NCBI GenBank assembly: GCA_965215275.1
Contig: OZ244044.1
Location: forward strand, 1,696,001-1,760,000
DNA length: 64,000 bases
Source: Thermodesulfobacteriota bacterium
GTDB lineage: Bacteria > Desulfobacterota_D > UBA1144 > Nemesobacterales > JAJCZQ01
Reading direction: 5' to 3'
The position numbers were made by a program, and so were the translations under genes. Each line of letters opens with the position of its first letter. Positions within the stretch are counted from its first letter, which is position 1. Of this stretch, positions 1-64,000 are shown one piece after another. Under the pieces are notes generated by a model. It was not told the DNA's origin. It did not search any database and saw nothing but the letters and a program-made list of their open reading frames with translations.

Positions 1-2
1 GA

Positions 3-689
3 GTGGAGGTTCAGTTTGTTTACGAGAAGATAGCTGGAGAGGACAGAGGACTGGACAGAGCGATAGGAATGGATCTTGGAGTAAGGAACAGGATTGCTTT
101 ATCAGATGGGTCGTTTTACAAGGGAACTGAAGTAAGCAGAAAGAAAGACAAAAGAAAGCAGAGAGCAGTTTCAAGAGCTGAAAAAGGTTCCAACGGCAGA
201 AAGAAGAAGGTAAAGCTGCTTGGGAAGGAACGAGCAAGAACAGCAATAAAGGAACATAACAAAATACACAGGTTAACTACAGAACTGTCAAGAGCGTATA
301 ATTTTGTTATATCAGAAGATCTGAGATTAAAGGATATGAGCAGATCGGCAAAGGGGAACGTGGGAGATCCGGGTAAGAAAGTAAAGCAGAAATCAGGATT
401 AAACAGGTCTTTACGGGAACAGCAGTTGGGCAAGGTATTAGATCAGCTTGAATACAAGGTTAAAAGCACTGGTGGCAAGCTGAGCAGGACTCCGGCTCAA
501 TATACGTCACAGACCTGTTCTGAGTGCGGATACAGAGATAAAAGGAACAGAAAAGGAGAAGTATTTAAGTGTGTGTTTTGCGGTCATAAAGACCATGCAG
601 ACACGAATGCAGCTATAAACATTTGCAATAGTGAAAACACGCTATGTCGGGTGGGACAGCCAGACTTGAGCTCCCGATGCAAGCTGTAA
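3..689 (+). CDS. tnpB: TnpB RNA-guided endonuclease, 5' part outside the window
   Basis: RuvC-I GMDLG, RuvC-II ISEDL, zinc ribbon TSQTCSECG...CVFCG, RuvC-III ADTNAA. Confidence 0.93.
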   Translation: MEVQFVYEKIAGEDRGLDRAIGMDLGVRNRIALSDGSFYKGTEVSRKKDKRKQRAVSRAEKGSNGRKKKVKLLGKERARTAIKEHNKIHRLTTELSRAYNFVISEDLRLKDMSRSAKGNVGDPGKKVKQKSGLNRSLREQQLGKVLDQLEYKVKSTGGKLSRTPAQYTSQTCSECGYRDKRNRKGEVFKCVFCGHKDHADTNAAINICNSENTLCRVGQPDLSSRCKL

Positions 690-779
690 ATGTTTTATCA
701 AAAGAGAACGGGGAATTAAGAGGGACTCTGCTTGCAGAACAGTATGTTTAGTACTTGTGTATTAAAGTATATAAGTCCC
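645..779 (+). ncRNA. Putative TnpB omega-RNA scaffold plus element right end
   Basis: Overlaps tnpB 3' end; tcggg/cccga stem; blocks tcgggtgg, ctcccgatg, cgggga and cagaacagtat recur at 47061-47156; ends in aaagtatataagtccc. Confidence 0.55.
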
Positions 780-795
780 TAAACTGTTAGGAACA

Positions 796-3210
796 ATGAG
801 CCTGCCCGTTAAAGTTTCCGTACCGTTACCGACCGACCGAACTTATCACTATACCGTTCCAGACAGTTTTATGAGGACCGTGGAGATCGGAAAGAGGGTA
901 CTGGTACCTTTAAGGAACAGATTGACCATGGGTTTTGTCGTCGGGTTCGGGGACCCTCCCGAGGGTATTGAACTGAAACAGGTCATAGACGTGATAGATG
1001 ACAAGCCCCTTTTTGATGAGAACAGGTTGAAATTTTTCACATGGATATCCGGTTATTATCTATCCTCTCTGGGCACCGTGCTGAAAGCCGCCTATCCAGG
1101 GGGTATGGGAATTTCCCTGAACCGCCGTTTAAAAGTCACTTCAAAAGGCCTGAACAGCCTGGAACAGGGCTCAGGCGGTAAAAAACAAGGTAAAATACTG
1201 AACGTCGTTCACATATCTGAAAGCATCACTCCAAAAAAGCTGTTTGAACTTGTGGACGGCGTGAAATTTGCGGACCTGAACCGCCTTGTTAACAAAGGAC
1301 TTCTGGAATATAACTACCGTCTGAAAAAGCTGAAGCCCAGGTACAGTAAATTTGTAAGTCCGAACGAACGAACTGCCAAGGCACTTGAAGAACTGAAGAA
1401 AAAAATGCCTGCTAAAGCGTCGGTCCTTGAGTTCGTTAAAACCCATGGCAGGATGGAAGCCGATGAACTGAAGGTGATCTCCTCCGGTATCACTTCACAT
1501 ATTAAATGGCTTGAGGAAAGGGGCTTTATCGACGTGGAAACGAAAGAGGTCATAAGGGACCCTTTCAGAGGCATGGAGCACACGCCCGAGGCCTTGCCTG
1601 ATCTGACGATCGAGCAGAAAACCGCTTTAGCCAGTATAGATAAGGCGACCGGTGAGGGTGTACATTCAACGTTCCTGCTTCACGGGGTTACCGGGAGCGG
1701 TAAGACGGAAGTATACATGAGGGCGATCGATTCCGTTTTAAAAAAGGGTAAGGAAGCAATAGTCCTGGTTCCTGAAATATCTCTGACACCACAGCTGGTC
1801 AAGAGGTTCAGAAGCCGGTTCGGGGACAAGGTTGCAGTTATACACAGCCTTTTGAACGACGCTGAAAGGTCTGACGCGTGGAAGGCGGCAATTAATGGGG
1901 ACGTTAAGATAATTATCGGTGCAAGGTCAGCCGTCTTTGCTCCATTTAAGCATCTGGGAATTATCGTCGTTGACGAGGAGCACGAGAATACCTACAAACA
2001 GGAGGACAGGCTTTGCTACAATGCAAGGGACGTTGCAGTTGTTCTTGGCCGTGATATGGGTTCCGTTGTGATACTCGGGTCTGCAACGCCGTCCGTGGAA
2101 TCATACTCGAACTGCCAGAGACGTAAGTTCGAGTATCTCACTCTGCCTCTCAGGATGGGATGCGGCAGCCTTCCTGAAGTTGAGGTCGTGGACATGAGAA
2201 AGCAGAGCGGTCCTGTCTTTTCCAGTATCCTTAAGAGAGAAATAGCAGAGAACTTTGAAAGAAAAGACCAGACCGTTCTTTTTCTGAACAGAAGGGGTTT
2301 TTCCACCTTCCTGATCTATGAGGACAGTGGGGAGATATTTTACTGTCCTAACTGCAGTATCCCTTTTACCTTTCACAGGGCCGACAACAAGATAAAGTGT
2401 CATTACTGCGGAACGTCAGAAGATTTCGGTTTTATGCAGAAAACCGCAAAGTCACCGCTCAGGGGATTAGGTATCGGAACGCAGATGATAGAACACGAGC
2501 TGAAAAACCTGCTCCCTGACGCCAGGATAGAGAGAATGGACAGTGACTCAACGGGAGGAAAGAACAAGTTCCTGGAACTGTATAAAAGACTGGAAAGAAA
2601 GGAAATTGACGTTCTGATCGGTACGCAGATGGTTGCAAAAGGACATGACCTGCCAGGCGTAACGCTCGTGGGAGTGATATCGGCTGATACCTCGCTGAGC
2701 ATTCCGGACTTCAGATCGGGAGAAAGGACCTTTCAGCTTATAACCCAGGTGGCAGGAAGGGCCGGAAGGGGCAGGTCCCAGGGCAGGGTGATCGTGCAGA
2801 CGTATAATCCGGATCATCCGAGCATCCGCTTTGCCAGGTCGCATGATAGTAACGCATTTTTACAGAAAGAGATGGACATAAGGCAGGCTGCGGACTATCC
2901 ACCGTTTTGCAGGCTCGTCGGTTTTAGGTTCAGCGGTACTGATGAGAACGTGCTTATTGAAACGGTGAAAAAGATCGATAAAATAGTAAAAACGGCGATT
3001 TCCGGACTTACGCCGGGAGCAGTGGTAATGCTCGGGCCTTCCCAGTGTCCTGTGTACAAGATAAAAAACAGGTTCAGGTGGCAGATGATACTGAAAGCAA
3101 AACAAATAAAACTTCTGCATGCTTTTTCCAAAAACCTGTATGATGACCTTTTGGTCCATAAGAACAGGATCAGGATCACGATGGACGTTGATCCCGTGAA
3201 CTTCAGTTAG
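796..3210 (+). CDS. priA: Primosomal protein N' (replication restart helicase)
   Basis: GVTGSGKT, VPEISLTPQ, DEEH, GTQMVAKG, QVAGRAGR. Confidence 0.97.
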   Translation: MSLPVKVSVPLPTDRTYHYTVPDSFMRTVEIGKRVLVPLRNRLTMGFVVGFGDPPEGIELKQVIDVIDDKPLFDENRLKFFTWISGYYLSSLGTVLKAAYPGGMGISLNRRLKVTSKGLNSLEQGSGGKKQGKILNVVHISESITPKKLFELVDGVKFADLNRLVNKGLLEYNYRLKKLKPRYSKFVSPNERTAKALEELKKKMPAKASVLEFVKTHGRMEADELKVISSGITSHIKWLEERGFIDVETKEVIRDPFRGMEHTPEALPDLTIEQKTALASIDKATGEGVHSTFLLHGVTGSGKTEVYMRAIDSVLKKGKEAIVLVPEISLTPQLVKRFRSRFGDKVAVIHSLLNDAERSDAWKAAINGDVKIIIGARSAVFAPFKHLGIIVVDEEHENTYKQEDRLCYNARDVAVVLGRDMGSVVILGSATPSVESYSNCQRRKFEYLTLPLRMGCGSLPEVEVVDMRKQSGPVFSSILKREIAENFERKDQTVLFLNRRGFSTFLIYEDSGEIFYCPNCSIPFTFHRADNKIKCHYCGTSEDFGFMQKTAKSPLRGLGIGTQMIEHELKNLLPDARIERMDSDSTGGKNKFLELYKRLERKEIDVLIGTQMVAKGHDLPGVTLVGVISADTSLSIPDFRSGERTFQLITQVAGRAGRGRSQGRVIVQTYNPDHPSIRFARSHDSNAFLQKEMDIRQAADYPPFCRLVGFRFSGTDENVLIETVKKIDKIVKTAISGLTPGAVVMLGPSQCPVYKIKNRFRWQMILKAKQIKLLHAFSKNLYDDLLVHKNRIRITMDVDPVNFS

Positions 3211-3217
3211 GCTGATC

Positions 3218-6004
3218 ATGAGCAAGATACTTTATCCCGACAGGGTGGCGGCTGAATCCAGCGTTGAAAGGTACCTGGAGACCAACGGCAAGATAAGTAG
3301 AAAAGGCAGAGAAATACTGTATCTGCTTGCCTCGCACAGCAGATTTCTCGGCAGAGCGGCGATAAACGACCCGGAACTGATCCCATATCTTGTAAATAAT
3401 GAACATTTAAGATCAGAAAAGCTGCTTCAGGTTTATCAGAACGAGGCACGGAAGATAGCGAGCGAGGCGGACGGCAGGGACGACCTGGCAAAAAACCTGA
3501 GGGTCTATAAATACAGAGAACTTGCACTGATAATATACAAAAGCGTTGCAATGTCATCTGATTTTCTTGTTCTGCTCAGAGAGCTTTCAAACCTTTCCGA
3601 ATCCATTATCGGGTCCGTCTACAGCTATTATGCAAATGAACTGAAAGTCGATAAATATGGAAGTTTTGTCGTGCTTGCAATGGGAAAGCTTGGTGGACGT
3701 CTTTTAAATTTAAGCTCGGACGTTGACCTGATATATATATATGAAGAGAAGAAGGACAGTGAGGTATTCTTCAGGCTGGCGGAAAGTATCACAAAGGCAA
3801 TAAGCGTTGCCACGGACTGGGGCTTTTTATACAGAGTGGACCTGGGATTGAGGCCTGGAGGTAATAAAAGTACGATCGCGATCCCGTATGAAGGTGCCGT
3901 GGAGCATTACTACTACTGGGGAGACACATGGGAAAGGGCCGCTCTTATTCAGGCAAGACCGGTTGCCGGGGACCTGAAACTCGGACGGAGGTTCATCAGG
4001 GACCTTGACAGGTTCGTTTACAGAAAATACCTGGATTATGAATCGATCGAGGACCTGAAGGACATGAAGCTGAAGATAGATAAGCTTGAGAAGAAGAACG
4101 ACGTAAAGCTCGGAAGAGGTGGAATAAGGGAGATCGAGTTCTTTGTTCAGGCAAATCAGCTCGTTAACGCGGGGCAGTTCAATGAACTGAAAGGCAGGAA
4201 CGTTCTGGAAGGACTTGATCTTCTGGCAAAGAAAAATATCGTAAGTAAAGACACCCAGGCGGCTCTGGGGTCCGCGTATATTTTTTTGAGAAAGGTAGAG
4301 CATAACATTCAGCTCGTGGACGAGGTTCAGACGCAGAGGATTCCCTCCGGTGGAGAGGACCTTTTAAAGCTGGCCAGGCGCACCGGTTTTGAAACGGCGA
4401 AGCCTTTCAGTGAGCAGCTTGCGATGAGCATGGACAATGTGGCGACCGAATATAACCAGCTGTTCTATGAACCTTCAAAAAGGACGGAGGAATACGCGAA
4501 CGAGTTCTGGCAGCTTGCCGATTTTCTCACCGAGGGCAACGTGAGGGAGGAAGAGGCAATAAACCTTCTGGGTGAACTGGGGTTCAAGCGTCCGGCCGAG
4601 GACCTCGACGTTATATACTCCCTTATAAACGCCGAGCGCTCCGGACTGACGCAGAAAGGTCGTCAGCTTGCAAGACGCGTTATTCCGGCCTTCTTGTCCG
4701 CGGTGCTTAAATCTTACGACAGTGGCACGGCGTTGAGAAATATGGAAAGGTTTATCTCCTCCACGGGTTGCAAGACCTCCGTTTATGCGGCTTTATCCGA
4801 GAACCCTGATATTCTCAATCTTCTTTCCATGCTTTTTTCCACAAGCGGAATGCTGTCAAACTTCCTGATCCGCTATCCGGAGTATCTTAACGTACTTACC
4901 ATCAAGTCTTCCGAGAGCCAGTATTCCTCGGAGGATCAGATGTTGAAATATCTGCGCTCTCTGGTCGATGCTGAAAAGGACTACGAGGGTAAGCTGAACG
5001 CTCTGAGACACTTTAAACACGTTGAGACTCTGAAATTATGTCTCAGGGACCTGAGCCATGAGGTCGACCCGGTATACGTTGGCAGACATCTGTCAATGAT
5101 AGCGGCCGCGGTCGTAAAAGTCGCAATGGACATTGCGATAAGCGAGGTAAGGAGCAGCGTGAGGTCCAGGGCAGGCCTTAAAAAGATGCTGATACTTGCA
5201 ATGGGTAAATTCGCATCTGGGGAAATGAGCTATAATTCGGACCTTGACGTGATATTTATATACGAGGGGGACGATCATGAGGCTTTTTCCAGACTTGGGC
5301 AGAGGCTGATCTCCATCCTGTCCGTTCCAACGGCTGAGGGGTTCTGCTACAAGATAGATCTTGACCTGAGACCATCGGGCAGGTCAGGGACGCTGGTTAC
5401 CTCTCTTGATTCATTTGAAAGATATCATGAAAAAAGTGCTCATTTATGGGAACGGCAGTCGTTGATAAAGTCCTTTCCTGTAACGGGAGATAAACTGCTT
5501 TCCAGAAAGATCGTAAAGGCCATTACGGAGTTTGTGTATTTAAAGCCCCTTGCACCGGACTTCCACGGTGAGATCAACGGACTGAGACACAGGATGGAAA
5601 GCGAACTTGCAAAAGAGACCGTAAATAAGGTAAACGTGAAAACGGGCAGAGGAGGCCTGGTAGATATTGAATTTATAGTCCAGATGCTTCAGCTGCGACA
5701 CGGAAAGGATAATAAAAAGATCAGACAGGCGAACACGCTCGAGGCAATTGACGCCATGAGGTCAGCGGACATCCTGTCAGAGGAAAGTGCAGCTGTATTG
5801 AGCGATGGATATATGTTTTTGAAAAGTATTGAGAACCTTTTAAGATTGCTGAAAGATAAATCCATCAGTGATATTACGGATTACGACTTTGACGTACTGT
5901 CTGCCGAGTCGGTTAAATACGGCTCCGGTGCGGAACTGAAGTCGGAATACATGGAGAGAACGGAGCAGATAAGACGGACTTACAAGGACCACTTCGAACT
6001 ATGA
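3218..6004 (+). CDS. glnE: Glutamine synthetase adenylyltransferase/deadenylylase
   Basis: Two nucleotidyltransferase halves: MGKLGG...SSDVDL and MGKFAS...NSDLDV, each with LRPxG and WER motifs. Confidence 0.95.
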   Translation: MSKILYPDRVAAESSVERYLETNGKISRKGREILYLLASHSRFLGRAAINDPELIPYLVNNEHLRSEKLLQVYQNEARKIASEADGRDDLAKNLRVYKYRELALIIYKSVAMSSDFLVLLRELSNLSESIIGSVYSYYANELKVDKYGSFVVLAMGKLGGRLLNLSSDVDLIYIYEEKKDSEVFFRLAESITKAISVATDWGFLYRVDLGLRPGGNKSTIAIPYEGAVEHYYYWGDTWERAALIQARPVAGDLKLGRRFIRDLDRFVYRKYLDYESIEDLKDMKLKIDKLEKKNDVKLGRGGIREIEFFVQANQLVNAGQFNELKGRNVLEGLDLLAKKNIVSKDTQAALGSAYIFLRKVEHNIQLVDEVQTQRIPSGGEDLLKLARRTGFETAKPFSEQLAMSMDNVATEYNQLFYEPSKRTEEYANEFWQLADFLTEGNVREEEAINLLGELGFKRPAEDLDVIYSLINAERSGLTQKGRQLARRVIPAFLSAVLKSYDSGTALRNMERFISSTGCKTSVYAALSENPDILNLLSMLFSTSGMLSNFLIRYPEYLNVLTIKSSESQYSSEDQMLKYLRSLVDAEKDYEGKLNALRHFKHVETLKLCLRDLSHEVDPVYVGRHLSMIAAAVVKVAMDIAISEVRSSVRSRAGLKKMLILAMGKFASGEMSYNSDLDVIFIYEGDDHEAFSRLGQRLISILSVPTAEGFCYKIDLDLRPSGRSGTLVTSLDSFERYHEKSAHLWERQSLIKSFPVTGDKLLSRKIVKAITEFVYLKPLAPDFHGEINGLRHRMESELAKETVNKVNVKTGRGGLVDIEFIVQMLQLRHGKDNKKIRQANTLEAIDAMRSADILSEESAAVLSDGYMFLKSIENLLRLLKDKSISDITDYDFDVLSAESVKYGSGAELKSEYMERTEQIRRTYKDHFEL

Positions 6005-7413
6005 CCGAAAAACGATGCCTGTTCCTGCTGGCCGATGGAGCCAGAGCGGATATCTTTGAGCACCTTTTAAACAAGGGTGATCTTCCAAACATATCAAAGT
6101 ACATCGTTGAAAGAGGTACGTATAAGAACGCGGTTACCGCGTTCCCTTCAACTACTGGTCCTGCGTATATTCCTTACTTGCTCGGTAAGTACCCCGGACG
6201 CTGTAATATGCCGGGTATAAGGTGGTTCGACAGGTACGAGTTCAGTAAGAACATGTTCTCTCTGAAGGGATTCAGGAGCTATATCGGACCCGAAGCATAT
6301 CTTATGAACAAGGATATAAGCGCCAATGGAACCCCTACGATATTTGAGCAGGTACCGAGAAGCGTAAGTATATTGAACGAAGTTACAAAGGGTCTGTCCT
6401 TAAAAGGCGATAAGACAAAGCTTTCAAAGATCTTTTACAAGATCAAGAGCCATTTTACGGACAGCTGTGACGAGGTTGACGAGGCAGCGGGCAGAATGCT
6501 GCTTAAATGCCTTGATGAAGACCCGCAACTGGTGTTCTGTGTTTTTCTGGGCATTGATACCTACTCACATCAGAATCATCCATTTCATAAGAACGTTATA
6601 AGGTCCTACTATCTTCTGGACCGCTACGTTGAACTTGTCGGCAGTCGTCTTGCACGTGAAAACAGACTGGAAGACACGCTTATAATTATTGCGAGCGACC
6701 ATGGGCTTACTTCCACGCATTCACATTTTGATTCATCGGGTTTTATGGACCGGCTTGGTTATAAGACCCTGTGTCATACGAACGTTTTTAATCACCTTCT
6801 TGATGCCAATGCGTCCGTGATGGTCTCGGGGAATTCAATGGCACATATTTACGTTAAGAACAAAGACGGCTGGACAAGGAGCACGTCCGCTGAAGAGATG
6901 GACGGCTTAATACAGAAATTACTGGACCGCTCGGAAATAGATATAATAGCGAGCAGGAACTGCAATGGGAACCTGATCGTTCAGAACGCCGTGGGCAAGG
7001 CGTCAATATCCGCTGAAGGAAACTCACTTACCTATAAGGTAATAAGCGGGAACGACCCGTTTGGTTACGGGAGGTTTCCCACTACGATGAGCTTTGACGA
7101 GTCTTTAAAACTGACCATGGATACGGGTTATCCGGATGCTCTGGTTCAGATCCTACAGCTGTTCGAGTCCGACCGGACGGGGGACCTTGTCATAAGTGCC
7201 AAACCGGGCGTTGATCTTCGTGCGTGGAATGAAAATCCTGAACATAATGCTTCGCATGGTTCGCTCGTGCGGGAGCATATGCTGGTACCTCTGTCCATAA
7301 GTATCAACTCCGGTAAGAAATACGTCAGAACGACGGACGTTTACCCGACGATCCTTGATTTTTTTGAACTGACGACCCCGTCGGGAATTGACGGGAGTTC
7401 TTTAATTAACTGA
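6001..7413 (+). CDS. Alkaline phosphatase superfamily (nucleotide pyrophosphatase/phosphodiesterase-like) protein
   Basis: ADGAR, FPSTT, DxYSH, SDHG, SHGSL metal-binding motifs. Confidence 0.85.
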   Translation: MTEKRCLFLLADGARADIFEHLLNKGDLPNISKYIVERGTYKNAVTAFPSTTGPAYIPYLLGKYPGRCNMPGIRWFDRYEFSKNMFSLKGFRSYIGPEAYLMNKDISANGTPTIFEQVPRSVSILNEVTKGLSLKGDKTKLSKIFYKIKSHFTDSCDEVDEAAGRMLLKCLDEDPQLVFCVFLGIDTYSHQNHPFHKNVIRSYYLLDRYVELVGSRLARENRLEDTLIIIASDHGLTSTHSHFDSSGFMDRLGYKTLCHTNVFNHLLDANASVMVSGNSMAHIYVKNKDGWTRSTSAEEMDGLIQKLLDRSEIDIIASRNCNGNLIVQNAVGKASISAEGNSLTYKVISGNDPFGYGRFPTTMSFDESLKLTMDTGYPDALVQILQLFESDRTGDLVISAKPGVDLRAWNENPEHNASHGSLVREHMLVPLSISINSGKKYVRTTDVYPTILDFFELTTPSGIDGSSLIN

Positions 7414-7920
7414 GGAATCGAGAAGTTTTTCGACCTTGTCAGCAATGACCTCTTCCGTTTCTCCCTTTGCCGTGGCAAGCTCGGTGATCAGAAGTTTAAA
7501 AGCGTTGTCCATAAGTTTCTTCTCTCCAAAGGAAAGGGATTTGCTTTTGCGAATACGGTGAATTTTCTGAAACACTTCGGCGATCTCAAAGATATCACCG
7601 CTTTTAAGTTTTTCGTTGTACTCCTTGTATCTTTTGTTCCAGCTCTGTTGTCCACCGCCACCGTGAGTGTGATTGTTCTTGCTTTTTTTACCCAGGATCT
7701 TTAATATCTTCGGAACTTCTTTCTTGGAAATTATTGGCCTTAATCCAACCTTTGAAGCGTTATCGGTAGGTACCATCAGGGTCATGTTGCTTCCAACGGT
7801 CTTTAGAATGTAAAAAGATTCCTTAATACCGTATATCTCTTTCTCTTCTATCTTCTGGACCTCCACCACCCCGTGAGTGGGATATACTACTTTTCCCCCG
7901 ATTGTCAGTTTATCAGTCAT
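7402..7920 (-). CDS. carD: CarD family transcriptional regulator
   Basis: VVYPTHGV, GLRPII, WNKRY, LSFGEK; start placed at MTDKL. Confidence 0.92.
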   Translation of the reverse strand: MTDKLTIGGKVVYPTHGVVEVQKIEEKEIYGIKESFYILKTVGSNMTLMVPTDNASKVGLRPIISKKEVPKILKILGKKSKNNHTHGGGGQQSWNKRYKEYNEKLKSGDIFEIAEVFQKIHRIRKSKSLSFGEKKLMDNAFKLLITELATAKGETEEVIADKVEKLLDSSVN

Positions 7921-8088
7921 TTTTCTGCTATCGGTTTTAATAATACCACATAACTGGCACAAGGTCAATTTTAAGGGTTGGGAATTGCATAAGGGATGCT
8001 TTAAAATAGATCAGATATTTTAAGATTAGCGGTTTTAAAGAAAGATTCTGCACGACGTTGTATTTGAACATCAAGAGGCTTTGCCGAT

Positions 8089-9288
8089 ATGGAAAAATAT
8101 GAGTACCTGATAATTGGAGCGGGTATAACGGGACTTACGATCGCGAGGGAACTGGTAAATAGTGGGGAGAGGCATATATGTATCATTGATAAGGAAAAGC
8201 AGCTTGGAGTGCACGCGAGCGGCAGGAACAGCGGCGTCTTGCATTCGGGGATCTACTATCAGCCGGGTTCGCTGAAAGCCAGGTTCTGTGCCGAAGGGAA
8301 CAGACTTCTGTCCGAGTACTGTGACAGGAATGGGCTGAGCATAAAAAGGTGGGGAAAGGTAATAGTGGCTTCGGACGAGAAGCAGCTTGTGGAACTTTTT
8401 AAACTGCAGGAGCGTGCTGAGAAAAACGGGGTTAACTCCAGGATCATCTCTGCGGATGAGTTAAGGGACATAGAACCGTATGCACGGACGTTCAAAAACG
8501 CCATATTTTCACCTGATACCTCGGCGTTCGACCCAGAAGAGGTTCTTGACCGTTTGTATAATGAACTGCTGGGTTCAGGCCGTGTTGATATCCTTCTCGG
8601 CACGGAGTTTATTGGTCAGCACGGCGGTTCTGCCGTAAGAACGAGCGAGGGGAATATCAGATTTAAAAAGCTGATCAACTGTTCAGGTGTCTTTTCTGAT
8701 AAAGTCGCACACCAGTTCGGTATCGCCATGGAGTACAAAATACTGCCGTTCATAGGCACGTACTGCAGACTGGCTGATAATTGCTCCAGATACGTAAAAG
8801 GAAATATATATCCCGTTCCTGACCCAAGGTCTCCCTTTCTCGGAGTTCATTTCAGCAGGTCCACGGACGGCGACGTATATCTTGGTCCAACGGCAATTCC
8901 TGCTGTCGGCAGAGAAAGCTATAATATCACCACCGGAATTTCATTTGAAAGTTTGTCAATTATTTACAGAGATATGATAATGTTCTTCAGAGATCCTGCT
9001 TTCAGGGATAATGCAATATCCGAGATCAGGAAGTGTATGAGTTCTTACGTGTTTGAGGAAGCGAAAAAGATGATACCGGACCTTAAAAAAGAAGACGTTT
9101 TACGGTCGTCAAGAGCGGGGATCAGGGCTCAGCTTGTTAACTGGGATAAAAAACGTATGGTAATGGACTTTCTGGTGTTAAGACAGGATAATACAGTCCA
9201 CATTTTAAATGCCGTTTCTCCGGCGTTCACGTCTTCGATGTCATTTGCCAGATACGTTGTCGGTAATTTTACGGCTGGAAACAAATAG
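8089..9288 (+). CDS. lhgO: L-2-hydroxyglutarate oxidase family FAD oxidoreductase
   Basis: GAGITG, SGRNSGVLHSGIYY, YPVPDP, FLGVH, AGIRAQ, SPAFT. Confidence 0.85.
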   Translation: MEKYEYLIIGAGITGLTIARELVNSGERHICIIDKEKQLGVHASGRNSGVLHSGIYYQPGSLKARFCAEGNRLLSEYCDRNGLSIKRWGKVIVASDEKQLVELFKLQERAEKNGVNSRIISADELRDIEPYARTFKNAIFSPDTSAFDPEEVLDRLYNELLGSGRVDILLGTEFIGQHGGSAVRTSEGNIRFKKLINCSGVFSDKVAHQFGIAMEYKILPFIGTYCRLADNCSRYVKGNIYPVPDPRSPFLGVHFSRSTDGDVYLGPTAIPAVGRESYNITTGISFESLSIIYRDMIMFFRDPAFRDNAISEIRKCMSSYVFEEAKKMIPDLKKEDVLRSSRAGIRAQLVNWDKKRMVMDFLVLRQDNTVHILNAVSPAFTSSMSFARYVVGNFTAGNK

Positions 9289-9316
9289 TATAAGTGCTGA
9301 ACTATAGAACGGTTTA

Positions 9317-9862
9317 ATGAATAATAAAAAAACAAGACTTATAGAAATACTTAAGAAAAAGTCAATTTTAAAAGGCAGGTTCAAGCTATCATCGGGGAAG
9401 ATAACGGATCATTACATAGATGGCAGGCTTACCACGCTTGATGCAGAAGGATTGTCCCTGATAGGAGAGATATTCCTCCAGGAAATTTTAAAGGACCCCG
9501 TAATTTCCGCGGTTGGTGGTCCGACAATGGGAGCCGACCCCATAGTCGGTTCGGTGCTGACCCATGGCGTTTTGGCAAATAAAAAACTCAATGGTTTTTT
9601 AGTCAGGAAAGAGGAAAAACGTTATGGTACCGGGAAACTGATAGAAGGTAACCTGAGAGAAAGGGACACGGCTGCTATAGTGGAGGACGTAGTAACAACG
9701 GGTGGTTCGGTAATCAGGTCCATAAAAGCCGTGGAAAAAACTGGAGCGAAGATATCCAAGGTACTGGTCGTTCTGGACAGGGAAGAGGGTGCTGATAAAA
9801 GATTTATGGAGCTTGGATATGAGTTTTATTCAATATTCAAGTTCTCTGACCTGAACAGGTAA
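9317..9862 (+). CDS. pyrE: Orotate phosphoribosyltransferase
   Basis: FKLSSG, VRKEEKRYG, VEDVVTTGGS PRPP loop. Confidence 0.95.
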   Translation: MNNKKTRLIEILKKKSILKGRFKLSSGKITDHYIDGRLTTLDAEGLSLIGEIFLQEILKDPVISAVGGPTMGADPIVGSVLTHGVLANKKLNGFLVRKEEKRYGTGKLIEGNLRERDTAAIVEDVVTTGGSVIRSIKAVEKTGAKISKVLVVLDREEGADKRFMELGYEFYSIFKFSDLNR

Positions 9863-9909
9863 ATTATGGTAATCATATACCTGTTTACACTGAATAAGAT
9901 CGTTATTTA

Positions 9910-10012
9910 GTAGTGAGTTTCAATTTCCGACAGAGATTCTTTGGAGATTTTTCCGATCAACTTTTTTAAGGAGCTTCACCATTTGTGCCTTGCTAAATCG
10001 TTGTCTCTTCAC
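9910..10012 (-). pseudogene. Remnant of an IS3-family OrfA N-terminus
   Basis: Hand translation from GTG gives MKRQRFSKAQMVKLLKK, with LCRK in a shifted frame. Confidence 0.4.
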
Positions 10013-10138
10013 CTGATTTTCCTATGTAATAGCTAAATGACACATCTAGGCTGATCAGGCAAGAGAGCGGGAAATTGGGGAAAGTAATTATTGAATACTT
10101 TTTTGTTTTTCTTTTCTTGTTTGGATTTATACGAATCT

Positions 10139-10969
10139 TCAATTTTTTAAAGAACCTAGAAATTCAATTAAAAAGTCTAAGAACTCAATTAAGTCGTTAG
10201 TTGCACTTGTAATTACATAAAATAAAATAATAATTACATAAATTCCCGGAATACCAACAGCTTTTCCTGCTGTAGCAAGCCCAAAATTACCAACAAGACT
10301 ACCAATTCCAAAAACATGAATTAAAACTCCAGCAGTAGAAACAGCAGCAGGCAATAGTAAGGCAACTTGCAATTTTTGCTTAAAAGTTAATTGATCCCAA
10401 ATTTTTGGAATCTCATCTTTTATAGATTTAATTGCAGACTCTATAATTTTTAAACTAGAAAGAGTCTTTCCCAGTTCTTTAAACCATTTTCCTTTTTCAG
10501 ATAAGCTTGCGTTATCCTCGGGAACAGTTTCTCTATGTTTTTTTAAGTCTCTTAAGATGTCTTCAAGATTATCAGCATCAGCAAACTTATCCTTCGATCT
10601 TATAATCGCATCCTTTAAGATGTTAAGAAGCAAACTTTTGTCTGTATTATTCTTGTCTTCATTAGCTCTTTGGTTTTTTTCAGGCTTTCTGAACAGTTCA
10701 GAAAAATCGCTATAATAAATAATTCGTTGACCTGCCGGTATCTCAATAGTTGTTCCTGCCTTTCCCTCTCTGTCGACTAAAACACTTAATCTTACTTCCT
10801 TAATCTCACTTGGTAAATCTGGCTTTTTTTTCAGGCGATCTTCAAGGTTTTTAATATTCTTGCTGATCCTATCAAGTACTTCTGACCACTCAGGTGTTCC
10901 CTGTGGGCACGAGTTGACAGTATCAATTCGGTAATTGATTAGGTCAATTAGGTCAACGATGTCATTCAT
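10139..10969 (-). CDS. Hypothetical membrane protein, tandem paralog C
   Basis: Highly similar to 10966-11751; C-terminal Gly-rich hydrophobic segments. Confidence 0.8.
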   Translation of the reverse strand: MNDIVDLIDLINYRIDTVNSCPQGTPEWSEVLDRISKNIKNLEDRLKKKPDLPSEIKEVRLSVLVDREGKAGTTIEIPAGQRIIYYSDFSELFRKPEKNQRANEDKNNTDKSLLLNILKDAIIRSKDKFADADNLEDILRDLKKHRETVPEDNASLSEKGKWFKELGKTLSSLKIIESAIKSIKDEIPKIWDQLTFKQKLQVALLLPAAVSTAGVLIHVFGIGSLVGNFGLATAGKAVGIPGIYVIIILFYVITSATNDLIEFLDFLIEFLGSLKN

Positions 10970-11751
10970 TTCTTTTCTCTAAAGAATGCAATTAAAAAGT
11001 CTAAGAATTCAATTAATCCGCCAGTTACAAATAATAAGATAAGAATTACAAGAATAGCCGGAACACCAACAGCTGTTCCTAATCCAGCAACCCCAATATT
11101 ACCAATCAAAATACCAACTCCAACAACAGGCCCTAGTAAGGCAACTTGGATTTTTTGCTTAAAAGTTAAGTGCTTCCAAATTTTTGGAATCTCATCCTTT
11201 ATAGATTGAATTGCAGGTTCTATAATTTTTAAACTATACAGAGTCTTTGCCAACTCTTTAAACCATTGTACTTTTTCAGATAAACTTGCGTTATCCTCAG
11301 GAACAGTTTTTCTATGTTCTTCTAAGTTGCTTAAGATTTCTTCAGAATTGCCAGCATCAGCAAATTTATCCTTCAATCTTATAACTGCATCCTTTAAGAT
11401 ACTAAGGAGCGAACTTTTGTCTGTATTCTTCTTGTTATCATTAGTTCTTTGGCTTTCTTCAGGTTTTCTGAGCAGTTCAGAAAAATCACTATAAGAAATA
11501 ATTCGTTGACCTGCCGGTATCTCAATGGTTGTTTGTGCCTTTCCTTCTCTGTCGACTGAAACACCTAATCTTACATCATTAGTCTCACTTGGTAAATCTG
11601 GATTTTTTTTCAGATGACCTTCAAGGTCTTCAATATCCTTCCTGATTCTATCAAGTGCTTCTGACCACTCAGGTGTTCCCTGTGGATGTGATGAGTTAAT
11701 AATATTGATTTGGTCATTGATTTGTTTGATTAGGTCGACTATATCATTCAT
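10966..11751 (-). CDS. Hypothetical membrane protein, tandem paralog B
   Basis: Shares MNDIVDLI, QGTPEWSE, TTIEIPAGQRI, LTFKQK, LIEFLD with its neighbours. Confidence 0.8.
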   Translation of the reverse strand: MNDIVDLIKQINDQINIINSSHPQGTPEWSEALDRIRKDIEDLEGHLKKNPDLPSETNDVRLGVSVDREGKAQTTIEIPAGQRIISYSDFSELLRKPEESQRTNDNKKNTDKSSLLSILKDAVIRLKDKFADAGNSEEILSNLEEHRKTVPEDNASLSEKVQWFKELAKTLYSLKIIEPAIQSIKDEIPKIWKHLTFKQKIQVALLGPVVGVGILIGNIGVAGLGTAVGVPAILVILILLFVTGGLIEFLDFLIAFFREKK

Positions 11752-11766
11752 TTCGTTTCTCCAAGT

Positions 11767-12246
11767 CTATTTTTTGAAAGAACTTGATAATTTAATTAAG
11801 CAGTCTAAGAATTCAATTAATCCTTTAGTTACAAATAATAAAATAAGAATTACAAAAATAACCGGAATACCAACAGCTGTTCCTAATAAAGCAACCCCAA
11901 TATTACCAACAAAAATACCAATTCCAATAACAGGCCCTAGTAAGACAACTTGCAATTTTTGCTTAAAAGTTAATTGATCCCAAGTCTTTGAAATCTCATC
12001 TATTATAGCTTTAATTGCAATTGCGGGCTTTATAATTTTTAAAAAACTTGACAGAATCTTTGCCAGTTTAATAAGCCATTTTACTGTTCGGAATAAGCTT
12101 GCATTATCCTTGGTAAAAGTGTTTCTATGCTTTTTTAAGTCTCTTAAGACATCTTCAAAATCACCATCATTAACACACTTATCCTTCAATCTTCTACACA
12201 TATTCTTTAAGATGTTAAGGAGTGAACTTTTGTCCGTATTTTTCAT
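11767..12246 (-). CDS. Hypothetical membrane protein, tandem paralog A (lacks the N-terminal domain)
   Basis: Begins at the NTDKSSLL block that is internal in the other two copies. Confidence 0.7.
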   Translation of the reverse strand: MKNTDKSSLLNILKNMCRRLKDKCVNDGDFEDVLRDLKKHRNTFTKDNASLFRTVKWLIKLAKILSSFLKIIKPAIAIKAIIDEISKTWDQLTFKQKLQVVLLGPVIGIGIFVGNIGVALLGTAVGIPVIFVILILLFVTKGLIEFLDCLIKLSSSFKK

Positions 12247-12416
12247 CTTGTCATCATTTTAAACATTGCCAAGAAATTTAGTGTAAATGAGTATACTATT
12301 ATTTGAATTATTATAGGCAAATAATAGAAAAGACAGATATTCCGAACAGTGATTATTTACAAGGAACGGAAATCTGCCTTCTATAAAAACTTGTAACTCG
12401 TTAGGTGTCCCAACAA

Positions 12417-13184
12417 CTAATTTGCGACCCAGCCGCCGTCGACCGACAGCATTGACCCGGTCATAAATCCGACGTTCTCACTGTCGCAGAGAAACTTTAC
12501 TGAATGTGCAATTTCGTCTGCTTGTCCATAACGTCCCAAGTGAGCGGTGGCAGGTTGTTGTTGCTTTAAGAACTGGTCCACCTCTGGTGACTCTTTCAGG
12601 AAAGTTTCTACCATAGGGGTCCAGATCGTTCCCGGACAGATGCAGTTTACCCTTATGCCTTTATCTGCGTATTCAAGTGCCATGCTCCTTGTGAACTGAA
12701 CTATTGCTCCTTTTGTGGAATTGTAAGCCGACGCACCGGGGATTGCTTTTAGTCCCAATATTGAAGCGTTGTTTACGATAGTTCCGCCTCCTTGTTTGAT
12801 CATATGGGGGATAACGTACTTTGCCATCATAAAAGAACCTTTTACATTGATATCGAAGGCATAGTCCCAGTCCTCAATAGATGTTTCATGTGTAATACCA
12901 AGAGGCAGAACCCCAGCGTTGTTGAATAGTATGTCAATTTTGCCGTGCATATTTATGGTCTGATCCACCAGATCCTTGCAGTCTTCCTCTTTTGACACGT
13001 CGCTGACAATGTATTCTATCTTTTCAGAATCCTTGTCCGCTTCATTAATGGCTTCTTTTAGTGGTTCCTCGTTTCTTCCACTTATAACGACTTTCGCTCC
13101 CTCTTTGGCAAAAAGATGAGCCGTTGACTTTCCTATGCCAAGGCTTCCACCTGTAATAATTGCTACTTTACCTTTTAAACTCAT
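12417..13184 (-). CDS. Short-chain dehydrogenase/reductase
   Basis: TGGSLGIG, NNAG, YNSTK, VNCICPG; ggagg upstream of MSLKG. Confidence 0.95.
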   Translation of the reverse strand: MSLKGKVAIITGGSLGIGKSTAHLFAKEGAKVVISGRNEEPLKEAINEADKDSEKIEYIVSDVSKEEDCKDLVDQTINMHGKIDILFNNAGVLPLGITHETSIEDWDYAFDINVKGSFMMAKYVIPHMIKQGGGTIVNNASILGLKAIPGASAYNSTKGAIVQFTRSMALEYADKGIRVNCICPGTIWTPMVETFLKESPEVDQFLKQQQPATAHLGRYGQADEIAHSVKFLCDSENVGFMTGSMLSVDGGWVAN

Positions 13185-13440
13185 AACATAAACCTCCTGT
13201 ATAAAATTGATTAAACCTACTGACAATACTTCCTAATTCTTTCATAAACTTCTGATCCACTTAAACACCTGTTTTAGACAGGCATAGGTAACTGAACCTT
13301 TTCTATCATTTAATTAAGAAGGAATAGAGCTAAAATATCATTATTCTTAATATAGTTTCATAGTTACATAATTATATATTTCAAGGTTTATACTTGTCAA
13401 AATCAGTATTCAAGAATGGTTGGTTTCTACAGAACATAGT

Positions 13441-13551
13441 TCTATTACAAAACACATCAATAACATCATAAAGACCAAAGAGTTACAAAAGAGTTCAGTA
13501 TGTGCAAAATCTGCACATACTGCTGAAAGCGGAAAAACATACAAGGAGTAA
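13441..13551 (+). pseudogene. RhuM-like (virulence/Fic-associated DNA-binding protein) gene fragment
   Basis: Hand translation SITKHINNIIKTKELQKSSVCAKSAHTAESGKTYKE* resembles the RhuM N-terminal region. Confidence 0.55.
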
Positions 13552-13785
13552 ATAATAGTGCCAAGACTTGCAACAGAAAAAAAACAGTATAAGGTTTTTT
13601 TGAAATATGCTAAAAAAAAACAAGGTGAAACTTCATTTCACAAGAAGAAAACCTTTCTTATAGAGAAGGAGAAGAAGGTAAATTTTTCTATGAACTATTA
13701 GAAAAAATCTTATAAAACTCAAAGAGTGTATAAATTTTATTCTTAAGGGTAAGAGTTTTATGGATTTTTCAAAAGATCGGGGGAA

Positions 13786-14673
13786 ATGAAAAACAGTTTG
13801 TTTTATAGAAGAAAAGGACTTTTGTTATTATTGGAGGAGTTTGGTCCTCGGATAGGAAGGATTGAATTTCAAAAGTACCTCTTCCTTTGGACAGTTCGTC
13901 AAGAAAAACCTATTTATGATTTTGTTCCATATAAATACGGTTGTTTTTCTTTTCAATCTTATCACGATTTAGGTGTTTTAAAAAATCTTGGATATGTTGA
14001 CGAAAAAAAGAAAAGCTGGATTTTAAAAAAGAAAACTAGTAAAGATAAATTTAAAAAAGAAGACCTAATATCTTTAAAAGATATTAAAAATGAATACAAA
14101 TCTGTAAAAGGAAATCAGTTATTGAAAGCTGTTTATCTAAAATATCCATACTATGCTATAAACAGTGAGTTAGCTAAAGATATATTAACAAGATCTGAAT
14201 TAAAAAGTATCTATGCTGAAAAACCAACAAGAAATCAAGAGGTTCTTTTTACGATCGGATATGAAGGTCGGTCTATTGATTCTTTTATGAATTCTTTAAT
14301 AGAAAATAATGTACATATCCTTTGCGATGTAAGAAAAAACCCACTCAGCCGTAAATATGGTTTTTCTAAAAACCAACTCAAGAATATATGCGAGAAACTT
14401 AAGATTGAATACATAAGTATTCCAAAATTGGGGATTAAATCAGAGCTTAGATACAACTTAAGTTCTGTAAATGACTATAAAAACCTCTTTAAGGACTATA
14501 AAAAAGATGTTATAAGAAGAGAAAAAAACAGTTTAGAACTTATCATCAGTCTTTTAAAGAATAAAAAGCGCGTTGCCATTACTTGTTTTGAAAAAAAACC
14601 AGAAATGTGCCATAGGCATTGCGTAGCTGACGCTGTTTACAAAAAAACAGGTCAAGAGATAAAGAATTTATAG
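13786..14673 (+). CDS. DUF488-domain protein with an N-terminal SocA/DarG-C-like helical domain
   Basis: FTIGYEGR, DVRKNPLSRKYGFSK, CFEKKPEMCHRH; N-terminus FQKYLFL...PYKYG. Confidence 0.85.
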   Translation: MKNSLFYRRKGLLLLLEEFGPRIGRIEFQKYLFLWTVRQEKPIYDFVPYKYGCFSFQSYHDLGVLKNLGYVDEKKKSWILKKKTSKDKFKKEDLISLKDIKNEYKSVKGNQLLKAVYLKYPYYAINSELAKDILTRSELKSIYAEKPTRNQEVLFTIGYEGRSIDSFMNSLIENNVHILCDVRKNPLSRKYGFSKNQLKNICEKLKIEYISIPKLGIKSELRYNLSSVNDYKNLFKDYKKDVIRREKNSLELIISLLKNKKRVAITCFEKKPEMCHRHCVADAVYKKTGQEIKNL

Positions 14674-15501
14674 ATGCAAGAACAAAAAGAAAAAATTTTA
14701 ATTACTGTAAAGACTTATCCTAACCTTTCAAAGAAGTACGATGAGCTTGTATGTACAGCAGGATTAAAAGATGACGGAACTTGGATTAGGCTTTACCCTA
14801 TACCGTTTAGAAGGTTAGATTATGACCAGCAATATAAAAAATATCAATGGATAGAGTTAGATGTCAAGCGAAGAACTGAAGATTTCAGGGTGGAAAGCTA
14901 TTCTCCCGTCGATATACAATCAATGAAAATTATTGGAGAACCTCTTGATACAAGCAATAACTGGAGAAAAAGAAAAGACATTGTTTTTAAGTCAAAAAAG
15001 TATGAGAACTTAGATGAACTCATTTCTAAGGCCAAAAATAAGAAACATCCCATATCTTTAGCCTTATTTAAGCCCAAGGAAATTTTAGATTTTATCATTG
15101 AGCCTGCTGATAAGCAATGGGACGAAAGCACATTAAAGGAAATTAAAACTGAAAGGAATCAGTTAAAGCTTTTTAAAGACGACTTAAACGATCTTGTAGA
15201 ATTAGCTGAGAAACTCCCGTTTAAATTTTCTTACCGATTAAAAGACATAAAGGGAAAAGAAAGCACAATGATGATTGAAGACTGGGAGATTGGGGCTCTT
15301 TATCGGAATTGCATTAAACAATCCTCTGAAAAAGAAGCTAAGGAAAAAGTTAGAGATAAATACATGGAACTTGCCGAAAAAGACATTCATCTTTTTTTAG
15401 GAACCACTTTTAAATACCATTATATAGCACCTAATCCATTTGTTATTGTTGGTGTGTTTTATCCTCCTATAGCTATAGAGAAACAGCACGGTCTTTTGTA
15501 A
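14674..15501 (+). CDS. Conserved hypothetical protein adjoining the DUF488 gene
   Basis: Start codon directly follows upstream stop; KTYP, VCTAG, WIRLYP, IEDWE motifs. Confidence 0.75.
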   Translation: MQEQKEKILITVKTYPNLSKKYDELVCTAGLKDDGTWIRLYPIPFRRLDYDQQYKKYQWIELDVKRRTEDFRVESYSPVDIQSMKIIGEPLDTSNNWRKRKDIVFKSKKYENLDELISKAKNKKHPISLALFKPKEILDFIIEPADKQWDESTLKEIKTERNQLKLFKDDLNDLVELAEKLPFKFSYRLKDIKGKESTMMIEDWEIGALYRNCIKQSSEKEAKEKVRDKYMELAEKDIHLFLGTTFKYHYIAPNPFVIVGVFYPPIAIEKQHGLL

Positions 15502-15623
15502 TTTTTGAACATTAAACGGGTTGAGGTTTTTATATCTTTATTCCCCTCAAAAAACCACATTCATTCAAAGACAAACCCAGACTCTTATGCTTTAAACTAT
15601 TAGACCTGCTCTTTTCTCTGTGT

Positions 15624-15701
15624 TGGTCGGGGTGACTGGATTTGAACCAGCGACCTCTGCGTCCCGAACGCAGCACTCTAGCCAGGCTGAGCTACACCCC
15701 G
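15624..15701 (-). tRNA. tRNA-Pro (anticodon CGG)
   Basis: Cloverleaf with cggggtg/caccccg acceptor stem, ctgcg-TTCGGGA-cgcag anticodon arm, GGTTCAAATCC T-arm, encoded CCA. Confidence 0.97.
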
Positions 15702-15783
15702 ATCAAAAAACTATCTTAACAATTTACTGTTAATTGGCGTGTAAACCAATTTTTTATGGATTTATGTATATAATAATCTTAAA

Positions 15784-16683
15784 ATGCCCAGATTTCGCGA
15801 AACCGGTCATTTACTCACGGAAAAGGTAAATTCCAACACTTTGGATATAGATACCTGTTCACCTTCCGAGATCGTTGAAACTATGATCGCGGAAGACCGT
15901 ATTATTACCGAGGCGGTGTTTTCCCAAAAAGAGAATATCTCCCGAGCGGTGGAGATGATAACGGACAGCCTGAAGAACGAGGGACGGCTTTTTTTCGTTG
16001 GTGCTGGAACAAGTGGACGGCTTGGCGTGCTGGAAGCTGCCGAGTGTCCTCCTACTTTTGGGACCGACCCGGAAATGATACAAGGGATAATTGCAGGGGG
16101 CAGTGAAGCTATGATCAGATCGGTTGAAGGTGCTGAAGATACAGATGAAGATGTTGCTGAAAAGTTGAAAGAAGCGGACCTTAACGAGAGGGACGTTGTC
16201 GTGGGAATTGCCGCCAGTTTGTCAACTCCGTTTGTTATAGGTGCTTTGAGATACGCTGGTAAGATCGGAAGCAGAACGGTACTGATTACCTGCAATCCGG
16301 TAAGCGAGCCGGTATCTGACGTTGGCATTGTTCTTCTTGTGGGACCTGAGGTCATCGTGGGTTCCACAAGGCTGAAATCCGCAACTGCAACAAAAATGGT
16401 GCTGAACATGCTTACAACCGCCTCAATGGTCCTTCTGGGTAAAACTTATGGCAATCTCATGGTAGACGTTCAGCCGTCGTCTTCAAAGCTGAAGGACAGG
16501 GCAGTTCGAATAGTTATGGAGATCTGCAAGGTGGAGCGTTCAGAGGCGATAAAGCTGCTGGAAAATTCAGGATGGAGCGTGAAGTCTGCGGTCCTGATGT
16601 ACAAGATGAAAGTGTCTTTTGAAGAGTCTTTAAGGATGTTGAAGAAAAACGGGGGATTTCTTAAAAAGGCACTTATAAATTGA
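15784..16683 (+). CDS. murQ: N-acetylmuramic acid 6-phosphate etherase
   Basis: GAGTSGRLG, ECPPTFG, EGAED, GPEVIVGSTRLK. Confidence 0.96.
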   Translation: MPRFRETGHLLTEKVNSNTLDIDTCSPSEIVETMIAEDRIITEAVFSQKENISRAVEMITDSLKNEGRLFFVGAGTSGRLGVLEAAECPPTFGTDPEMIQGIIAGGSEAMIRSVEGAEDTDEDVAEKLKEADLNERDVVVGIAASLSTPFVIGALRYAGKIGSRTVLITCNPVSEPVSDVGIVLLVGPEVIVGSTRLKSATATKMVLNMLTTASMVLLGKTYGNLMVDVQPSSSKLKDRAVRIVMEICKVERSEAIKLLENSGWSVKSAVLMYKMKVSFEESLRMLKKNGGFLKKALIN

Positions 16684-16701
16684 AGGAGTGGGGGCTTTTT
16701 C

Positions 16702-17895
16702 ATGAACTGGCTGGATCCCATAATTAACAAAAAAGAAAGGATAGTCGTAGGACTTATGTCCGGAACGTCAATGGATGGGGTTGATGCCGCTCTGGTACGC
16801 GTTAATGGTAATGGTATTGATACCAGAGCTGAACTTATGGATTTTCAGACCTGTCCCTACGAGAGTTTTTTGAGGAATAAGCTGGATAACGTGCTGGACG
16901 CGTCCGTTGCGGAACTGTCCGACCTGAACTTTGCAGTGGGAGAGGTTTTTGCTGATGCGTGTTTTTCCGTAATGGAAAAAGCAGGATTAAAACCCGAGGA
17001 AGCCGATCTGATAGGTACTCATGGACAGACCGTTTTTCATAATCCGCCCTCAAGCGGGTCCAGGATTTCTTCCACGCTTCAGATCGGGGAGCCCGACGTG
17101 ATAGCGGAAAGGACAGGAATAACTACGGTGTCGGATTTCAGACCGAGGGATATATCTGCAAAGGGAGAAGGGTCTCCGCTTGTTCCATACGTTGATTATA
17201 TTCTTTTCAGGCAGCCGGAAAAGGTCAGGATATTGCAGAATATAGGGGGTATAGCGAGCTGCACGGTAGTTACCCCGGATATAAATGACGTGATAGCTTT
17301 TGATTCAGGTCCCGGGAACCTTTTGCTTGACGGAGTTATAAAAATACATTCCGGTGGTGAGAAGAGCTACGACAAAGACGGCGGGCTGGCTAAAACGGGT
17401 ACGGTGAACCATGAACTTCTGCAGAAGCTTATGAGCAATGAATATTTTAAAAGACCTCTTCCTAAAACTGCAGGGAGAGAGGTATTTGGAGGGGATAAGG
17501 CGGAACAGCTGTACGATCTGGTTAAAAGCGGTTACATCAGAGTTCCTGATCTGCTTGCTACCCTTGTTCAGTTCACAGTTGATACCATATACAACGCTTA
17601 TGAGAACTACGTTCCTGCCAAATGGAAAATAGACGAAGTTATTTTAAGTGGTGGTGGAGCGGTCAATCCCGTTATAGCTGAGAAACTCCTCTGTAAGTTA
17701 AGCCCGGTCACGGTTTGTTTATCAGATAAATACGGTATCCCCTTTGATTCAAAGGAGGCATTGTCGTTTGCCGTGCTGGCGAACGAGACCATCTTTGCCA
17801 ATCATTCAAACCTTCCCTGCGTTACCGGGGCGACTTGCAGTTCACCGCTTGGCAAGATATCAATTGGAAAAAACGTTAAAGGTGGAGGATCTTGA
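16702..17895 (+). CDS. anmK: Anhydro-N-acetylmuramic acid kinase
   Basis: GLMSGTSMDGVD, HGQT, NIGGI, FDSGPGN, KEA. Confidence 0.96.
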   Translation: MNWLDPIINKKERIVVGLMSGTSMDGVDAALVRVNGNGIDTRAELMDFQTCPYESFLRNKLDNVLDASVAELSDLNFAVGEVFADACFSVMEKAGLKPEEADLIGTHGQTVFHNPPSSGSRISSTLQIGEPDVIAERTGITTVSDFRPRDISAKGEGSPLVPYVDYILFRQPEKVRILQNIGGIASCTVVTPDINDVIAFDSGPGNLLLDGVIKIHSGGEKSYDKDGGLAKTGTVNHELLQKLMSNEYFKRPLPKTAGREVFGGDKAEQLYDLVKSGYIRVPDLLATLVQFTVDTIYNAYENYVPAKWKIDEVILSGGGAVNPVIAEKLLCKLSPVTVCLSDKYGIPFDSKEALSFAVLANETIFANHSNLPCVTGATCSSPLGKISIGKNVKGGGS

Positions 17896-19418
17896 GTAAT
17901 TCAAGTCAAAGCATGATCGAAGCCGAACAGCTTGCCGGGCAGGTCGTAATGCCCAGGATTGATTTTAACGACAGTGGGAGCATACAAGATTCCATAGAAC
18001 TGGTCGAAAAATATAAAGTAGGGGGATTTATTATATTCAATGGGGAACTGGAGAAGGTCAGGCGTCATACAGACCGGCTTCAGGCATCTTCTGATCGCCT
18101 GCTGCTTTTTGGGTGCGACGCGGAGAGGGGACTGGGTCAGATCGTAAAAGGAGGCACTGTATTTCCGTTCTTAATGGCACAGGGGGCCGCCGGCAGTGAT
18201 GAACTGATCGGTAAACAGGCGGAGATTACCGCGGAAGAGATGAAGTACTGCGGAATGAACCTTATTTTTGCTCCCGTGCTTGACATAAATACAAATCCTG
18301 ACAACCCGATCGTTAATATAAGGTCATTTGGTGATGATCCTGAAACAGTGGCTGAACTGGCCGGAACGTTCATACGTAAGATCAGAGAAAGCAGAGTGCT
18401 TTCCTGTGGCAAGCATTTTCCAGGTCATGGGTCCACTGATCTTGATTCTCACGTTATCCTGCCTGAATTAAACAGAAGTCTGAAAGAACTCAGAGAGCTT
18501 GAGTTTATACCTTTTATAAAGGCAATAGGGTCTGGCGTTGATCTTATAATGGTTGGACACATTGCAACGCCTGAAGTGAAAAACTCTCAAGGTCCCGCAA
18601 TAACTTCCAGGGTTTTAATTCAGGATATCCTGAGAACGAAAATGGGTTTTAAAAAGGTCGTCATATCGGATTCGTTCAGAATGGACCCATTAAAAGACCT
18701 CGGTTCTGAACTTGAAGTCGCCGTCAGGTCTTTGCAGGCGGGATGTAACGTTATTCTTGACCCTGAAAGACCACGCGAATTGACAGAAGGTATAAGGTCG
18801 GAAATTAAAACCAACAAAGCCCTGATGTATGAGGTTAAAAGGTCTTTTAAGTCTGTATTGGAGATAAAAAGGGACTTGGACCATAACGATGTTGAGCGTG
18901 TGAAGAAACCAGACCGGCAGCTTACGGATGAACTTATAAAAGAAATATCTGACAGATCCGTCTGCGTGATAAGGGGTGGTGGGATCAGTTCTGAAAAAGT
19001 GGATATTAACCTGCTGGACGCCACGGGCAGCAAGGAAGTGGAGGTCATAACCCCTTTTACGGACCGTCTGGAAAGAAATGGAATTGAGGTTAACTCGGTT
19101 AACCGTATTTCTGAACGTGGATTTTCGTCCGTTTACAGTTCTTCGTTCAACGTTATAAATCTGATACTTACCTCAGTGGCAGGGTGGTCGAACTATTCTC
19201 GTATAAGTTCGGGTTTTAAGCTGTTTCTGAACGAAATGTCCAGTGCCGGAAGCAGGAACATTGCTGTTTCGTTCGGATCTCCATACGTGATAGAACATCT
19301 GGACAAGTTCGACACCGTTCTTTGCTCTTTCAGTTTCATGCCGGAGTGCCAGGTCGCAACTGCTGAAAGTTTACTGGGAAAGCTCAGTGCCGAAGGGAAA
19401 TTACCAGTGAGTATATGA
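17892..19418 (+). CDS. nagZ: GH3 beta-N-acetylglucosaminidase
   Basis: APVLD, RSFG, KHFPGHG...DSH; operon with murQ and anmK. Confidence 0.88.
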   Translation: MSNSSQSMIEAEQLAGQVVMPRIDFNDSGSIQDSIELVEKYKVGGFIIFNGELEKVRRHTDRLQASSDRLLLFGCDAERGLGQIVKGGTVFPFLMAQGAAGSDELIGKQAEITAEEMKYCGMNLIFAPVLDINTNPDNPIVNIRSFGDDPETVAELAGTFIRKIRESRVLSCGKHFPGHGSTDLDSHVILPELNRSLKELRELEFIPFIKAIGSGVDLIMVGHIATPEVKNSQGPAITSRVLIQDILRTKMGFKKVVISDSFRMDPLKDLGSELEVAVRSLQAGCNVILDPERPRELTEGIRSEIKTNKALMYEVKRSFKSVLEIKRDLDHNDVERVKKPDRQLTDELIKEISDRSVCVIRGGGISSEKVDINLLDATGSKEVEVITPFTDRLERNGIEVNSVNRISERGFSSVYSSSFNVINLILTSVAGWSNYSRISSGFKLFLNEMSSAGSRNIAVSFGSPYVIEHLDKFDTVLCSFSFMPECQVATAESLLGKLSAEGKLPVSI

Positions 19419-19460
19419 TCTACGTAAAGACCCTCTCGGTCTTACGGTCTGCAGGAAAGA

Positions 19461-20762
19461 TCAGAACATTTTTCCACGTTCATACCGTCTTGCCATTTTT
19501 ATTCTCTGCTCACAGACGTGGATCTTGCTGTGTATGTAGGCTTGCTCAAAGCTGTTTTCTGATATATCTGCCGCTTTCCTGAAGTGGTTTTCTGCCTTTT
19601 TGTATTTGTGCAGTTGCAGATTAAGGTCGCCAAGGGTCAGTGAAAGCAAGGCACTCTGTTCGATCTCATCCACGTTACAAATATTATTGATCGATCTCAA
19701 CCCCTCTTCGGGTCCGCGGAGTTTTGATACCGCAATAGCTCTCTCCAGTTCGATCGGGGTGCTGTGGTTGATCTCAAGATATCTGTCGTATAATGAAATT
19801 ATCTGTTTCCAGTCGGTCAGTTTATAGTCGGAACAGGTTGAATGTACGGCGGCTACTCCGGCTTTCAGATGGTAGATAGATACCTCTTTTCCGTCTGCCG
19901 ATGAGTAAAGGTGCTTTATCCCTTTTCTGATCATTTCCGGGTTCCATAACGATCTGTCCTGCTCTTTCAGGCTCAGGATATTTCCGTACCTGTCTTTCAT
20001 TGCACCTATCCTTGAGGCACACAGTAACATGTATGCAAGCAGTGCCCGGGATTTTGGACGGTTCGTTTTGGGGTGTGATGTAAGGAACTGTAAGAGATTA
20101 ACTGCAGTATAACAAAGCTGGGGGAGTATCTTTGATCTGTCCTTAGGGTGATTGAAACCCAGTTCGAAGATCGAGAAAAGCGATCCTAATATTCTGTTCA
20201 GCCCTTCATCTATCGTGTATTTCCCGGGTATGCTGAATGGAGCATTACTGGATATTATATGCGTTTTAGCCTTGTTGATATCGTTAAGGACGCTGGTTTC
20301 GTTCTTTGAAAGTGCTCTTGCTATATCGGATAAAGTATACCCTCCGAGTATTTTCAGTATCAGTGCCATCCTGGTATCTGAATCTGTGCTTTCATGACAG
20401 CAGAAAAACATCATTGCTACGTTGTTCGAGACCGCTTCGTCGCTGTCAGGGTAGTTCAGCTTTGATAAATGCCCGCTTTTTATAATTCCGGCAGAACTGC
20501 GATATTTGACTTTGGTACAGAAAAGGTCGCTGGAGTTATCAGTGATAAACCGCCAGACCATATCTTTTGCATCATATAGAGCGGTTTTATGGGACCAGCT
20601 GGACTTTGCCTGCCTGAAGGACCTTGCAACAAGGTCATCTATTACCATCAGGTTTTCAATACCAAGGCGTCTGGCCAGTGTAGAGGTGATCGTGCCGTAG
20701 TACCTTTTTGAAACCTGATCTATTTTTCTGTCTGCTTCAGGGGAGTTATTAATTAGCGTCAT
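19461..20762 (-). CDS. ECF42-like sigma factor with DUF6596/TPR C-terminal extension, divergent region 2
   Basis: DIARAL, LKEQDRSLW, AAVH, DWKQIISLY, RGPEEGL. Confidence 0.75.
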   Translation of the reverse strand: MTLINNSPEADRKIDQVSKRYYGTITSTLARRLGIENLMVIDDLVARSFRQAKSSWSHKTALYDAKDMVWRFITDNSSDLFCTKVKYRSSAGIIKSGHLSKLNYPDSDEAVSNNVAMMFFCCHESTDSDTRMALILKILGGYTLSDIARALSKNETSVLNDINKAKTHIISSNAPFSIPGKYTIDEGLNRILGSLFSIFELGFNHPKDRSKILPQLCYTAVNLLQFLTSHPKTNRPKSRALLAYMLLCASRIGAMKDRYGNILSLKEQDRSLWNPEMIRKGIKHLYSSADGKEVSIYHLKAGVAAVHSTCSDYKLTDWKQIISLYDRYLEINHSTPIELERAIAVSKLRGPEEGLRSINNICNVDEIEQSALLSLTLGDLNLQLHKYKKAENHFRKAADISENSFEQAYIHSKIHVCEQRIKMARRYERGKMF

Positions 20763-20886
20763 CGTTTAAAGCGGGGAATTGTAACACAAAATATCAAATG
20801 TCAAAATTTTCAGGATTTTATTTAAACTGGTCGTAACGACTGCGGACCGACCTGCAGGGATATTCAGCCCATTCAGGGTCCGCTTT

Positions 20887-21882
20887 TTATTTTGCTTCAA
20901 AGAAGCAGACGGCAAATCTCTTCATCCCGTCCGTCCAGTAATTCTTTAAAACGTAAAGATCTTCTATCAGCTTTTCAAATTCCTTTATTGAGAACTTATA
21001 AGAGTTCTCGGTGTGAATGGTTTCGCCCTTTTCAAATCTGATCGCCGTTCCGTTTACCCTTACGGTCTGGTCTTCAGTACTTCTTAAGTGCATTTCTATA
21101 CGTCCCTTGTCCTCGTTGTAAAAAGCTTTGTGCCGCCACTTGTTCAGATCGAAATCCGTGTTGAGAACGTCGTTCAGATTGTTCAGTATATTCAGGTTGA
21201 ACTCGGCGGTCAGTCCTTTTTTATCGTTGTAGGCTCTTTCGATCGTTGCCTTGTCCTTCTTCAGATCGATCCCGATCAGCAGGCCGCTTTTTCTGCCGCA
21301 GAGAGAAGCGATGTTCTTTAAAAACTCCACGCATTTTTCCGGAAGGAAGTTTCCGACCGTCGCTCCCGGATAATAACAGATCATATTATCGCAGTTCAGA
21401 CCGGTCTCGGGAATTGAAAATGGCTTTGTGTAATCGGCAGCTATCGGAACGACCTTCAGACCGTTGAACCTGCTGGACAGCTTTTTTGCTGTTTCGATCA
21501 GCAGACAGCTTGAAATATCAACCGGGATATACCCTGCCGGTCTTTTAAGATTTTCGAGTATGATACGGACCTTTTTGCTGCTTCCGCTTCCCGGTTCAAG
21601 TATAACGGCGTTTTCACCAATGCACTGAACGATCTTCTCCACGTTGTCGTTAAGGATGGAAGTTTCGGTTCTGGTCAAGTAGTACTCTTCTGACCTTGAT
21701 ATTTCTTCGAACAGCTTAGAACCCTGGTCGTTATAGAACAGTTTGCACGGAAGTTCCTTCTGCTCTTTTGTCAGGGAGTTCAGTACTTCCCTGGATATTT
21801 CATCTTTATATCTGTTCTGCGTTTGCTGGGTATCGGGGTTCATACTTAAGTGGTCTGATCTTCCTGAAGGACTATACTGCAT
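20887..21882 (-). CDS. egtD: L-histidine N-alpha-methyltransferase (ergothioneine)
   Basis: KELPCKLFY, EYYLTRTE, GSGSSKK, AEFNLN, RIEMHL, TENSYK. Confidence 0.93.
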   Translation of the reverse strand: MQYSPSGRSDHLSMNPDTQQTQNRYKDEISREVLNSLTKEQKELPCKLFYNDQGSKLFEEISRSEEYYLTRTETSILNDNVEKIVQCIGENAVILEPGSGSSKKVRIILENLKRPAGYIPVDISSCLLIETAKKLSSRFNGLKVVPIAADYTKPFSIPETGLNCDNMICYYPGATVGNFLPEKCVEFLKNIASLCGRKSGLLIGIDLKKDKATIERAYNDKKGLTAEFNLNILNNLNDVLNTDFDLNKWRHKAFYNEDKGRIEMHLRSTEDQTVRVNGTAIRFEKGETIHTENSYKFSIKEFEKLIEDLYVLKNYWTDGMKRFAVCFFEAK

Positions 21883-23161
21883 CTTTAGCTAACCTTATTC
21901 CCGTAAACTGCCATCGGGAATCCGGAGGAAAGAAGTTCCTGTAACAGCTTCTTACGTGAGACCTTGACGTGGCACAGGAACCACCTCTGAGAACCATCTG
22001 ATTACACATGAATTTACCGTTGTATTCTCCCAGTGCCCCAGGGGGAGTTCTGTAACCGGGGTATGGAGAGTACGGACTTCTTGTCCACTCCCATAAGTCG
22101 CCGTACATCTGTCCCGGTTTTCCGTTGCTGCTTATCAGTGGTACGGGATGGAAGTTCTTATCGTCCACGAAATTCCCTTTTATTTTCACACCTTCTGAGG
22201 CCACTTCCCATTCAAACTCGCTGGGAAGTCTTGCTCCTGCCCATCTTGAATAAGCCTCGGCTTCGTAAAAGCTTACATGGCACACTGGTTCAGCCGGGTT
22301 GACCTCGGTAAATCCATGAAGCGTAAAACTGTACCATTTTCCATCTGCTTTTTCCCAGTAAAGAGGTGCACTCCATCCGTTCGTCTGAACGGCGTTCCAT
22401 CCATCCGAGAGCCACAGCTCAGGCTTTAGGTACGCCCCGTCGTCCATGAACTCCATATACTCGGCGTTGGTGACCAGTCTGGAGGACAGGGAAAAGGGTT
22501 CGATGTAAGTCTTATGTCTTGGGAATTCGTTGTCATAGCCAAAATCCCGTCCGTCGTTGCCGATCTCGTGAACTCCGCCGTCAAAGTCCGTCCAGAACTG
22601 CTCGATATCAGCTTTGTTCCCGGTTTTGTTTCTGGGTTTTTTCCTGGACCTTCTGTAAACCGGACGAAGTGGATTTTGTGAGAACACGTGCTTAATGTCG
22701 GTGAGGATCAGTTCCTGGTGCTGCTGCTCATGATTTATACCTATATGGATCACAGGTGCTGTCTCCGAGAATTTTTCACTTTTTATATTTTTGAAAAGAG
22801 ACCTCATTGAGTCATCAACGTACGATCTGTAGCTGTAGACCTCTTCGACCGTGGGTCTTGAGATCAGCCCTCTTTTCGGTCGGCAGTGCCTTTGTCCGGC
22901 TTGAACGTAGTACGAGTTGAACAGAAAACTGTACTGCGGATGAAACGGTCTGTACCGCGGATATATCTTTGACAGAACGAATTCCTCAAAGAACCAGCTT
23001 GTATGAGCGAGGTGCCATTTGGTAGGACTGACGTCCGGCATGGACTGGACAACGTAGTCTTCAGTTGAAAGCGGTGAAGCCAGTTCACGGGAAAGTTCCC
23101 TTACTTTCTTATATGCTTCTGAAAGCTTCTTTCTGACGGTTTTACTTTCTTTTTTTGTCAT
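21872..23161 (-). CDS. egtB: Ergothioneine sulfoxide synthase
   Basis: WHLAH, FNSYY, HEQQHQE, C-terminal FGE-like domain. Confidence 0.95.
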   Translation of the reverse strand: MTKKESKTVRKKLSEAYKKVRELSRELASPLSTEDYVVQSMPDVSPTKWHLAHTSWFFEEFVLSKIYPRYRPFHPQYSFLFNSYYVQAGQRHCRPKRGLISRPTVEEVYSYRSYVDDSMRSLFKNIKSEKFSETAPVIHIGINHEQQHQELILTDIKHVFSQNPLRPVYRRSRKKPRNKTGNKADIEQFWTDFDGGVHEIGNDGRDFGYDNEFPRHKTYIEPFSLSSRLVTNAEYMEFMDDGAYLKPELWLSDGWNAVQTNGWSAPLYWEKADGKWYSFTLHGFTEVNPAEPVCHVSFYEAEAYSRWAGARLPSEFEWEVASEGVKIKGNFVDDKNFHPVPLISSNGKPGQMYGDLWEWTRSPYSPYPGYRTPPGALGEYNGKFMCNQMVLRGGSCATSRSHVRSCYRNFFPPDSRWQFTGIRLAKDAV

Positions 23162-23181
23162 GATCCTTTCTCGGCAGCAAA

Positions 23182-24753
23182 TTATATATCAGAAGGTTCA
23201 GGAGATACGATCCTGTCAAATATGTTCCTGCCTTTACTTACGGACGTGCCGGGTTCCAGCCAGTCTTCCAGAAGTCCCCACTTCTTGGCATCGTTGTAAT
23301 TTATCAAGCCCGTAAGGTTTTCGTCAAAATTGAATTTATTCCAGATCTCTTTTGAAGTTTCAGGCATGAAAGGCATGATCAGGACGTTGATGATCCTGAT
23401 GCTTTCTGCCATTACCCAGAGCGTTGTTGCCACGTCCTCTTTTCGTTCCGCTTCCTTTACGAGCACCCAGGGTTTTGCCTCATCAACGTACCTGTTGAGT
23501 TCCGCGATAAACTCCCAAACCGCTGTAAGTGCTTTGCTGTATTCAACGTTGTTCATATCGGTTTCTACTTTTTTTGCCGTTTCGGTCGCCAGTTCCGCTG
23601 TTTTTTTATCCTGGCCCGTCAGCTTACGGCCCTCCGGTACCTTTCCGTCAAAATACTTCTCGATCATTCCGAACGTTCTGCTCACCAGATTGCCAAGACC
23701 ATTGGCCAGGTCGCCGTTTATTCTGCCTATCAGTGAGGCCTTTGAGTAATCTCCATCTTCTCCAAAAGGGATCTCTCTTAAAAGAAAATACCTGAATATA
23801 TCCACGCCGAACTCATCCACTACCTTATAGGGGTCCACCACGTTCCCCAGGGATTTGGACATTTTTTCTCCTTCGACCGTCCACCATCCGTGTGCAAAAA
23901 TGGACCCTGGAACCGGCAGACCCGCGGACATTAAAAAAGCCGGCCAGTACACGGCGTGAAATCTCAGTATATCCTTTCCTACGATGTGCAGGTCAGCCGG
24001 CCATAAGGATTTAAATCTGTTCTGGTCCGCCGAGTAGCCACACGCGGTCAGATAATTCGTCAGGGCGTCAAACCACACGTAAAGCACGTGCTCTTTTTTT
24101 TCAGGAACGGGTATTCCCCAGGAGAAGGTCGTGCGGCTTATACTGAGGTCCTTTAAACCACCCTCCACGAAACTGATCACTTCGTTCCTCCTGCTGACAG
24201 GTCTGATAAAATCAGGGTTTGACCTGTACAGTTCCAGCAGTGGTTCCTGATACTTTGAAAGTCTGAAGAAATAACTGTCCTCTTTGATCTTATCTATCCT
24301 GGGTCTTTTCTCCGGAGGCAGTTTGTTTATCTCGTCAAGCTGGGTCTGCGTGATAAAGGCCTCTTCGCTTACGTTGTACCATCCTTCGTATTTCCCCAGA
24401 TATATATCTCCCTGTTCCTGTATCTTTTTAAAAAGTTCGTGTACGGCCTTTCTGTGTCTTTTCTCCGTGGTTCTTATAAAATCTGAATTTGTAATGTCCA
24501 GAATGTTCCATAAGTTCTGAAAACGCTTTACGACCCTGTTGGCAAGTTCGATCGGCTCTTCACCGTTTGATGCTGCCGCGCTTTCGATCTTCTGTCCGTG
24601 CTCGTCAGTTCCGGTCAAAAAGAACACCTCTTTTCCCTGAAGACGCCTGAACCTTGCAACTACGTCGGCTGCAATGGTGGTATAAGCGTGACCGATGTGA
24701 GGAACGTCGTTAACGTAGTATATAGGGGTTGTTACGTAGAAGGTATCTTTCAT
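23182..24753 (-). CDS. metG: Methionine--tRNA ligase
   Basis: TTPIYY, HIGH, GTDEHG, KMSKS; start placed at MKDTF. Confidence 0.97.
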   Translation of the reverse strand: MKDTFYVTTPIYYVNDVPHIGHAYTTIAADVVARFRRLQGKEVFFLTGTDEHGQKIESAAASNGEEPIELANRVVKRFQNLWNILDITNSDFIRTTEKRHRKAVHELFKKIQEQGDIYLGKYEGWYNVSEEAFITQTQLDEINKLPPEKRPRIDKIKEDSYFFRLSKYQEPLLELYRSNPDFIRPVSRRNEVISFVEGGLKDLSISRTTFSWGIPVPEKKEHVLYVWFDALTNYLTACGYSADQNRFKSLWPADLHIVGKDILRFHAVYWPAFLMSAGLPVPGSIFAHGWWTVEGEKMSKSLGNVVDPYKVVDEFGVDIFRYFLLREIPFGEDGDYSKASLIGRINGDLANGLGNLVSRTFGMIEKYFDGKVPEGRKLTGQDKKTAELATETAKKVETDMNNVEYSKALTAVWEFIAELNRYVDEAKPWVLVKEAERKEDVATTLWVMAESIRIINVLIMPFMPETSKEIWNKFNFDENLTGLINYNDAKKWGLLEDWLEPGTSVSKGRNIFDRIVSPEPSDI

Positions 24754-24844
24754 GTCGTTTACAGCCGTAGTGATACTGGACCAGAAAACTACCCAAAACA
24801 CACAAAATTACAACGACCCGTCGAGCAAGCGGCGGGACGGACCT

Positions 24845-25474
24845 TCATATAATAACGATCAGCGCAGTTGCCGCCATGCCGAAGTCCTCTATAAGCGTTA
24901 CGTAGGTCAGAGGCACTTTAAGGAACGTGCCAAGGCATACACACGTGAACGGTTCTTTTTTTAAGACCTTTACAGCAACGCCGATACCACTGAAGGTCAT
25001 AAGGGCAAACTCTGTCCACAGCAGCCAGTCGGGATGAAAACCGGCAAGCATGATGAACCCGAAAGCCGTTTCAATAAAAGGGTATATGTAGCCATATCCG
25101 TGCCACCGCGCGGCAAGCAGGTCATAGTCTGAATACCCGTCAGCAAAACCTTTCAGCTCTAACAGCTTAAAACCTCCGAAGACAAGAAAAAATCCCGTCA
25201 TGAAACGCAACAGGAACGCTTTATAGTGAGTTCCTTCAAAGCTGTCCCCGGTGCCCGTAACGGCGGCAGCTATGACCAGAAGGACAAGAATAACGAGCAG
25301 CGGTATATAGCTTTGCCATCCGGCGTCAGGACCTGTGCCGCCCGTAAAGTGATGTCCGCTTTTATACCGTTCTCCTTCCCTTACCAGTGCCATCCCGCAT
25401 ACGCTGCATTTATCCTCCCTGTCGGACGTGATCTCGGGATGCATGGGGCATACGTATGTCTGGTCAGTGGTCAT
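24845..25474 (-). CDS. Heavy-metal-binding domain fused to a MauE/DoxX-like membrane domain
   Basis: YVCPMHP...CSVCGM, then YPFIE and CVCLG with several TM segments. Confidence 0.8.
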   Translation of the reverse strand: MTTDQTYVCPMHPEITSDREDKCSVCGMALVREGERYKSGHHFTGGTGPDAGWQSYIPLLVILVLLVIAAAVTGTGDSFEGTHYKAFLLRFMTGFFLVFGGFKLLELKGFADGYSDYDLLAARWHGYGYIYPFIETAFGFIMLAGFHPDWLLWTEFALMTFSGIGVAVKVLKKEPFTCVCLGTFLKVPLTYVTLIEDFGMAATALIVII

Positions 25475-26499
25475 CTGGACAACTTCAGCAGCAGGTCCTC
25501 GTAAGCGATGATTTTATTGGCATTGAGGCGGTAAAGTCCGTACCAGCTGTCTTCAAGCTGGCTTGTCTTTGTCAGCAGGTCTTCGACAGATCTGCCTTTA
25601 ACGTATTCCGAAAGTTCGGGATAAAGGTCCGAGTTGACTATCTGCTCCCTGTCGTAGTTCAGCTTTACGAGCAGAAGGTCCCTGAGCCATAAGGATATTA
25701 TATCGAACAGGTCCCTGTGTTTAGTGGTATCAGCGTCTTTTGCACCTACCTTCATATATTCGCACAGCCTGGAGATCTTTGATGGCCTGCGGTAATTTAT
25801 CTCCATGAGACGTTTTATTATCTCTTTTCTGAAGTCCAGGTAGTCTTTGTCAGTACTTACCGCCTTTCCGATGCTCCCGCCGGCTATCTTTGATGCGATC
25901 TTGATGTACTGCTCGTCAAGAACTGCCATCTCCCTGAGCTTGTTTACGACCGTGTCGTAAGGCAGTGGGTGGAAGTTTATTAACTGACATCTTGATCTTA
26001 TCGTTGGCACGATAAAGTTTAAAGAGCTTGTTATAAGGATAATAATGCAGAATTCAGGAGGTTCCTCCAGTGTTTTTAAAAATGCGTTCTGAGCGCTGCG
26101 GTTCATTCTTTCCGCGTTATCGACAATAAAGACCTTGTAACGGGATTCAAATGGATGAAAGTAGATCTTTTTCTCAATGTCCTCCTTTATACTTCCCACC
26201 TTGATTTCTTTCTCGTTCTCATATGATAACAGCGTTACATCGGGATGAACGTTCGTGTCGATCTTAAGACACGATTGACACTTGCAGCAGACCTCTTTAT
26301 CGCCTGGGTCCTGAGATGAGGATGAACGGGCGTCCTTACTTATGCAGTTCACCAGCTTTGAGAACTCCAGAGCGAACAGCTTTTTACCGATACGGTCAAT
26401 ACCTGAAAAGATGTAGGCATGACCGATCCTGTTCTTTCTCACGGCGTTCAGTAAAAATTTCTTCTGAGGTTCGTTACCCAGCAATTTTTCAAAGTACAT
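25471..26499 (-). CDS. holB: DNA polymerase III subunit delta'
   Basis: HAYIFSG, Cys cluster, HPD, AQNAFLKTLEEPP, TIRSRC; follows tmk. Confidence 0.94.
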   Translation of the reverse strand: MYFEKLLGNEPQKKFLLNAVRKNRIGHAYIFSGIDRIGKKLFALEFSKLVNCISKDARSSSSQDPGDKEVCCKCQSCLKIDTNVHPDVTLLSYENEKEIKVGSIKEDIEKKIYFHPFESRYKVFIVDNAERMNRSAQNAFLKTLEEPPEFCIIILITSSLNFIVPTIRSRCQLINFHPLPYDTVVNKLREMAVLDEQYIKIASKIAGGSIGKAVSTDKDYLDFRKEIIKRLMEINYRRPSKISRLCEYMKVGAKDADTTKHRDLFDIISLWLRDLLLVKLNYDREQIVNSDLYPELSEYVKGRSVEDLLTKTSQLEDSWYGLYRLNANKIIAYEDLLLKLSR

Positions 26500-26510
26500 G
26501 GCCTGTTATA

Positions 26511-27218
26511 TCAAAAGGACGGATTTTCAACTGCCGACGTCTGCACAACTTTATCGATCACGTCCCTTATCTGTTTATGAAGGATTTCCCTGTCAAGCGA
26601 GGCATCTAGGACTTTAATCCTTTCAGTATCTGAGCGGGCTTCTGATATATATCCCTGCCGGATAGATTCATGGAACTCGGCCGATTCATCATCGAGCCGG
26701 TTCGTTTCACCTTCCCTTACCTGTAATCGCCTGAGCCCTTCTTTTACGGGCAGGTCCATAAGGAAGGTCACGTCCGGTTTAACGTCCAGGGTCGAATCTG
26801 ACGCGAGTTTCCTTATCGTGTCAAGGTCCAGTTTTCTGCCGTACCCCTGATACGCTATCGTGGAGTCAAAATATCTGTCGCAGATTATATCTTCCTTATT
26901 GTCCAGTTTTGGCTTTATGAAGTTCTGCACGTGCTGAACCCTGTCGGCACAGAAAAGGTAAAGCTCCGTGTATGGATTTACCAGAACGTCCTCCTTGTTC
27001 AGTGAAGCTATACCGTTGAACTGTTTAAGTTCACCGGGTGAGCGTGTAAGTCCGTCATCTGGTTCAACTATCAGATGTCTGATCAGACTGCCCACCGCGC
27101 CCCATCCTGGTTCTCGCGTCAGCGAGACCATGCGGCCTTTTTTCTCCAGGTATTCCTTGATCAGTCTGGCCTGCGTTGATTTGCCGCTTCCTTCAATGCC
27201 TTCAAAAGTTATGAACAA
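26511..27218 (-). CDS. tmk: Thymidylate kinase
   Basis: FEGIEGSGKST, TREPG, DRYFDSTIAYQG. Confidence 0.96.
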   Translation of the reverse strand: MFITFEGIEGSGKSTQARLIKEYLEKKGRMVSLTREPGWGAVGSLIRHLIVEPDDGLTRSPGELKQFNGIASLNKEDVLVNPYTELYLFCADRVQHVQNFIKPKLDNKEDIICDRYFDSTIAYQGYGRKLDLDTIRKLASDSTLDVKPDVTFLMDLPVKEGLRRLQVREGETNRLDDESAEFHESIRQGYISEARSDTERIKVLDASLDREILHKQIRDVIDKVVQTSAVENPSF

Positions 27219-27234
27219 TTTTTCCCTTTAAACG

Positions 27235-27981
27235 TTAGTTAATTTTGCCGTCAGAACCGGCAATACCCGTTTTACTCTTCAGCAGTTCAAGTTCATGATG
27301 GGTCAGATCTCTCCAGCTTCCACGTGCAAGACCGCCGAGCTTCAGGTTTCCGACCTGCACTCTTTTTAACCTTTCAACTTTCAGTCCGAAGTAACGTAAA
27401 TAGTTTTTCACCAGGTGCTTTCTTCCTTCGTGGAACGTTATTGTAAGCAGGAGTTTTCCGTTCCTTAGGCGTCTGACCTTCAGGGAATCGGGTTTTATGA
27501 ACCTTGCGTCCATGAACGCTCCATCCTCGACTTTTTTTATTGTTGTATCCTGTATTAATTCCCTGATGATCACCTGGTATGTCTTTTTAACGCCGTACCT
27601 TGGATGATGTATTCTGTTTGCAAGTTCCCCGTCGTTGGTCAGAAAGACAAGACCTTCAGAATCATAGTCCAGTCTGCCTGCCGGATATACTCTTTCCCGT
27701 ATATCCCTGATCAGGTCGGCTACCGTCGGTTTGCCGTCCTCGTTATTTATCAGCGTCGTGAGATACAGTCTCGGTTTATTCAGTATAATATATCTTTTCT
27801 TCTCCTGCCTTGCTTTCCTGTTGTTAACCAGTATCAGGTCCATGCCCGGATCTATGGACCTGCCCGGTTTTTTTACGATGTCGTCATTAACCCTGATCTT
27901 TCCACTGATTATAAGCTGATCGGCTTTTCTTCGGGAAGCTATCCCGCATTGCGATAAGTATTTATTTAACCTGACTTTCAT
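27235..27981 (-). CDS. RluB/RsuA-family pseudouridine synthase
   Basis: S4 domain RLNKYL...SRRKAD, GRLDYDSEGL. Confidence 0.92.
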   Translation of the reverse strand: MKVRLNKYLSQCGIASRRKADQLIISGKIRVNDDIVKKPGRSIDPGMDLILVNNRKARQEKKRYIILNKPRLYLTTLINNEDGKPTVADLIRDIRERVYPAGRLDYDSEGLVFLTNDGELANRIHHPRYGVKKTYQVIIRELIQDTTIKKVEDGAFMDARFIKPDSLKVRRLRNGKLLLTITFHEGRKHLVKNYLRYFGLKVERLKRVQVGNLKLGGLARGSWRDLTHHELELLKSKTGIAGSDGKIN

Positions 27982-28034
27982 AATTTATTAAATCCTTAAA
28001 GCAAAAAATTCAAGAATACTGTACAATTCTATAT

Positions 28035-29337
28035 GGGAACTATATACTTAAGTATCCAGTGGATACTAAAAGTTCTCTTTGACGAGTCATAGACCAGTTC
28101 CTGTCCCCAACCCCTCTGCAGTCTCCCCGTCCAATCACCCCTTTCCCTGAGGCTATAATTTGTTTTATTCCAGTTTCCAACTGGTTAAATGCAGCATTTA
28201 AGTCAGCATTAACTTCATAACCGCAAGATATACACTTAAATCTGGATTGCGATATTCTGTTGTCAGGAGATCTGTGTCCGCATTCAGAACAGGTTTGACT
28301 GGTATATGGAGCTGGAACTTCTTCAGTAGCATTACATTTATAATCCAGCATCCTTTTCATATCAAACCAGCCAGTAGCACGAATGTTCCTGTTCATCTTG
28401 CGAAAGTTCTTCCATTTCTTTCTGGCTGTCATCCCTTGTGTATTAAGTCTCTCAAGTATAGGAACATCATAAAGATCGGAGATCTTTCTTGTAACCTGAT
28501 GTCTCCAGTCCTTCTGTCTGTTTGCCAGCTTCCTGTGAAGTTTCTGCAACCTTTCCTTAGTAATTCTCCACCTGTTACTTCCCTCTTCCTGACGTGCAAG
28601 TTTCTTTTGGTATCTGCGTATCTTTGCTTCTGTAAGTTCATCATCAGATAACTTAAAAACCTGTCCGTCAGACAGCGTAACCTGTCTTGAATTCCTGTCC
28701 ATTGCTACAACTCTTACTTCTTTCTTTTCCTCTTTAGTTTCATCTATCTCATAGTTAAGGTACGCATACCACTTACCGCATTCCTTCTTGATCCTGCCAG
28801 AAAGGAACTTTCCATCAGGATAAGGATTCTTACCTGCCAACCTGAACCATCCAACCTGAACCATCCAACCTTTAAAATACGGACCCAGTTATTGTCTGAC
28901 AGTTTAGCTGACTGATAATTTACCGGAAACGAAGGAGTAGTTTTTAATTTACTCTTGAATTTAGGTTGTCCCGATTTTCCATTCCTGTATCTCTTACAGG
29001 CATTTGTAAGGTCCAGTAAATAATGCTGAAGTATGTAAGCAGATGCTTCTTTCAGAAAGTAGTTCTTTTCTTCTTTCTTAAACTCTCTTAAAAAATTCCC
29101 TAAACTCTCATGACTATAACCATCATTAAAATCGTTATCCCTTAAAATCCCTGTAAAGTGATTCCATACAAACCTGCAACAGCCAGCAGTAGAGGAAAGT
29201 TTATGAAACTTCTCCCTGTTGTTTGATCTCAACCTCTGCCTTACCGTTCTTATTGTCTTACCTTCTTTCATATTTGTAATTTTATCTTATTCCCTTGCTT
29301 TTTTTAAGTAGTTTGGATACTTAAGTATATAGTTCCC
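28035..29337 (-). mobile_element. Non-autonomous tnpB-carrying element with 24-bp terminal inverted repeats and an 8-bp target-site duplication
   Basis: gggaactatatacttaagtatcca at 28035-28058 and its exact reverse complement at 29314-29337; ttctatat at 28027-28034 and 29338-29345. Confidence 0.92.
28040..29271 (-). pseudogene. tnpB: tnpB split into two ORFs by a 14-bp tandem duplication
   Basis: N-half (CRFVWN, PKFKSK) and C-half (AMDRN, ILERL, TSQTCSECG, NADLNAA); ccaacctgaaccat x2 at 28837-28864. Confidence 0.9.
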
Positions 29338-29392
29338 TTCTATATTATATCACTCTGACTTGACAACCAGCGTTGAAATATGACAAGATAGT

Positions 29393-30727
29393 TTGAAAAA
29401 GTCAGGTTCTGTATTCTTACGGTCTGGCTGTGATAAGTTACGGATAAGGTGCTTGGTATTTACAATGCAGGGTAATTTTAACGAATGGATCAATGCTTTC
29501 GACGGTTCAAGGACCCACAGGTTCTTCAGTGCCTTGGAGATGGGTAAAAGTGCTGTTTTCAACCCACCGTCAAAACTGTCCGCGATCCTGGAAAGGGTTC
29601 TCGGTGGCAGAACGATAAACAGGGACGAGTCCCTTTATCTGACCGAACTTGAACCAAAGGACGTTCCGTATCTTTTATACGCGGCATCCGAGGTAAGGGA
29701 TGAGGGAAAAGGGAACGAACTTTCCTACACAAAGAATATATTCGTCCCTCTGACGCGGGTCTGCAGGGACCGCTGCGGATACTGCACGTTCAGGATAGAA
29801 CCTGGTGAAGCTGAACTGTTCGTTACCATGGAAGAGGTCCTTGCAATGGCCGACAAGGGAGCCGCTCTTGGGTGTAAGGAACTGCTGTTCGTTCTGGGTG
29901 ATAAACCTGAGCTTAAGTACGAAGAATACAGAAAGGCACTGAACGGCATCGGCTACCGGACCACTGCGGAGTATTTAATAGACGTCTGTAATGCAAGTCT
30001 GGAAAGAAATATTTATCCTCACTCCAATCTCGGACTGTCAGACCCGCAGGAACTGTCGGCATTAAGGCGGTCCAATCCGAGTATGGGGCTTATGCTTGAA
30101 AATATCAGCGAACGATTACTGAAGAAAGGACAGGCACATCATGGATGTGCCGATAAGGTACCGAAACTGAGAATGCAGACGATGAGACACGCGGGTGAGT
30201 TGAGAATTCCCTGGACGTCTGGAATACTTGTCGGAATAGGGGAGACTTGGGAAGAAAGAGTGGATTCGCTCTTCGCTCTGAAGCAGCTTAACGATGAGTA
30301 TGGGCATATTCAGGAGATCATCGTTCAGAATTTCAGTCCCAAGAGCGGAATAAGAATGGAAAAGTTCCCTCCTCCTTCTTTTAACGATATGTTGAAGACG
30401 GTGGCAATATCGCGGCTGATCTTCGGAAAGGATATGAACGTCCAGATACCTCCTAATCTGAACGGAGAGAGCTATGCCCTTTATCTGCTTGCAGGAATAA
30501 ACGACCTTGGGGGCGTTTCACCTCTTACGATCGATTATGTAAATCCCGAGTGTCTGTGGCCTCAGGTCGATGAGATGACGGAAGAGGTCGAGGCAATGGG
30601 ATTTGAGCTGAGGGAGAGACTGCCCGTTTATCCTGAGTTCATAAGTGAAGAATTTATTGACCCCGATGTACTTCAGAGGATCAGAGGTGAGACCGACGGA
30701 TCAGGATTTATCCACAAGGAGACCTAG
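29393..30727 (+). CDS. cofG: FO synthase subunit CofG (start may lie further downstream)
   Basis: PLTRVCRDRCGYC, HIQEIIVQNF, QIPPNL, DLGGVSP, DYVNPE. Confidence 0.92.
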   Translation: MKKSGSVFLRSGCDKLRIRCLVFTMQGNFNEWINAFDGSRTHRFFSALEMGKSAVFNPPSKLSAILERVLGGRTINRDESLYLTELEPKDVPYLLYAASEVRDEGKGNELSYTKNIFVPLTRVCRDRCGYCTFRIEPGEAELFVTMEEVLAMADKGAALGCKELLFVLGDKPELKYEEYRKALNGIGYRTTAEYLIDVCNASLERNIYPHSNLGLSDPQELSALRRSNPSMGLMLENISERLLKKGQAHHGCADKVPKLRMQTMRHAGELRIPWTSGILVGIGETWEERVDSLFALKQLNDEYGHIQEIIVQNFSPKSGIRMEKFPPPSFNDMLKTVAISRLIFGKDMNVQIPPNLNGESYALYLLAGINDLGGVSPLTIDYVNPECLWPQVDEMTEEVEAMGFELRERLPVYPEFISEEFIDPDVLQRIRGETDGSGFIHKET

Positions 30728-30730
30728 TCA

Positions 30731-31948
30731 ATGGAAGATATAAAGGATCTAATGCCTGTTATGGAAGAAAACCGTGCTGCCGGGCTTGATAGTGCCTTAT
30801 CGAAAGTCAACGGTATGACGGGCGCCATAATTGATAAGGCCCTGTGTGGCGGTGAAATAACCGTCAAGGAAGGAGAGCACCTGTTCTATATCGATGATCC
30901 GAGGGAGATCTCCACTCTGGCACTTGCCGCTGACCGTATAAGGAAGGACGACGTCGGGGACGTGGTTACTTACGTTGTGAACAGAAATATCAACTTTACT
31001 AATATCTGCAACGTTTACTGTGGTTTTTGTAACTTTATGGCACCGGAGGGGGACGAAAGAGCGTACTTTCTCTCCATGGACGAAGTTGCTGAAAGGACCA
31101 GGGAGGCCTGGGAGATCGGAGCAACAGAGGTCTGCATGCAGGGGGGAATGCATCCCGAGATCGATGGTAACTACTACGTTGATCTGATCAGAACCGTAAA
31201 GAAAGCCGTACCGGAGATGCATACTCATTCCTTCTCACCCTACGAGGTATGGTATGGAGCGGATACCCTTAACGTTCCGGAAGAGGATTTCATTGAGATG
31301 CTCAAAGACGTTGGTCACAATACTTTTCCCGGCACGGCAGCAGAAGTCTTGGTTGAAGACGTAAGAAAACTGATAGCACCGCGGAAGATCCCGACCCACG
31401 TCTGGATAAGGGTGGTGAAAAAGGCACACATGGCAGGGGTAAGAACTACTTCCACTATAATGTACGGTCATCTTGACGAACCTCATCACTGGGCTGTACA
31501 TCTTGGTATACTCAGGGACATCCAGAAGGAAACAGGTGGATTTACAGAGTTTGTACCGCTTAGGTTCATACCCTGGAACACGAGACTTTATACCCATTCA
31601 AAGGGTAAGGTCCAGAAGGGGCCTACGGATGTAGATCAGCTCAAGATGTACGCGGTTTCCAGACTTATGCTCAGGGGCTGGATAAATAATATTCAAGTCT
31701 CCTGGGTCAAGCAGGGTCCGGAATTTGCTCAGTTTTCCCTGACAGCGGGAGCTAACGACTTTGGAGGCACGCTAATGGAGGAGCAGATATCAAGATTTGC
31801 CGGTGCAAGCTACGGTCAGTATTTTCCACCGGAGGAATTTAGAAAGCTCACTCGTGAGATCGGAAGAGTTCCGGTGGAGAGGAGTACTACTTACGGTATT
31901 CTCAAGACTTTTGATGATAATGACAACGTTATTTCTGCAGTTTCCTGA
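30731..31948 (+). CDS. cofH: FO synthase subunit CofH
   Basis: NRNINFTNICNVYCGFC, PGTAAE, NIQVSWVK, GANDFGGTLMEE; adjacent to cofG. Confidence 0.92.
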   Translation: MEDIKDLMPVMEENRAAGLDSALSKVNGMTGAIIDKALCGGEITVKEGEHLFYIDDPREISTLALAADRIRKDDVGDVVTYVVNRNINFTNICNVYCGFCNFMAPEGDERAYFLSMDEVAERTREAWEIGATEVCMQGGMHPEIDGNYYVDLIRTVKKAVPEMHTHSFSPYEVWYGADTLNVPEEDFIEMLKDVGHNTFPGTAAEVLVEDVRKLIAPRKIPTHVWIRVVKKAHMAGVRTTSTIMYGHLDEPHHWAVHLGILRDIQKETGGFTEFVPLRFIPWNTRLYTHSKGKVQKGPTDVDQLKMYAVSRLMLRGWINNIQVSWVKQGPEFAQFSLTAGANDFGGTLMEEQISRFAGASYGQYFPPEEFRKLTREIGRVPVERSTTYGILKTFDDNDNVISAVS

Positions 31949-32032
31949 TCGACACACGGTTTTATTAGAGAATAATTCCTCCATCCCGAATATCATTGTC
32001 ATTGCAGGAAAGGAAAGAAAAAGAAATTACAC

Positions 32033-32062
32033 TTGACATTCGTTCATAATACGAAGTAAAAT
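32033..32062 (+). promoter_or_regulatory. Sigma70-like promoter upstream of S8 paralog 1
   Basis: TTGACA-18 nt-TAAAAT; conserved in the second copy at 48478-48507. Confidence 0.55.
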
Positions 32063-32175
32063 ATCAGTGTTATGAAAAATTTCATGAAAAGTTCAAACAT
32101 AAAAACACGTAGTTCCATTACCCCCCCCCGTGTATACCTGACCTTTCAGCCTGGTATAAGTGTTTTTTAAGAACA

Positions 32176-35100
32176 ATGTTTAAGATAATCCCCCCCCCCA
32201 TCTAAGTTAATCCTTTCTTTATTCTTATTTTTTCTGTGCATCATTACTATAGCTGCAAAAGGGCAGAGCAGCTTAGAAGAAACATTATCTGAATGCAGAG
32301 ATATCAGTGCAGACACGGAAGATCCGTTATACGGATGTCAGTGGCATCTGAAGAACACGGGGCAGCTTATTTATTCAGGAAAGAGAATAACATCAGGAGA
32401 AGATATAAACGTAGAGGGAGTGTGGAACGAAGACGTATACGGTACCGGAATTAACATAGCAATAGTAAGTGACGGTATCGACCTTTCACATGAGGACCTT
32501 TCTGCTAAGGTCCGTTCCGGACCGAACTATGATCTTTCTGAAAGAAATAATTCTGAAGAGAACAGTTCAGAAAAAGATAATTCAGAAAGAGATGATCTTT
32601 CATACGGTTCATCCTTTAGTGGAACACGAGCGGCAGGTGTAATAGCAGCAACTGGATATAACGGACTGGGAGTAAGAGGAACAGCACCTGGTGCGAGTAT
32701 ATACAGTTACGGGTTAACTGGTGATCTCAGGGAAGCGGACGCGGTGGTCCGTAATAAGGAAATAACGGCAGTATCGGTTAACGGCCGGGGATCTGAGGAC
32801 GGAGCTTTTTTTCAGGAGGCTTCATCTTCCTGGGAAGAAGGATTGGAACTTGGAATAAGTAAAGGGTTTTATGGTAAAGGAGTGTTTTACGTCCGGGGAG
32901 CAGGGGACGGGCATGAGAGCGGAGATCAGGCTAATTTTAATGAATATTCCAGCTATTACGGAGTAACGGCCGTTTGTTCAACTGACGGTTTTGGAAAAAA
33001 GAGTATTTTTTCAGAAGAGGGAGTAAATCTATGGGTATGTGCACCTGGTTCTGATATCGTGACCACGGATAACGGTGGTGGCTACACCGTAACTTCCGGA
33101 ACGTTCCTGTCAGCTTCACAGGTTGCAGGAGTGGCAGCACTGCTGAGAGAGATAAACGGGCAGCTGAGCTGGAGGGATATAAAGCTTATACTTGCGGGTT
33201 CAGCACGGCAGAACGATTTTTTTGACATGAGCTGGGAGACCGGAGCTGTTAAATACGGTTCTGACGTGGAAAGATATAAATATAGTCCCAGGTATGGTTT
33301 TGGCGTGGTAGACGCGGAAGCAGCCGCAGAACTTGCCAGAAACTGGAAAGGCGTTGGAGAGATGAGGACCGTTACAGCTTCTTCAGATAATGAACTGACG
33401 ATCCCTGATGGAGAAGAAAATGGAGATGGAGAAGCGGACGGGGTACTTACCTCCGGACTTGTGATACCGGACCTGGAGGAAATATTTACGGAATTCGTTG
33501 AGGTAGAACTTGTTTTTTCTCATGACCGCTTACAGGACCTCAATATACAGATAACCTCTCCTTCCGGGACAGTATCGGAACTTGTAAGGGAGTTTTCAGG
33601 GGAGGAAGAAGGCGCTGAGATCAGTTACCTGAGAAGAACACATCGTTTCGGGTCGGCTAAACACCTCGGAGAAGACCCTTCCGGAGAATGGACCCTTAAA
33701 ATATCCGATACTGCTTCCGGAGATGGAGAAGCAGAAAATTCAGAAAATACCGGGACCTTACACTCATGGAGCATCAGGGTCTACGGGCATGTTTTTTTAT
33801 CAGACCGTGGCAAGGAGATAACTACTAAAATAATAACCTTGCCACTTATTAGTGACAAGGTCTACGAACAAGGTAGACTAGTAAGTGAAGTGATGCCTGA
33901 AGCAACGGGAGGGACCGCTCCATATAATTATAGATTTGCTTTTACTTACCCTCTACCTAATGGATTGGAATTTGATCGTGACACCAGAGTGTTAAGTGGG
34001 GTACCAACTACTGTGGGTGTGACCAGTGTTGTATATGTGGCAACAGATTCAAGTCCCCAGGGTTTTTCCCGCACCCGTCAATTCCATATAACGATAACTG
34101 CTAACCCCGTGCCAACCTTCGGCAGTGAGACGGTAGAGGATCAGACGTGGGTTAATGGCAGCGCAGTAACGTTAACTCTGCCTCAGGCAACTGGAGGGAA
34201 TGGAACTTTAACTTACAGTATAGAACGAACTGGTAGCGGTGAAGAAGGTTTACCTGCTGGATTGGACTTTACCGCAAGCACCAGAGAGATAAGTGGAACG
34301 CTAAACGTTCGTGGACAATTACCTGTAACTGCTACTTATACCTACAAGGTAACTGATGATGACGGAGACACGGATACTCGCACCTTCTCTATTACTATAG
34401 AAGCTGATACAGAGCCGAGCTTTGGAGGTCAGTCAATTCCTGATCAGATATATATTCAAGGGACAACGGCAAACCTTCCAGTAACACTGCCTGCTGCAAC
34501 GGGAGGGAATGGGACTTTAACTTACAGTTTAGTTCCTAAACTGCCGGATGGACTGATATTTACCCCTGCTACCAGAGAGATAACAGGAACACCGACCACT
34601 GCAACGTCTGAGACTGATTACACGTATACGGTTGCTGATCTAGATGGAGATACGGATGAAATAGAGTTCAATATCACGGTAAGAACAGAACCGAACACAA
34701 TGCCGACCTTCGGCAGTGAGAGTATAGATAATAAGGTGTACATTAACGGCATTACAGCAGTAATGGAAACACTTCCTGAAGCAACGTCAGGGAATGCACC
34801 ATTAACTTACAGTTTAACTCCTGCCTTACCTGCCGGATTGGATTTTACCCCTGCTACACAAGTTATAAGCGGAACACCGACTACTGCAACGTCTGAGACT
34901 GATTACACGTATACAGTAACGGACGCAGATAATGATACAGATAAACTGGAGTTCAGCATAACAGTGGAAGAAGACAGCGAACCGGACTTCAGCGTGACGA
35001 CGATAGAAGATCAGGTGTACATGGGGAGATCAATAAGGTTGCCGGTAGCAACGGGAGGGAATGCACCGTTAGTATACAGTATAACGCCTCCCTTACCTCC

Positions 35101-35458
35101 TGGGTTGAGATTGGACAGAAACACCGGGGTAATAAGCGGGACGCCCGCGAGTGCGTCGTCTGAGAGGACCTACACGTACACGGTAACGGACAGGAATGGA
35201 GACATGAAAGAGTTGACCTTCAGGTTCAGTGCAGCGGCTCCGCCACCGACAGGTAGTGATCCAGGCGGAGGTGGAGGAGGATGTGCCGTATCAGATCAGA
35301 GCAGTGTTGCTTATGATATTCTCGGAGTAATGACATGTCTGATGCTTATACCCGTGTCGGTATTGATCAGAAGGAAAAGAAGATCTCAGATTAAGGACAC
35401 ATGTCACGATGGAGTAAGTGCTTGTGGGTGGCCTTTTGATATACTCTGCCGCCTTTAA
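32176..35458 (+). CDS. Kexin-like S8 pseudo-peptidase + P domain + putative Ig repeats + GGGGC/TM anchor, paralog 1 (frameshifted at poly-C)
   Basis: Signal peptide and DPLYGCQWHLKNTGQ in frame upstream of the ORF-track start 32420; LSWRD, YGFG, GEWTLKISD; repeated LPxGL/SGTP/YTVTD; GGGGGGC-TM-RRKRR. Confidence 0.85.
32190..32199 (+). repeat. Poly-C (C10) tract after the start codon; a second C9 tract lies at 32121-32129
   Basis: ATG TTT AAG ATA ATC CCC CCC CCC ATC TAA; C9 would restore the frame. Confidence 0.85.
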
Positions 35459-35810
35459 CTAATTTTGTGAAGTCTTGATGTAGAGCCTTATCGTCTGAAA
35501 CCAGTATGTTTACTCCGGTTACTTGTGCCAATGCGATAATATGTTCGTCGTTGGATTTAATAGTTTCCCTTAACCTGTCAGTTTTATCTTGAACTTTGTT
35601 ACTATTCTTTTCTATTTTGAGTTTTCCTGCTCGACTCCATTCTAGTTGTTGTTTTGTATTTATCCTTCCCCATTCTTGTTTGAATTTATCCGTATTGGCA
35701 ATAACAATTTTGCTGTTTTTTTTATCAAGCCATTTTCTGACGGGTGCCATATCCTCGTTATTAGGATTTGTTAATTTACCTAAACAATTGATGTCAAGAA
35801 TAATGCACAT
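35391..35810 (-). CDS. PIN-domain-like protein
   Basis: IILDIN at N-terminus, NDEHIIALA, LVSDD acidic pattern. Confidence 0.7.
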   Translation of the reverse strand: MCIILDINCLGKLTNPNNEDMAPVRKWLDKKNSKIVIANTDKFKQEWGRINTKQQLEWSRAGKLKIEKNSNKVQDKTDRLRETIKSNDEHIIALAQVTGVNILVSDDKALHQDFTKLVKGGRVYQKATHKHLLHRDMCP

Positions 35811-35813
35811 AGC

Positions 35814-37154
35814 TCAATCTTCGCTATTCCACAGTAACCTGTCCGTTTCTTTTAAGAAAAATTCTCTGTAAGATCCGGGAACTTCTGTTAAGTTACCCTT
35901 TTTGTCAAATTTGATGTTATGCACTTTAACATGTGCTCCTTTTGGTTCTAAATAGATTAGCGAGACGTTTTCGGGAGGGATATTGCCTCTTTGTATTTCA
36001 ATACGGGCACGGTCAATTATATAGTCGCTGTGTGTTTCTATTATAAAAGAATGTTTTTTTGTATTGACCGTATTAACAAATAAGGACATGAGTTCTGCTT
36101 GCCCTCTGGGATGTAAATGCACTTCTGGTTGTTGTAGAAGAAAGAATAAAGGATATTTACTGCTAAATATTCTGACAAGAATTGGCAGTATCTGACTTAC
36201 ACCATAGCCAACGTCCATAATGTTTGATCTTGGTCCCCTTACTTTGACTTGTATTTGAAAAGGGTCACTCATTGATTTACCATGCTTTTTTACTTCTATC
36301 TTATCAAATAACCCCGAATCTTCACCGAATGCGACTAGTTGCTGTTGTAGTCTTTGCCATTCAATATTTTTAGAAGACTTCATCCGCATTAATAACATTG
36401 GAATATCACTGCCTTCAGGATCTTCAAGTTCTTTTATCGGATCATAGGTGCGCTTAGGACGAGAGCGAACAGGAGCAAAACTAAATGGTCTTGAGAAATT
36501 TAACTTTCTAATGGTACTATCTTTTTCTGAAAGGAAACTATGTAGTGCTTTTCCCTCTGAGGATGATTTTATTTTTAACTGCCTGTCAAGGGTAAAAGAA
36601 ATATAATTGAGTACAAACATGGGGTTTATCGAAAAACCCATATTGCAACGGATATGGAATATCTTTTTGTTAATATTCGTTTTTTTAGTATCTACTACAA
36701 AAAATTCTTTTCTATATGCCTGTTGTGACCTGTCTTGAGTAAGGTGGATCTCACCATCATGAAATTTCAGGTTCATACATTCAAGTATTGGTTCGGCACT
36801 CTTTTCTTTTTCAACAATACTGATTGTGAAATCAACTTTTTCGTTGCTCTCAACCTCAAAACGGAAACCTAACTTGAATTTTTCACCTACGGGCCTTGTT
36901 CTTGTTACAATGTCCTTGAAACTCCCCATGGAATATGGTTCAACATTAAAATCCAAATTTAGGTTCCTACTTAAGGCAATGGGATCTGTTAAGGCAATGG
37001 AATCTGCCAAAACCTGAAAACATCCCATCGCAGTGCTTTTTCCCGTGCTGTTTTCTCCTACAAGGAAAGTGATAGGTCTGATATTAAATTCCTGCTGTCC
37101 GGCAAAACAACGGACATCTTCCATTACAAACTTTGTTATGTCTGGTTTTTTCAC
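35814..37154 (-). CDS. AAA/ABC-type ATPase (AbiEii/DUF3696-like)
   Basis: GENSTGKS, DVGYGVSQILP, QPEVHLHP, ETHS. Confidence 0.88.
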   Translation of the reverse strand: MKKPDITKFVMEDVRCFAGQQEFNIRPITFLVGENSTGKSTAMGCFQVLADSIALTDPIALSRNLNLDFNVEPYSMGSFKDIVTRTRPVGEKFKLGFRFEVESNEKVDFTISIVEKEKSAEPILECMNLKFHDGEIHLTQDRSQQAYRKEFFVVDTKKTNINKKIFHIRCNMGFSINPMFVLNYISFTLDRQLKIKSSSEGKALHSFLSEKDSTIRKLNFSRPFSFAPVRSRPKRTYDPIKELEDPEGSDIPMLLMRMKSSKNIEWQRLQQQLVAFGEDSGLFDKIEVKKHGKSMSDPFQIQVKVRGPRSNIMDVGYGVSQILPILVRIFSSKYPLFFLLQQPEVHLHPRGQAELMSLFVNTVNTKKHSFIIETHSDYIIDRARIEIQRGNIPPENVSLIYLEPKGAHVKVHNIKFDKKGNLTEVPGSYREFFLKETDRLLWNSED

Positions 37155-37185
37155 TTAACTACCACCACACCATATCATTACCAAA

Positions 37186-37450
37186 GGGAATTATATACTT
37201 TTTACTTGTTTTTGTTTACTAAATTATATAATCCCCAATATTTATTCCTATTTATATTAAAATTTCCGTAGTGAGAGCAATATCTATTATCACCATTTTA
37301 CCCTACTTCTGCTCCTCAAAAGCTTTCTTGCTGATTCCTCATCTGGAAACATTTTAAAGAATTTATAAAATCCGATTTTATAGTGTTGTGTTCTTTTATT
37401 CTCGTCAAATGATCCATTTGAAATCTTGGATAGTAAAGTATATAATTCCC
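37186..37450. mobile_element. MITE-like remnant bounded by IS1595-type inverted repeats
   Basis: gggaattatatacttt at 37186 and aaagtatataattccc ending 37450; extra internal end tatataatcccc ending 37236; no TSD seen. Confidence 0.6.
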
Positions 37451-37562
37451 TTTGTTTATGTATATAACTCCCATAAATAACTGGTAAATTGCCTGCATAA
37501 AATAAGGTATAAAATGGATAAAAACCAAACTATACTTATGGTGATGGGGAGCAATAAGACAG

Positions 37563-38792
37563 TTGCCTGATTGGGACTTTGGTGGAGCGGAAAAAGAGCG
37601 TCTTATACACAGGATACACAGCTACCCTGCTAAATTCCCCAGCTTTATAACCACAGAAGCTCTGAAATATGCAAAGAAAAAAGGTATAAACGTAAAGACT
37701 GTTGCAGATGTATTCTGTGGTTGCGGTACTACCGCAGTTGAAGCGAAAAGGAATGGCATAAGATTTTGGGGGTGCGATATAAATCCAGTTGCCGTAATGA
37801 TCTCTCAAGTCAAAACCAGGCGATATAAAGAAGATATGTTGAAAAAATACTTCTTTAATATTGTGGAGAGATTTGATTCAATAAAAATAAGTGAGCAAGA
37901 CACTGAAAATATAAACGACAGAATAAAATATTGGTTTAATGCAAAAACTATAAAAGACCTGTTAAAGTTAAAGAAGGCAATAGAAGAGGAGGTATCTAAT
38001 CGCAGTAAGTATAAAAATTTCTTTCTTTGTGCTTTTTCCAATATTCTGAAACCCACATCCAATTGGTTGACAAAGTCAATAAAACCACAGATAGACCCTG
38101 ATAAGTTACCAAGTAATGTAATAGAAGAGTTTGAGAAGCAGTTCAAGTTCATGGAAAAAGCCAGCGAAGAAAACATTTTTTCTAAGCAGGACACTCCTCA
38201 AATCCAAATAATACGGAGAAACTTCCTCTCAATAAATACCCGTAAATATAAAGCTGACCTGATCATTACAAGTCCACCATACGTTACATCTTATGATTAC
38301 GCGGATATACATCAATTATCAATTTTATGGCTTGGCTTTTATTCCAAATACCAAGACTTGAGAAAAAACATGGTGGGTAATATTTATGGTGTAGCAAAGC
38401 CCTCAAATGAAAAATTACAGTCTTTACCTTCTGTCGGAGAGCAGATATACAAAAAACTTCGTGAAAAACATAAGGCTAAAGCAAATTCCACGGCAAGATA
38501 TTTCATAGATATTAGGGAGGCAACTGAAAATTGCTATAAAATCTTAAACAAGAATGGAATGACAGTATTTGTGATAGGTAACACGAATTATAAGGGCGTG
38601 GAAGTGGACAATGCACAGTTTTTGGGAGACTGTATGGAAAGTGCCGGATTTAAGAAGATTGAAAAAATTCCTCGTAAAATATCATCTAAGACATTAACGC
38701 CTTACAGAGATGCCAAAGGACGTTTTACCAGAGATAAAAACCACAGAAAAGTATACAGTGAAGAATTTATTTTTATAGGCAGGAGGATGTGA
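37563..38792 (+). CDS. Amino-DNA methyltransferase, probably N4-cytosine (start uncertain)
   Basis: HSYPAKF, DVFCGCGT motif I, TSPPY motif IV. Confidence 0.9.
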   Translation: MPDWDFGGAEKERLIHRIHSYPAKFPSFITTEALKYAKKKGINVKTVADVFCGCGTTAVEAKRNGIRFWGCDINPVAVMISQVKTRRYKEDMLKKYFFNIVERFDSIKISEQDTENINDRIKYWFNAKTIKDLLKLKKAIEEEVSNRSKYKNFFLCAFSNILKPTSNWLTKSIKPQIDPDKLPSNVIEEFEKQFKFMEKASEENIFSKQDTPQIQIIRRNFLSINTRKYKADLIITSPPYVTSYDYADIHQLSILWLGFYSKYQDLRKNMVGNIYGVAKPSNEKLQSLPSVGEQIYKKLREKHKAKANSTARYFIDIREATENCYKILNKNGMTVFVIGNTNYKGVEVDNAQFLGDCMESAGFKKIEKIPRKISSKTLTPYRDAKGRFTRDKNHRKVYSEEFIFIGRRM

Positions 38793-41014
38793 TGGACAAA
38801 ATATCCTTTCGTCCCTACGCACGGCTCCTGACAATGTTGGGAGATCAGCTCATCAAAAATGAACGGATCGCCCTCGTGGAAATTATCAAAAACTCCTACG
38901 ATGCAGATGCCGACTGCGTTAAGGTGAGTTTTGAAAATTTCAATGATGATATGTCGACAAATGCAAACTCAAAAATCATCGTTGAAGACAACGGCAGAGG
39001 TATGTCCCAAGAAGAAATATGCAATGCTTGGATGAATCCAGCCACCCCGCAAAAATACAACAGAAAAAAAGAAGGCAAGAGAACAACACCTGAGAAGAAG
39101 CGTGTCATACAAGGCGAAAAAGGGATCGGACGCTTTGCAGTTCTTAAACTGGGAAAGAAGATAACAGTAGCAACCAAGACTAATGGTTCAAACTTTGAAT
39201 CAGTGCTTGACTATGATTTTACAAGATTTGATGACGAATTCACTGAAGAATCAGGGACGGCAAAAGATATTTTTCTAGATGAAATTAAAATAAATTACTC
39301 AGAATCCGACCCTCCCAAGTTAGTAAAAGAACCTCATGGAACTCTGATAGAAATATGTGGACTGAAAGGTTCTTGGAGCGACAAGAGCATTAAAAAACTT
39401 TGTGGAGATATATACAACTTGACAGACCCTATTTCAAAAATTACAGGGAGGAAAAATGACAATTTTGACATACACATCACATGCAACGGTGAGATTAAGC
39501 CAATAGAATATGAAAATGCAGAAGATATTAAAGCACTGATAGAGGACAAGTCTGTACTAAAAATACAAGGAGAATTTAATTCTGACAAGAATGCTTTTAT
39601 CTTTACCGATGATGAAAATGAAAGTCATGAAACGGAAATACAACTGAGCGATACAAAATTAACAGGTTTGTGGATATATAGAGATAGGTATAAAGAAGAA
39701 CAAAACATGGAAGAGGACAAAAAGTATAATTGTGGTAGTTTCAAATTTCACTTTTACATTTTTGACTTTTCACTAGGCATATCCGGGAAATATGAACTTA
39801 ACCGGGAGCAGAGAAAGATGCTTAAAGACCATAGAATTTATCTTTACAGGGATGGCGTGCGAGTTTATCCCTACGGTGACCCTAATGATGATTGGTTAAA
39901 CATAGACATAGCTAGAGGAACGGGAAGAGCGGGAGATTTTTTCAGCAACGATCAGATGATTGGCTGGATAGATATTACCCAGGAATATAACCCAAATTTA
40001 AGAGACAAGACCAATCGAGAAGGTCTTATTGAGAAAGAAAATGCCGTAGAACACTTCATTTTTCTTATATCAGTTTTTTTATCTTACATAAGGCAATATC
40101 CATATTCACGCTACCAGCAAAAAAAGAAAGATAAAAGTGCGGTTGAATTGGCACAGAAGCGATTGATTTTCAAGAATCTGTCTGATTTGAAAAAAAGTCT
40201 TTCCGAACAAGGGCTTAGGTCGGAAGTTGACAAAGTCGGAAAGATAGAAAAAAAGTACAAGAAAGAAAGGGATTACTTGGTTCAACGTGCTGAAACCGTG
40301 GAAGATTTAGCCGGCGTCGGTCTTTCAGTGGAAATGACATCACACGACATAATGCTCATGATGGGTAGGGCTCAAGACACTTCAAAAGTGATAGCAAAAC
40401 TTGCAAGAGACCATTGTAATGAGCAAATTCAAGAGAAAGCCAATATGCTGGTGGGAATTTTGTCTCAGGTAAGCGATGGAATGCAAGACATTCAAGGTCT
40501 ATTCAAATCGGCAAAAAGGCGCAGGAAAAACCTTAAAATTGAACCTATACTGGACAAGATTTTTGACCTCTACAAGGGGTTGCTCGAAAAGAGGAAAATT
40601 CATTACGAGAAAGAAGTTTTATCTGGTTCTCCTCTGATAGCCGACACGACGGATGCTGTTATAATGCAAGTCTTAATAAATCTTTTTGACAACTCTTCAT
40701 ACTGGCTTGATACCGAGACTGAGACCAAGAGCGAAAAACGAAGAAAAATAAAAGTATTGCTAAACGGTAATCAAGGAGAGCTAATCTTTGCCGACAATGG
40801 TCCGGGCATAGACAAAGAGGATATTCCTTATATCTTTGAAGCTTTTTACTCTGGAAAAGGTCAAAAAGGGAGAGGTCTGGGATTGTATATAGCTAGACAA
40901 TTGCTTGAGAGGCATGATTACTCTATTTCTATAGTTGAGCGAGAAAAGAACAAACTGCTGTCTGGAGCTAACTTTATCGTTAGTTTCTTCAAGGAGGGTG
41001 ACAATGGACATTAA
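38789..41014 (+). CDS. GHKL/MORC-like ATPase fused to a histidine kinase module
   Basis: N-terminal EIIKNSYDAD, DNGRGM, GEKGIGRF; C-terminal SHD H-box, NLFDNS, DNGPG, GRGLGL. Confidence 0.88.
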   Translation: MMDKISFRPYARLLTMLGDQLIKNERIALVEIIKNSYDADADCVKVSFENFNDDMSTNANSKIIVEDNGRGMSQEEICNAWMNPATPQKYNRKKEGKRTTPEKKRVIQGEKGIGRFAVLKLGKKITVATKTNGSNFESVLDYDFTRFDDEFTEESGTAKDIFLDEIKINYSESDPPKLVKEPHGTLIEICGLKGSWSDKSIKKLCGDIYNLTDPISKITGRKNDNFDIHITCNGEIKPIEYENAEDIKALIEDKSVLKIQGEFNSDKNAFIFTDDENESHETEIQLSDTKLTGLWIYRDRYKEEQNMEEDKKYNCGSFKFHFYIFDFSLGISGKYELNREQRKMLKDHRIYLYRDGVRVYPYGDPNDDWLNIDIARGTGRAGDFFSNDQMIGWIDITQEYNPNLRDKTNREGLIEKENAVEHFIFLISVFLSYIRQYPYSRYQQKKKDKSAVELAQKRLIFKNLSDLKKSLSEQGLRSEVDKVGKIEKKYKKERDYLVQRAETVEDLAGVGLSVEMTSHDIMLMMGRAQDTSKVIAKLARDHCNEQIQEKANMLVGILSQVSDGMQDIQGLFKSAKRRRKNLKIEPILDKIFDLYKGLLEKRKIHYEKEVLSGSPLIADTTDAVIMQVLINLFDNSSYWLDTETETKSEKRRKIKVLLNGNQGELIFADNGPGIDKEDIPYIFEAFYSGKGQKGRGLGLYIARQLLERHDYSISIVEREKNKLLSGANFIVSFFKEGDNGH

Positions 41015-42173
41015 AGAACTTCTATCAGGGATTGCTGTTGTGATTGACGATGCCCTGAAAAAGGAAAAAGATGAAGGAAATGGTGATCGCATCTTTGATA
41101 TAATAGATAAAATAAAAGAACAGGATATACCTCTGTACATGGAAAGCGAAATTCCATCTGATAAAACTTGTGATAGTTTGTTAAGGTCTGCAAGTTTTGT
41201 GCTGTTGGATTGGAAACTGTGGGAAGCAGTAGGAGATACATTAGAGAAAAAGAAAATTGAAGAAAATATAGAGTTTCTTGATAGAGCAAAGAGACATTTT
41301 ACTCCTGTCTTTATATTAACAAACGAGAATATTGACGACATAGAACAGCATCTTGATTGTTGTAAATTTTATGATAAAAAAGACTCAAGAAAGAATTTTA
41401 TTTTTATTGAAGACAAGCATAGGATGAATATAGACAATGTTTTTAATCCTATTAAAGAATGGATGAGTACAAATGCTTCAGTCTATACATTGAAAGCTTG
41501 GGAGCAAGCATTCTATAAAGCAAAGGAGGATTTTTTTTGCTCTATGTATGAAAAAAGTCCTAGTTGGCCTATAGTATTTTGGTCATCTTACAAAGAGGAT
41601 GGTGTGGAGCCAAGTTCACTCATTGCCAATCTTATAAATAACAATGTATTAGCACGTATGAATAACAGTATTTTTAAGGAAAGTGTTTTAAATAGAGAAC
41701 AAGGCGAAACAGATAGAGAACAAAACAACATAGACCCCCAAGATGTTAAGTCTGTTTTAGCAGGATCAATTTTTATACCAGAAGAGAACCTATCCAAAGA
41801 TGAAATAAGGGCTGGGGATATATTTAAAAAGAAAAGAAACAAATATTTAATTAACATTCGTGCAGACTGCGATTGTATACCTAGAGATGAAACTTCCTTA
41901 GATGATATTGCTCTATTATGCATTGAAGGCAGTTCTGTCAATCCTAAAAAAGTCTATGATTTAGAAAGGGTCTGGCAATCTATTGTGTTCGGGATAGATA
42001 AAAAAACTGTCCAGTTTGATTTTAGGAAATTTATAAGTATAAAATATGGAAATGTGTGTTGTAAACGTGTTGGACGTCTAAATCATCCCTATATAACAAG
42101 AGTCCAGCAACGCTTTGCGTTTTACCTACAACGTCAAGGACTTCCCAGAATACCAGAAGAAGTGATAAATTAA
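41004..42173 (+). CDS. Atypical response-receiver-domain protein
   Basis: aggagg RBS before MDIKEL; VVIDD, LLDW, FILT; C-terminal GD...RADCD...QRQGLP. Confidence 0.75.
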   Translation: MDIKELLSGIAVVIDDALKKEKDEGNGDRIFDIIDKIKEQDIPLYMESEIPSDKTCDSLLRSASFVLLDWKLWEAVGDTLEKKKIEENIEFLDRAKRHFTPVFILTNENIDDIEQHLDCCKFYDKKDSRKNFIFIEDKHRMNIDNVFNPIKEWMSTNASVYTLKAWEQAFYKAKEDFFCSMYEKSPSWPIVFWSSYKEDGVEPSSLIANLINNNVLARMNNSIFKESVLNREQGETDREQNNIDPQDVKSVLAGSIFIPEENLSKDEIRAGDIFKKKRNKYLINIRADCDCIPRDETSLDDIALLCIEGSSVNPKKVYDLERVWQSIVFGIDKKTVQFDFRKFISIKYGNVCCKRVGRLNHPYITRVQQRFAFYLQRQGLPRIPEEVIN

Positions 42174-43100
42174 GAGGACTATATACTTAATTACCCAAAA
42201 AGATCTAACTACTTGTTATCATTAACTTTTAATTTTTGATTGTCTTTTAGTTTATTTTTAACTTTTCTTGCCTTGATAATAGCCTTTTGTTTAGAAAATA
42301 TAGCATCCACTACCTCTTCCATAGTAGCTTTTACAGGCTGTATTAATTTTGGTTTTCTTCCCATTTATCCTCTCTCTTTATATATCCGTTTATCTGATTA
42401 ATTCCGCATATTTAAGACGCTTACCTGAAAATCCTTTTATGACCTTTCCAATATGATCCATAGTAGCTAATGCTCTGTTATTGTGTCTGCCCGCATACTC
42501 ATCAACGTAGCGTTGCAAGTGTTTCTTGCTCATATAGTGATATGTTCCAACATATCCCCTCTTGAACATAGACCAGAAATTCTCTATCCCGTTGGTATGT
42601 GCTTGACCCCTCTGTAACTGTCCCTTCTATCATATTCTGTAGTTCTTCCTTCTTAACAGTTTCAGTTACCTTTGCTTTGATATTCTTATCTACCCTTGAC
42701 TTTATCCCTACTACTGATGATTTAGTCTTAATGCTTCTACCTTGTGTCCCTTTTATCTTCTTACTTGCGTGTTTGTTTTTTGATAATCCACCTACATAGG
42801 TCTCATCAACCTCTATTGGAGACAGTAAAGCATTATCCGACTGCTCTTCAAACGCTTTTCTTATCCTGTGCGCTAAAAACCAGGCTGTCTTCTGCGTTAC
42901 TTCTAAATCCCTTGATAGTTTCAAACTTGAAACTCCTTTCAGATTCGTGGTTAACAAGTAAACAGACATAAGCCAAATCTGGAGCGGTAATTTGCTTTGC
43001 TCTAATATCGTCCCCTGTCTTATACTAAACCTCTTTCTGCAATCCTTACATCTGTATGGCATTGCATGTTTAGATCTTACAGTCCTCACACTTCCACAGG
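42174..43100 (-). mobile_element. Decayed IS1595-family element (5'-truncated, internally deleted transposase)
   Basis: CKDCRKRFS, QKTAW, EVDETYVGG; frameshifted C-terminus HTNGIENFWS...KHLQRYVDEY...RHN ending 42390; terminal repeat gaggactatatacttaattaccca at 42174. Confidence 0.9.
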
Positions 43101-43344
43101 GGCCTCTTCTCAGCCATATTTCAGGATCTTCAATCCGTGGATACAGCAGAGGAAGTTCGACCCTGATACGATCTATATAAAAAAGTGGCTGCCGGAGCTA
43201 AATAAACTGATCCCAAAGGAAATACACGGTATGCATCTCCGCAGAGCTGGTCCAATCATCCGGCAGTATCCTTCTCCGATCGTGGACCATGAGATCGAAG
43301 CCAGAAGGTCAAAGGAGGTCTATGCAGAGTTGGCAAAGTCGTAA
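43093..43344 (+). pseudogene. phrB: C-terminal fragment of a DNA photolyase
   Basis: STGxxxQPYFRIFNP, KFDPD, YIKKWLPEL, YPSPIVDH. Confidence 0.88.
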
Positions 43345-43556
43345 ATTTGGGAGCGGCGACGTGGACCACTGGCAAGAATAAAGTAATATGTTGTTCTTTG
43401 CGTGACAGACCCGTGTATCATGCACGTATGGTCTGGCGATTTTTGTTATTTGGTCAGATGGGGTCTTTAGTCTTAATTTCGTTGAATTTCTCTTTTCTTG
43501 TGGTTATACTATAAAACTGCCGATCAAGCGGCTGCTTAAAGTATCAGGAGGGAATA

Positions 43557-44402
43557 ATGTCAGATTATACACATCCGGAAGTATTGGTCAGTACCCAGTG
43601 GGTGGCTGACAATTTAGACAGTCCAGACGTTGTAATGGTTGAGTCGAATGAAGATATTCTGCTCTATGAAACGGGACATATACCAGGTGCCGTGAAAGTC
43701 GACTGGCAGAATGAACTTCAGGATCAGCTTATCAGGGATTATGTCGGAAGGGAAGAATTTGAAAAACTGATGTCCGAGAAAGGAATTTCCAATGACCACA
43801 CGGTCGTTTTTTATGGAGATAAAAGCAACTGGTGGGCGTGCTATGCTTTCTGGACCTTTAAAGTGTTGGGACATGAAAAGTGCCTTATAATGAATGGAGG
43901 AAGGCAGAAGTGGGTAGAAGAGGCCAGACCTTTGACGAAAGACGTTCCGAGCAGAGACCGCACTGATTACAAAGTTCACGCGGTTGACGAATCCATCAGG
44001 GCCTTCAGAGATGACGTGGAAAAGCACGTAAGTTCCAGCAATCCGTTAATTGACGTAAGATCTCCCAAGGAGTTTACGGGCGAACTTACGCACATGGAGA
44101 ATTATCCACAGGAGGGGTGTCTGAGAGGAGGTCACATTCCGGGAGCGAACAACGTTCCATGGGCCAGAGCTGCCAATGATGACGGAACGTTCAAGTCCGC
44201 TGATGAACTTGCCGATATCTATAAGTCCGAGGTGGGCATAAAAGAGGATGACGACGTGATCGCGTACTGCAGGATAGGTGAGAGGTCTTCACATACCTGG
44301 TTCGTTCTGACCTATCTGATGGGATTTAAGAACGTTCGCAACTATGACGGTTCCTGGACCGAGTGGGGTAACCTCGTAAAGGCTCCCATAGAAAAACCCT
44401 GA
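43557..44402 (+). CDS. Two-domain sulfurtransferase (rhodanese, CysA/SseA-like)
   Basis: GHIPGA twice, [17 protein letters not shown]. Confidence 0.95.
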
Positions 44403-44472
44403 CTTTTTGAAATATCTTTTTCCTGTCGGCACCGGTGAGGTGTGAAGTGGTGACACTGTTTATTTTTTGTAA

Positions 44473-44922
44473 ATGGGTCGTTACTATCTTGGTGTGATGA
44501 ACAAGCTTGGAGAAATTATAAGCCAGTTCCAGGATGCGGATTATCAGGAAACATTGGAACTTCTGCTGGATTATTCTGAGAGTTTACCTCCCGTTCCGGA
44601 GAGGTTCAGTGGTGAACTGGACAAGGAATCCAAACGTGTGCCAGAATGTGAAACGCCCGTTTACGTCTGGGTCGACGTTAAGGACAGCACAGTGAAGATC
44701 TACGCGGACGTTGCTCCTGAATCCCCGACGGTAAGGGGACTTGTCTCAATACTCGTTACAGCGTTTGATGGCAGTACACCGGAAGCGGTCGAACTGGCCC
44801 CTGCGGACCTGCTCTATCAGCTTAGGCTTGGACAGAAACTCGGAACACGAAGAATGTATGGACTGGGTGCCGTTTACCACAAGATTAAGGCCGAGGTAAA
44901 AAAACAGGCTTTGCTTCAGTGA
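44473..44922 (+). CDS. sufE: SufE family sulfur acceptor
   Basis: VPECETP, ESPTVRG, RRMYG. Confidence 0.85.
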   Translation: MGRYYLGVMNKLGEIISQFQDADYQETLELLLDYSESLPPVPERFSGELDKESKRVPECETPVYVWVDVKDSTVKIYADVAPESPTVRGLVSILVTAFDGSTPEAVELAPADLLYQLRLGQKLGTRRMYGLGAVYHKIKAEVKKQALLQ

Positions 44923-44929
44923 GGTTCTG

Positions 44930-45325
44930 ATGCTACATGAAGAGTTGATGGACGTTATCATGGATCACTATGAGAACCCCAGAAATTACGGGCAATTGGA
45001 TAATCCGGATGTTCAGCAGACGGAAAGCAATCTCGGTTGTGGTGATCATATAACGGTTTATTTAAATATACAGAGCGGTATAGTGGAGGATATTAAATTC
45101 GAGATCAAAGGCTGTATCATAAGTCATGCAGGCACTTCACTTATATCGGAATTCGTTAAGGGTAGAACAACGGGGGAAATAAAGAATACCGGTCTTGACA
45201 AGATGAAGGATTTTTTAAGTAAGGATATTGTAATAAGAAGACCTCAATGCGTTGGTTTGGGGATAGATACGATAAAAAAGGCGATCATAAAGTATGAAAA
45301 GCAAAGAGGTCTTGTGAAAGTTTGA
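44930..45325 (+). CDS. SufU/IscU-like Fe-S scaffold or sulfur-transfer protein
   Basis: DHYENPRN, GCGD, GCIIS, RPQC. Confidence 0.88.
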   Translation: MLHEELMDVIMDHYENPRNYGQLDNPDVQQTESNLGCGDHITVYLNIQSGIVEDIKFEIKGCIISHAGTSLISEFVKGRTTGEIKNTGLDKMKDFLSKDIVIRRPQCVGLGIDTIKKAIIKYEKQRGLVKV

Positions 45326-45491
45326 TCTGAACTCTTTTACTCTTTTTTATCCTGGTCTGTAAACTGTATCGGTTCTTCGTAATTTTCCGTACGAAAGGGT
45401 TTATTGCTGTAAATGTAAATTTAACTGTTCAAATTATCTGAATTTTTTGTTATCCTAATAGACCGAAAGTCAAAGATGGAGGAATTAAGTA

Positions 45492-46844
45492 ATGGCGAGA
45501 AATGGAAGATCAAAGAATGGAACGGAAGATTTTAACAGCGACAGAATTCAGAAAGCATTAGAGTACCCGTTGTTCGATTCAATATTTAACAGAAGGTCCA
45601 GACGTTTTGGACTCGGCATGGAACTTGCCGACAGCACTCTTGAGTTTAAATCAAAATATGATCCGGTGGCGCTTAGTGAACTGGAAGAGGCACTGCTCGT
45701 GTGGTCTGGTACGGGACTTACGGGACTTTGTCTTGCCGACCTCCCACCTGAAAATGGCATAGACCTTCTTTGCCAGTGGACGGGAAGGACCTGGCCATCT
45801 GCTTGCAATAACCACGGAACGGAACTTTTCTTTACGAACGATGATGGACTGTATCACGTAAACGTCAAGGAGATGCTCCCAAAAAACCATGAACTGGATG
45901 TTTTCTTCAACATGTCTCGTGATGATAAGATCGAAAGACTGCTTGAACTTTACCGTGAAAGTCTAAGTAAACTGGAAGACGGGAGAGCAGAACTTCCTGA
46001 TAAAATGCCCGGATTATTTGAATTTAATCAGTGGAACACGAACAAGCCTGGAACCACCGTCTTTATTCCGGTTACGGATATAACGGAAGAGTATCTGAAC
46101 CTTCTGACCCTTTACTGCAGTAACAGCTATGGGTTTAGTATAATTGACGATCTTACCGGGAAACCAGCCGGGGTGGAAAAATGGATTAAAAAAGGCAGGT
46201 TAAAGGGAGAAGTCAAACTGTCTCTCTTTGATCTTGAGGTCCGAATACTGACAGGGCTTAATGTTGAGCAGGCTTTTATATGTCAGAACATGGCACTTGC
46301 TCTCCAGCCCCTGGGACTTGCCGGCTGGACTTTCAGTGGTTTTATACCAAGGTTTGCAATGGGAGCGGCTCCGAATTTGTTCAAAGGGCTTGGTTTTAGA
46401 TTTATTCAGCCGAAAAAAGGGAGTATTGATCCCCCGACCACGGTTCCCGTGGGCAGAGACGGAGTGTTTGAATCGTACAGTCCTCCATATTATAAAAATA
46501 TGGACGATGCAATAGATCATTTCCTGGAGCATAAATGGGCTGCGTGGGAAGAAGACAAACCTTTCCCGTACACTGAACCTGATAAACATCTTATGAAAGC
46601 TCCAAGACCGACCGATACAACTATTGAGATAGTAAGGGCGGTTGCAAATTATATTTACGATAATTACGGTAGATTTCCCGCCTTTGTGGACCCTATGTAT
46701 ATGAGGCTTGTTTTTCAGGCAATGCACATTGACCTTGATTTTTACGATAAGTACTATCCAAAAGGGTCATATTCGGACAGGCACATTGATACCTTCCTTT
46801 CGCTTCATCCCAAGGAAGGGGGAAGATTTAATAATAATAAATAG
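45492..46844 (+). CDS. Conserved hypothetical protein, possibly nitroreductase-like fold
   Basis: Long ORF with RBS; RRSRRF, PSA and QNMAL...LGL resemble nitroreductase motifs. Confidence 0.6.
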   Translation: MARNGRSKNGTEDFNSDRIQKALEYPLFDSIFNRRSRRFGLGMELADSTLEFKSKYDPVALSELEEALLVWSGTGLTGLCLADLPPENGIDLLCQWTGRTWPSACNNHGTELFFTNDDGLYHVNVKEMLPKNHELDVFFNMSRDDKIERLLELYRESLSKLEDGRAELPDKMPGLFEFNQWNTNKPGTTVFIPVTDITEEYLNLLTLYCSNSYGFSIIDDLTGKPAGVEKWIKKGRLKGEVKLSLFDLEVRILTGLNVEQAFICQNMALALQPLGLAGWTFSGFIPRFAMGAAPNLFKGLGFRFIQPKKGSIDPPTTVPVGRDGVFESYSPPYYKNMDDAIDHFLEHKWAAWEEDKPFPYTEPDKHLMKAPRPTDTTIEIVRAVANYIYDNYGRFPAFVDPMYMRLVFQAMHIDLDFYDKYYPKGSYSDRHIDTFLSLHPKEGGRFNNNK

Positions 46845-46904
46845 ATATTAGTGTTACATTAGAGAATTATTAAGAAGAGTTGACAGAAAGGACTTGACAA
46901 ACAC

Positions 46905-47187
46905 CATTATACAACAAGAACCTGTTCTGAATGTGTAAAGGTAAATGCAAAACTGCCACTGTCTCAGAGAGTATTTAACTGTATGTATTGCGGTTATTCA
47001 GAAGACAGAGATATAAACGCAGGTAAAAATATCAATACTCTTAATGAAGGAGACTTCATATCGGGTGGAAATAAGGTAGAAATACTCCCGATGAGTGCTA
47101 AGAGTATTAAATCAAAGAAGATCGGGGATAGAGGAGTTCTGCCATCAGAACAGTATAGGTAGTTTTTAACTTTCCTTTATAAATCCC
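46905..47187 (+). pseudogene. tnpB: tnpB 3' remnant with putative omega-RNA and element end (not in the ORF track)
   Basis: Hand translation HYTTRTCSEC...LSQRVFNCMYCGYSEDRDINAGKNI, stop at 47160-47162; ends tttataaatccc. Confidence 0.85.
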
Positions 47188-47362
47188 TTACATTATTGGA
47201 GCGAAGATTTAATAGGGAATTATGTGTATATAAAGTAAGAATGATCTGTATATCCTGATAGATCTTTGTCAATTAAAAACAGAGAAAGAAGTTAATACCT
47301 GATATTTACAGTAGAACAGAAGTAAAACATGGGGGGGGGGGATTATCTACTTAAAAGCAATT

Positions 47363-48403
47363 ATGTTTAAAAAGTTAAACATAAAAAATTTTAAAGTTTT
47401 AAAAGATTTTACCTGTGATGATTTAAAACCTGTTAATACCTTTTCTGGTAAGAATAATTGTGGAAAGTCAACTTTATTAGAGGGGATTTTCTTATTATCA
47501 GCTTGTTCAAATGCTGCTGTATTAGTTGATAGAATATTTCCGTTTAGGCAAATGACTATCAACCAATCAAGAGACCTGTCTTTCTTCTTTTCTCAGTTAG
47601 ACTTCAGTGAAAAAATTAGCTTTAACGGTACTTTTGAAACTGATAAGATTTATGTGGGCTACTCTCCAGTATTAGAAGATAATAAAAAGATCAATGGTTT
47701 AGATATTGAATACAAATACAACAATCAATCATCTGGCAAGAGCCAGATCAGATATGCTCCTCAAAAAACACAACTATCCGTTCCAGGACTAACTATAGAG
47801 CAACAATCCCCTTTTGTTGTAAATATAGAAGATAATAAATCTTCCAAGATTATTTCGGCAAAAATTCTCAATTCTGGATCATTTACTGAAAGTCTTAAGG
47901 AAGTTATAGAAGTTATAAGAATGGGAAATAAGGGCACATTCCTGAAAGTGTTAAATGATGTGTTTGATGAAGAAATAATAGATGTTTTCCAAGCAGAAAA
48001 TGTGATTGAAGTTTTTCTTAAAGGGATTAAAGAGTCAATTCCTTTGAATTTGTTAGGAGGTGGAATGAATAGAGTAGTTCCTTTGTTGTCATCATCAATC
48101 TCACCGGATTACGAAGTATTACTGGTTGACGAAATAGAAAATGGACTTCATCACTCTGTTATGAAACCCATTTTAGAAGTTCTGTTTCAAGAAATCATCC
48201 GCAGAAAAAAACAAATATTCATAACTACACATAGTGAAGATATATTGAAAGCCATTGCGGAAGTTATACAGGAGAATGAAGATTTTTCAGATAATTATAG
48301 ACATCATTCATTAGTTATAAAAAATGATACTGTTCGTTGTTTTTCTTATAATTCAGAACAATTCTTGACGGCTAGAGAAACTAATTTTGACGTGAGAAAC
48401 TGA
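47363..48403 (+). CDS. AAA/AbiEii-like ATPase
   Basis: GKNNCGKS, LGGG, VDEIENGLH, TTHS. Confidence 0.88.
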   Translation: MFKKLNIKNFKVLKDFTCDDLKPVNTFSGKNNCGKSTLLEGIFLLSACSNAAVLVDRIFPFRQMTINQSRDLSFFFSQLDFSEKISFNGTFETDKIYVGYSPVLEDNKKINGLDIEYKYNNQSSGKSQIRYAPQKTQLSVPGLTIEQQSPFVVNIEDNKSSKIISAKILNSGSFTESLKEVIEVIRMGNKGTFLKVLNDVFDEEIIDVFQAENVIEVFLKGIKESIPLNLLGGGMNRVVPLLSSSISPDYEVLLVDEIENGLHHSVMKPILEVLFQEIIRRKKQIFITTHSEDILKAIAEVIQENEDFSDNYRHHSLVIKNDTVRCFSYNSEQFLTARETNFDVRN

Positions 48404-48614
48404 TGCTAACTTTTTTGGAAATTATTCCTACATCCTGAATATCATTATCATTGCAAGAAAGAGAAAGAAACTCATACTTGACATTTATTCATAATACGAA
48501 GTAAAATATTAATGTTATGAAAAGTTCAAATGTAAAAACAAAAACGCATAGTTCCATTACCCCCCCCCGTGTATACCTGAACTTTCAGCCTGGTATAAGT
48601 ATTTTGTAAGAACA

Positions 48615-51600
48615 ATGTTTAAGATAATCCCCCCCCCCATCTAAGTCATTACTAACTTTAGTCTTTATTCTTCTGTTTATACTGGTAATAGCTGCAAAAG
48701 GGCAGAGCAGCCTGGAAGAAACATTATCTGAATGCAGAGGCATCAGTGCAGACACGGAAGATCCGTTATACGGATGTCAGTGGCATCTGAAGAACACGGG
48801 GCAGTTAAGTTTTTCCGGAAATAGAATAACTGCAGGAGAAGATATAAACATAGAGGGGGTGTGGAACGAAGACGTATACGGTACCGGAATTAACGTAGCA
48901 ATAGTAAGTGACGGTATCGACCTTTCACATGAGGACCTTTCTGCAAACGTCCGTTCCGGACCGAACTATGATCTTTCTGACAGTTCATCCTTTAGTGGGA
49001 CAAGAGCGGCAGGAGTAACAGCAGCAACTGGATATAACGGACTGGGAGTAAGAGGAACAGCACCTGGTGCGAGTATATACAGTTACAGGTTATCCGGTGA
49101 TATCAGTGAAGCGGACGCGGTGGTCCGTAATAAGGAAATAACAGCAGTATCGGTTAACGGCCGGGGATCTGAGGACGGAGCTTTTTTTCAGGAGGCTTCA
49201 TCTTCCTGGGAAGAAGGAGTGGAACTTGGTATAAAGCAAGGGTTTTACGGTAAAGGGGTGTTTTACGTCCGGGGAGTAGGGGACGGGCATGAAAGAGGAG
49301 ATCAGGCTAATTTTAATGAATATTCCAGCTATTACGGAGTAACAGCCGTCTGTTCAACGGACGGCTTTGGAAAGAAGAGTATTTTTTCAGAAGAGGGAGT
49401 AAATCTGTGGGTATGTGCACCTGGTTCTGATATTGTAACTACTGATAACAAAAACGATTACGTTGTAACTTCCGGAACATTTCTATCAGCTTCACAGGTT
49501 GGAGGAGTGGCAGCACTGCTGAGAGAGATAAACGGGAATCTGAGCTGGAGGGATATAAAGCTTATACTTGCGGGTTCAGCACGGCAGAACGATTTTTTTG
49601 ATATGAGCTGGGAGACTGGAGCTGTTAAATACGGTTCTGATACGGAAAGATATAATTCTAATCCTAAGTATGGTTTTGGCGTGGTAGACGCAGAAGCAGC
49701 TGCAGAACTTGCAAAAAGCTGGAAAGGCGTTGGAGAGATGAGGACCATTACAGCTTCTTCAGATAATGAACTGACAATTCCTGATGGAGAAGGAGAAGCA
49801 GACGGGGTCCTTGTTTCCAGACTTATGATCCCGGACCTGGAGGAAATATTTACGGAATTCGTTGAGGTAGAACTTGTTTTCTCTCATGACCGCTTACAGG
49901 ACCTTGATATAAAAATAACCTCTCCTTCCGGGACAGTTTCGGAACTTGTGCGGGAGGTTGCCGGGGAGTCTGTAAGGGGATCTTCGGATGAAGAAAAAAA
50001 CTGCGTCAGTTACCAGAGAAGAACACATCGTTTCGGGTCGGCTAAACACCTCGGAGAAGACCCTTCCGGAGAATGGGTCCTTAAGATCTCCGATACTGCT
50101 TCCGGAGATGAAGAAGATGAAAAAAACACTTTTACCTTACACTCCTGGAGCATTAAGGTATACGGGCATTTTTATCAGGGACCTGGCAGTGAGATAAGTG
50201 CTAAACATCATGATTTCAGTTTTGGTGGTGCGACAATTCAAGATCAGGAGTATCAAATAGGAGTTCAGATAACACCATTAGAACTGCCTAGAGGAACTGG
50301 TGGGGGTGGTGGAAGTAGATACAGGTTAGAACCTAATCTGCCTTCTGGATTGAGGCGTATCATCGACACAATAAGTGGCACACCAAATACTCTGATGTCT
50401 GAGACTACTTATACATGGACTGGTACAGGTCTTAATGGAGATAGTGAAAGTATAACGTTCACCATTACGGTGGTAACAGAACTTAACTCAGAACCAACCT
50501 TCTCAGGAGCAACTGTCCCAGAGCAGATATGGACGGAAGGGGTAAGGATACCAACGTTACGTTTTCCTAATGCAACTGGAGGTAACGGAACTTTAACATA
50601 CTTTTTAAGTCCTGCGCAGCCAGTTGGTATCAGCAGACAGGACAACAGGTTATTCGGAACACCTACGGAACCTCAAAGAAGATCTCTTTATACATGGACA
50701 GTCAGAGACAAAGATAATGATGAAGATATTATTGAGTTCTATATTACTGTAAGAGAGAACGTCCCTACCTTCGGAGGTCAGACCATACCTCAGCAGAATT
50801 ATATAGTAGGCAGAACAATACAAAGATTAGTATTTCCTCGTGCAACGGGAGGGAATGGAACTTTAAATTACAGTTTAACTAATAGTATAGGTGATCCAAT
50901 TAAAATTAATGGATTGGATTATAACGAAAACACCAGAACGTTAAGTGGAACGCTCAACGTTTCTCCAAGTGGATTACCTATAACTCAAACTTATACTTAC
51001 AAGGTAACTGACTCTGACTCAGATGATGACGGTGATTCTGACAGTATTACTTTCTCTATTACTATAACGGCGGTCCTGGCCTTTACCCGGCCTGTATTTA
51101 GTCTTTATACGTTTGTAGCGGGTAATTTCCACTCCACAACTCTGCCAGAGGCAACGGGAGGGAAAACTCCCTTAACTTACAGTTTAACACCTGCATTATT
51201 TGATGGATTGGAATTTAATCCTGCTACCAGAGTGTTAAGCGGAACACCAACTGATGCAACAAAGCCTAGGAAGACTTATACATATACCGTTACTGACACA
51301 GATGGAATTACGAAAGAGCAGACGTTTGATGCTCAGGTAAGAGCAAATATTACTAACATAACGGTAGTAGATAAGGTATATAAGGTCGGTACAGCAGTAA
51401 CGGACACACTGCCTATTGCAGCGGGAGATGGTGGTGGAATATTAACTTACAGTTTAACTCCTTCTTTACCTTCTGGACTGAGTTTTAACAATAACACCCG
51501 AGAGATAACTGGAACGCCAGATACTGCAACTTCCAGAATAACTTACACTTATAGAGTAACTGACACAGTGGGAGATACTGCTCCTTTAACCTTCAATATC

Positions 51601-52383
51601 ACGGTAGTAAGAGCAGAACCAGACACGGAACCAACCTTCGGGAGTGAAACTATAGATAATAAGGTGTATATAAACGGAGAAGCAGTAAATGAAACACTGC
51701 CTGAAGCAATGGGAGGGAATGCTCCATTAACTTACAGTTTAACTAATAGTGTAGGTAATCCAATTAACATTCGTGGATTAAGTTTTAACAGAAACACCAG
51801 AACGTTAAGTGGAACATCCACCGTCAGTGTACATCTACTTCCTACAACTAAGACATATACATATAAAGTAACAGACAATGATGGAGATACAGCAGAGATA
51901 ACGTTCAGGATAACAATAGAAGAAGACAGCGAACCGGACTTCAGCGGTACAACAATACCTGATCGGGTGTACACGGGGAGAACAATAACGCTGCCGGAGG
52001 CAACGGGAGGAAATTTACCAGTTACTTACAGTATAACACCTGATCTGCCAGCTGGATTGAGATTTAACGAAGTAACGCGGGAAATAAGTGGGACACCCAG
52101 GAGTGCATCATCTGCTGCTTCTTACACGTATACGGCAACGGACAGGAATGGAAATACGGATGAGGTGAGTTTCATGCTCAGTGTAGAGGTTCCTTCTACT
52201 CCACCAACACCACCACGAGGACCAAGAACATCAGGTACTGATTCAGGCGGAGGTGGAGGAGGATGTGCTGTATCAGAGCAGAGCAGCGTTGCTTCTGATA
52301 TTCTCGGAGTAATGGCATGTCTGATGCTTATACCTGTATCTATAGTGATCAGAAGGAAGGGAAGGTCTCAGATAAAGATGTAG
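48615..52383 (+). CDS. Kexin-like S8 pseudo-peptidase + P domain + putative Ig repeats + GGGGC/TM anchor, paralog 2 (frameshifted at poly-C 48629-48638)
   Basis: Same architecture and near-identical 5' region as paralog 1; ORF-track start 48859. Confidence 0.85.
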
Positions 52384-52648
52384 CAATGAGGTCCCTTTCA
52401 AAGGCGTTGAACTGACTGAAATCTTTCCCATCAGAATATCTGCTGGCTGCTTACGGGAGAAAAAGCGGTATCTTTCTGTTAAAATCCTCTTTTCTTTTGA
52501 TGTTAAATGTCCTTATTACATAAGGGTCTAACTACAAGGTTTTTCACTCGGTACGAATATAATCTTGTTAAAAATGTCTTTTTTATTCATTTAGCATAGT
52601 TACACATATTATTCCCCATCCTTTTGCGTCTGATCTTCAATTTTCATC

Positions 52649-54466
52649 TTATGAAGTCAGCAGCGTCTTGATTTCTGCCGGCAGTGTAACATTAAATCTT
52701 TTCTCGAATTCAGTTACGCTTTTGTACTCATCGTGAAAAAAGTAGGCAATATTAGACCATTTTCTACTAATGGTCAGGTCTGCTTTAGCACTTTCCCATT
52801 TACTCATGCATAGTTTCATAATTGCCCGTTCATAGTAGTTGCGATCTTCATCTGGATCAATTTCTATTGCCTTGTCAAATTCCTTAATTGCTTCCTTGTA
52901 TTGTCCAAGGCTGCCTTTGGCACGTCCTCTGTTATAACAAATGCAGGGATAGATACGTTCTGTAAATCCCGGATCAAGTTTTATTGCTTTATTAAGGTCC
53001 TCAACTGCTTCCTCGTGTTGCCCAAGACTGCTTTTGGCAAGTCCTCTGTTGTAATAAACATGGTCATAGAGTGTATCGCCCAATTGGGGATTGATCTCTA
53101 TTGCTTTGTCATAGTCCTTGATCGCTTCCTTGTATTGTTCTTTTGCCTTAGCAATATCTTGTTCTAAATCTCTCAGTTGTTCTCCTAGTCCGAATCTGCT
53201 ATCTCCTCTGTTATAGTAGAATTTTGCATCTTGCGGGTCTATCTTTATTGCTTCGTTAAAATCCTTAATGGCTTCCTCGTATTTTTCAGATTGTAACTTG
53301 GCATTTCCTCTGCTGTAGTAAATTTCCGCATCTTGCGGACCTGTCTCTATCACTTTGTCAAAGTCCTTGATCGCTTCTTCGTAGTATCCAATCTCGTATT
53401 TGATAATTCCACTGCTGTAGCAGACTTCTGCATCTTGCGGGTCTATCCCTGCCGCTTTATCAAGATCTTCAATAGCTTCTTCTCCTGTCTTTTCTATAGT
53501 TTCGTCTAATTTTTCGTCCCGGCTCCCAATACGTGGTTCATACATAACTTTGGTAAGTTCTTTAGCAAACAAAGCTCTGGAAAGTCCTCTATTATAGTAG
53601 GCTACTCCGTCTCGCGGGTTCATATCTATTGCTTTGCCAAAGTCCTTGACCGCTTCCTCGTATTGACCAAGCAGGATCCTGATATACCCTCTGTTACAAA
53701 AAGATTCTGCGTCTTGAGGATCGATCTTTATTAATTCGTCAAAGTCCTCGATCACCTCTCCGTGTAACTCAAGCAGTTTTTTGGCAACCTTTCTGCCAGC
53801 GTGGGTAAACAGATGCTTCGGATAGACCTCTATAATTTTGTCAAAATCCTTGATCGCTTCTTTGAGTTTTCCAAGATTTCCTTTGGCATGTCCTCTTTCA
53901 TAATAACAGTGAAAATACGCAAATTGTGGGTCGATCTTCATAACTTTATCAAAGTCCTCGACCGCTTCCTTGTATTGTCCAAGTTCGTTTTTGGCAAACC
54001 CTCTGTTATAGTAAATATCTGCATCTTGCAGACCTGTCTCTACTGCTTTGTCAAAGTCCTCGATCGCTTCTCTGTATCGTTTAATATAGGTTTTGGTAAG
54101 CCCTCTTTTATAATAAACCTCTGTATCTTGCGGACCTATCTCTATTGCGTTACCAAAGTCCCTAATTGCTTCTTTGTATTGCCAAAGTCGGGTTTTAGCA
54201 AATCCTCTGTCAGTGTAGGATTTTGCATCCTGTGGGTTCATCTCTATTGCTTTATTAAAATATTCAATTGCTTTGTCGTACTGCTCAAGTTTGACCGCGG
54301 CAAGCCCTCTGCCAGCATATGCTCTTGCAAATTGAGAATCAAGATGGATCGCCTCATCTAGATCATCAATAGCTTTTATGAACTCTCCTTTGTTCAAAAA
54401 CGCGTTTCCGCGTTCAAAGTATCCTTTTGCATCTTTTGGTTCTGGCAATGTATTTGATTTGTCCAC
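52649..54466 (-). CDS. Tetratricopeptide repeat protein
   Basis: Many 34-aa repeats YYNRG.AK..L.QY.EAI.DF.KAIEI.P. Confidence 0.95.
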   Translation of the reverse strand: MDKSNTLPEPKDAKGYFERGNAFLNKGEFIKAIDDLDEAIHLDSQFARAYAGRGLAAVKLEQYDKAIEYFNKAIEMNPQDAKSYTDRGFAKTRLWQYKEAIRDFGNAIEIGPQDTEVYYKRGLTKTYIKRYREAIEDFDKAVETGLQDADIYYNRGFAKNELGQYKEAVEDFDKVMKIDPQFAYFHCYYERGHAKGNLGKLKEAIKDFDKIIEVYPKHLFTHAGRKVAKKLLELHGEVIEDFDELIKIDPQDAESFCNRGYIRILLGQYEEAVKDFGKAIDMNPRDGVAYYNRGLSRALFAKELTKVMYEPRIGSRDEKLDETIEKTGEEAIEDLDKAAGIDPQDAEVCYSSGIIKYEIGYYEEAIKDFDKVIETGPQDAEIYYSRGNAKLQSEKYEEAIKDFNEAIKIDPQDAKFYYNRGDSRFGLGEQLRDLEQDIAKAKEQYKEAIKDYDKAIEINPQLGDTLYDHVYYNRGLAKSSLGQHEEAVEDLNKAIKLDPGFTERIYPCICYNRGRAKGSLGQYKEAIKEFDKAIEIDPDEDRNYYERAIMKLCMSKWESAKADLTISRKWSNIAYFFHDEYKSVTEFEKRFNVTLPAEIKTLLTS

Positions 54467-54884
54467 GTTTATTCTCCGGAAGTCGCATTCTTTACTGACT
54501 ATTATACAGTAAAATTTGCAGAAGGTTTATATAGTCTGACAAAAATTGAACTCTTTTACCATAACTAAAAGGTCGGGATTTAATACTCCAATCAGCCAGT
54601 TACCTATGCTACGGAGTGTATAAAGCATTTTCTTTATACACTAAACAAACTTCTTAAAAATCTCTTTTTCAGCGATCTGCTGGCACGCTCTAAACCTGCA
54701 ATGGCTTTATTAGATTGATTAATCTTGATTTTGGCATGTCCACTACTATAAATGTAGGTCTGCAGCCCTGAATTTGTTTATCAAATAGATTTAGCAGAGC
54801 GTATTATGCGTGAAGAGACCATGATATTTTCAAAAACTGGCTGATTAGTGGCTGAACCACAGACTGGATTGTAGAAAATAGTGT

Positions 54885-57800
54885 TTATTGAACTTTTTTG
54901 CAACCTGGTCCTGCAAGAGAACTGCGACCGCCGGAGACAGGTGTTATGGTTATCTGTGTGCTTATTCTTCCCTTCAGTGCAGATACGTGGGAAATGATTC
55001 CAATAAGTTTATCCTCCTGCTGGAGTTCGGATAAAGTTTCCAGAGCAGTCTCCAGAGATTCTTCATCCAAGGTACCGAAACCTTCATCAAGAAACAAGGA
55101 ATCCACTCGAACTTTACGGCTAGCCATCTTGGAAAGCCCTAGTGCCAGTGCAAGACTTACGATGAAACTTTCCCCACCGGATAAATTCTTGGTCGATCTG
55201 ATTTCGCCGGCTTGGTAATTGTCAATGACGTTCAATTCCAAGGGACGTTCGTCATCAAGAATAAGCAGGTAACGGTCTTTCATCGTTTCCAGCTGACGGT
55301 TTGTATGTGAAACCATCAACTTAAAAGTTAGTCCTTGGGCAAAGTTACGGTATTTTTTGCCATCAGCAGAACCAATTAAACTATGCAGATTATTCCACCT
55401 GTTACACTCTTTTTCCTGAGCATCTACGGCTGTCTGCTTTTCTTTCTCTCGCTCTTTAGCGGCTTTATTCTCACTCAATTTATACTTGAGACCGGCAATG
55501 ACATCTTGCAGTTGTTGCAAAGATTCTTCATTCTCTTCTAATTGCGGTTCCAGTTCCTCAAGAGGTTTATCCGTAACCTTCTTGTTCATTTCCGAGTCTA
55601 AAAGCCTTTCACGGTCTTCTTGCATGACCTTGATATCTCTTTGTCTGTCATTCAGTTCTTTTGCTCTGGCAGACAGTACCTCCTGCTGCTCTGCTGTTAG
55701 TCTGGCTTCAAAAAACTCTTTTTCATCTGAAAAACCAACCTGTGCAAGAGTTGTAGCAAATTTGGATTCTGCATCTTCCAGTTTTGGACATCTTTGGTTT
55801 ATTTGTTTTTTCAGTAATTCCACACGAGTATTTGCAGTGTTCAATTTCTGCTGCGACTCATCGCGTAATTTTCTTGTCTTTTTTTCTATTTCTTCAGCAT
55901 TGTCAATAGCCTCTTTCAAGCGAATCTGCTCACTGTCAGGATCTTTATCACCATACTTTTCTTCCCGCCTATTACTTTCAGCAGTATATTCCTTTTTTAA
56001 GGTCTCAAGGGTTTTCCTTTCCTCGTTCAATTGGTTGTTTTGGGTTTCTATAATTGCTTCAAGACTCTTAATCTCGCTGTCAAATTCTGCAATTCGGTTT
56101 TTAATTTCAGTCTTTTTACTATACTGACGTTGCCACTTGTCAAGGCGTTTCTTGAGTAGCTCAAGCAGTGATGAAACATCATCAGGAACTTCTGAAATGC
56201 CAAGCATCTGAAGTTTATTAGATACATTCTGTTTTAATTCAGTAAAATCATCACGAACTTTTTCTAAGCTATCTATAGTCTCGGAAAGAACTTTCTCGGC
56301 AACCTTTTTATCATTAGCTGCTACTGCTTCCAGCTTTTCACTATCCGTCAGATTTTTGCGGGTAGCAACTTCAGTTTCCTCAAGTTTTTTAATAGAAGCC
56401 TCCTGATCTACAGATTTGGTGATCAGTTTAGCAAGTTCTTTGATTTCTTTTTCGGTTTCATCGGGTATTGAAATGTTCCCTTTCACAAAGAGGTGTTCTT
56501 TCGCACCACAGAACGGATAAAGATCGCCGTCCCCTGGTTTATCCCGATAATTTCCAAGTTTCTCAAACTTTGACAGAAAAGTCATTCCACAAAGCAAGCT
56601 TTTTTTCTTGGTGTGGTATTTTTGCAGCAGTTGGTTACTCAGCAATTTACTCTTGCTCAGTAACTTGCTCAAAGTATTCTTTTCTTGCTGAATGTATTTT
56701 GATATGTTCTCTTGTTTTTGTTTGCAGTTTCTGCATTGCTCCGTGCACTCTTTGAGTTTCTTTATCGCCTGATCAAGAACCGTGTTAGCCTCTCTGTGGT
56801 CAACTTCTTTGTTGTTAATCTCCGTTTGTCTGGAGCACAGGCTGCCTAGCTGCTCTTCGACACCGGCAAGACCGCTTATCAGCCATTCGTCCTGTACATA
56901 TTTCTTGAGATAACTGTCAACTGGTTTCAAGCTTTTTTCTGCCTCAGTACGCTTTTTCTTCTCTTTAAGTATTTCTTGTTTATTAGCCTCAATTTTTGCC
57001 TCATATTTTTCACAGCTACATTCACTTTCATTAATAATCTTTTCCTGTTTAGCAAGATGAGCATCAAGTGAGCGAATTTCCTGAATGAGTGGTTCAGCAG
57101 CGTCCAGTTCCTCTTTGACTTTAATTATTTGCTGTTCGGCTAATTTAAGTGATTCAGCATGTTCTTTAGCGAAAGATTCCAGTTCAGGAAGAAGCACTTC
57201 TTCAGATTCCAAGTCCTCCTGATCGTCTGACTGCTGCTCTCGGGTTGTCGTAAGTTCTGCATACAAACCATCCAGTAAAGAAGCCTTTTTTGATCGTTCA
57301 AGTTTTTCACGCTCTGGTTTGAAATCATCTATATCACTCTGCAACTCAACTTCTTCTTCAGAAAGTCTGTTAATTTCTTTCTTTAACTTATCAACAGTGT
57401 TGAGCCATGTAATAGCTTCTTTCGTTTTGGTTAATTTATCATTAAGTTCTGTTTCTTCTTTTTTCTTTACATTGAGTTCCCGTTCAATCTTTTTTTCCTG
57501 TTCCGGTTCCAGAACAGTAATGCCTGATTTTTCGGCCTGAAGCAGATTTAACTTCTCTTCCTCTTCACGCCGTCGTTTGTGGACACGCTGTGAAATTTCC
57601 GAATAAATCTCTGTGTCGGTGATCTGCTCAAGAATCCTTGACTTTTGTTCAGTATCCGCCTTTAGGAAAGCATCAAAGTTACCTTGAGCCAGCAGCATGG
57701 AACGGATAAAACGATTAAAGTCCATTCCTGTTTTTTCTTCAATTACTTTGGGCACTAACCTCTTTTGGGTTTCAATAAGTTCGCGGGTATCACCATCTGC

Positions 57801-58148
57801 AATCCAGTGCTCTTGACTCTGTAGATCACCTTCAGCACGTCTCCGTGCACGACGCTGCTCCCAGTGACAAAGGAAACGGCCAGTCTGGGATTCAAACACC
57901 ACCTCGGCATAGCATTCTCCGGTCTGACGCGACATAATCCCGTTCTCACTCTTGGTTATTTTTCCAAGGCGAGGCGTTGAACCATACAAGGCAAGGCAGA
58001 TGGCATCAAGAACAGTTGACTTGCCAGCACCTGTAGGTCCGGTAAGAGCAAAAATCCCATTGGATACATATTCTGGGTCTGTAAAGTCAATGAACCATTC
58101 ACCGTAGAGGGAGTTGAGGTTTTTAAATCTGAGTTCAAGTATCTTCAT
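54885..58148 (-). CDS. sbcC: SbcC/Rad50-like SMC ATPase
   Basis: GPTGAGKS, long coiled coil, LSGGE, FLDEGFGTLD, ISH. Confidence 0.95.
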   Translation of the reverse strand: MKILELRFKNLNSLYGEWFIDFTDPEYVSNGIFALTGPTGAGKSTVLDAICLALYGSTPRLGKITKSENGIMSRQTGECYAEVVFESQTGRFLCHWEQRRARRRAEGDLQSQEHWIADGDTRELIETQKRLVPKVIEEKTGMDFNRFIRSMLLAQGNFDAFLKADTEQKSRILEQITDTEIYSEISQRVHKRRREEEEKLNLLQAEKSGITVLEPEQEKKIERELNVKKKEETELNDKLTKTKEAITWLNTVDKLKKEINRLSEEEVELQSDIDDFKPEREKLERSKKASLLDGLYAELTTTREQQSDDQEDLESEEVLLPELESFAKEHAESLKLAEQQIIKVKEELDAAEPLIQEIRSLDAHLAKQEKIINESECSCEKYEAKIEANKQEILKEKKKRTEAEKSLKPVDSYLKKYVQDEWLISGLAGVEEQLGSLCSRQTEINNKEVDHREANTVLDQAIKKLKECTEQCRNCKQKQENISKYIQQEKNTLSKLLSKSKLLSNQLLQKYHTKKKSLLCGMTFLSKFEKLGNYRDKPGDGDLYPFCGAKEHLFVKGNISIPDETEKEIKELAKLITKSVDQEASIKKLEETEVATRKNLTDSEKLEAVAANDKKVAEKVLSETIDSLEKVRDDFTELKQNVSNKLQMLGISEVPDDVSSLLELLKKRLDKWQRQYSKKTEIKNRIAEFDSEIKSLEAIIETQNNQLNEERKTLETLKKEYTAESNRREEKYGDKDPDSEQIRLKEAIDNAEEIEKKTRKLRDESQQKLNTANTRVELLKKQINQRCPKLEDAESKFATTLAQVGFSDEKEFFEARLTAEQQEVLSARAKELNDRQRDIKVMQEDRERLLDSEMNKKVTDKPLEELEPQLEENEESLQQLQDVIAGLKYKLSENKAAKEREKEKQTAVDAQEKECNRWNNLHSLIGSADGKKYRNFAQGLTFKLMVSHTNRQLETMKDRYLLILDDERPLELNVIDNYQAGEIRSTKNLSGGESFIVSLALALGLSKMASRKVRVDSLFLDEGFGTLDEESLETALETLSELQQEDKLIGIISHVSALKGRISTQITITPVSGGRSSLAGPGCKKVQ

Positions 58149-58159
58149 AATCAGCCTCT

Positions 58160-59401
58160 TTATTCCTCGTTTACATCTTCTTCTATAAGAGAGTTTATTA
58201 TTTCTTTATAGGATGCCATCAACTCATCCCGTTGCTCCTCATTCGATATATTGGAAGTGTCCATATAAAGAGAAAAAACATCAAATTCATCCAGATCATC
58301 AAGAGTTTCATTCTCAGTAAGACTATTAATGGTTCGTTCAATAACTTGTTTGTTTTTGATCCGCCGGATTTCCATGTTGGAACCGGCCAGAGTTTCATAT
58401 ATTCTGTCTCGAAGGTTACTGATGATTTCATTGCCCGTATATTCAATCTCAAGCCAAGCACTACTTTTTGTTTTCTTAAGTTCTTCCAGCTTTGCATATA
58501 TATCATCCATTTCCCCCGCGATGCGGATCAATGGCTGAAAACACGGCACTTTGATTTCTTTAATGTTTGGAGTAGTACTGTCGAACTCAATCAGAACAAC
58601 CTTCTTTTCTTGAGTTGCCTCACCGTAACCCATCGGAATAGGTGACCCGCAATAGCGAATATGTTTTTTCTTGCCAACAGTTTGAGGAATATGTAAATGT
58701 CCCAGTGCAAGATAGTCGATTGATGAAGGAAATGCTTCCTCACCTACATATGCTAATGAACCTACATAAAGTTCCCGGACACCATCTCCATCAACTGTCT
58801 TACCACCTTTGGTATATAGGTGTCCCATAGCAATGATAGGAATATCAGCATGTACATCTTGTGAAAATTCAGACCTTTTCTGCTCTGCTACGGAACAGAT
58901 GTCCGCATAGTGTTTTTTCTGTCCCTCAATGAGTTTTGCACCTTTATTGTCAATAGTGTCTCCAGGCTCAACTGTACAAATATCCTTATCACGCAGATAC
59001 GGCACCGCACACACAATTACCTCCGGTTGTTCATCCTTGTAAAGAACGATCACTTCATCTGCCAAGTTTTCTGTCATGGAACCTACAACATATACATTCA
59101 GTGCTCGCAGCAATTCCTTAGGAGCATTCAGAAATGACGGTGAGTCATGATTTCCAGCAATTACAACAACATGTCGGCAACAGGAAGTAGAAACCTCGAA
59201 GAGAAAACGATAGTAAAGTTCCTGTGCCCGATTACTGGGTGTACTGGTATGAAAAATATCACCAGCCACAAGAAGGATATCGACCTCCTTTTCTTCAACC
59301 GTTTTGGCCAGCCATTCTAGAAATTTGGCAAACTCATCATAGCGTTTTCTGCCATAAAGAGAATGACCTAAATGCCAGTCCGATGTGTGAAGGACTCTCA
59401 T
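58160..59401 (-). CDS. sbcD: SbcD/Mre11-like nuclease
   Basis: HTSDWHLG, AGD, GNHD, ALGHLH. Confidence 0.95.
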   Translation of the reverse strand: MRVLHTSDWHLGHSLYGRKRYDEFAKFLEWLAKTVEEKEVDILLVAGDIFHTSTPSNRAQELYYRFLFEVSTSCCRHVVVIAGNHDSPSFLNAPKELLRALNVYVVGSMTENLADEVIVLYKDEQPEVIVCAVPYLRDKDICTVEPGDTIDNKGAKLIEGQKKHYADICSVAEQKRSEFSQDVHADIPIIAMGHLYTKGGKTVDGDGVRELYVGSLAYVGEEAFPSSIDYLALGHLHIPQTVGKKKHIRYCGSPIPMGYGEATQEKKVVLIEFDSTTPNIKEIKVPCFQPLIRIAGEMDDIYAKLEELKKTKSSAWLEIEYTGNEIISNLRDRIYETLAGSNMEIRRIKNKQVIERTINSLTENETLDDLDEFDVFSLYMDTSNISNEEQRDELMASYKEIINSLIEEDVNEE

Positions 59402-59503
59402 ATAAACTCCTAGGTTTCTTCTTTAAGAGGATCTTCTTTTACGCCAATGCTTTGAAGTAAATCCCGATACTGATCTGAGTCATTTTCCCTCAAATACACA
59501 GTT

Positions 59504-60664
59504 TTAACCATAAATAAATTTGTCTATATACTTCTCCTTAAAATGTGATAAAACTTCATATTCTCCGATTACTCCTTTAAAGTAAGCATTGCGGTAAATT
59601 TCCTTTTCCGGTGGAGAGTAAATAGGTCTGGGAGATCTTCCTTTGTTTTGTCTTCCCATTGTTTCTTTGATTTTTTCTAATTGTTTTTTCTCTTCAATAG
59701 CTTTATATTCGTCTTTTAATTTTCGTTTGAATGACGAGTATTTGTCCCATGAAATAGTTTCTTGAGTAAACAAACGTGTGAAAATTGCCAAACGGCTTAT
59801 ATGGTATTTTTGTGAATAAGTTTTAATTTGCTGGTTATCGTAATTTGGGTCTTGTTTGAATATATCTTGCAATTCTTCTTCAAAATCTGCTGACAGAAAA
59901 GTAAAGGCAAAATCATTACACCATTTTTCTACATCATTTAATGATCCATGGTTTGTTTTTATATCGAATGGCTGTTCGTCTAATTCTTCTTTTGTTAATA
60001 AATAATGCCCCAACTCATGTATCAGGGTAAATATCTCTCTCTTGAATGATCTCTGTTGTCTTTTAATAACTATGTTATTAGGTGTAAGAAAAAAACCGTC
60101 TATATTAGCTCTATCCTTTTGATTCGGATACTCTATAAATTCCAAGACCAGGATATTGTGTTCTGCAAAGTTATTAATTAGGGTTTTTAAAAAATCCCTA
60201 TCTTTTGGGATATTGCGTTCTATAGGATAGATCTTCTTTCTTATTTGAATGGCAACTTCCTGAGGGGGATCTGTTAGGCTGGATTTATCAAGTTTCTTAC
60301 TTAGTTTATAGTTAGAGAGTTTAGATAATGCAGATAAGGAACGAATACGTGTTTCCATTTTGCTAACGACCTTCCTGTCTTCTAAACTTATAGTAGAATT
60401 AAAATTTGTTTTTCTGAAAAATATGCTCGCTTTATTTTCTTCTTTTGGTTCGTTAGGATCGGTATAAAAAGAAAGTCCTTTATCAAAGATTCTATCTATT
60501 TTTTTGAGATGACTTTCTTTTATGTTGTCGTTAAATATTTCTTGTTCTTTGATGGGATTTTTTAGTTTCTCACTTATCTTTTTCAATAGTTCTTCTTTGG
60601 AAAGTCCAAAGAGTTTCATCTGATATTTAATTCTTCGAGGATTTATTGTTATATGTTCAGTCAT
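59504..60664 (-). CDS. ImmA/IrrE-family metallopeptidase with N-terminal HTH-like region
   Basis: FTLIHELGH, EKWCNDFA. Confidence 0.85.
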   Translation of the reverse strand: MTEHITINPRRIKYQMKLFGLSKEELLKKISEKLKNPIKEQEIFNDNIKESHLKKIDRIFDKGLSFYTDPNEPKEENKASIFFRKTNFNSTISLEDRKVVSKMETRIRSLSALSKLSNYKLSKKLDKSSLTDPPQEVAIQIRKKIYPIERNIPKDRDFLKTLINNFAEHNILVLEFIEYPNQKDRANIDGFFLTPNNIVIKRQQRSFKREIFTLIHELGHYLLTKEELDEQPFDIKTNHGSLNDVEKWCNDFAFTFLSADFEEELQDIFKQDPNYDNQQIKTYSQKYHISRLAIFTRLFTQETISWDKYSSFKRKLKDEYKAIEEKKQLEKIKETMGRQNKGRSPRPIYSPPEKEIYRNAYFKGVIGEYEVLSHFKEKYIDKFIYG

Positions 60665-60711
60665 AGTACAACTCCTCTAATCTTCTTGATGTTTGTCTGT
60701 ACAGAGGAAGT

Positions 60712-61401
60712 TTAAATATTAGCACATTCCGTCAAAAAACTCTCAAATATCCGCTTTGACTGCTTGGTGTCTTCCAGTTCCGGGTGCCACTGGATCCCTA
60801 AAACGAACTGAGTTTTGTGCTCTATGCCTTCTATGACCCCATCGGGTGAAATGGCATTGATGATAAGCTTGTTCCCTAGTCTGTTCACTGCCTGATGATG
60901 GTAGCTTTTGACGTTAAACTCTTTGTCCTTCACTATGCCGTGCAGTCTTGACCCTTCCTGTATTTTAACAGGGTGTTCCGAACCTTTTTCATGGGTAAGG
61001 GAAGTTTCAATTAATGACTTTATATCCTGATACAGAGAACCTTGGAAGAAAACGTTTATAAGCTGCATACCACCGCATATACCCAGAACGGGCTTTTTAT
61101 TTTCCATAGCGATTTTCAGAGCAGCAAATTCGGTCTCTGTTCTTTCTTTGTTCATAGGATTTATCTTTGGATGAGGTTCCTGCTGGTAGTATTGAGGGTC
61201 CATGTCCCTTGAACCAGGTAAGAACAAACCGTCAGTTTTCTTAATTGTATCGGTAAGGTAAGAATACTGCCGTTCAACGGTCGGTATAAGAACGGGTAAT
61301 CCGCCGTATCTGACTATAGCCCTGGAATAATATTCTTCAATAGAATTGTGATCGTCCTTAAGGTCGGTTGTGATTCCGATAAGAGGCTTTGCCCTTTTCA
61401 T
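60712..61401 (-). CDS. Peptidase C26 / gamma-glutamyl-GABA hydrolase family amidotransferase
   Basis: LGICGGMQ, SYHHQ, QWHPE. Confidence 0.92.
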   Translation of the reverse strand: MKRAKPLIGITTDLKDDHNSIEEYYSRAIVRYGGLPVLIPTVERQYSYLTDTIKKTDGLFLPGSRDMDPQYYQQEPHPKINPMNKERTETEFAALKIAMENKKPVLGICGGMQLINVFFQGSLYQDIKSLIETSLTHEKGSEHPVKIQEGSRLHGIVKDKEFNVKSYHHQAVNRLGNKLIINAISPDGVIEGIEHKTQFVLGIQWHPELEDTKQSKRIFESFLTECANI

Positions 61402-61422
61402 AAGGTCAGGGGTCTATAGAGA

Positions 61423-62271
61423 TCAGGACATTCCCATGGATAAGTCTTCCAGCTTGCTGATCCTTTCTTCCGTTGGTGGGTGTGTGCTGAACAACCTGGC
61501 AAAACCTTTACCGACCAAGGGGTTTACGATCATCATGTGGGCGGTGCTGTCTGCCGTCTGCTCACTTACACTGGTAGGAGCTTTTCCCGATGCCCGCTCC
61601 AGTTTTCTCAGTGCTTCAGAAAGGTAAAGTGGGTTACCACAGATCTCCGCACCGCTTTTATCCGCCACGAACTCCCTTGTTCTTGATATGGCCATTCTTA
61701 TAAGGCTTGCAGCCAGGGGTGCAAGTATCATCATTGCAATAAGTGCAATCGGATTACCTCGTCCTCTGTCGCTTCCTCCTCCAAAGAACATTGCAAAATA
61801 TGCAAGGTAAGTAATTGCAGTGGAAATCGTAGCAGCGATACAGCCAATAAGAATATCCCTGTTTTTAATATGAGCTAGTTCATGGGCAATTACACCTTTG
61901 AGTTCGTTTCTGTTTAGCAGTCCCATTATTCCCTCAGTGAAGGCAACTGCTGAATGGTCTGTATCTCTGCCAGTTGCAAAAGCGTTGGGTGTCTGCTCTG
62001 GTATTATATAGACTTTTGGCATTGGAAGTCCTGCTTTTTGAGCAAGCTCCTGAACATCTCTATAAAGTTCAGGTTGTTCTGTATAGGTAACTTTTTGTGC
62101 ACCGTACATTTTCAAGACGATCTTATCACTCCACCAGTAGCTTGCGAAGTTCATCATCAAGGCAAATCCAAGTGCTATAATGGCTCCGTTCGGTCCGCCG
62201 ATATACCCGCCCATCCATATCAGGAGAGCAGATAAGGACGTGAGAAGTATTATGCTTTTTAATGTGTTCAT
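61423..62271 (-). CDS. htpX: Zinc metalloprotease HtpX
   Basis: PNAFATGR, HELAH, SRTRE, FSTHPP. Confidence 0.96.
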   Translation of the reverse strand: MNTLKSIILLTSLSALLIWMGGYIGGPNGAIIALGFALMMNFASYWWSDKIVLKMYGAQKVTYTEQPELYRDVQELAQKAGLPMPKVYIIPEQTPNAFATGRDTDHSAVAFTEGIMGLLNRNELKGVIAHELAHIKNRDILIGCIAATISTAITYLAYFAMFFGGGSDRGRGNPIALIAMMILAPLAASLIRMAISRTREFVADKSGAEICGNPLYLSEALRKLERASGKAPTSVSEQTADSTAHMMIVNPLVGKGFARLFSTHPPTEERISKLEDLSMGMS

Positions 62272-62487
62272 TGATTTCCCCTTTTGGTCATTAAATTAAC
62301 AAACTCTATACTCACATAATAATAACTACTTGGCGGAGGTCAATACAAATTTCTTGATATTGATAGTTCGTTGACCCGGCGGAAGTTTTTTATTAGTGTA
62401 GTAAGCGGATAAAGTATAAGGATCTGATTCGTTAACCAACACCCACTGTAAATCAGATCGGGAAGGTTGTTATAGAAGGAAATTAAT

Positions 62488-63093
62488 ATGCCTAAAGGGT
62501 TAAGGAAACTTGTAGAGAGTTATGTAAATAAACAAAAACACAAAGTTGTAGAGTTTTATCAGGATCATGTCGTTTATAGTATAAACAACAAAAGATCAAT
62601 GAATTGCTATAGAGGGGAAGAGGAATTTGTCAGGGCTTATCTTATCGCTAAACTTGTTAATGAATTAGATTACGACCCTGAGAAGATTGAGATAGAAGTT
62701 CAATATCAAATAGGAAGACCCAGTAGGTCGGCAGCAGAAGTTGATATTATAGCAAGAGATACTAAAGGTAATGCTTTTTTATTTATTGAAGTAAAAGCTC
62801 CATATACATACAAGAATGAAAGAGAAAAAGCAATAAAAGGACAGTTGTTTGATGTCGCATGGCACGAGTATAGAAATAATAAGGTTAAGTATTTAGTCTA
62901 TTACACTCTGGACTTTAGTAGTGGTTCACTTAAAGACGAATGTACAGTTATAGATTTTGAGAAGTTCAAAGACTACGATACATGGAATAAAAAAGGACAA
63001 GACTTTAGTAATGAAATACCAAAGATAGGTGGCAAGTCTAAAAAGAGACTTTATACAATATGTTTTCTTGTTATGATAATTCTAATCATATGA
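62488..63093 (+). CDS. HsdR-N-like PD-(D/E)xK restriction domain, probably truncated
   Basis: EEFVR, YDPEKIEIE, VDII, FIEVK; no methylase or helicase domain follows. Confidence 0.7.
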   Translation: MPKGLRKLVESYVNKQKHKVVEFYQDHVVYSINNKRSMNCYRGEEEFVRAYLIAKLVNELDYDPEKIEIEVQYQIGRPSRSAAEVDIIARDTKGNAFLFIEVKAPYTYKNEREKAIKGQLFDVAWHEYRNNKVKYLVYYTLDFSSGSLKDECTVIDFEKFKDYDTWNKKGQDFSNEIPKIGGKSKKRLYTICFLVMIILII

Positions 63094-63432
63094 TTATGGG
63101 TAGATGTCCTGTGCTTGGGTTAGATGTTTCAGATGCCAATATTGGTGGTAAAAAGATGTTGATCTTGTAGTTGATGAACTAAAAGAAGTTATAGATTGGT
63201 TTATTTCTGATGTTAAAGAATGTGGTGGAGTGTCTTATAGTCCGTTTTTAGATAAAGATATTAGAGCTTAATTGGATATAAACATATGAAAAAACAAAAA
63301 GATAACAAACAGAAAAAAGAAGACTTAGATATGAAGTGGCAAGTAATAAGTAAATAGATAAATAATTGTTTTATATATTTTAGTATATAATTCCCTAATC
63401 TCTTATCCAAAGGAACATTAGATAATTTCAAG

Positions 63433-64000
63433 ATGAGCATATCATACTCAAAAACCCATCAGATAATTGTGATTGGAGGCGGTCACGCGGGCTGTGAGGC
63501 GGCTTTGTCGGCGGCAAGGGTCGGATGCAGGACCTTAATGCTTACTGCAAATATAGATACTATAGGACTGATGTCCTGTAATCCCTCTATTGGAGGTATT
63601 GGAAAGGGACATCTGGTTAAGGAGATAGATGCTCTTGGTGGGGAGATGGGAAAAGCCGCGGACCACAGTGCGATCCAGTTCAGACGGCTTAATACACGAA
63701 AGGGTGCCGCCGTCCAGGCAACGCGTATCCAGGCGGACCGGCAGGCTTACAGAAGCTATATGAAGAAAGTCCTTGAACTGGAGAAGAACATTGATATCAA
63801 ACAAAGAATGGTAGATGAATTTATTACACAGGGAAGTTCGGTAATTGGCATAAAAACCAGTCTGGGTGAGGAATTCTTCGCCGATGCGGTAGTAGTGACC
63901 CCAGGAACGTTCCCAAATGGCCTGATCCACTTTGGTTTAAACCAGGTATCCTCGGGAAGAGCGGGTGAAGTTGCCGCAAAGAAGATCTCAGGTTCATTTA
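63433..64000 (+). CDS. mnmG: tRNA uridine-5-carboxymethylaminomethyl(34) synthesis enzyme, runs off the window end
   Basis: Hand translation IVIGGGHAGCEAA, MSCNPSIGGIGKG, EIDALGG, KGAAV. Confidence 0.96.
   Translation, partial: MSISYSKTHQIIVIGGGHAGCEAALSAARVGCRTLMLTANIDTIGLMSCNPSIGGIGKGHLVKEIDALGGEMGKAADHSAIQFRRLNTRKGAAVQATRIQADRQAYRSYMKKVLELEKNIDIKQRMVDEFITQGSSVIGIKTSLGEEFFADAVVVTPGTFPNGLIHFGLNQVSSGRAGEVAAKKISGSF

Follow-up and report, generated by a model that had tools for sequence, protein, structure and literature searches.

A tnpB gene between IS1595-type inverted repeats

The window analysed here is a 64,000-nt stretch of a Thermodesulfobacteriota genome (contig OZ244044.1, positions 1,696,001 to 1,760,000 of the forward strand), and it opens inside a tnpB gene. 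The 3' half of this gene (3–689, plus strand) encodes the RuvC residues D259, E340 and D435 and a C4 zinc finger, with matches to PF07282, PF01385 and the TnpB profile NF040570 (164 bits against a cut-off of 100); for the profiles NF038281 and NF038280 the protein falls below the cut-off. The full gene encodes 463 aa from an ATG at genome position 1695298, upstream of the window. The three acidic residues, already noted as retained in the original prediction, are invariant across 12 aligned TnpB rows, as are the zinc-finger residues C407, C410, C425 and C428. The subfamily represented by this protein (G000:C1 1695298-1696686, G000 being the window genome) has an insertion of ~70 aa in the N-terminal region relative to other subfamilies.

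tnpB is the sole gene of a 1,553-bp element bounded by IS1595-type terminal inverted repeats (TIRs) with the consensus GGGA(C/T)TTATATACTT. The element runs from the left TIR at genome position 1695227 to the end of the right TIR at 1696779, which is window position 779. The right TIR lies at 756–779 on the plus strand, and its last five nucleotides, GTCCC, are the predicted pseudoknot partner of positions 653–657. A 14-mer of this right TIR is identical to both ends of a transposase element at genome positions 675417–678070. To the right of the element lies the leader of priA, whose ATG is at 796. Four copies of the element, the window copy and three sisters with ~95% identity, are present in the genome.

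A matching left TIR had been expected upstream of the window and is indeed found, at window position -773. The sequence taaactgt, expected directly before it, is absent: the eight nucleotides there are TTGTACAA, with 7 mismatches, and the predicted left target-site duplication fails because this copy has no duplication. Loss is common to the window copy and its three sisters, with 7, 2, 7 and 4 mismatches. Flank shuffling between copies was considered as a cause and rejected, the right flank having no partner end among 266 ends. A joint skipping the element was sought in four DNA runs of one study and none was seen, contigs being by nature unable to show its absence.

A predicted guide RNA scaffold that includes the TIR

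The last ~135 nt of the element are predicted to fold into a TnpB guide-RNA scaffold of which the TIR itself forms part. The predicted omegaRNA scaffold is placed at 647–779 on the plus strand, and the tnpB stop codon (TAA, 687–689) falls within it, giving the multi-stem scaffold overlapping the tnpB 3' end that typifies TnpB omegaRNAs. Three plus-strand helices make up the model. P1 (647–677) pairs TCGGG at 647–651 with CCCGA at 673–677 and presents GGGAC at 653–657 in its loop; P2 (678–736) pairs TGCAAG at 678–683 with CTTGCA at 731–736 and encloses a variable inner region; and P3 (742–772) pairs what had been called the variable stretch with the inner part of the TIR.

Support for these helices comes from comparison across the window's clade, in which 68 of 70 ends could be parsed. 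P1, P2 and P3 are 94–99% paired across the 68 ends (P1, 99%), and when arms were shuffled among distinct types, the observed pairing was reached in 28 of 5000 shuffles for P1, 1 of 5000 for P2 and 0 of 5000 for P3, a test that related sequences inflate. The arms of P2 fall into compensatory types over the same 68 ends, while the P3 column 113:145 has changed on both sides in 22 of 66 rows. In the 66-row alignment 90.5% of cells pair, against 35–47% when the partners are slid, and this alignment understates P1 and P2 because 13 rows are misplaced there. The tcggg/cccga stem on which the original prediction relied is thus real and covaries, and its broader suggestion of a structured scaffold running into the TIR fits three covarying helices of which P3 reaches the repeat.

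The structure is also asymmetric between the two ends of the element. Of 38 and 27 elements compared, 36 and 24 respectively have a right end that folds better than the left one; at transposase-element ends the mean folding energy does not differ. Single sequences fold no better than their shuffled versions (z -1.3 to 0.9), which leaves comparison as the basis of the structure. An Rfam search of window positions 1–1500 returned nothing near the gathering score.

Predicted pairing of the P1 loop with the element terminus

The P1 loop is complementary to the terminus of the element, as GGGAC:GTCCC in the window copy and GGGAA:TTCCC in 41 of the 68 ends. A pseudoknot of TnpB type is predicted from this complementarity; published TnpB structure joins five nucleotides beside the guide to the apical loop of a stem-loop (Yoon et al., PMC10711439, in the portions consulted). 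Covariation between loop and terminus falls short of significance (the observed value is reached in 1072 of 5000 shuffles), and we infer the pseudoknot from invariance for that reason. A complement of the terminal 4 nt lies 60–150 nt inside the element at 67 of 69 right ends, compared with 17 of the 69 left ends and 4 of 18 transposase-element ends.

The TnpB lineages in which this complement occupies the loop of a 5' hairpin are not a single clade. A constrained-tree test on a 32-row tree (12 rows versus 20) gave an AU p of 5e-6 against a single clade, the group having been picked after inspection of an earlier FastTree tree.

A deleted relative elsewhere in the window

A second locus, at 46862–47187 on the plus strand, had been read together with the first as one of two divergent tnpB loci. 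It is instead a 326-bp internal-deletion derivative of a 1.32-kb tnpB subfamily, in which the left TIR is joined to the last 285 bp: the tnpB tail, the scaffold (47061–47187) and the right TIR. Of tnpB only a 3' piece is left (HMM positions 333–390), and P2 and the pseudoknot are partly decayed. The ordered blocks reported as common to both loci are all there, namely tcgggtgg (647/47061), ctcccgatg (671/47085), atcaaa (697/47111), cgggga (709/47123), tctgc (727/47138) and cagaacagtat (735/47146), and both loci terminate in tataa(g/a)tccc, at 779 and 47187. Their local alignment scores 109, compared with 47.6 +/- 5.6 and a maximum of 70 in 2000 shuffles.

The derivative has kept its target-site duplication. 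Its two 8-bp duplications (TTACATTA; plus strand, 46854–46861 on the left and 47188–47195 on the right) match perfectly; GTG lies directly 5' of the left copy, and the right copy is the start of its predicted guide. Farther along, a G run at 47330–47340 lies upstream of an AAA_21/AAA_15 ATPase gene (47363–48403).

A family of elements with ends shared by transposase genes

An iterative profile located 35 copies of the scaffold in the 1.99-Mb genome: 16 follow a near-complete tnpB, 3 follow tnpB fragments and 16 stand without a trace of tnpB. Those 16 may be guide-only remnants. At 17 of 18 scaffold-only or fragment copies there is no duplication pair. Several hits lacking tnpB, among them G000:C1 292581, 323954, 522332, 890683 and others, end in CCG and not CCC.

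IS1595-type ends are abundant, with 240 scoring above 13 bits in the genome compared with 11 on one shuffled strand, and 23 end pairs are flanked by 8-bp duplications. Ends of the same type also bound transposase genes, and a search with the encoded protein retrieves the relatives' PF12762 (IS1595) hits; PF12762 is present in 15 of 18 related genomes. We take ISNwi1 to be the group label for these IS1595-type elements. None of 18 transposase elements carries tnpB, and at 39 of 69 tnpB sites the right-end 14-mer is identical to a transposase-element TIR. Because ends are shared with transposase elements and multiple sites are occupied, the tnpB-only element is likely mobilised by a DDE transposase of the IS1595 family, supplied in trans from another locus. 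The passenger of the transposase element at G000:C1 675417-678070 resembles, by eye, a methylase-HNH fusion and is preceded by a tandem five-residue repeat.

Of 143 tnpB loci from this genome and its order, 74 combine TIRs with an 8-bp duplication in which no more than one base mismatches. Among 120 genomes of the phylum, 29 encode close TnpB homologs (E <= 1e-90): the window genome, 27 of 36 genomes of one genus in another family, and genome G019. Protein-pattern scans of genome and metagenome contigs found only distant TnpBs, none with these TIRs. At two sets of loci (L208/L218/L235 and L196/L264), elements of different TnpB clades hold the same host site in different genomes, in one case offset by one base, as recurrent insertion or replacement would produce.

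A flanking purine and the predicted start of the guide

Flanks were compared at 69 sites (the 74 duplication-bearing loci less 5 site repeats; 128 distant TnpB hits were left out), with a small control of 18 unique transposase-element sites, which came from 68 hits, 48 of them yielding no duplication pair. Immediately 5' of the left duplication stands a purine at 68 of the 69 sites, G at 49 of them; at the mirror position on the right the counts are 32 and 14. In the control, purines number 7 or 11 of 18 and G numbers 1 or 2, depending on orientation, and with both orientations pooled 18 of 36 are purines and 3 of 36 are G. The asymmetry in purines is seen in 18 genomes, with 2 against, and all 55 perfect duplications have the purine. 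Information content is highest at -1 (1.28 bits) and almost nil at duplication positions T4–T8; no motif appears at the 3' end of the duplication.

The motif is only 1–2 bases long and changes with TnpB subfamily. G occupies -1 in 28 of 29 clade-Y relatives, and clade X has G at -1 or -2 in most sites. In the subfamily nearest the window copy, the flank reads ATA, ATA and TAA at three intact sites. Because duplications have been lost, the TAM of the window subfamily rests on these three sister-subfamily sites and on orthologous priA leaders, which in G001 and G002 read (G/A)TA followed by TAAACT and are weakly consistent with it. In the congeneric G001 (L339:600-950), a different IS1595-type end lies ~125 nt upstream of priA.

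We infer that the flanking purine is the TAM of TnpB. A 5' TAM abutting the duplication would have the guide begin with the duplication itself, at 780 in the window copy, and the same start is indicated once the variable stretch and the TIR are assigned to the scaffold. The guide thus most likely starts at 780, in flanking host DNA. From the motif and the pseudoknot position, it is predicted to occupy 780–799 on the plus strand, comprising the right target-site copy TAAACTGT and the priA leader; read from 780, it finds matches of at most 11 nt elsewhere in the genome. Of the three placements offered originally, the flank is the one now favoured; the variable stretch pairs with the TIR, and the TIR terminus is the predicted pseudoknot partner.

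A guide fixed inside the element, in the stretch after CAGAACAGT or in the TIR, and aimed at other elements or a host gene family, is accordingly hard to credit and strikes us as extremely unlikely. It would account for the fall in primary-sequence conservation after CAGAACAGT and for a single match, 13 nt long, to genes of a multi-copy surface-protein family (presumably subtilase-like). That stretch, however, pairs with the TIR through compensatory changes; most query stretches find matches of 13/14, in unrelated places with no common upstream motif; and an internal guide leaves the flank motif unexplained. The 13-nt match was judged to be chance, on no formal statistic.

It is also very improbable that the arrangement follows that of TIR-bounded Fanzors, with the 3' duplication as scaffold, the 5' duplication as TAM and a guide running from 788, even though TIR/TSD Fanzors are so described (PMC10711439 and PMC13565253, section 6.2, in the portions consulted). 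Here the duplication is variable, with almost no information at T4–T8 and the peak at -1 instead, and the predicted pseudoknot ends at the TIR terminus. A fixed A at +1 (27 of 27 in clade X) was considered as scaffold and set aside, since the transposase's preference in flipped orientation matches it (8 of 10). A hybrid promoter as the source of the motif was likewise rejected: a consensus promoter lies inside the left end, and none for priA was found in the right end.

Gene starts and replacement start codons

Many of these elements sit at gene starts on the same strand, and the motif might then be no TAM at all. It could be a by-product of elements surviving mainly where a like-oriented host gene begins, with a start codon or ribosome site ahead of an AT-rich 8-mer; the RNA would be real, but TnpB would bring no site-specific benefit. 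The site of insertion lends this some weight: 32 of 69 tnpB sites are near a same-strand gene start, compared with 4 of 18 transposase elements (a crude test), and in G000 a same-strand ORF lies within 400 nt of 14 of 19 elements, a count with no control set. In relatives with an open downstream frame, the right end supplies an in-frame ATG at 21 of 33 sites, against 9 of 66 for the other frames. Where the start is displaced by up to 13 nt upstream, all 17 of 17 sites obtain an in-frame ATG from the element's right end. These sites span three subfamily offsets, and 14 of the 17 downstream frames match Pfam families, mostly housekeeping, such as QueA, RuvC, MurJ and IGPS. Judging by these frames, elements in relatives often interrupt a housekeeping gene behind its start codon and provide a new in-frame ATG themselves. 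The loci concerned are L059, L064, L067, L088, L090, L105, L191, L193, L196, L202, L206, L208, L220-L222, L235 and L264; among the G000 elements examined no such replacement ATG was found.

The motif nonetheless outlasts the gene-start context. With open-frame sites dropped, the base at -1 is a purine at 36 of 36 sites; a strict filter that also removes start-like triplets leaves purine at 13 of 13 and G at 10 of 13, with flanks that include CTG, CGG and TCG, compared with purine at 18 of 36 in the control. Since the motif survives this filter, start-codon context is not its only source, the strict set being small. In addition, the motif is fixed at exactly -1 in clade Y and shifts with TnpB subfamily, and a G-type TAM with an AT-rich target would by themselves enrich gene starts. 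We therefore regard survival near gene starts as an unlikely source of the motif, if one to be taken seriously, and retain the TAM as the preferred explanation.

Relation to known systems

TnpBs between the TIRs of DDE elements are already published, and the kind is in that sense already known. Altae-Tran et al. (2023, PMC10691335) list six TIR-bounded DDE-TnpB branches (DDE-1 to DDE-6) together with solo copies. Like the present element, these have TnpB between TIRs with its 3' end <250 bp from the element end, and the solo TnpBs have the same ends and are probably mobilised in trans. The main text of that paper names only IS630, and IS1595 occurs once, in the profile list; its consulted parts give no guide boundary, TAM or structure for the DDE branches. 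The present element may overlap one of these branches. The consulted portions of a 2026 review (PMC13565253) list ISL2, IS630 and IS1031 as DDE partners of TnpB and ask, in section 6.2, what explains the scarcity of TnpB alongside prokaryotic DDE transposases and what it could gain there. A search by title and abstract opening found no published IS1595-TnpB pairing and none of this guide geometry.

The nuclease and its RNA resemble those of IS200/IS605 and IS607 elements in the RuvC D-E-D residues, the zinc finger, three stems, a scaffold over the tnpB 3' end, a predicted pseudoknot beside the guide and, as predicted here, a right-flank guide and a left-flank 5' TAM; the ISDra2 (IS200/IS605) TnpB-omegaRNA structures PDB 8H1J/8EXA match at E 9e-16. 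Those families, however, have asymmetric ends without TIRs or duplications, whereas TIRs and 8-bp duplications are present here. Their TAM is also the transposase target motif, while here the transposase elements lack the motif.

Fanzor1 and Fanzor2*, found in eukaryotic TIR/TSD transposons, share with the present elements a TIR absorbed into the RNA scaffold and non-autonomous, nuclease-only elements (PMC10711439 and PMC13565253, consulted parts). Fanzors use the 3' TSD as scaffold and take in the 5' TSD as part of the TAM. In the present elements the motif falls beyond the TSD, itself the predicted guide seed, and the nuclease is a bacterial TnpB with canonical catalytic positions. IS1595 passenger elements such as MTnSag1, tISCpe8 and ISApl4 have TIRs of ~14–25 bp starting with GGG, 8-bp AT-rich duplications and passenger genes (PMC5704250 and PMC12561309, consulted parts). 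They differ in that the cargo here is an RNA-guided nuclease, with an RNA that would have co-evolved with the TIR, and no transposase is present in cis.

A proposed life cycle

Taken together, we think it probable, on sequence comparison, that this is an IS1595-ended element moved in trans, with a TIR-containing guide RNA through which TnpB would cut the empty allele beside a purine TAM. An IS1595 transposase encoded elsewhere would move the element, and transcription from a left-end promoter, a consensus match only, would yield both tnpB and the guide RNA. With a guide that begins with the duplicated eight bases at 780, TnpB would cut the element-free allele next to the short purine TAM. Following excision or allele exchange, break-induced recombination would then restore the element at the cut site or transfer a copy across. 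TAM-adjacent insertions could come to dominate through such copying. Self-cutting would be avoided in the filled allele, where the CCC of the TIR precedes the guide match and the left junction offers only eight matching bases.

Restorative homing of this kind is described for IS605/IS607 in the consulted part of PMC13565253. IS1595 elements form circles (PMC5704250 and PMC12561309, consulted parts), and their excision may be replicative according to the portion of a review consulted. Replicative excision, if it occurs, removes the need for restorative homing and favours either spread from allele to allele or an insertion bias. Transposase elements persist without TnpB at motif-free sites, which counts against this reading.

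TnpB might alternatively bias where elements insert, perhaps by engaging TAMs together with the transposase or a circular intermediate, the motif then marking landing sites. Persistence of transposase elements at motif-free sites would suit such a bias, as would the near-complete enrichment (all perfect duplications, and broken copies and the 326-bp derivative as well). Against this, the AT preference of the transposase is kept, T1–T3 matching transposase elements in flipped orientation; drive or retention can equally give strong enrichment; and no such TnpB-transposase interaction was found in the portions of the literature consulted. We give this bias very little credence and prefer cutting of the empty allele.

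A wider proposal, which we advance tentatively and hold slightly more in doubt than in belief, is that two or more TnpB lineages independently colonised IS1595 ends and arrived at a third, non-Fanzor way of coupling an RNA-guided nuclease to a DDE transposon: a TIR-pairing RNA, the duplication as seed, site-specific drives that fix elements only next to their own TAM and so push them into the 5' ends of housekeeping genes, and replacement start codons evolved there in relatives. For the review's question of what TnpB gains with DDE transposases, the system has a built-in control, in that the same ends occur in the same genomes with and without tnpB and the flank motif accompanies only the former. 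Exact RNA boundaries, a pseudoknot that reaches into the TIR, and very short TAMs of 1–2 bases also follow as predictions. If these hold, the guide and TAM geometry would be new, and the elements would supply compact nucleases able to target widely.

Additional observations

In G019 (L052:369-630, contig G019:C4, minus strand), a tnpB sister to clade X has no detected TIR and the same scaffold. The scaffold is followed by three 39-nt repeats, 66 nt apart, which contain the TATTCCC of the TIR terminus and can base-pair with a stretch upstream of them. No other copy was found in G019, nor a convincing phage match. The locus is possibly a nascent Cas12-like mini-array.

The window genome also encodes a large multi-copy family of proteins of 1000–1200 aa (G000:C1 137735-141157 and many paralogs), which combine a conserved domain at the N terminus with shuffled repeats and a C-terminal motif containing GGGGC.

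Follow-up and report, generated by a model that had tools for sequence, protein, structure and literature searches.

The tnpB genes described here are bounded by inverted terminal repeats (TIRs) of the IS1595 type, and the base directly 5' of the left target-site duplication (TSD), termed -9 with elements oriented by tnpB, is a purine in 74/75 of those elements whose duplications differ by at most one mismatch; at the mirror position, the same base at the right, a purine occurs in 29/75. If the predicted guide RNA begins with the duplication, then -9 falls in the TAM position. We consider it probable that these are non-autonomous elements, comprising tnpB and a guide RNA between IS1595-type ends, which are mobilized in trans and protect their site by cutting the empty allele. 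The association of TnpB with DDE transposases is already published; the purine motif 5' of the left duplication is new here.

The window, a stretch of 64,000 nucleotides, belongs to a genome (G000) of 1.99 Mb in one contig with 99.87% completeness, and contains the element detailed in Table 1. The original prediction had described perfect 24-bp TIRs, an exact 8-bp TSD, tnpB as the sole cargo and a tnpB stop codon within a TIR. All of these features are present: only tnpB domains are found between the TIRs by Pfam, and the stop codon lies at 28040-28042 on the minus strand. The resemblance it noted between this TIR and the IS1595 end at 42174 was also recovered (20/24 positions equal), and this IS1595 copy is truncated, its left end was not found, and it is not a likely source of transposase. 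What had been missed is that the window tnpB is frameshifted, being split into ORFs of 175 and 274 aa by a 14-bp duplication. This duplication is missing from both sister copies of the element (G000:202418-203706 and 714634-715929), which possess intact tnpB genes and exact TSDs of their own, and with which the window element shares 1245/1303 and 1270/1310 aligned bases. Runs X1 and X3 contain the filled site, and their contig lacks the 14-bp duplication but merges element copies; the contig of run X5 without the duplication bears the flank of another copy. With its own tnpB disrupted, the window element would depend on both intact sister copies to supply protein for its RNA. The TnpB domains match the TnpB family NF040570, the closest natural solved structural relative is 8bf8/8exa, and the catalytic residues are D187, E269, and D352 in the numbering of an intact sister copy. 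This RuvC D-E-D triad is complete in 49/49 TnpB proteins compared.

Table 1. Features of the tnpB element and of the related IS1595 remnant, in window positions.
Feature	Position	Strand	Remark
tnpB element, including both 8-bp duplications	28027..29345		Element proper 1303 bp
Right-end TIR, 24 bp	28035..28058	-	Contains the tnpB stop codon; the UUCCC at its end would form the 3' strand of the predicted pseudoknot
Left-end TIR, 24 bp	29314..29337	-	
TSD copy, right end (tnpB 3' side), TTCTATAT	28027..28034	+	
TSD copy, left end, TTCTATAT	29338..29345	+	
tnpB 3' part, 274-aa ORF, RuvC D-E-D and zinc finger	28040..28864	-	Pfam PF01385, PF07282
tnpB 5' part, 175-aa ORF, HTH_OrfB_IS605	28744..29271	-	Pfam match
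14-bp tandem duplication shifting the tnpB frame	28837..28864	.	
Hairpin of the inner half of the right TIR and the sequence just upstream	28051..28067	-	Predicted omegaRNA stem
Hairpin with loop GGGAA (28143-28147)	28137..28153	-	Predicted pseudoknot with the last five bases of the element
Predicted omegaRNA guide region: 8-bp duplication, then rluB upstream sequence	28015..28034	-	Suggested by TAM position and pseudoknot
Candidate TAM (TA), directly 5' of the left duplication	29346..29347	-	TA in 3/3 family-A copies
Truncated IS1595 remnant, related right end (20/24)	42174..43089	-	

Full-length tnpB loci number 19 in this genome and fall into several subfamilies (A to E here), with fragments in addition; IS1595-type inverted repeats bound 19/19 of them. 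The 8-bp TSD is exact in 9/19, differs by at most one mismatch in 12/19, and by two or more in 7/19. Since exact matches occur in 9/19 true end pairs and in 0/342 cross pairs, these duplications are not chance matches. About 190 TIR-like ends are found in the genome, together with 28 matches to the IS1595 transposase family, many of them intact and with the same type of end as the tnpB elements. An intact NF033547 element (G000:1516018-1519071) provides the best match, its left-end TIR agreeing with that of the window element at 23/24 positions. IS200/IS605 and IS607 elements have no TIR and no TSD, employ a Y1 or serine TnpA, and end in hairpins or GG. The window element has both TIR and TSD, lacks a linked Y1 transposase or resolvase, and thus falls outside these groups; it encodes no IS1595 DDE transposase either. 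Across the 99.9% complete genome there was no serine resolvase match, and the single Y1 transposase match is not near any tnpB. The original proposal of a non-autonomous tnpB transposon moved in trans by IS1595 therefore stands as regards its ends, the empty allele described below and an intact transposase element with a near-identical TIR; the movement in trans itself we infer. The first 779 positions of the window hold the right part of a second TIR-bound tnpB element (family B, G000:1695227-1696779), whose two 8-bp flanks do not match. Window positions 46862-47187 contain a 326-bp family-C element with an internal deletion that has kept both ends and the predicted omegaRNA region; it has an exact TSD, TTACATTA, with TG at -10/-9, and could be a guide-RNA MITE that stands alone. 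The genome has comparable remnants at G000:1953215-1953763, near 1790310-1790440, and near 1545315.

An empty allele of the rluB-cofG site with a single target copy, which the original prediction had proposed to look for, is found in runs X7 and X8 of one study. One contig in each joins 28029 directly to 29341, skipping 1311 bases, which corresponds to the 1303-bp element and one 8-bp copy. Of the 8 letters only 5 were given as compatible with either side of this joint, so a one-base difference in the empty target is possible. In these runs the element itself is present at ~4x the depth of the flanks and occurs with other flanks. In G002 and G003, two genomes of the same family, rluB and cofG are adjacent and the element is absent.

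The elements are not confined to this genome. Like elements occur in genomes of another family within the same order, in MAGs whose titles name Pseudomonadales, Arenicellales, Gammaproteobacteria, Acidimicrobiia, or Thermodesulfobacteriota, and on metagenome contigs. After duplicate removal, 104 tnpB elements have paired TIRs, with TSDs exact in 57 and differing by at most one mismatch in 75; 55 further tnpB loci are without a TIR pair, including truncated contigs, degenerate ends and TIR-less distant relatives. A phylum-wide search with the TIR pattern was used only for choosing genomes, and a loose pattern scan of the genome collection returned 120 loci, 7 of them with tnpB and a candidate right end. 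These data establish that TIR-bound tnpB elements are real and widespread in a set of related MAGs. Among 170 tnpB loci from other genomes, no element encodes tnpB together with an IS1595 transposase; one locus has a 67-aa fragment of such a transposase nearby, outside the element. Two genomes are rich in elements without an intact IS1595 transposase match, G043 having 15 PF07282 matches and no transposase match and G042 only broken ones, which is a point against the reading preferred here. One TIR-bound tnpB (L393:901-6464, from G017) is split by ~4.3 kb of nested insertion sequences, with IS21-like and IS110-like ORFs identified by eye, and keeps its TSD and TG at -10/-9 despite them.

The question of whether TIR-flanked TnpBs cluster together was addressed with a FastTree phylogeny of 81 proteins (138 before redundancy reduction) over 385 columns, and the answer is that they do not. 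They form two clades (support 0.995 and 1.0) with TIR-less TnpBs between them, many of which have IS605-type ends. A single origin was rejected when the TIR-bound proteins were constrained to one clade (delta logL 46, AU p 0.001, from 33 picked rows with a fast search and 2000 replicates, fewer than the program advises). The tree suggests at least two captures of TnpB by IS1595 ends, or one capture and one replacement. A scan of the window for the exact pattern of the clade I tail gave no match, and no close plasmid relatives of these TnpBs were found, those among the top-ranked matches being ~30% identical.

The last bases of the element are predicted to close a pseudoknot of the guide RNA. 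A complement of at least six bases to the element end lies upstream in 51/88 unique ends, as opposed to 5.6% in shuffles. Pairs 1-4 of this pseudoknot are formed at the homologous position in 47-48/48 ends of clade I and 36-40/40 of clade II, and the fifth pair is C-G instead of A-U, with both strands altered, in 7 sequences of clade I and 8 of clade II, from three lineages, a partial covariation in support of the fold; it is broken in 8/48 and 5/40 ends. A stem analogous to the hairpin at 28051-28067, composed of other bases, is seen in relatives by eye. Rfam gave no match in the five loci tested, and a promoter scan stayed at chance level (5 vs 4.1). No RNA data set was found to contain the locus, a result that bears in neither direction on expression. 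Pseudoknots are a known feature of TnpB RNAs, and the RNA scaffolds of IS200/IS605 are described as stopping at the transposon boundary (PMC10711439). This precedent and the pseudoknot at the element end suggest that the scaffold ends at the terminal CCC and that the guide begins with the TSD. The longest match of a guide to the left TIR is 11 bases, with ~0.3 cases of 12 expected by estimate, and in G000 no guide has a second site (at most one mismatch) beside its candidate TAM.

Constraint is seen at -9 and not at the mirror position. Its bases in the 75 elements are G 56, A 18, T 1, and C 0, counted over genomes that are kin with each row a separate insertion site. Members of G-type groups have G in 56/57; a strict set with exact TSDs and unshifted GGG ends has a purine in 46/46, and elements with degraded TSDs in 26/28. 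A held-out set of ten further genomes comprised 37 loci (eight from a duplicate genome dropped), yielding 26 pairs, 17 with TSDs; these have a purine at -9 in 17/17 and at the mirror in 8/17, with G in 11/11 clade I members. Within G000, TR occupies -10/-9 in 13/19 left ends vs 3/19 right ends and 32/132 other ends. The motif varies between groups, with TA in 3/3 of family A (a motif that rests on these three copies), TG in 6/7 of family C and in 8/8 of the TYKC group, G alone in 15/15 of G042 and 7/7 of G043, and purine only in the two groups nearest family A (TA 2, TG 2, AG, GG, AA). As a control, we collected 37 transposase-coding IS1595 pairs with TSDs from longer regions, two of which are nested and share an end with another pair. 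Their -9 bases are T11 A10 C9 G7, thus a purine in 17/37, and G is found on either side in only 10/37. The transposase element of L333 shares its 24-bp TIR with tnpB elements in that genome and carries T at -9.

These observations can be joined into a mechanism. An IS1595 DDE transposase acting in trans would insert the element at AT-rich 8-mers and duplicate them, the duplication being evidenced by the TSDs and the empty allele. The omegaRNA scaffold would stop with the final base of the right TIR, and the guide would therefore read the 8-bp duplication and then the right flank, with a TAM of one or two bases placed immediately 5' of the left duplication: TA in family A and G, often TG, elsewhere. 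If so, the predicted target is the site before insertion or after precise excision, since the motif then stands in the TAM position. An allele that was never occupied or was precisely excised, with TAM, one target copy and flank, would be cut by TnpB and repaired from a filled copy, resulting in recombinational restoration or homing. Cutting would spare the filled allele, where the full match follows CCC and the match on the TAM side covers only 8-11 bases. Copies inserted without a TAM would be lost, and because the controls indicate that the transposase does not choose the TAM, the one-sided motif would represent a selective filter; loss of unprotected copies is likely the simplest source of the bias. 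It had originally been argued that the logic of cutting the empty site would have to differ in an element of this kind. That argument is not supported, as a one-sided, clade-specific motif occupies the place that a TAM would need if the guide starts with the duplication, and the usual TnpB logic probably applies, shifted by 8 bp. A circle joined through the 8-bp repeat would regenerate the single target, and so would excision that is precise between direct repeats, an established route. A circle joined through the 8-bp repeat is described for the IS1595 family (PMC12561309), retention of donor sites by TnpB for IS605 (10.1101/2023.03.14.532601), and gene drive in plasmids offers a precedent for homing (10.1101/2025.02.20.638934).

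The bias might instead originate with the transposase. Some IS1595 transposases could read a purine that lies beyond the target at the left end; TnpB would then be matched to this preference, much as TnpA and TnpB correspond in IS605, or else ride as passive cargo. A partial bias of the transposase is conceivable, since 3/6 controls with TYKC-type TIRs have G at -9, and the left end of the transposase element whose TIR agrees best with family A is likewise next to TA; IS1595 elements here also carry R-M cargo, as passive carriage would have it. The spread of bases across the 37 controls argues against this origin, as do the nine controls with C at -9, a base seen in 0/92 tnpB elements with intact TSDs (75 and 17 held-out), and the preservation of the TnpB catalytic triad and pseudoknot, and we regard it as unlikely. 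The bias could also arise at insertion if a TnpB-RNA complex at the element end read the TAM and positioned the IS1595 transposase eight bases away. Such target choice would account for the near-absolute purine (91/92), which extends to 15/15 even among the closely similar copies of G042. It would, however, have to couple two proteins that are never co-encoded in 170 tnpB loci, and to arise in two separate TnpB clades, and the intact nuclease sites favor cutting over steering; we judge it distinctly unlikely. The composite of at least two IS1595 captures, a minimal TAM of one or two bases outside the TSD, and steering by TnpB-RNA of a borrowed, never co-encoded DDE transposase likewise has little probability.

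A further alternative is that an IS605-type tnpB element landed in a pre-existing IS1595 MITE, whose ends would then be irrelevant to its biology. The nearest TIR-less relatives do have a typical IS605-type end, GTAGTTCAC, but no such end is seen within the TIR-bound elements, the boundaries are equal at >100 different sites, and the TIR itself completes the predicted RNA fold. This reading is already contradicted by these observations and is very improbable.

The elements share features with several known systems. Siguier et al. reportedly introduced, in 2009, the concept of IS1595-family transporter IS (tIS) and non-autonomous cassettes (MIC). The TIRs of ~24 bp, AT-rich 8-bp TSDs and passenger genes are as seen here; unlike in tIS/MIC, the passenger is an RNA-guided nuclease, the predicted RNA uses the TIR, and a one-sided motif would filter the sites. 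Altae-Tran et al. described six DDE-associated TnpB branches with inverted repeats, DDE-1 to DDE-6, and solo TnpB copies whose ends resemble those of elements with a transposase and which were taken to be mobile in trans (Altae-Tran et al. 2023, PMC10691335). Inverted terminal repeats around TnpB and solo copies with presumed movement in trans are thus common to both, but those branches are defined by a neighboring DDE gene, and none is co-encoded in the elements with IS1595 ends. One line of their SI, on the end of DDE-5, mentions a "TA motif 8bp upstream"; IS1595 is absent from the main text and, in the SI, present only in a profile list (PMC10691335). DDE-5 is among the plasmid-enriched branches with rearranged catalytic sites, as opposed to the canonical D-E-D here, a comparison drawn from the text description in which overlap between the two is possible (PMC10691335). 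TnpB partners named in a recent review include ISL2, IS630, and IS1031 (PMC13565253). In the literature searched, which excludes most subscription journals, queries for TnpB with IS1595 or ISXO2, for IscB with IS1595, and for TnpB with DDE-5 found no IS1595 pairing, and no report of an offset TAM as a mechanism was found.

Compared with IS200/IS605 and IS1341 (ISDra2, ISGst), the protein family is the same, and a scaffold ending at the element boundary and cutting of the empty site are likewise predicted, but TIRs, 8-bp TSDs and the lack of TnpA replace hairpin ends and TnpA. The transposase and nuclease of IS605 share the TAM (10.1101/2023.03.14.532601), whereas here the transposase apparently ignores a TAM eight bases from the end. 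Fanzor1 and Fanzor2* are also nucleases captured by a DDE transposon, with the TIR described as part of the RNA scaffold (PMC10711439), as predicted here. In Fanzor the scaffold takes in the 3' TSD, and the 5' TSD contributes to the TAM (PMC10711439, PMC13565253); in the IS1595-type elements the TSD would instead form the first eight guide bases, with the TAM outside it and the pseudoknot kept. This arrangement would be a third way of fitting a guide RNA to transposon ends, beside IS605 and Fanzor, in which the duplication becomes the seed.

According to a 2026 review, DDE transposons stand to gain little from TnpB, whose bacterial forms are perhaps too inflexible for them (PMC13565253, section 6.2). 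Here, ~90 independent insertions serve as a natural readout, in which IS1595 ignores the flanking base and TnpB carriers are almost never without the motif. This suggests that the nuclease likely retains the element through empty-site cutting, a role credited mainly to other transposon types, and the benefit of TnpB to a DDE element becomes directly testable. Specialists would be surprised by a predicted TAM that is minimal, offset from the end and apparently not chosen by the transposase. TAMs this short are to be expected, because a longer one would leave most random insertions unprotected; the predicted compact nucleases (~400 aa) with TAMs of G, TG, or TA are candidates for editing tools.

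Other contents of the IS1595 elements and of the window were also observed. Methyltransferase and nuclease genes that appear R-M-like by eye occur in transposase-coding IS1595 elements (G000:1002026-1005187, G000:1516018-1519071, L363:5413-10662, L381:5472-8580), and would on this inspection be another self-maintaining cargo. Within window positions 37176-37460, the IS1595-type ends at 37236 and 37450 point the same way and are accompanied by a 26-bp inverted repeat. These ends adjoin a region of methyltransferase and histidine-kinase-like ATPase genes that stops at the IS1595 end at 42174, and this may be what is left of a cargo element. Two subtilase-like paralogs with Ig-like repeats lie at 32420-35458 and about 48500-52400 and share 88-93% identity in parts. 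The tnpB element sits ~45 bp upstream of rluB in the same direction (region 27235-28034), and the two genes after rluB, a thymidylate-kinase-like and a holB-like ORF by eye, are also co-directional; read-through from the element may therefore drive all three. On the cofG side of the element lies a TTGACA-containing motif that is conserved in G002 and G003.

Follow-up and report, generated by a model that had tools for sequence, protein, structure and literature searches.

Kexin-like domains without a catalytic triad in a Thermodesulfobacteriota genome: a candidate poly-C-switched family of surface pseudoproteases

The stretch of DNA analysed here (the window) comprises 64,000 nucleotides of contig OZ244044.1 from a Thermodesulfobacteriota bacterium (assembly GCA_965215275.1, positions 1,696,001 to 1,760,000). 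It contains two genes, A and B, whose S8 domains resemble kexin and furin and have other residues at the catalytic positions. This raises the question of what the genes encode and why such a domain is kept. A sequence-only reading had described two near-identical, open copies in which every catalytic residue was lost, and had proposed a surface pseudo-protease repurposed as a binding or decoy head on an Ig-repeat stalk.

The four motifs named in that reading, IVSDGID, SGTRAAG, GxGDG and SGTFLSAS, are all present at the claimed place. In a phmmer alignment with furin (E 2e-33), IVSDG pairs with ILDDG, SGTRAAG with HGTRCAG, GAGDG with ASGNG, and SGTFLSA with TGTSASA, and there is no ambiguity at any of the four catalytic sites. 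Gene A has Ser codons for Asp (32468) and His (32618), an Asp codon for the oxyanion Asn (32906), and a Phe codon for the nucleophile Ser (33104). Gene B (ORF 48859-52383) has the identical four residues, and the changes D>S, H>S, N>D, and S>F relative to furin are seen in both genes. In place of the Asp-His-Ser triad of an active S8 protease, the window genes have Ser, Ser, and Phe. Active PC2 carries Asp at the oxyanion position, and N>D alone is therefore compatible with activity. The claim that every catalytic residue is lost holds for the Asp, His and Ser of the triad, but N>D by itself is no loss of activity. The loss of His and Ser is, as judged from the residues alone, incompatible with activity, and the sequence alignment appears to exclude an intact triad elsewhere, one of the two findings that the earlier reading had named as its refutation.

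Both ORFs (32420-35458 and 48859-52383) match PF00082 (S8) and PF01483 (P domain) above the Pfam cut-off, and He_PIG (PF05345) is also matched. Among proteins of solved structure, furin and Kex2 are the closest in sequence. A 94-row alignment gave an AlphaFold2 model with a pLDDT of 87.5 and a pTM of 0.91, against a pLDDT of 43 from 18 rows. Foldseek pairs this model with furin 5jxi (E 6e-41, TM 0.80), Kex2 (TM 0.83), and Aeromonas ASP (E 6e-36). HMM alignment and structure prediction, both proposed earlier as checks, agree on a furin/Kex2 fold in which the triad residues are replaced. Genes A and B, with an S8 and then a P domain, are predicted members of the kexin-like S8B fold family. Membership of the CspC/CspA group was rejected, as NCBIfam NF040808 gives 16.8 and 18.8 bits against a cut-off of 675.

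All features of genes A and B described here lie on the forward strand. Gene A has a promoter-like site of the sigma-70 type (32033..32062; TTGACA, an 18-bp spacer, and TAAAAT, with 11 of 12 consensus matches), which is common to most tract-bearing paralogs. A distal ATG at 32072 opens a 32-codon upstream frame (32072..32170) that passes through a first poly-C run, C9 (32121..32129), has its stop at 32168, and ends 5 bases short of the proximal ATG. As assembled, this proximal ATG yields a 9-residue peptide and then a stop (32176..32205), and the gene is OFF. The second poly-C run, C10 (32190..32199), is one base longer than in the in-frame sister at genome 1008163 and puts the upstream ATG out of frame. 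The hydrophobic signal-peptide region (32201..32263) is in the S8 frame without an in-frame start. A GTG at 32420 had been taken as the start, but the S8 frame extends 77 codons upstream, through the signal peptide to the C10, and the actual start is about 250 bp upstream. The description of the domain as open is accurate for the S8 frame, but this frame is shifted relative to the upstream ATG by the poly-C run.

The S8 domain of gene A, which lacks the triad, occupies 32318..33346 with no propeptide-sized segment ahead of it. An acidic Ser/Asn/Glu repeat loop of variable length (32519..32608) lies just before the former His; it has low pLDDT and is missing in gene B. N-glycosylation of this loop was rejected, as there is no STT3/PglB match and the sequons show no excess (33 versus 37.5 in shuffles). 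The S8 domain is followed by a proprotein-convertase P domain (33347..33790, PF01483), a stalk of Ig-like He_PIG repeats with 5 Pfam stretches (33791..35263, PF05345), and a sorting tail made of a Gly-rich-Cys motif, a membrane helix, and an Arg/Lys cluster (35264..35383) at the C-terminus. The 3′ end of gene A (window 35384-35458) departs from the family consensus, with about 20 extra residues and three Cys after the basic cluster, and this segment overlaps the opposite-strand ORF 35391-35810. The 5′ end of gene B (48478..48638) comprises the promoter-like site, a distal ATG at 48517, C9 at 48560-48568, a proximal ATG at 48615, and C10 at 48629-48638, and gene B is also OFF. Its remainder (48639..52383) comprises the signal peptide, the dead S8 domain with the same substitutions, the P domain, the Ig stalk, and the sorting tail.

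The rest of the window has other features. Overlapping transposase and TnpB-like frames on the reverse strand (28040-29271) look, by eye, like an IS605-type element with a frameshift. A low-GC stretch (35-37%) between gene A and gene B (35814-42173) contains an AAA ATPase, a DNA methylase, a HATPase/histidine-kinase-like gene, and unknown genes, and is likely a defence island. A tRNA is the only Rfam family in the window. Relatives at 76-79% of a sulfurtransferase encoded in the window carry the labels Thermodesulfobacteriota or Deltaproteobacteria.

The genes are not two copies, as had been stated, but two of 57 dispersed S8+P paralogs found by tblastn in the whole genome, which is a single contig of 1.99 Mb and 99.87% complete. 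The frames of these paralogs amount to 175,413 bp, or 8.8% of the genome. "Near-identical" was also an overstatement, as the S8+P identity of genes A and B is 82% including gaps or 89%, and about 48% in the best stalk match. The Asp-His-Ser triad is kept in seven paralogs; an intact copy lies, for example, at genome 796435. By their residues at Asp-His-Asn-Ser, six are DHNS, one DHDS, one GHDS, ten DRDS, five DRDA, two DRNA, one N-DA, and one SHDA; one is a 5′-deleted fragment, and 29 are fully dead with the pattern of the window genes (S/G, S/T, D, F/V).

A FastTree phylogeny of 94 rows, from which the 5′-deleted g1505534, one partial outside domain, and about two thirds of P0063-P0120 are absent, places all own paralogs included in one clade. 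A derived clade (support 99, 56 rows) comprises 48 of the 56 own paralogs placed and 8 outside proteins with the same tail, and the intact own paralogs branch outside it. Within the derived clade His>Arg comes first, then Ser>Ala, then the fully dead group. Catalytic loss was stepwise within one clade, with His lost first, then Ser, then Asp. His is absent in 47 of the 48 own members, and the remaining one lacks Asp and Ser; its His was most simply regained by conversion, we infer. Two further loci, at genome 627284-628603 and 1649106-1650047, end in the tail without an S8 domain, and these, like a member at 633539, have a promoter, a run, and a signal peptide. Members of the family can therefore lose their head entirely.

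Outside homologs with 40-50% identity occur in Dehalococcoidia and Acidimicrobiia genomes, among others. Their domains are intact in 65 of 77 cases, and 8 of the other 12 belong to the same derived clade and have the same tail. In a second outside set from 141 further representatives, 131 of 155 domains are intact, 6 are partial, 2 are altered at the oxyanion site only, and 16 lack a triad residue, with a single protein accounting for 5 of these. Dead kexin-like domains thus also arise now and then elsewhere. One protein from elsewhere, P0289, has 3332 residues and five kexin-like domains, all without triad residues, and is an independent pseudoprotease array. A search of the 4 other genomes available from this taxonomic family (80-99% complete) yielded no member of the S8+P family. 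Of 26 genomes from other families in the order, 9 had matches to S8, all of them weak (E 5e-13 or worse). A metagenome scan found 6 loci, all distant (41-44%), and therefore no DNA of other strains.

Every one of the 49 derived-clade genes carries one or two 5′ runs of C8-13, in or just before the signal-peptide code, while none of the six DHNS genes has a 5′ run. Runs of other kinds are present in two DHNS genes, where they are internal, in the GHDS gene, where they consist of G, and in the DHDS gene, which carries a C9 ahead of its ATG. The runs in these basal copies are an internal C17 frameshift in g669409, an in-frame C9 in g609312, G11 and G13 in g518305, and a C9 upstream of g430466. 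The run and the loss of the triad arose once on the tree, and the distribution of 49/49 versus 1/8 is therefore one event and not a correlation. Internal runs at genome 668426 (C17) and 518332 (G13, coding strand) break two basal paralogs; the run at 668426 separates the stalk and tail from an intact protease, which could thereby alternate between a released and an anchored form. In a paralog at genome 652455 the sequence that would separate the two runs is gone, as a deletion between C-runs would produce.

Read from an upstream ATG, 11 of the 49 derived-clade genes are in frame and 38, including both window genes, are out of frame, with the status of about four depending on the ATG chosen. 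The share in frame does not differ from one third (p 0.13). For 45 genes a single frame can be assigned without ambiguity; 24 of them have one C too many, 12 have one too few, and 9 are in frame. The +1 shifting of ribosomes on CCC-C proline codons is known, and these offsets could reflect leaky recoding by such frameshifting or by transcriptional slippage, so that all copies would be made at a constant low level. With a fixed recoding signal a single offset would be expected, but all three are found, run lengths span 8 to 13 and are unequal in copies that are otherwise near-identical, and the same run lengths precede unrelated genes. Recoding is thus quite unlikely. Five two-run genes are in frame. 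One of them is read continuously from the distal ATG, and the other four contain an upstream frame that is 28-34 codons long. These lengths end beside the proximal ATG, as in gene A, which suggests that the first run in two-run genes may be a second gate.

The genome contains 78 C/G runs of length 6, none of 7, 6 of 8, 68 of 9, 32 of 10, and 33 longer ones. The expected numbers are 48 for length 7 and 2 for length 9. There are 139 runs of at least 8, and 78 of these are at 5′ ends of the S8+P family. Many of the other 61 are at the 5′ ends of frames that, read by eye, resemble methyltransferases, TPR proteins, and lipoproteins. In relatives, the counts of C7 and C9 are 6/14 (G001), 27/1 (G002), 12/0 (G003), and 76/18 (G005). 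Campylobacter jejuni is not known to have a working MutS/MutL pathway. In contrast, MutS and MutL are kept in this genome with intact frames, and mismatch-repair loss was ruled out as the source of the runs.

Several long runs lie outside the S8+P family. At window 47331-47341 a G11 directly follows an ATG, behind a promoter-like segment resembling that of the S8+P family and upstream of an AAA_21 (AbiEii-like) ATPase ORF (47363-48403), and is another candidate switch. By eye, long C/G runs are present 5′ of DNA-methyltransferase-like and restriction-type frames at genome 828763, 834720, 1001504, 1048690, 1306215, 1814694, and 824372, which suggests phase-variable methylation on top of the surface family. 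A second paralog family, of TPR proteins, has a C9-11 run at one internal position (genome 19539, 20737, 31545, 1068992, 1899949, 1901573, 1914729, and 1964984); the TPR copy in the window (52649-54466) has no such run.

The lengths of the runs vary between close relatives. Five of five near-identical 5′ paralog pairs differ in run length, although over 498 bp they are just 1-6 substitutions apart and free of further indels; the pairs represent seven genes, as three pairs share genes, and 16 of 21 initial pairs were dropped as alignment artefacts with 1-3 aligned bases. Gene A (OFF) and g1008163 (ON) are one substitution and one C apart. A repeat at the 5′ end sets the frame, and its length changes much faster than its flanks; both are properties of contingency genes. 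The contigs of four sequencing runs from one study, which may be the source specimen and drop rare alleles, show no length variant at four unique tracts.

The genome is in one contig, presumably from long reads, and C-run errors are common in such data. The frameshifts could then be homopolymer errors in ordinary open frames. However, independent contigs reproduce the run length at all four unique tracts spanned, one of them in an ON gene with C8, and the lengths are therefore not assembly errors. Length variants of both tracts are present among paralog contigs in several runs; the reads over gene A mix paralogs, and these variants are therefore not assignable to that locus. The housekeeping genes of the window are unbroken. 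Orthologs from other assemblies with full starts (P0048, P0161, P0160) and internal starts (P0040, P0054, P0058) match this genome, three and, in the comparison of agreeing orthologs, two respectively. Assembly error is extremely improbable and already largely refuted. One ortholog has a full start here and an internal start in two other assemblies (P0122 versus P0033 and P0123, at protein level only), which is weak evidence because an intact run-less paralog is also called from an internal start. Phase variation through slipped-strand switching by the poly-C runs is likely on the strength of these patterns.

The dead copies also show constraint. The pooled pairwise dN/dS of the 29 fully dead copies is 0.30 for S8 and 0.24 for the P domain, against 0.36 for the S8 domain of 6 intact copies; because the copies are mosaic, these values mix histories. 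Mosaics of identical and diverged blocks are found in 15 of 406 pairs and involve 16 of the 29 copies. A dN/dS comparison had been suggested, and among the paralogs of this genome it indicates purifying selection on the dead S8 domain. The frame is unbroken from the S8 start to the tail in 50 of 57 paralogs, and the other seven have further breaks.

The alternative is that the family consists of decaying pseudogenes, in which a mutational bias to C9-C10 knocked most copies out, while duplication and gene conversion preserve an intact look. The 38 out-of-frame genes, the seven further breaks, the invariant unique tracts, and the extensive mosaicism are in line with decay. Modal run lengths have also been proposed to result from mutational drivers and not selection (PMC3401435). 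In contrast, dN/dS is 0.28 in the 22 OFF copies, equal to that of the 7 ON copies (0.27), and half of the S8+P positions are invariant across the 29 dead copies. The residues now at the catalytic positions are nearly fixed in this group. Promoter, signal peptide, and tail are retained, and a share in frame close to one third is also against decay, which is unlikely. The loss of catalytic residues in a fold under purifying selection defines a pseudoenzyme. The residues, the furin/Kex2-fold model, and the purifying selection all agree with the term pseudo-protease used earlier, and the window genes almost certainly encode pseudoproteases.

The claim of a surface location is backed indirectly by predicted features, namely the signal peptide, the Ig stalk, the Cys membrane tail, a myxosortase-like gene, and a secretin beside a GspE-type ATPase. 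A tail profile search of the genome gives 63 matches, of which 55 lie in S8 frames and 6 within or next to broken members; the other 2 are in members that lack S8 but keep promoter, run, and signal peptide. All 63 belong to the S8+P family or its pieces. Against the Synerg-CTERM model TIGR04564 the tails score 9.8 and 11.6 bits, under the cut-off of 22.5. The genome has one CPBP protease gene (PF02517, genome 680830), directly upstream of the paralog g679940; it best matches MrtP, Mrt_core, and MrtS (E 1e-15 to 1e-19), under every Mrt cut-off. A secretin gene is followed by an ATPase gene read as GspE-type. GlyGly-CTERM/rhombosortase sorting was rejected, as the 99.87% complete genome has no PF01694 rhomboid and 14 of 14 controls were positive. 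In Myxococcus, tails of the MYXO-CTERM kind are cut by MrtX for surface display, and CTERM sorting can involve dozens of tagged proteins per genome and one CPBP protease (PMC11980579). The MYXO-, Synerg-, and JDVT-CTERM systems are similar in the Cys motif, membrane helix, basic cluster, number of tagged proteins, single CPBP protease, and predicted type II secretion. Unlike the curated systems, tail and protease here are under every cut-off and the tags are confined to one family. Surface display of the family is predicted and likely.

The former active site also varies between copies. Cleft-lining positions are twice as variable as the rest (0.58 versus 0.29 bits, circular-shift p 0.003), for a cleft set that was picked from furin pocket numbering and is confounded with surface exposure; the higher variability may reflect weaker constraint on loops at the surface. 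At four acidic positions of the cleft the residue is fixed, or close to fixed, among the dead copies and not among the intact ones. The repeat loop before the former His differs in length by up to about 21 residues.

Dead domains could instead regulate or chaperone the few active paralogs, as CspC and CspA do with CspB, with no outside ligand. In C. difficile, subtilase pseudoproteases regulate an active subtilase (PMC7200643). The seven intact-triad paralogs share the tail and would share the surface, and the dead-clade proteins all lack room for a propeptide. However, 49 variable copies against 7 active ones, with variation in the cleft rim and in stalk length (by a rough count of Ig repeats), are a better fit to a diversified outward repertoire, and the low CspC profile scores do not agree with such a role either. 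Regulation of active paralogs is very unlikely.

A 49-member poly-C-switched clade of surface-anchored pseudoproteases that act as binding or decoy heads is the fairly probable overall reading, and its last step, the binding repertoire, is at best equally probable. Replication slippage in the poly-C runs would turn each gene on or off, and a changing minority of the 49 copies would be on display, as binding or decoy heads that do not cut. Where a gene has two runs, the first would serve as a second gate, which either fuses the distal ATG in frame or ends the upstream frame near the proximal ATG. Export would proceed via Sec and the type II secretion system, the single myxosortase-like protease would cleave the Cys tail, and lipid anchoring would follow. 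The old cleft, with a rim that varies between copies and fixed acidic residues, may bind a host, neighbour, or phage ligand, for which basic peptides or proteins are the best guess. The earlier proposal of a binding or decoy head is retained as the presumed role.

This family combines properties of several known systems. The S8B proteases kexin and furin, including Aeromonas sobria ASP (PDB 3hjr, 3wqb), have the same S8 plus P domain and predicted fold. Unlike them, the family described here has lost the triad and has an Ig stalk, a Cys tail, 57 paralogs, and poly-C frame control. C. difficile CspC and CspA likewise retain the subtilase fold for a non-catalytic role after triad loss (PMC7200643). 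They belong to another subfamily, are soluble spore germinant sensors, and form no multigene repertoire, whereas the present family is a predicted membrane-anchored stalked head in 49 copies. Neisseria opa and pilC are also paralogous surface genes with a repeat switch in the leader peptide, a G run in the case of pilC, and opa comprises up to 12 genes (PMC5354566), which have CTCTT repeats and encode integral outer-membrane adhesins with known receptors. Unlike opa, there are 49 genes here, with C runs that are often two in series and an enzyme-derived head, and switching is deduced from sequence. The poly-G/C loci of C. jejuni have the same modal run length of 9, no 7s, and few 8s (PMC3401435), with 11-29 tracts per genome; the present genome has 139, over half of them on one family.

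No report of a phase-variable pseudo-subtilase family was found in the full-text literature searched, which covers a minority of subscription journals, nor any case of one family filling 9% of a 2-Mb genome. Pseudoenzymes of the subtilase type are known, as are surface families switched by repeats, and no case of the two joined was found in that literature.

Intact, His-lost, Ser-lost, and Asp-lost stages coexist in one genome. They are side by side and are therefore a ready series for the study of how an enzyme becomes a binding protein. Automatic annotation would mislabel such genes as active, N-terminally truncated S8 peptidases. A tentative wider reading, a little short of even in our judgement, is that in this uncultured bacterium a horizontally shared kexin-like protease became a variable receptor repertoire of about 50 catalytically dead heads, with a cleft diversified by mutation and gene conversion and with one or two serial poly-C switches ahead of each head, for antigenic variation or adhesin tuning. 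Host association of the organism is suggested by its relatives. If it is a marine-animal symbiont, the question arises of what selects pathogen-style surface variation without host antibodies, whether phage, innate receptors, or neighbours. If the proposal is true, the organism would have a system for antigenic variation or adhesin tuning that is several times the size of the opa family and is built from pseudoenzymes.
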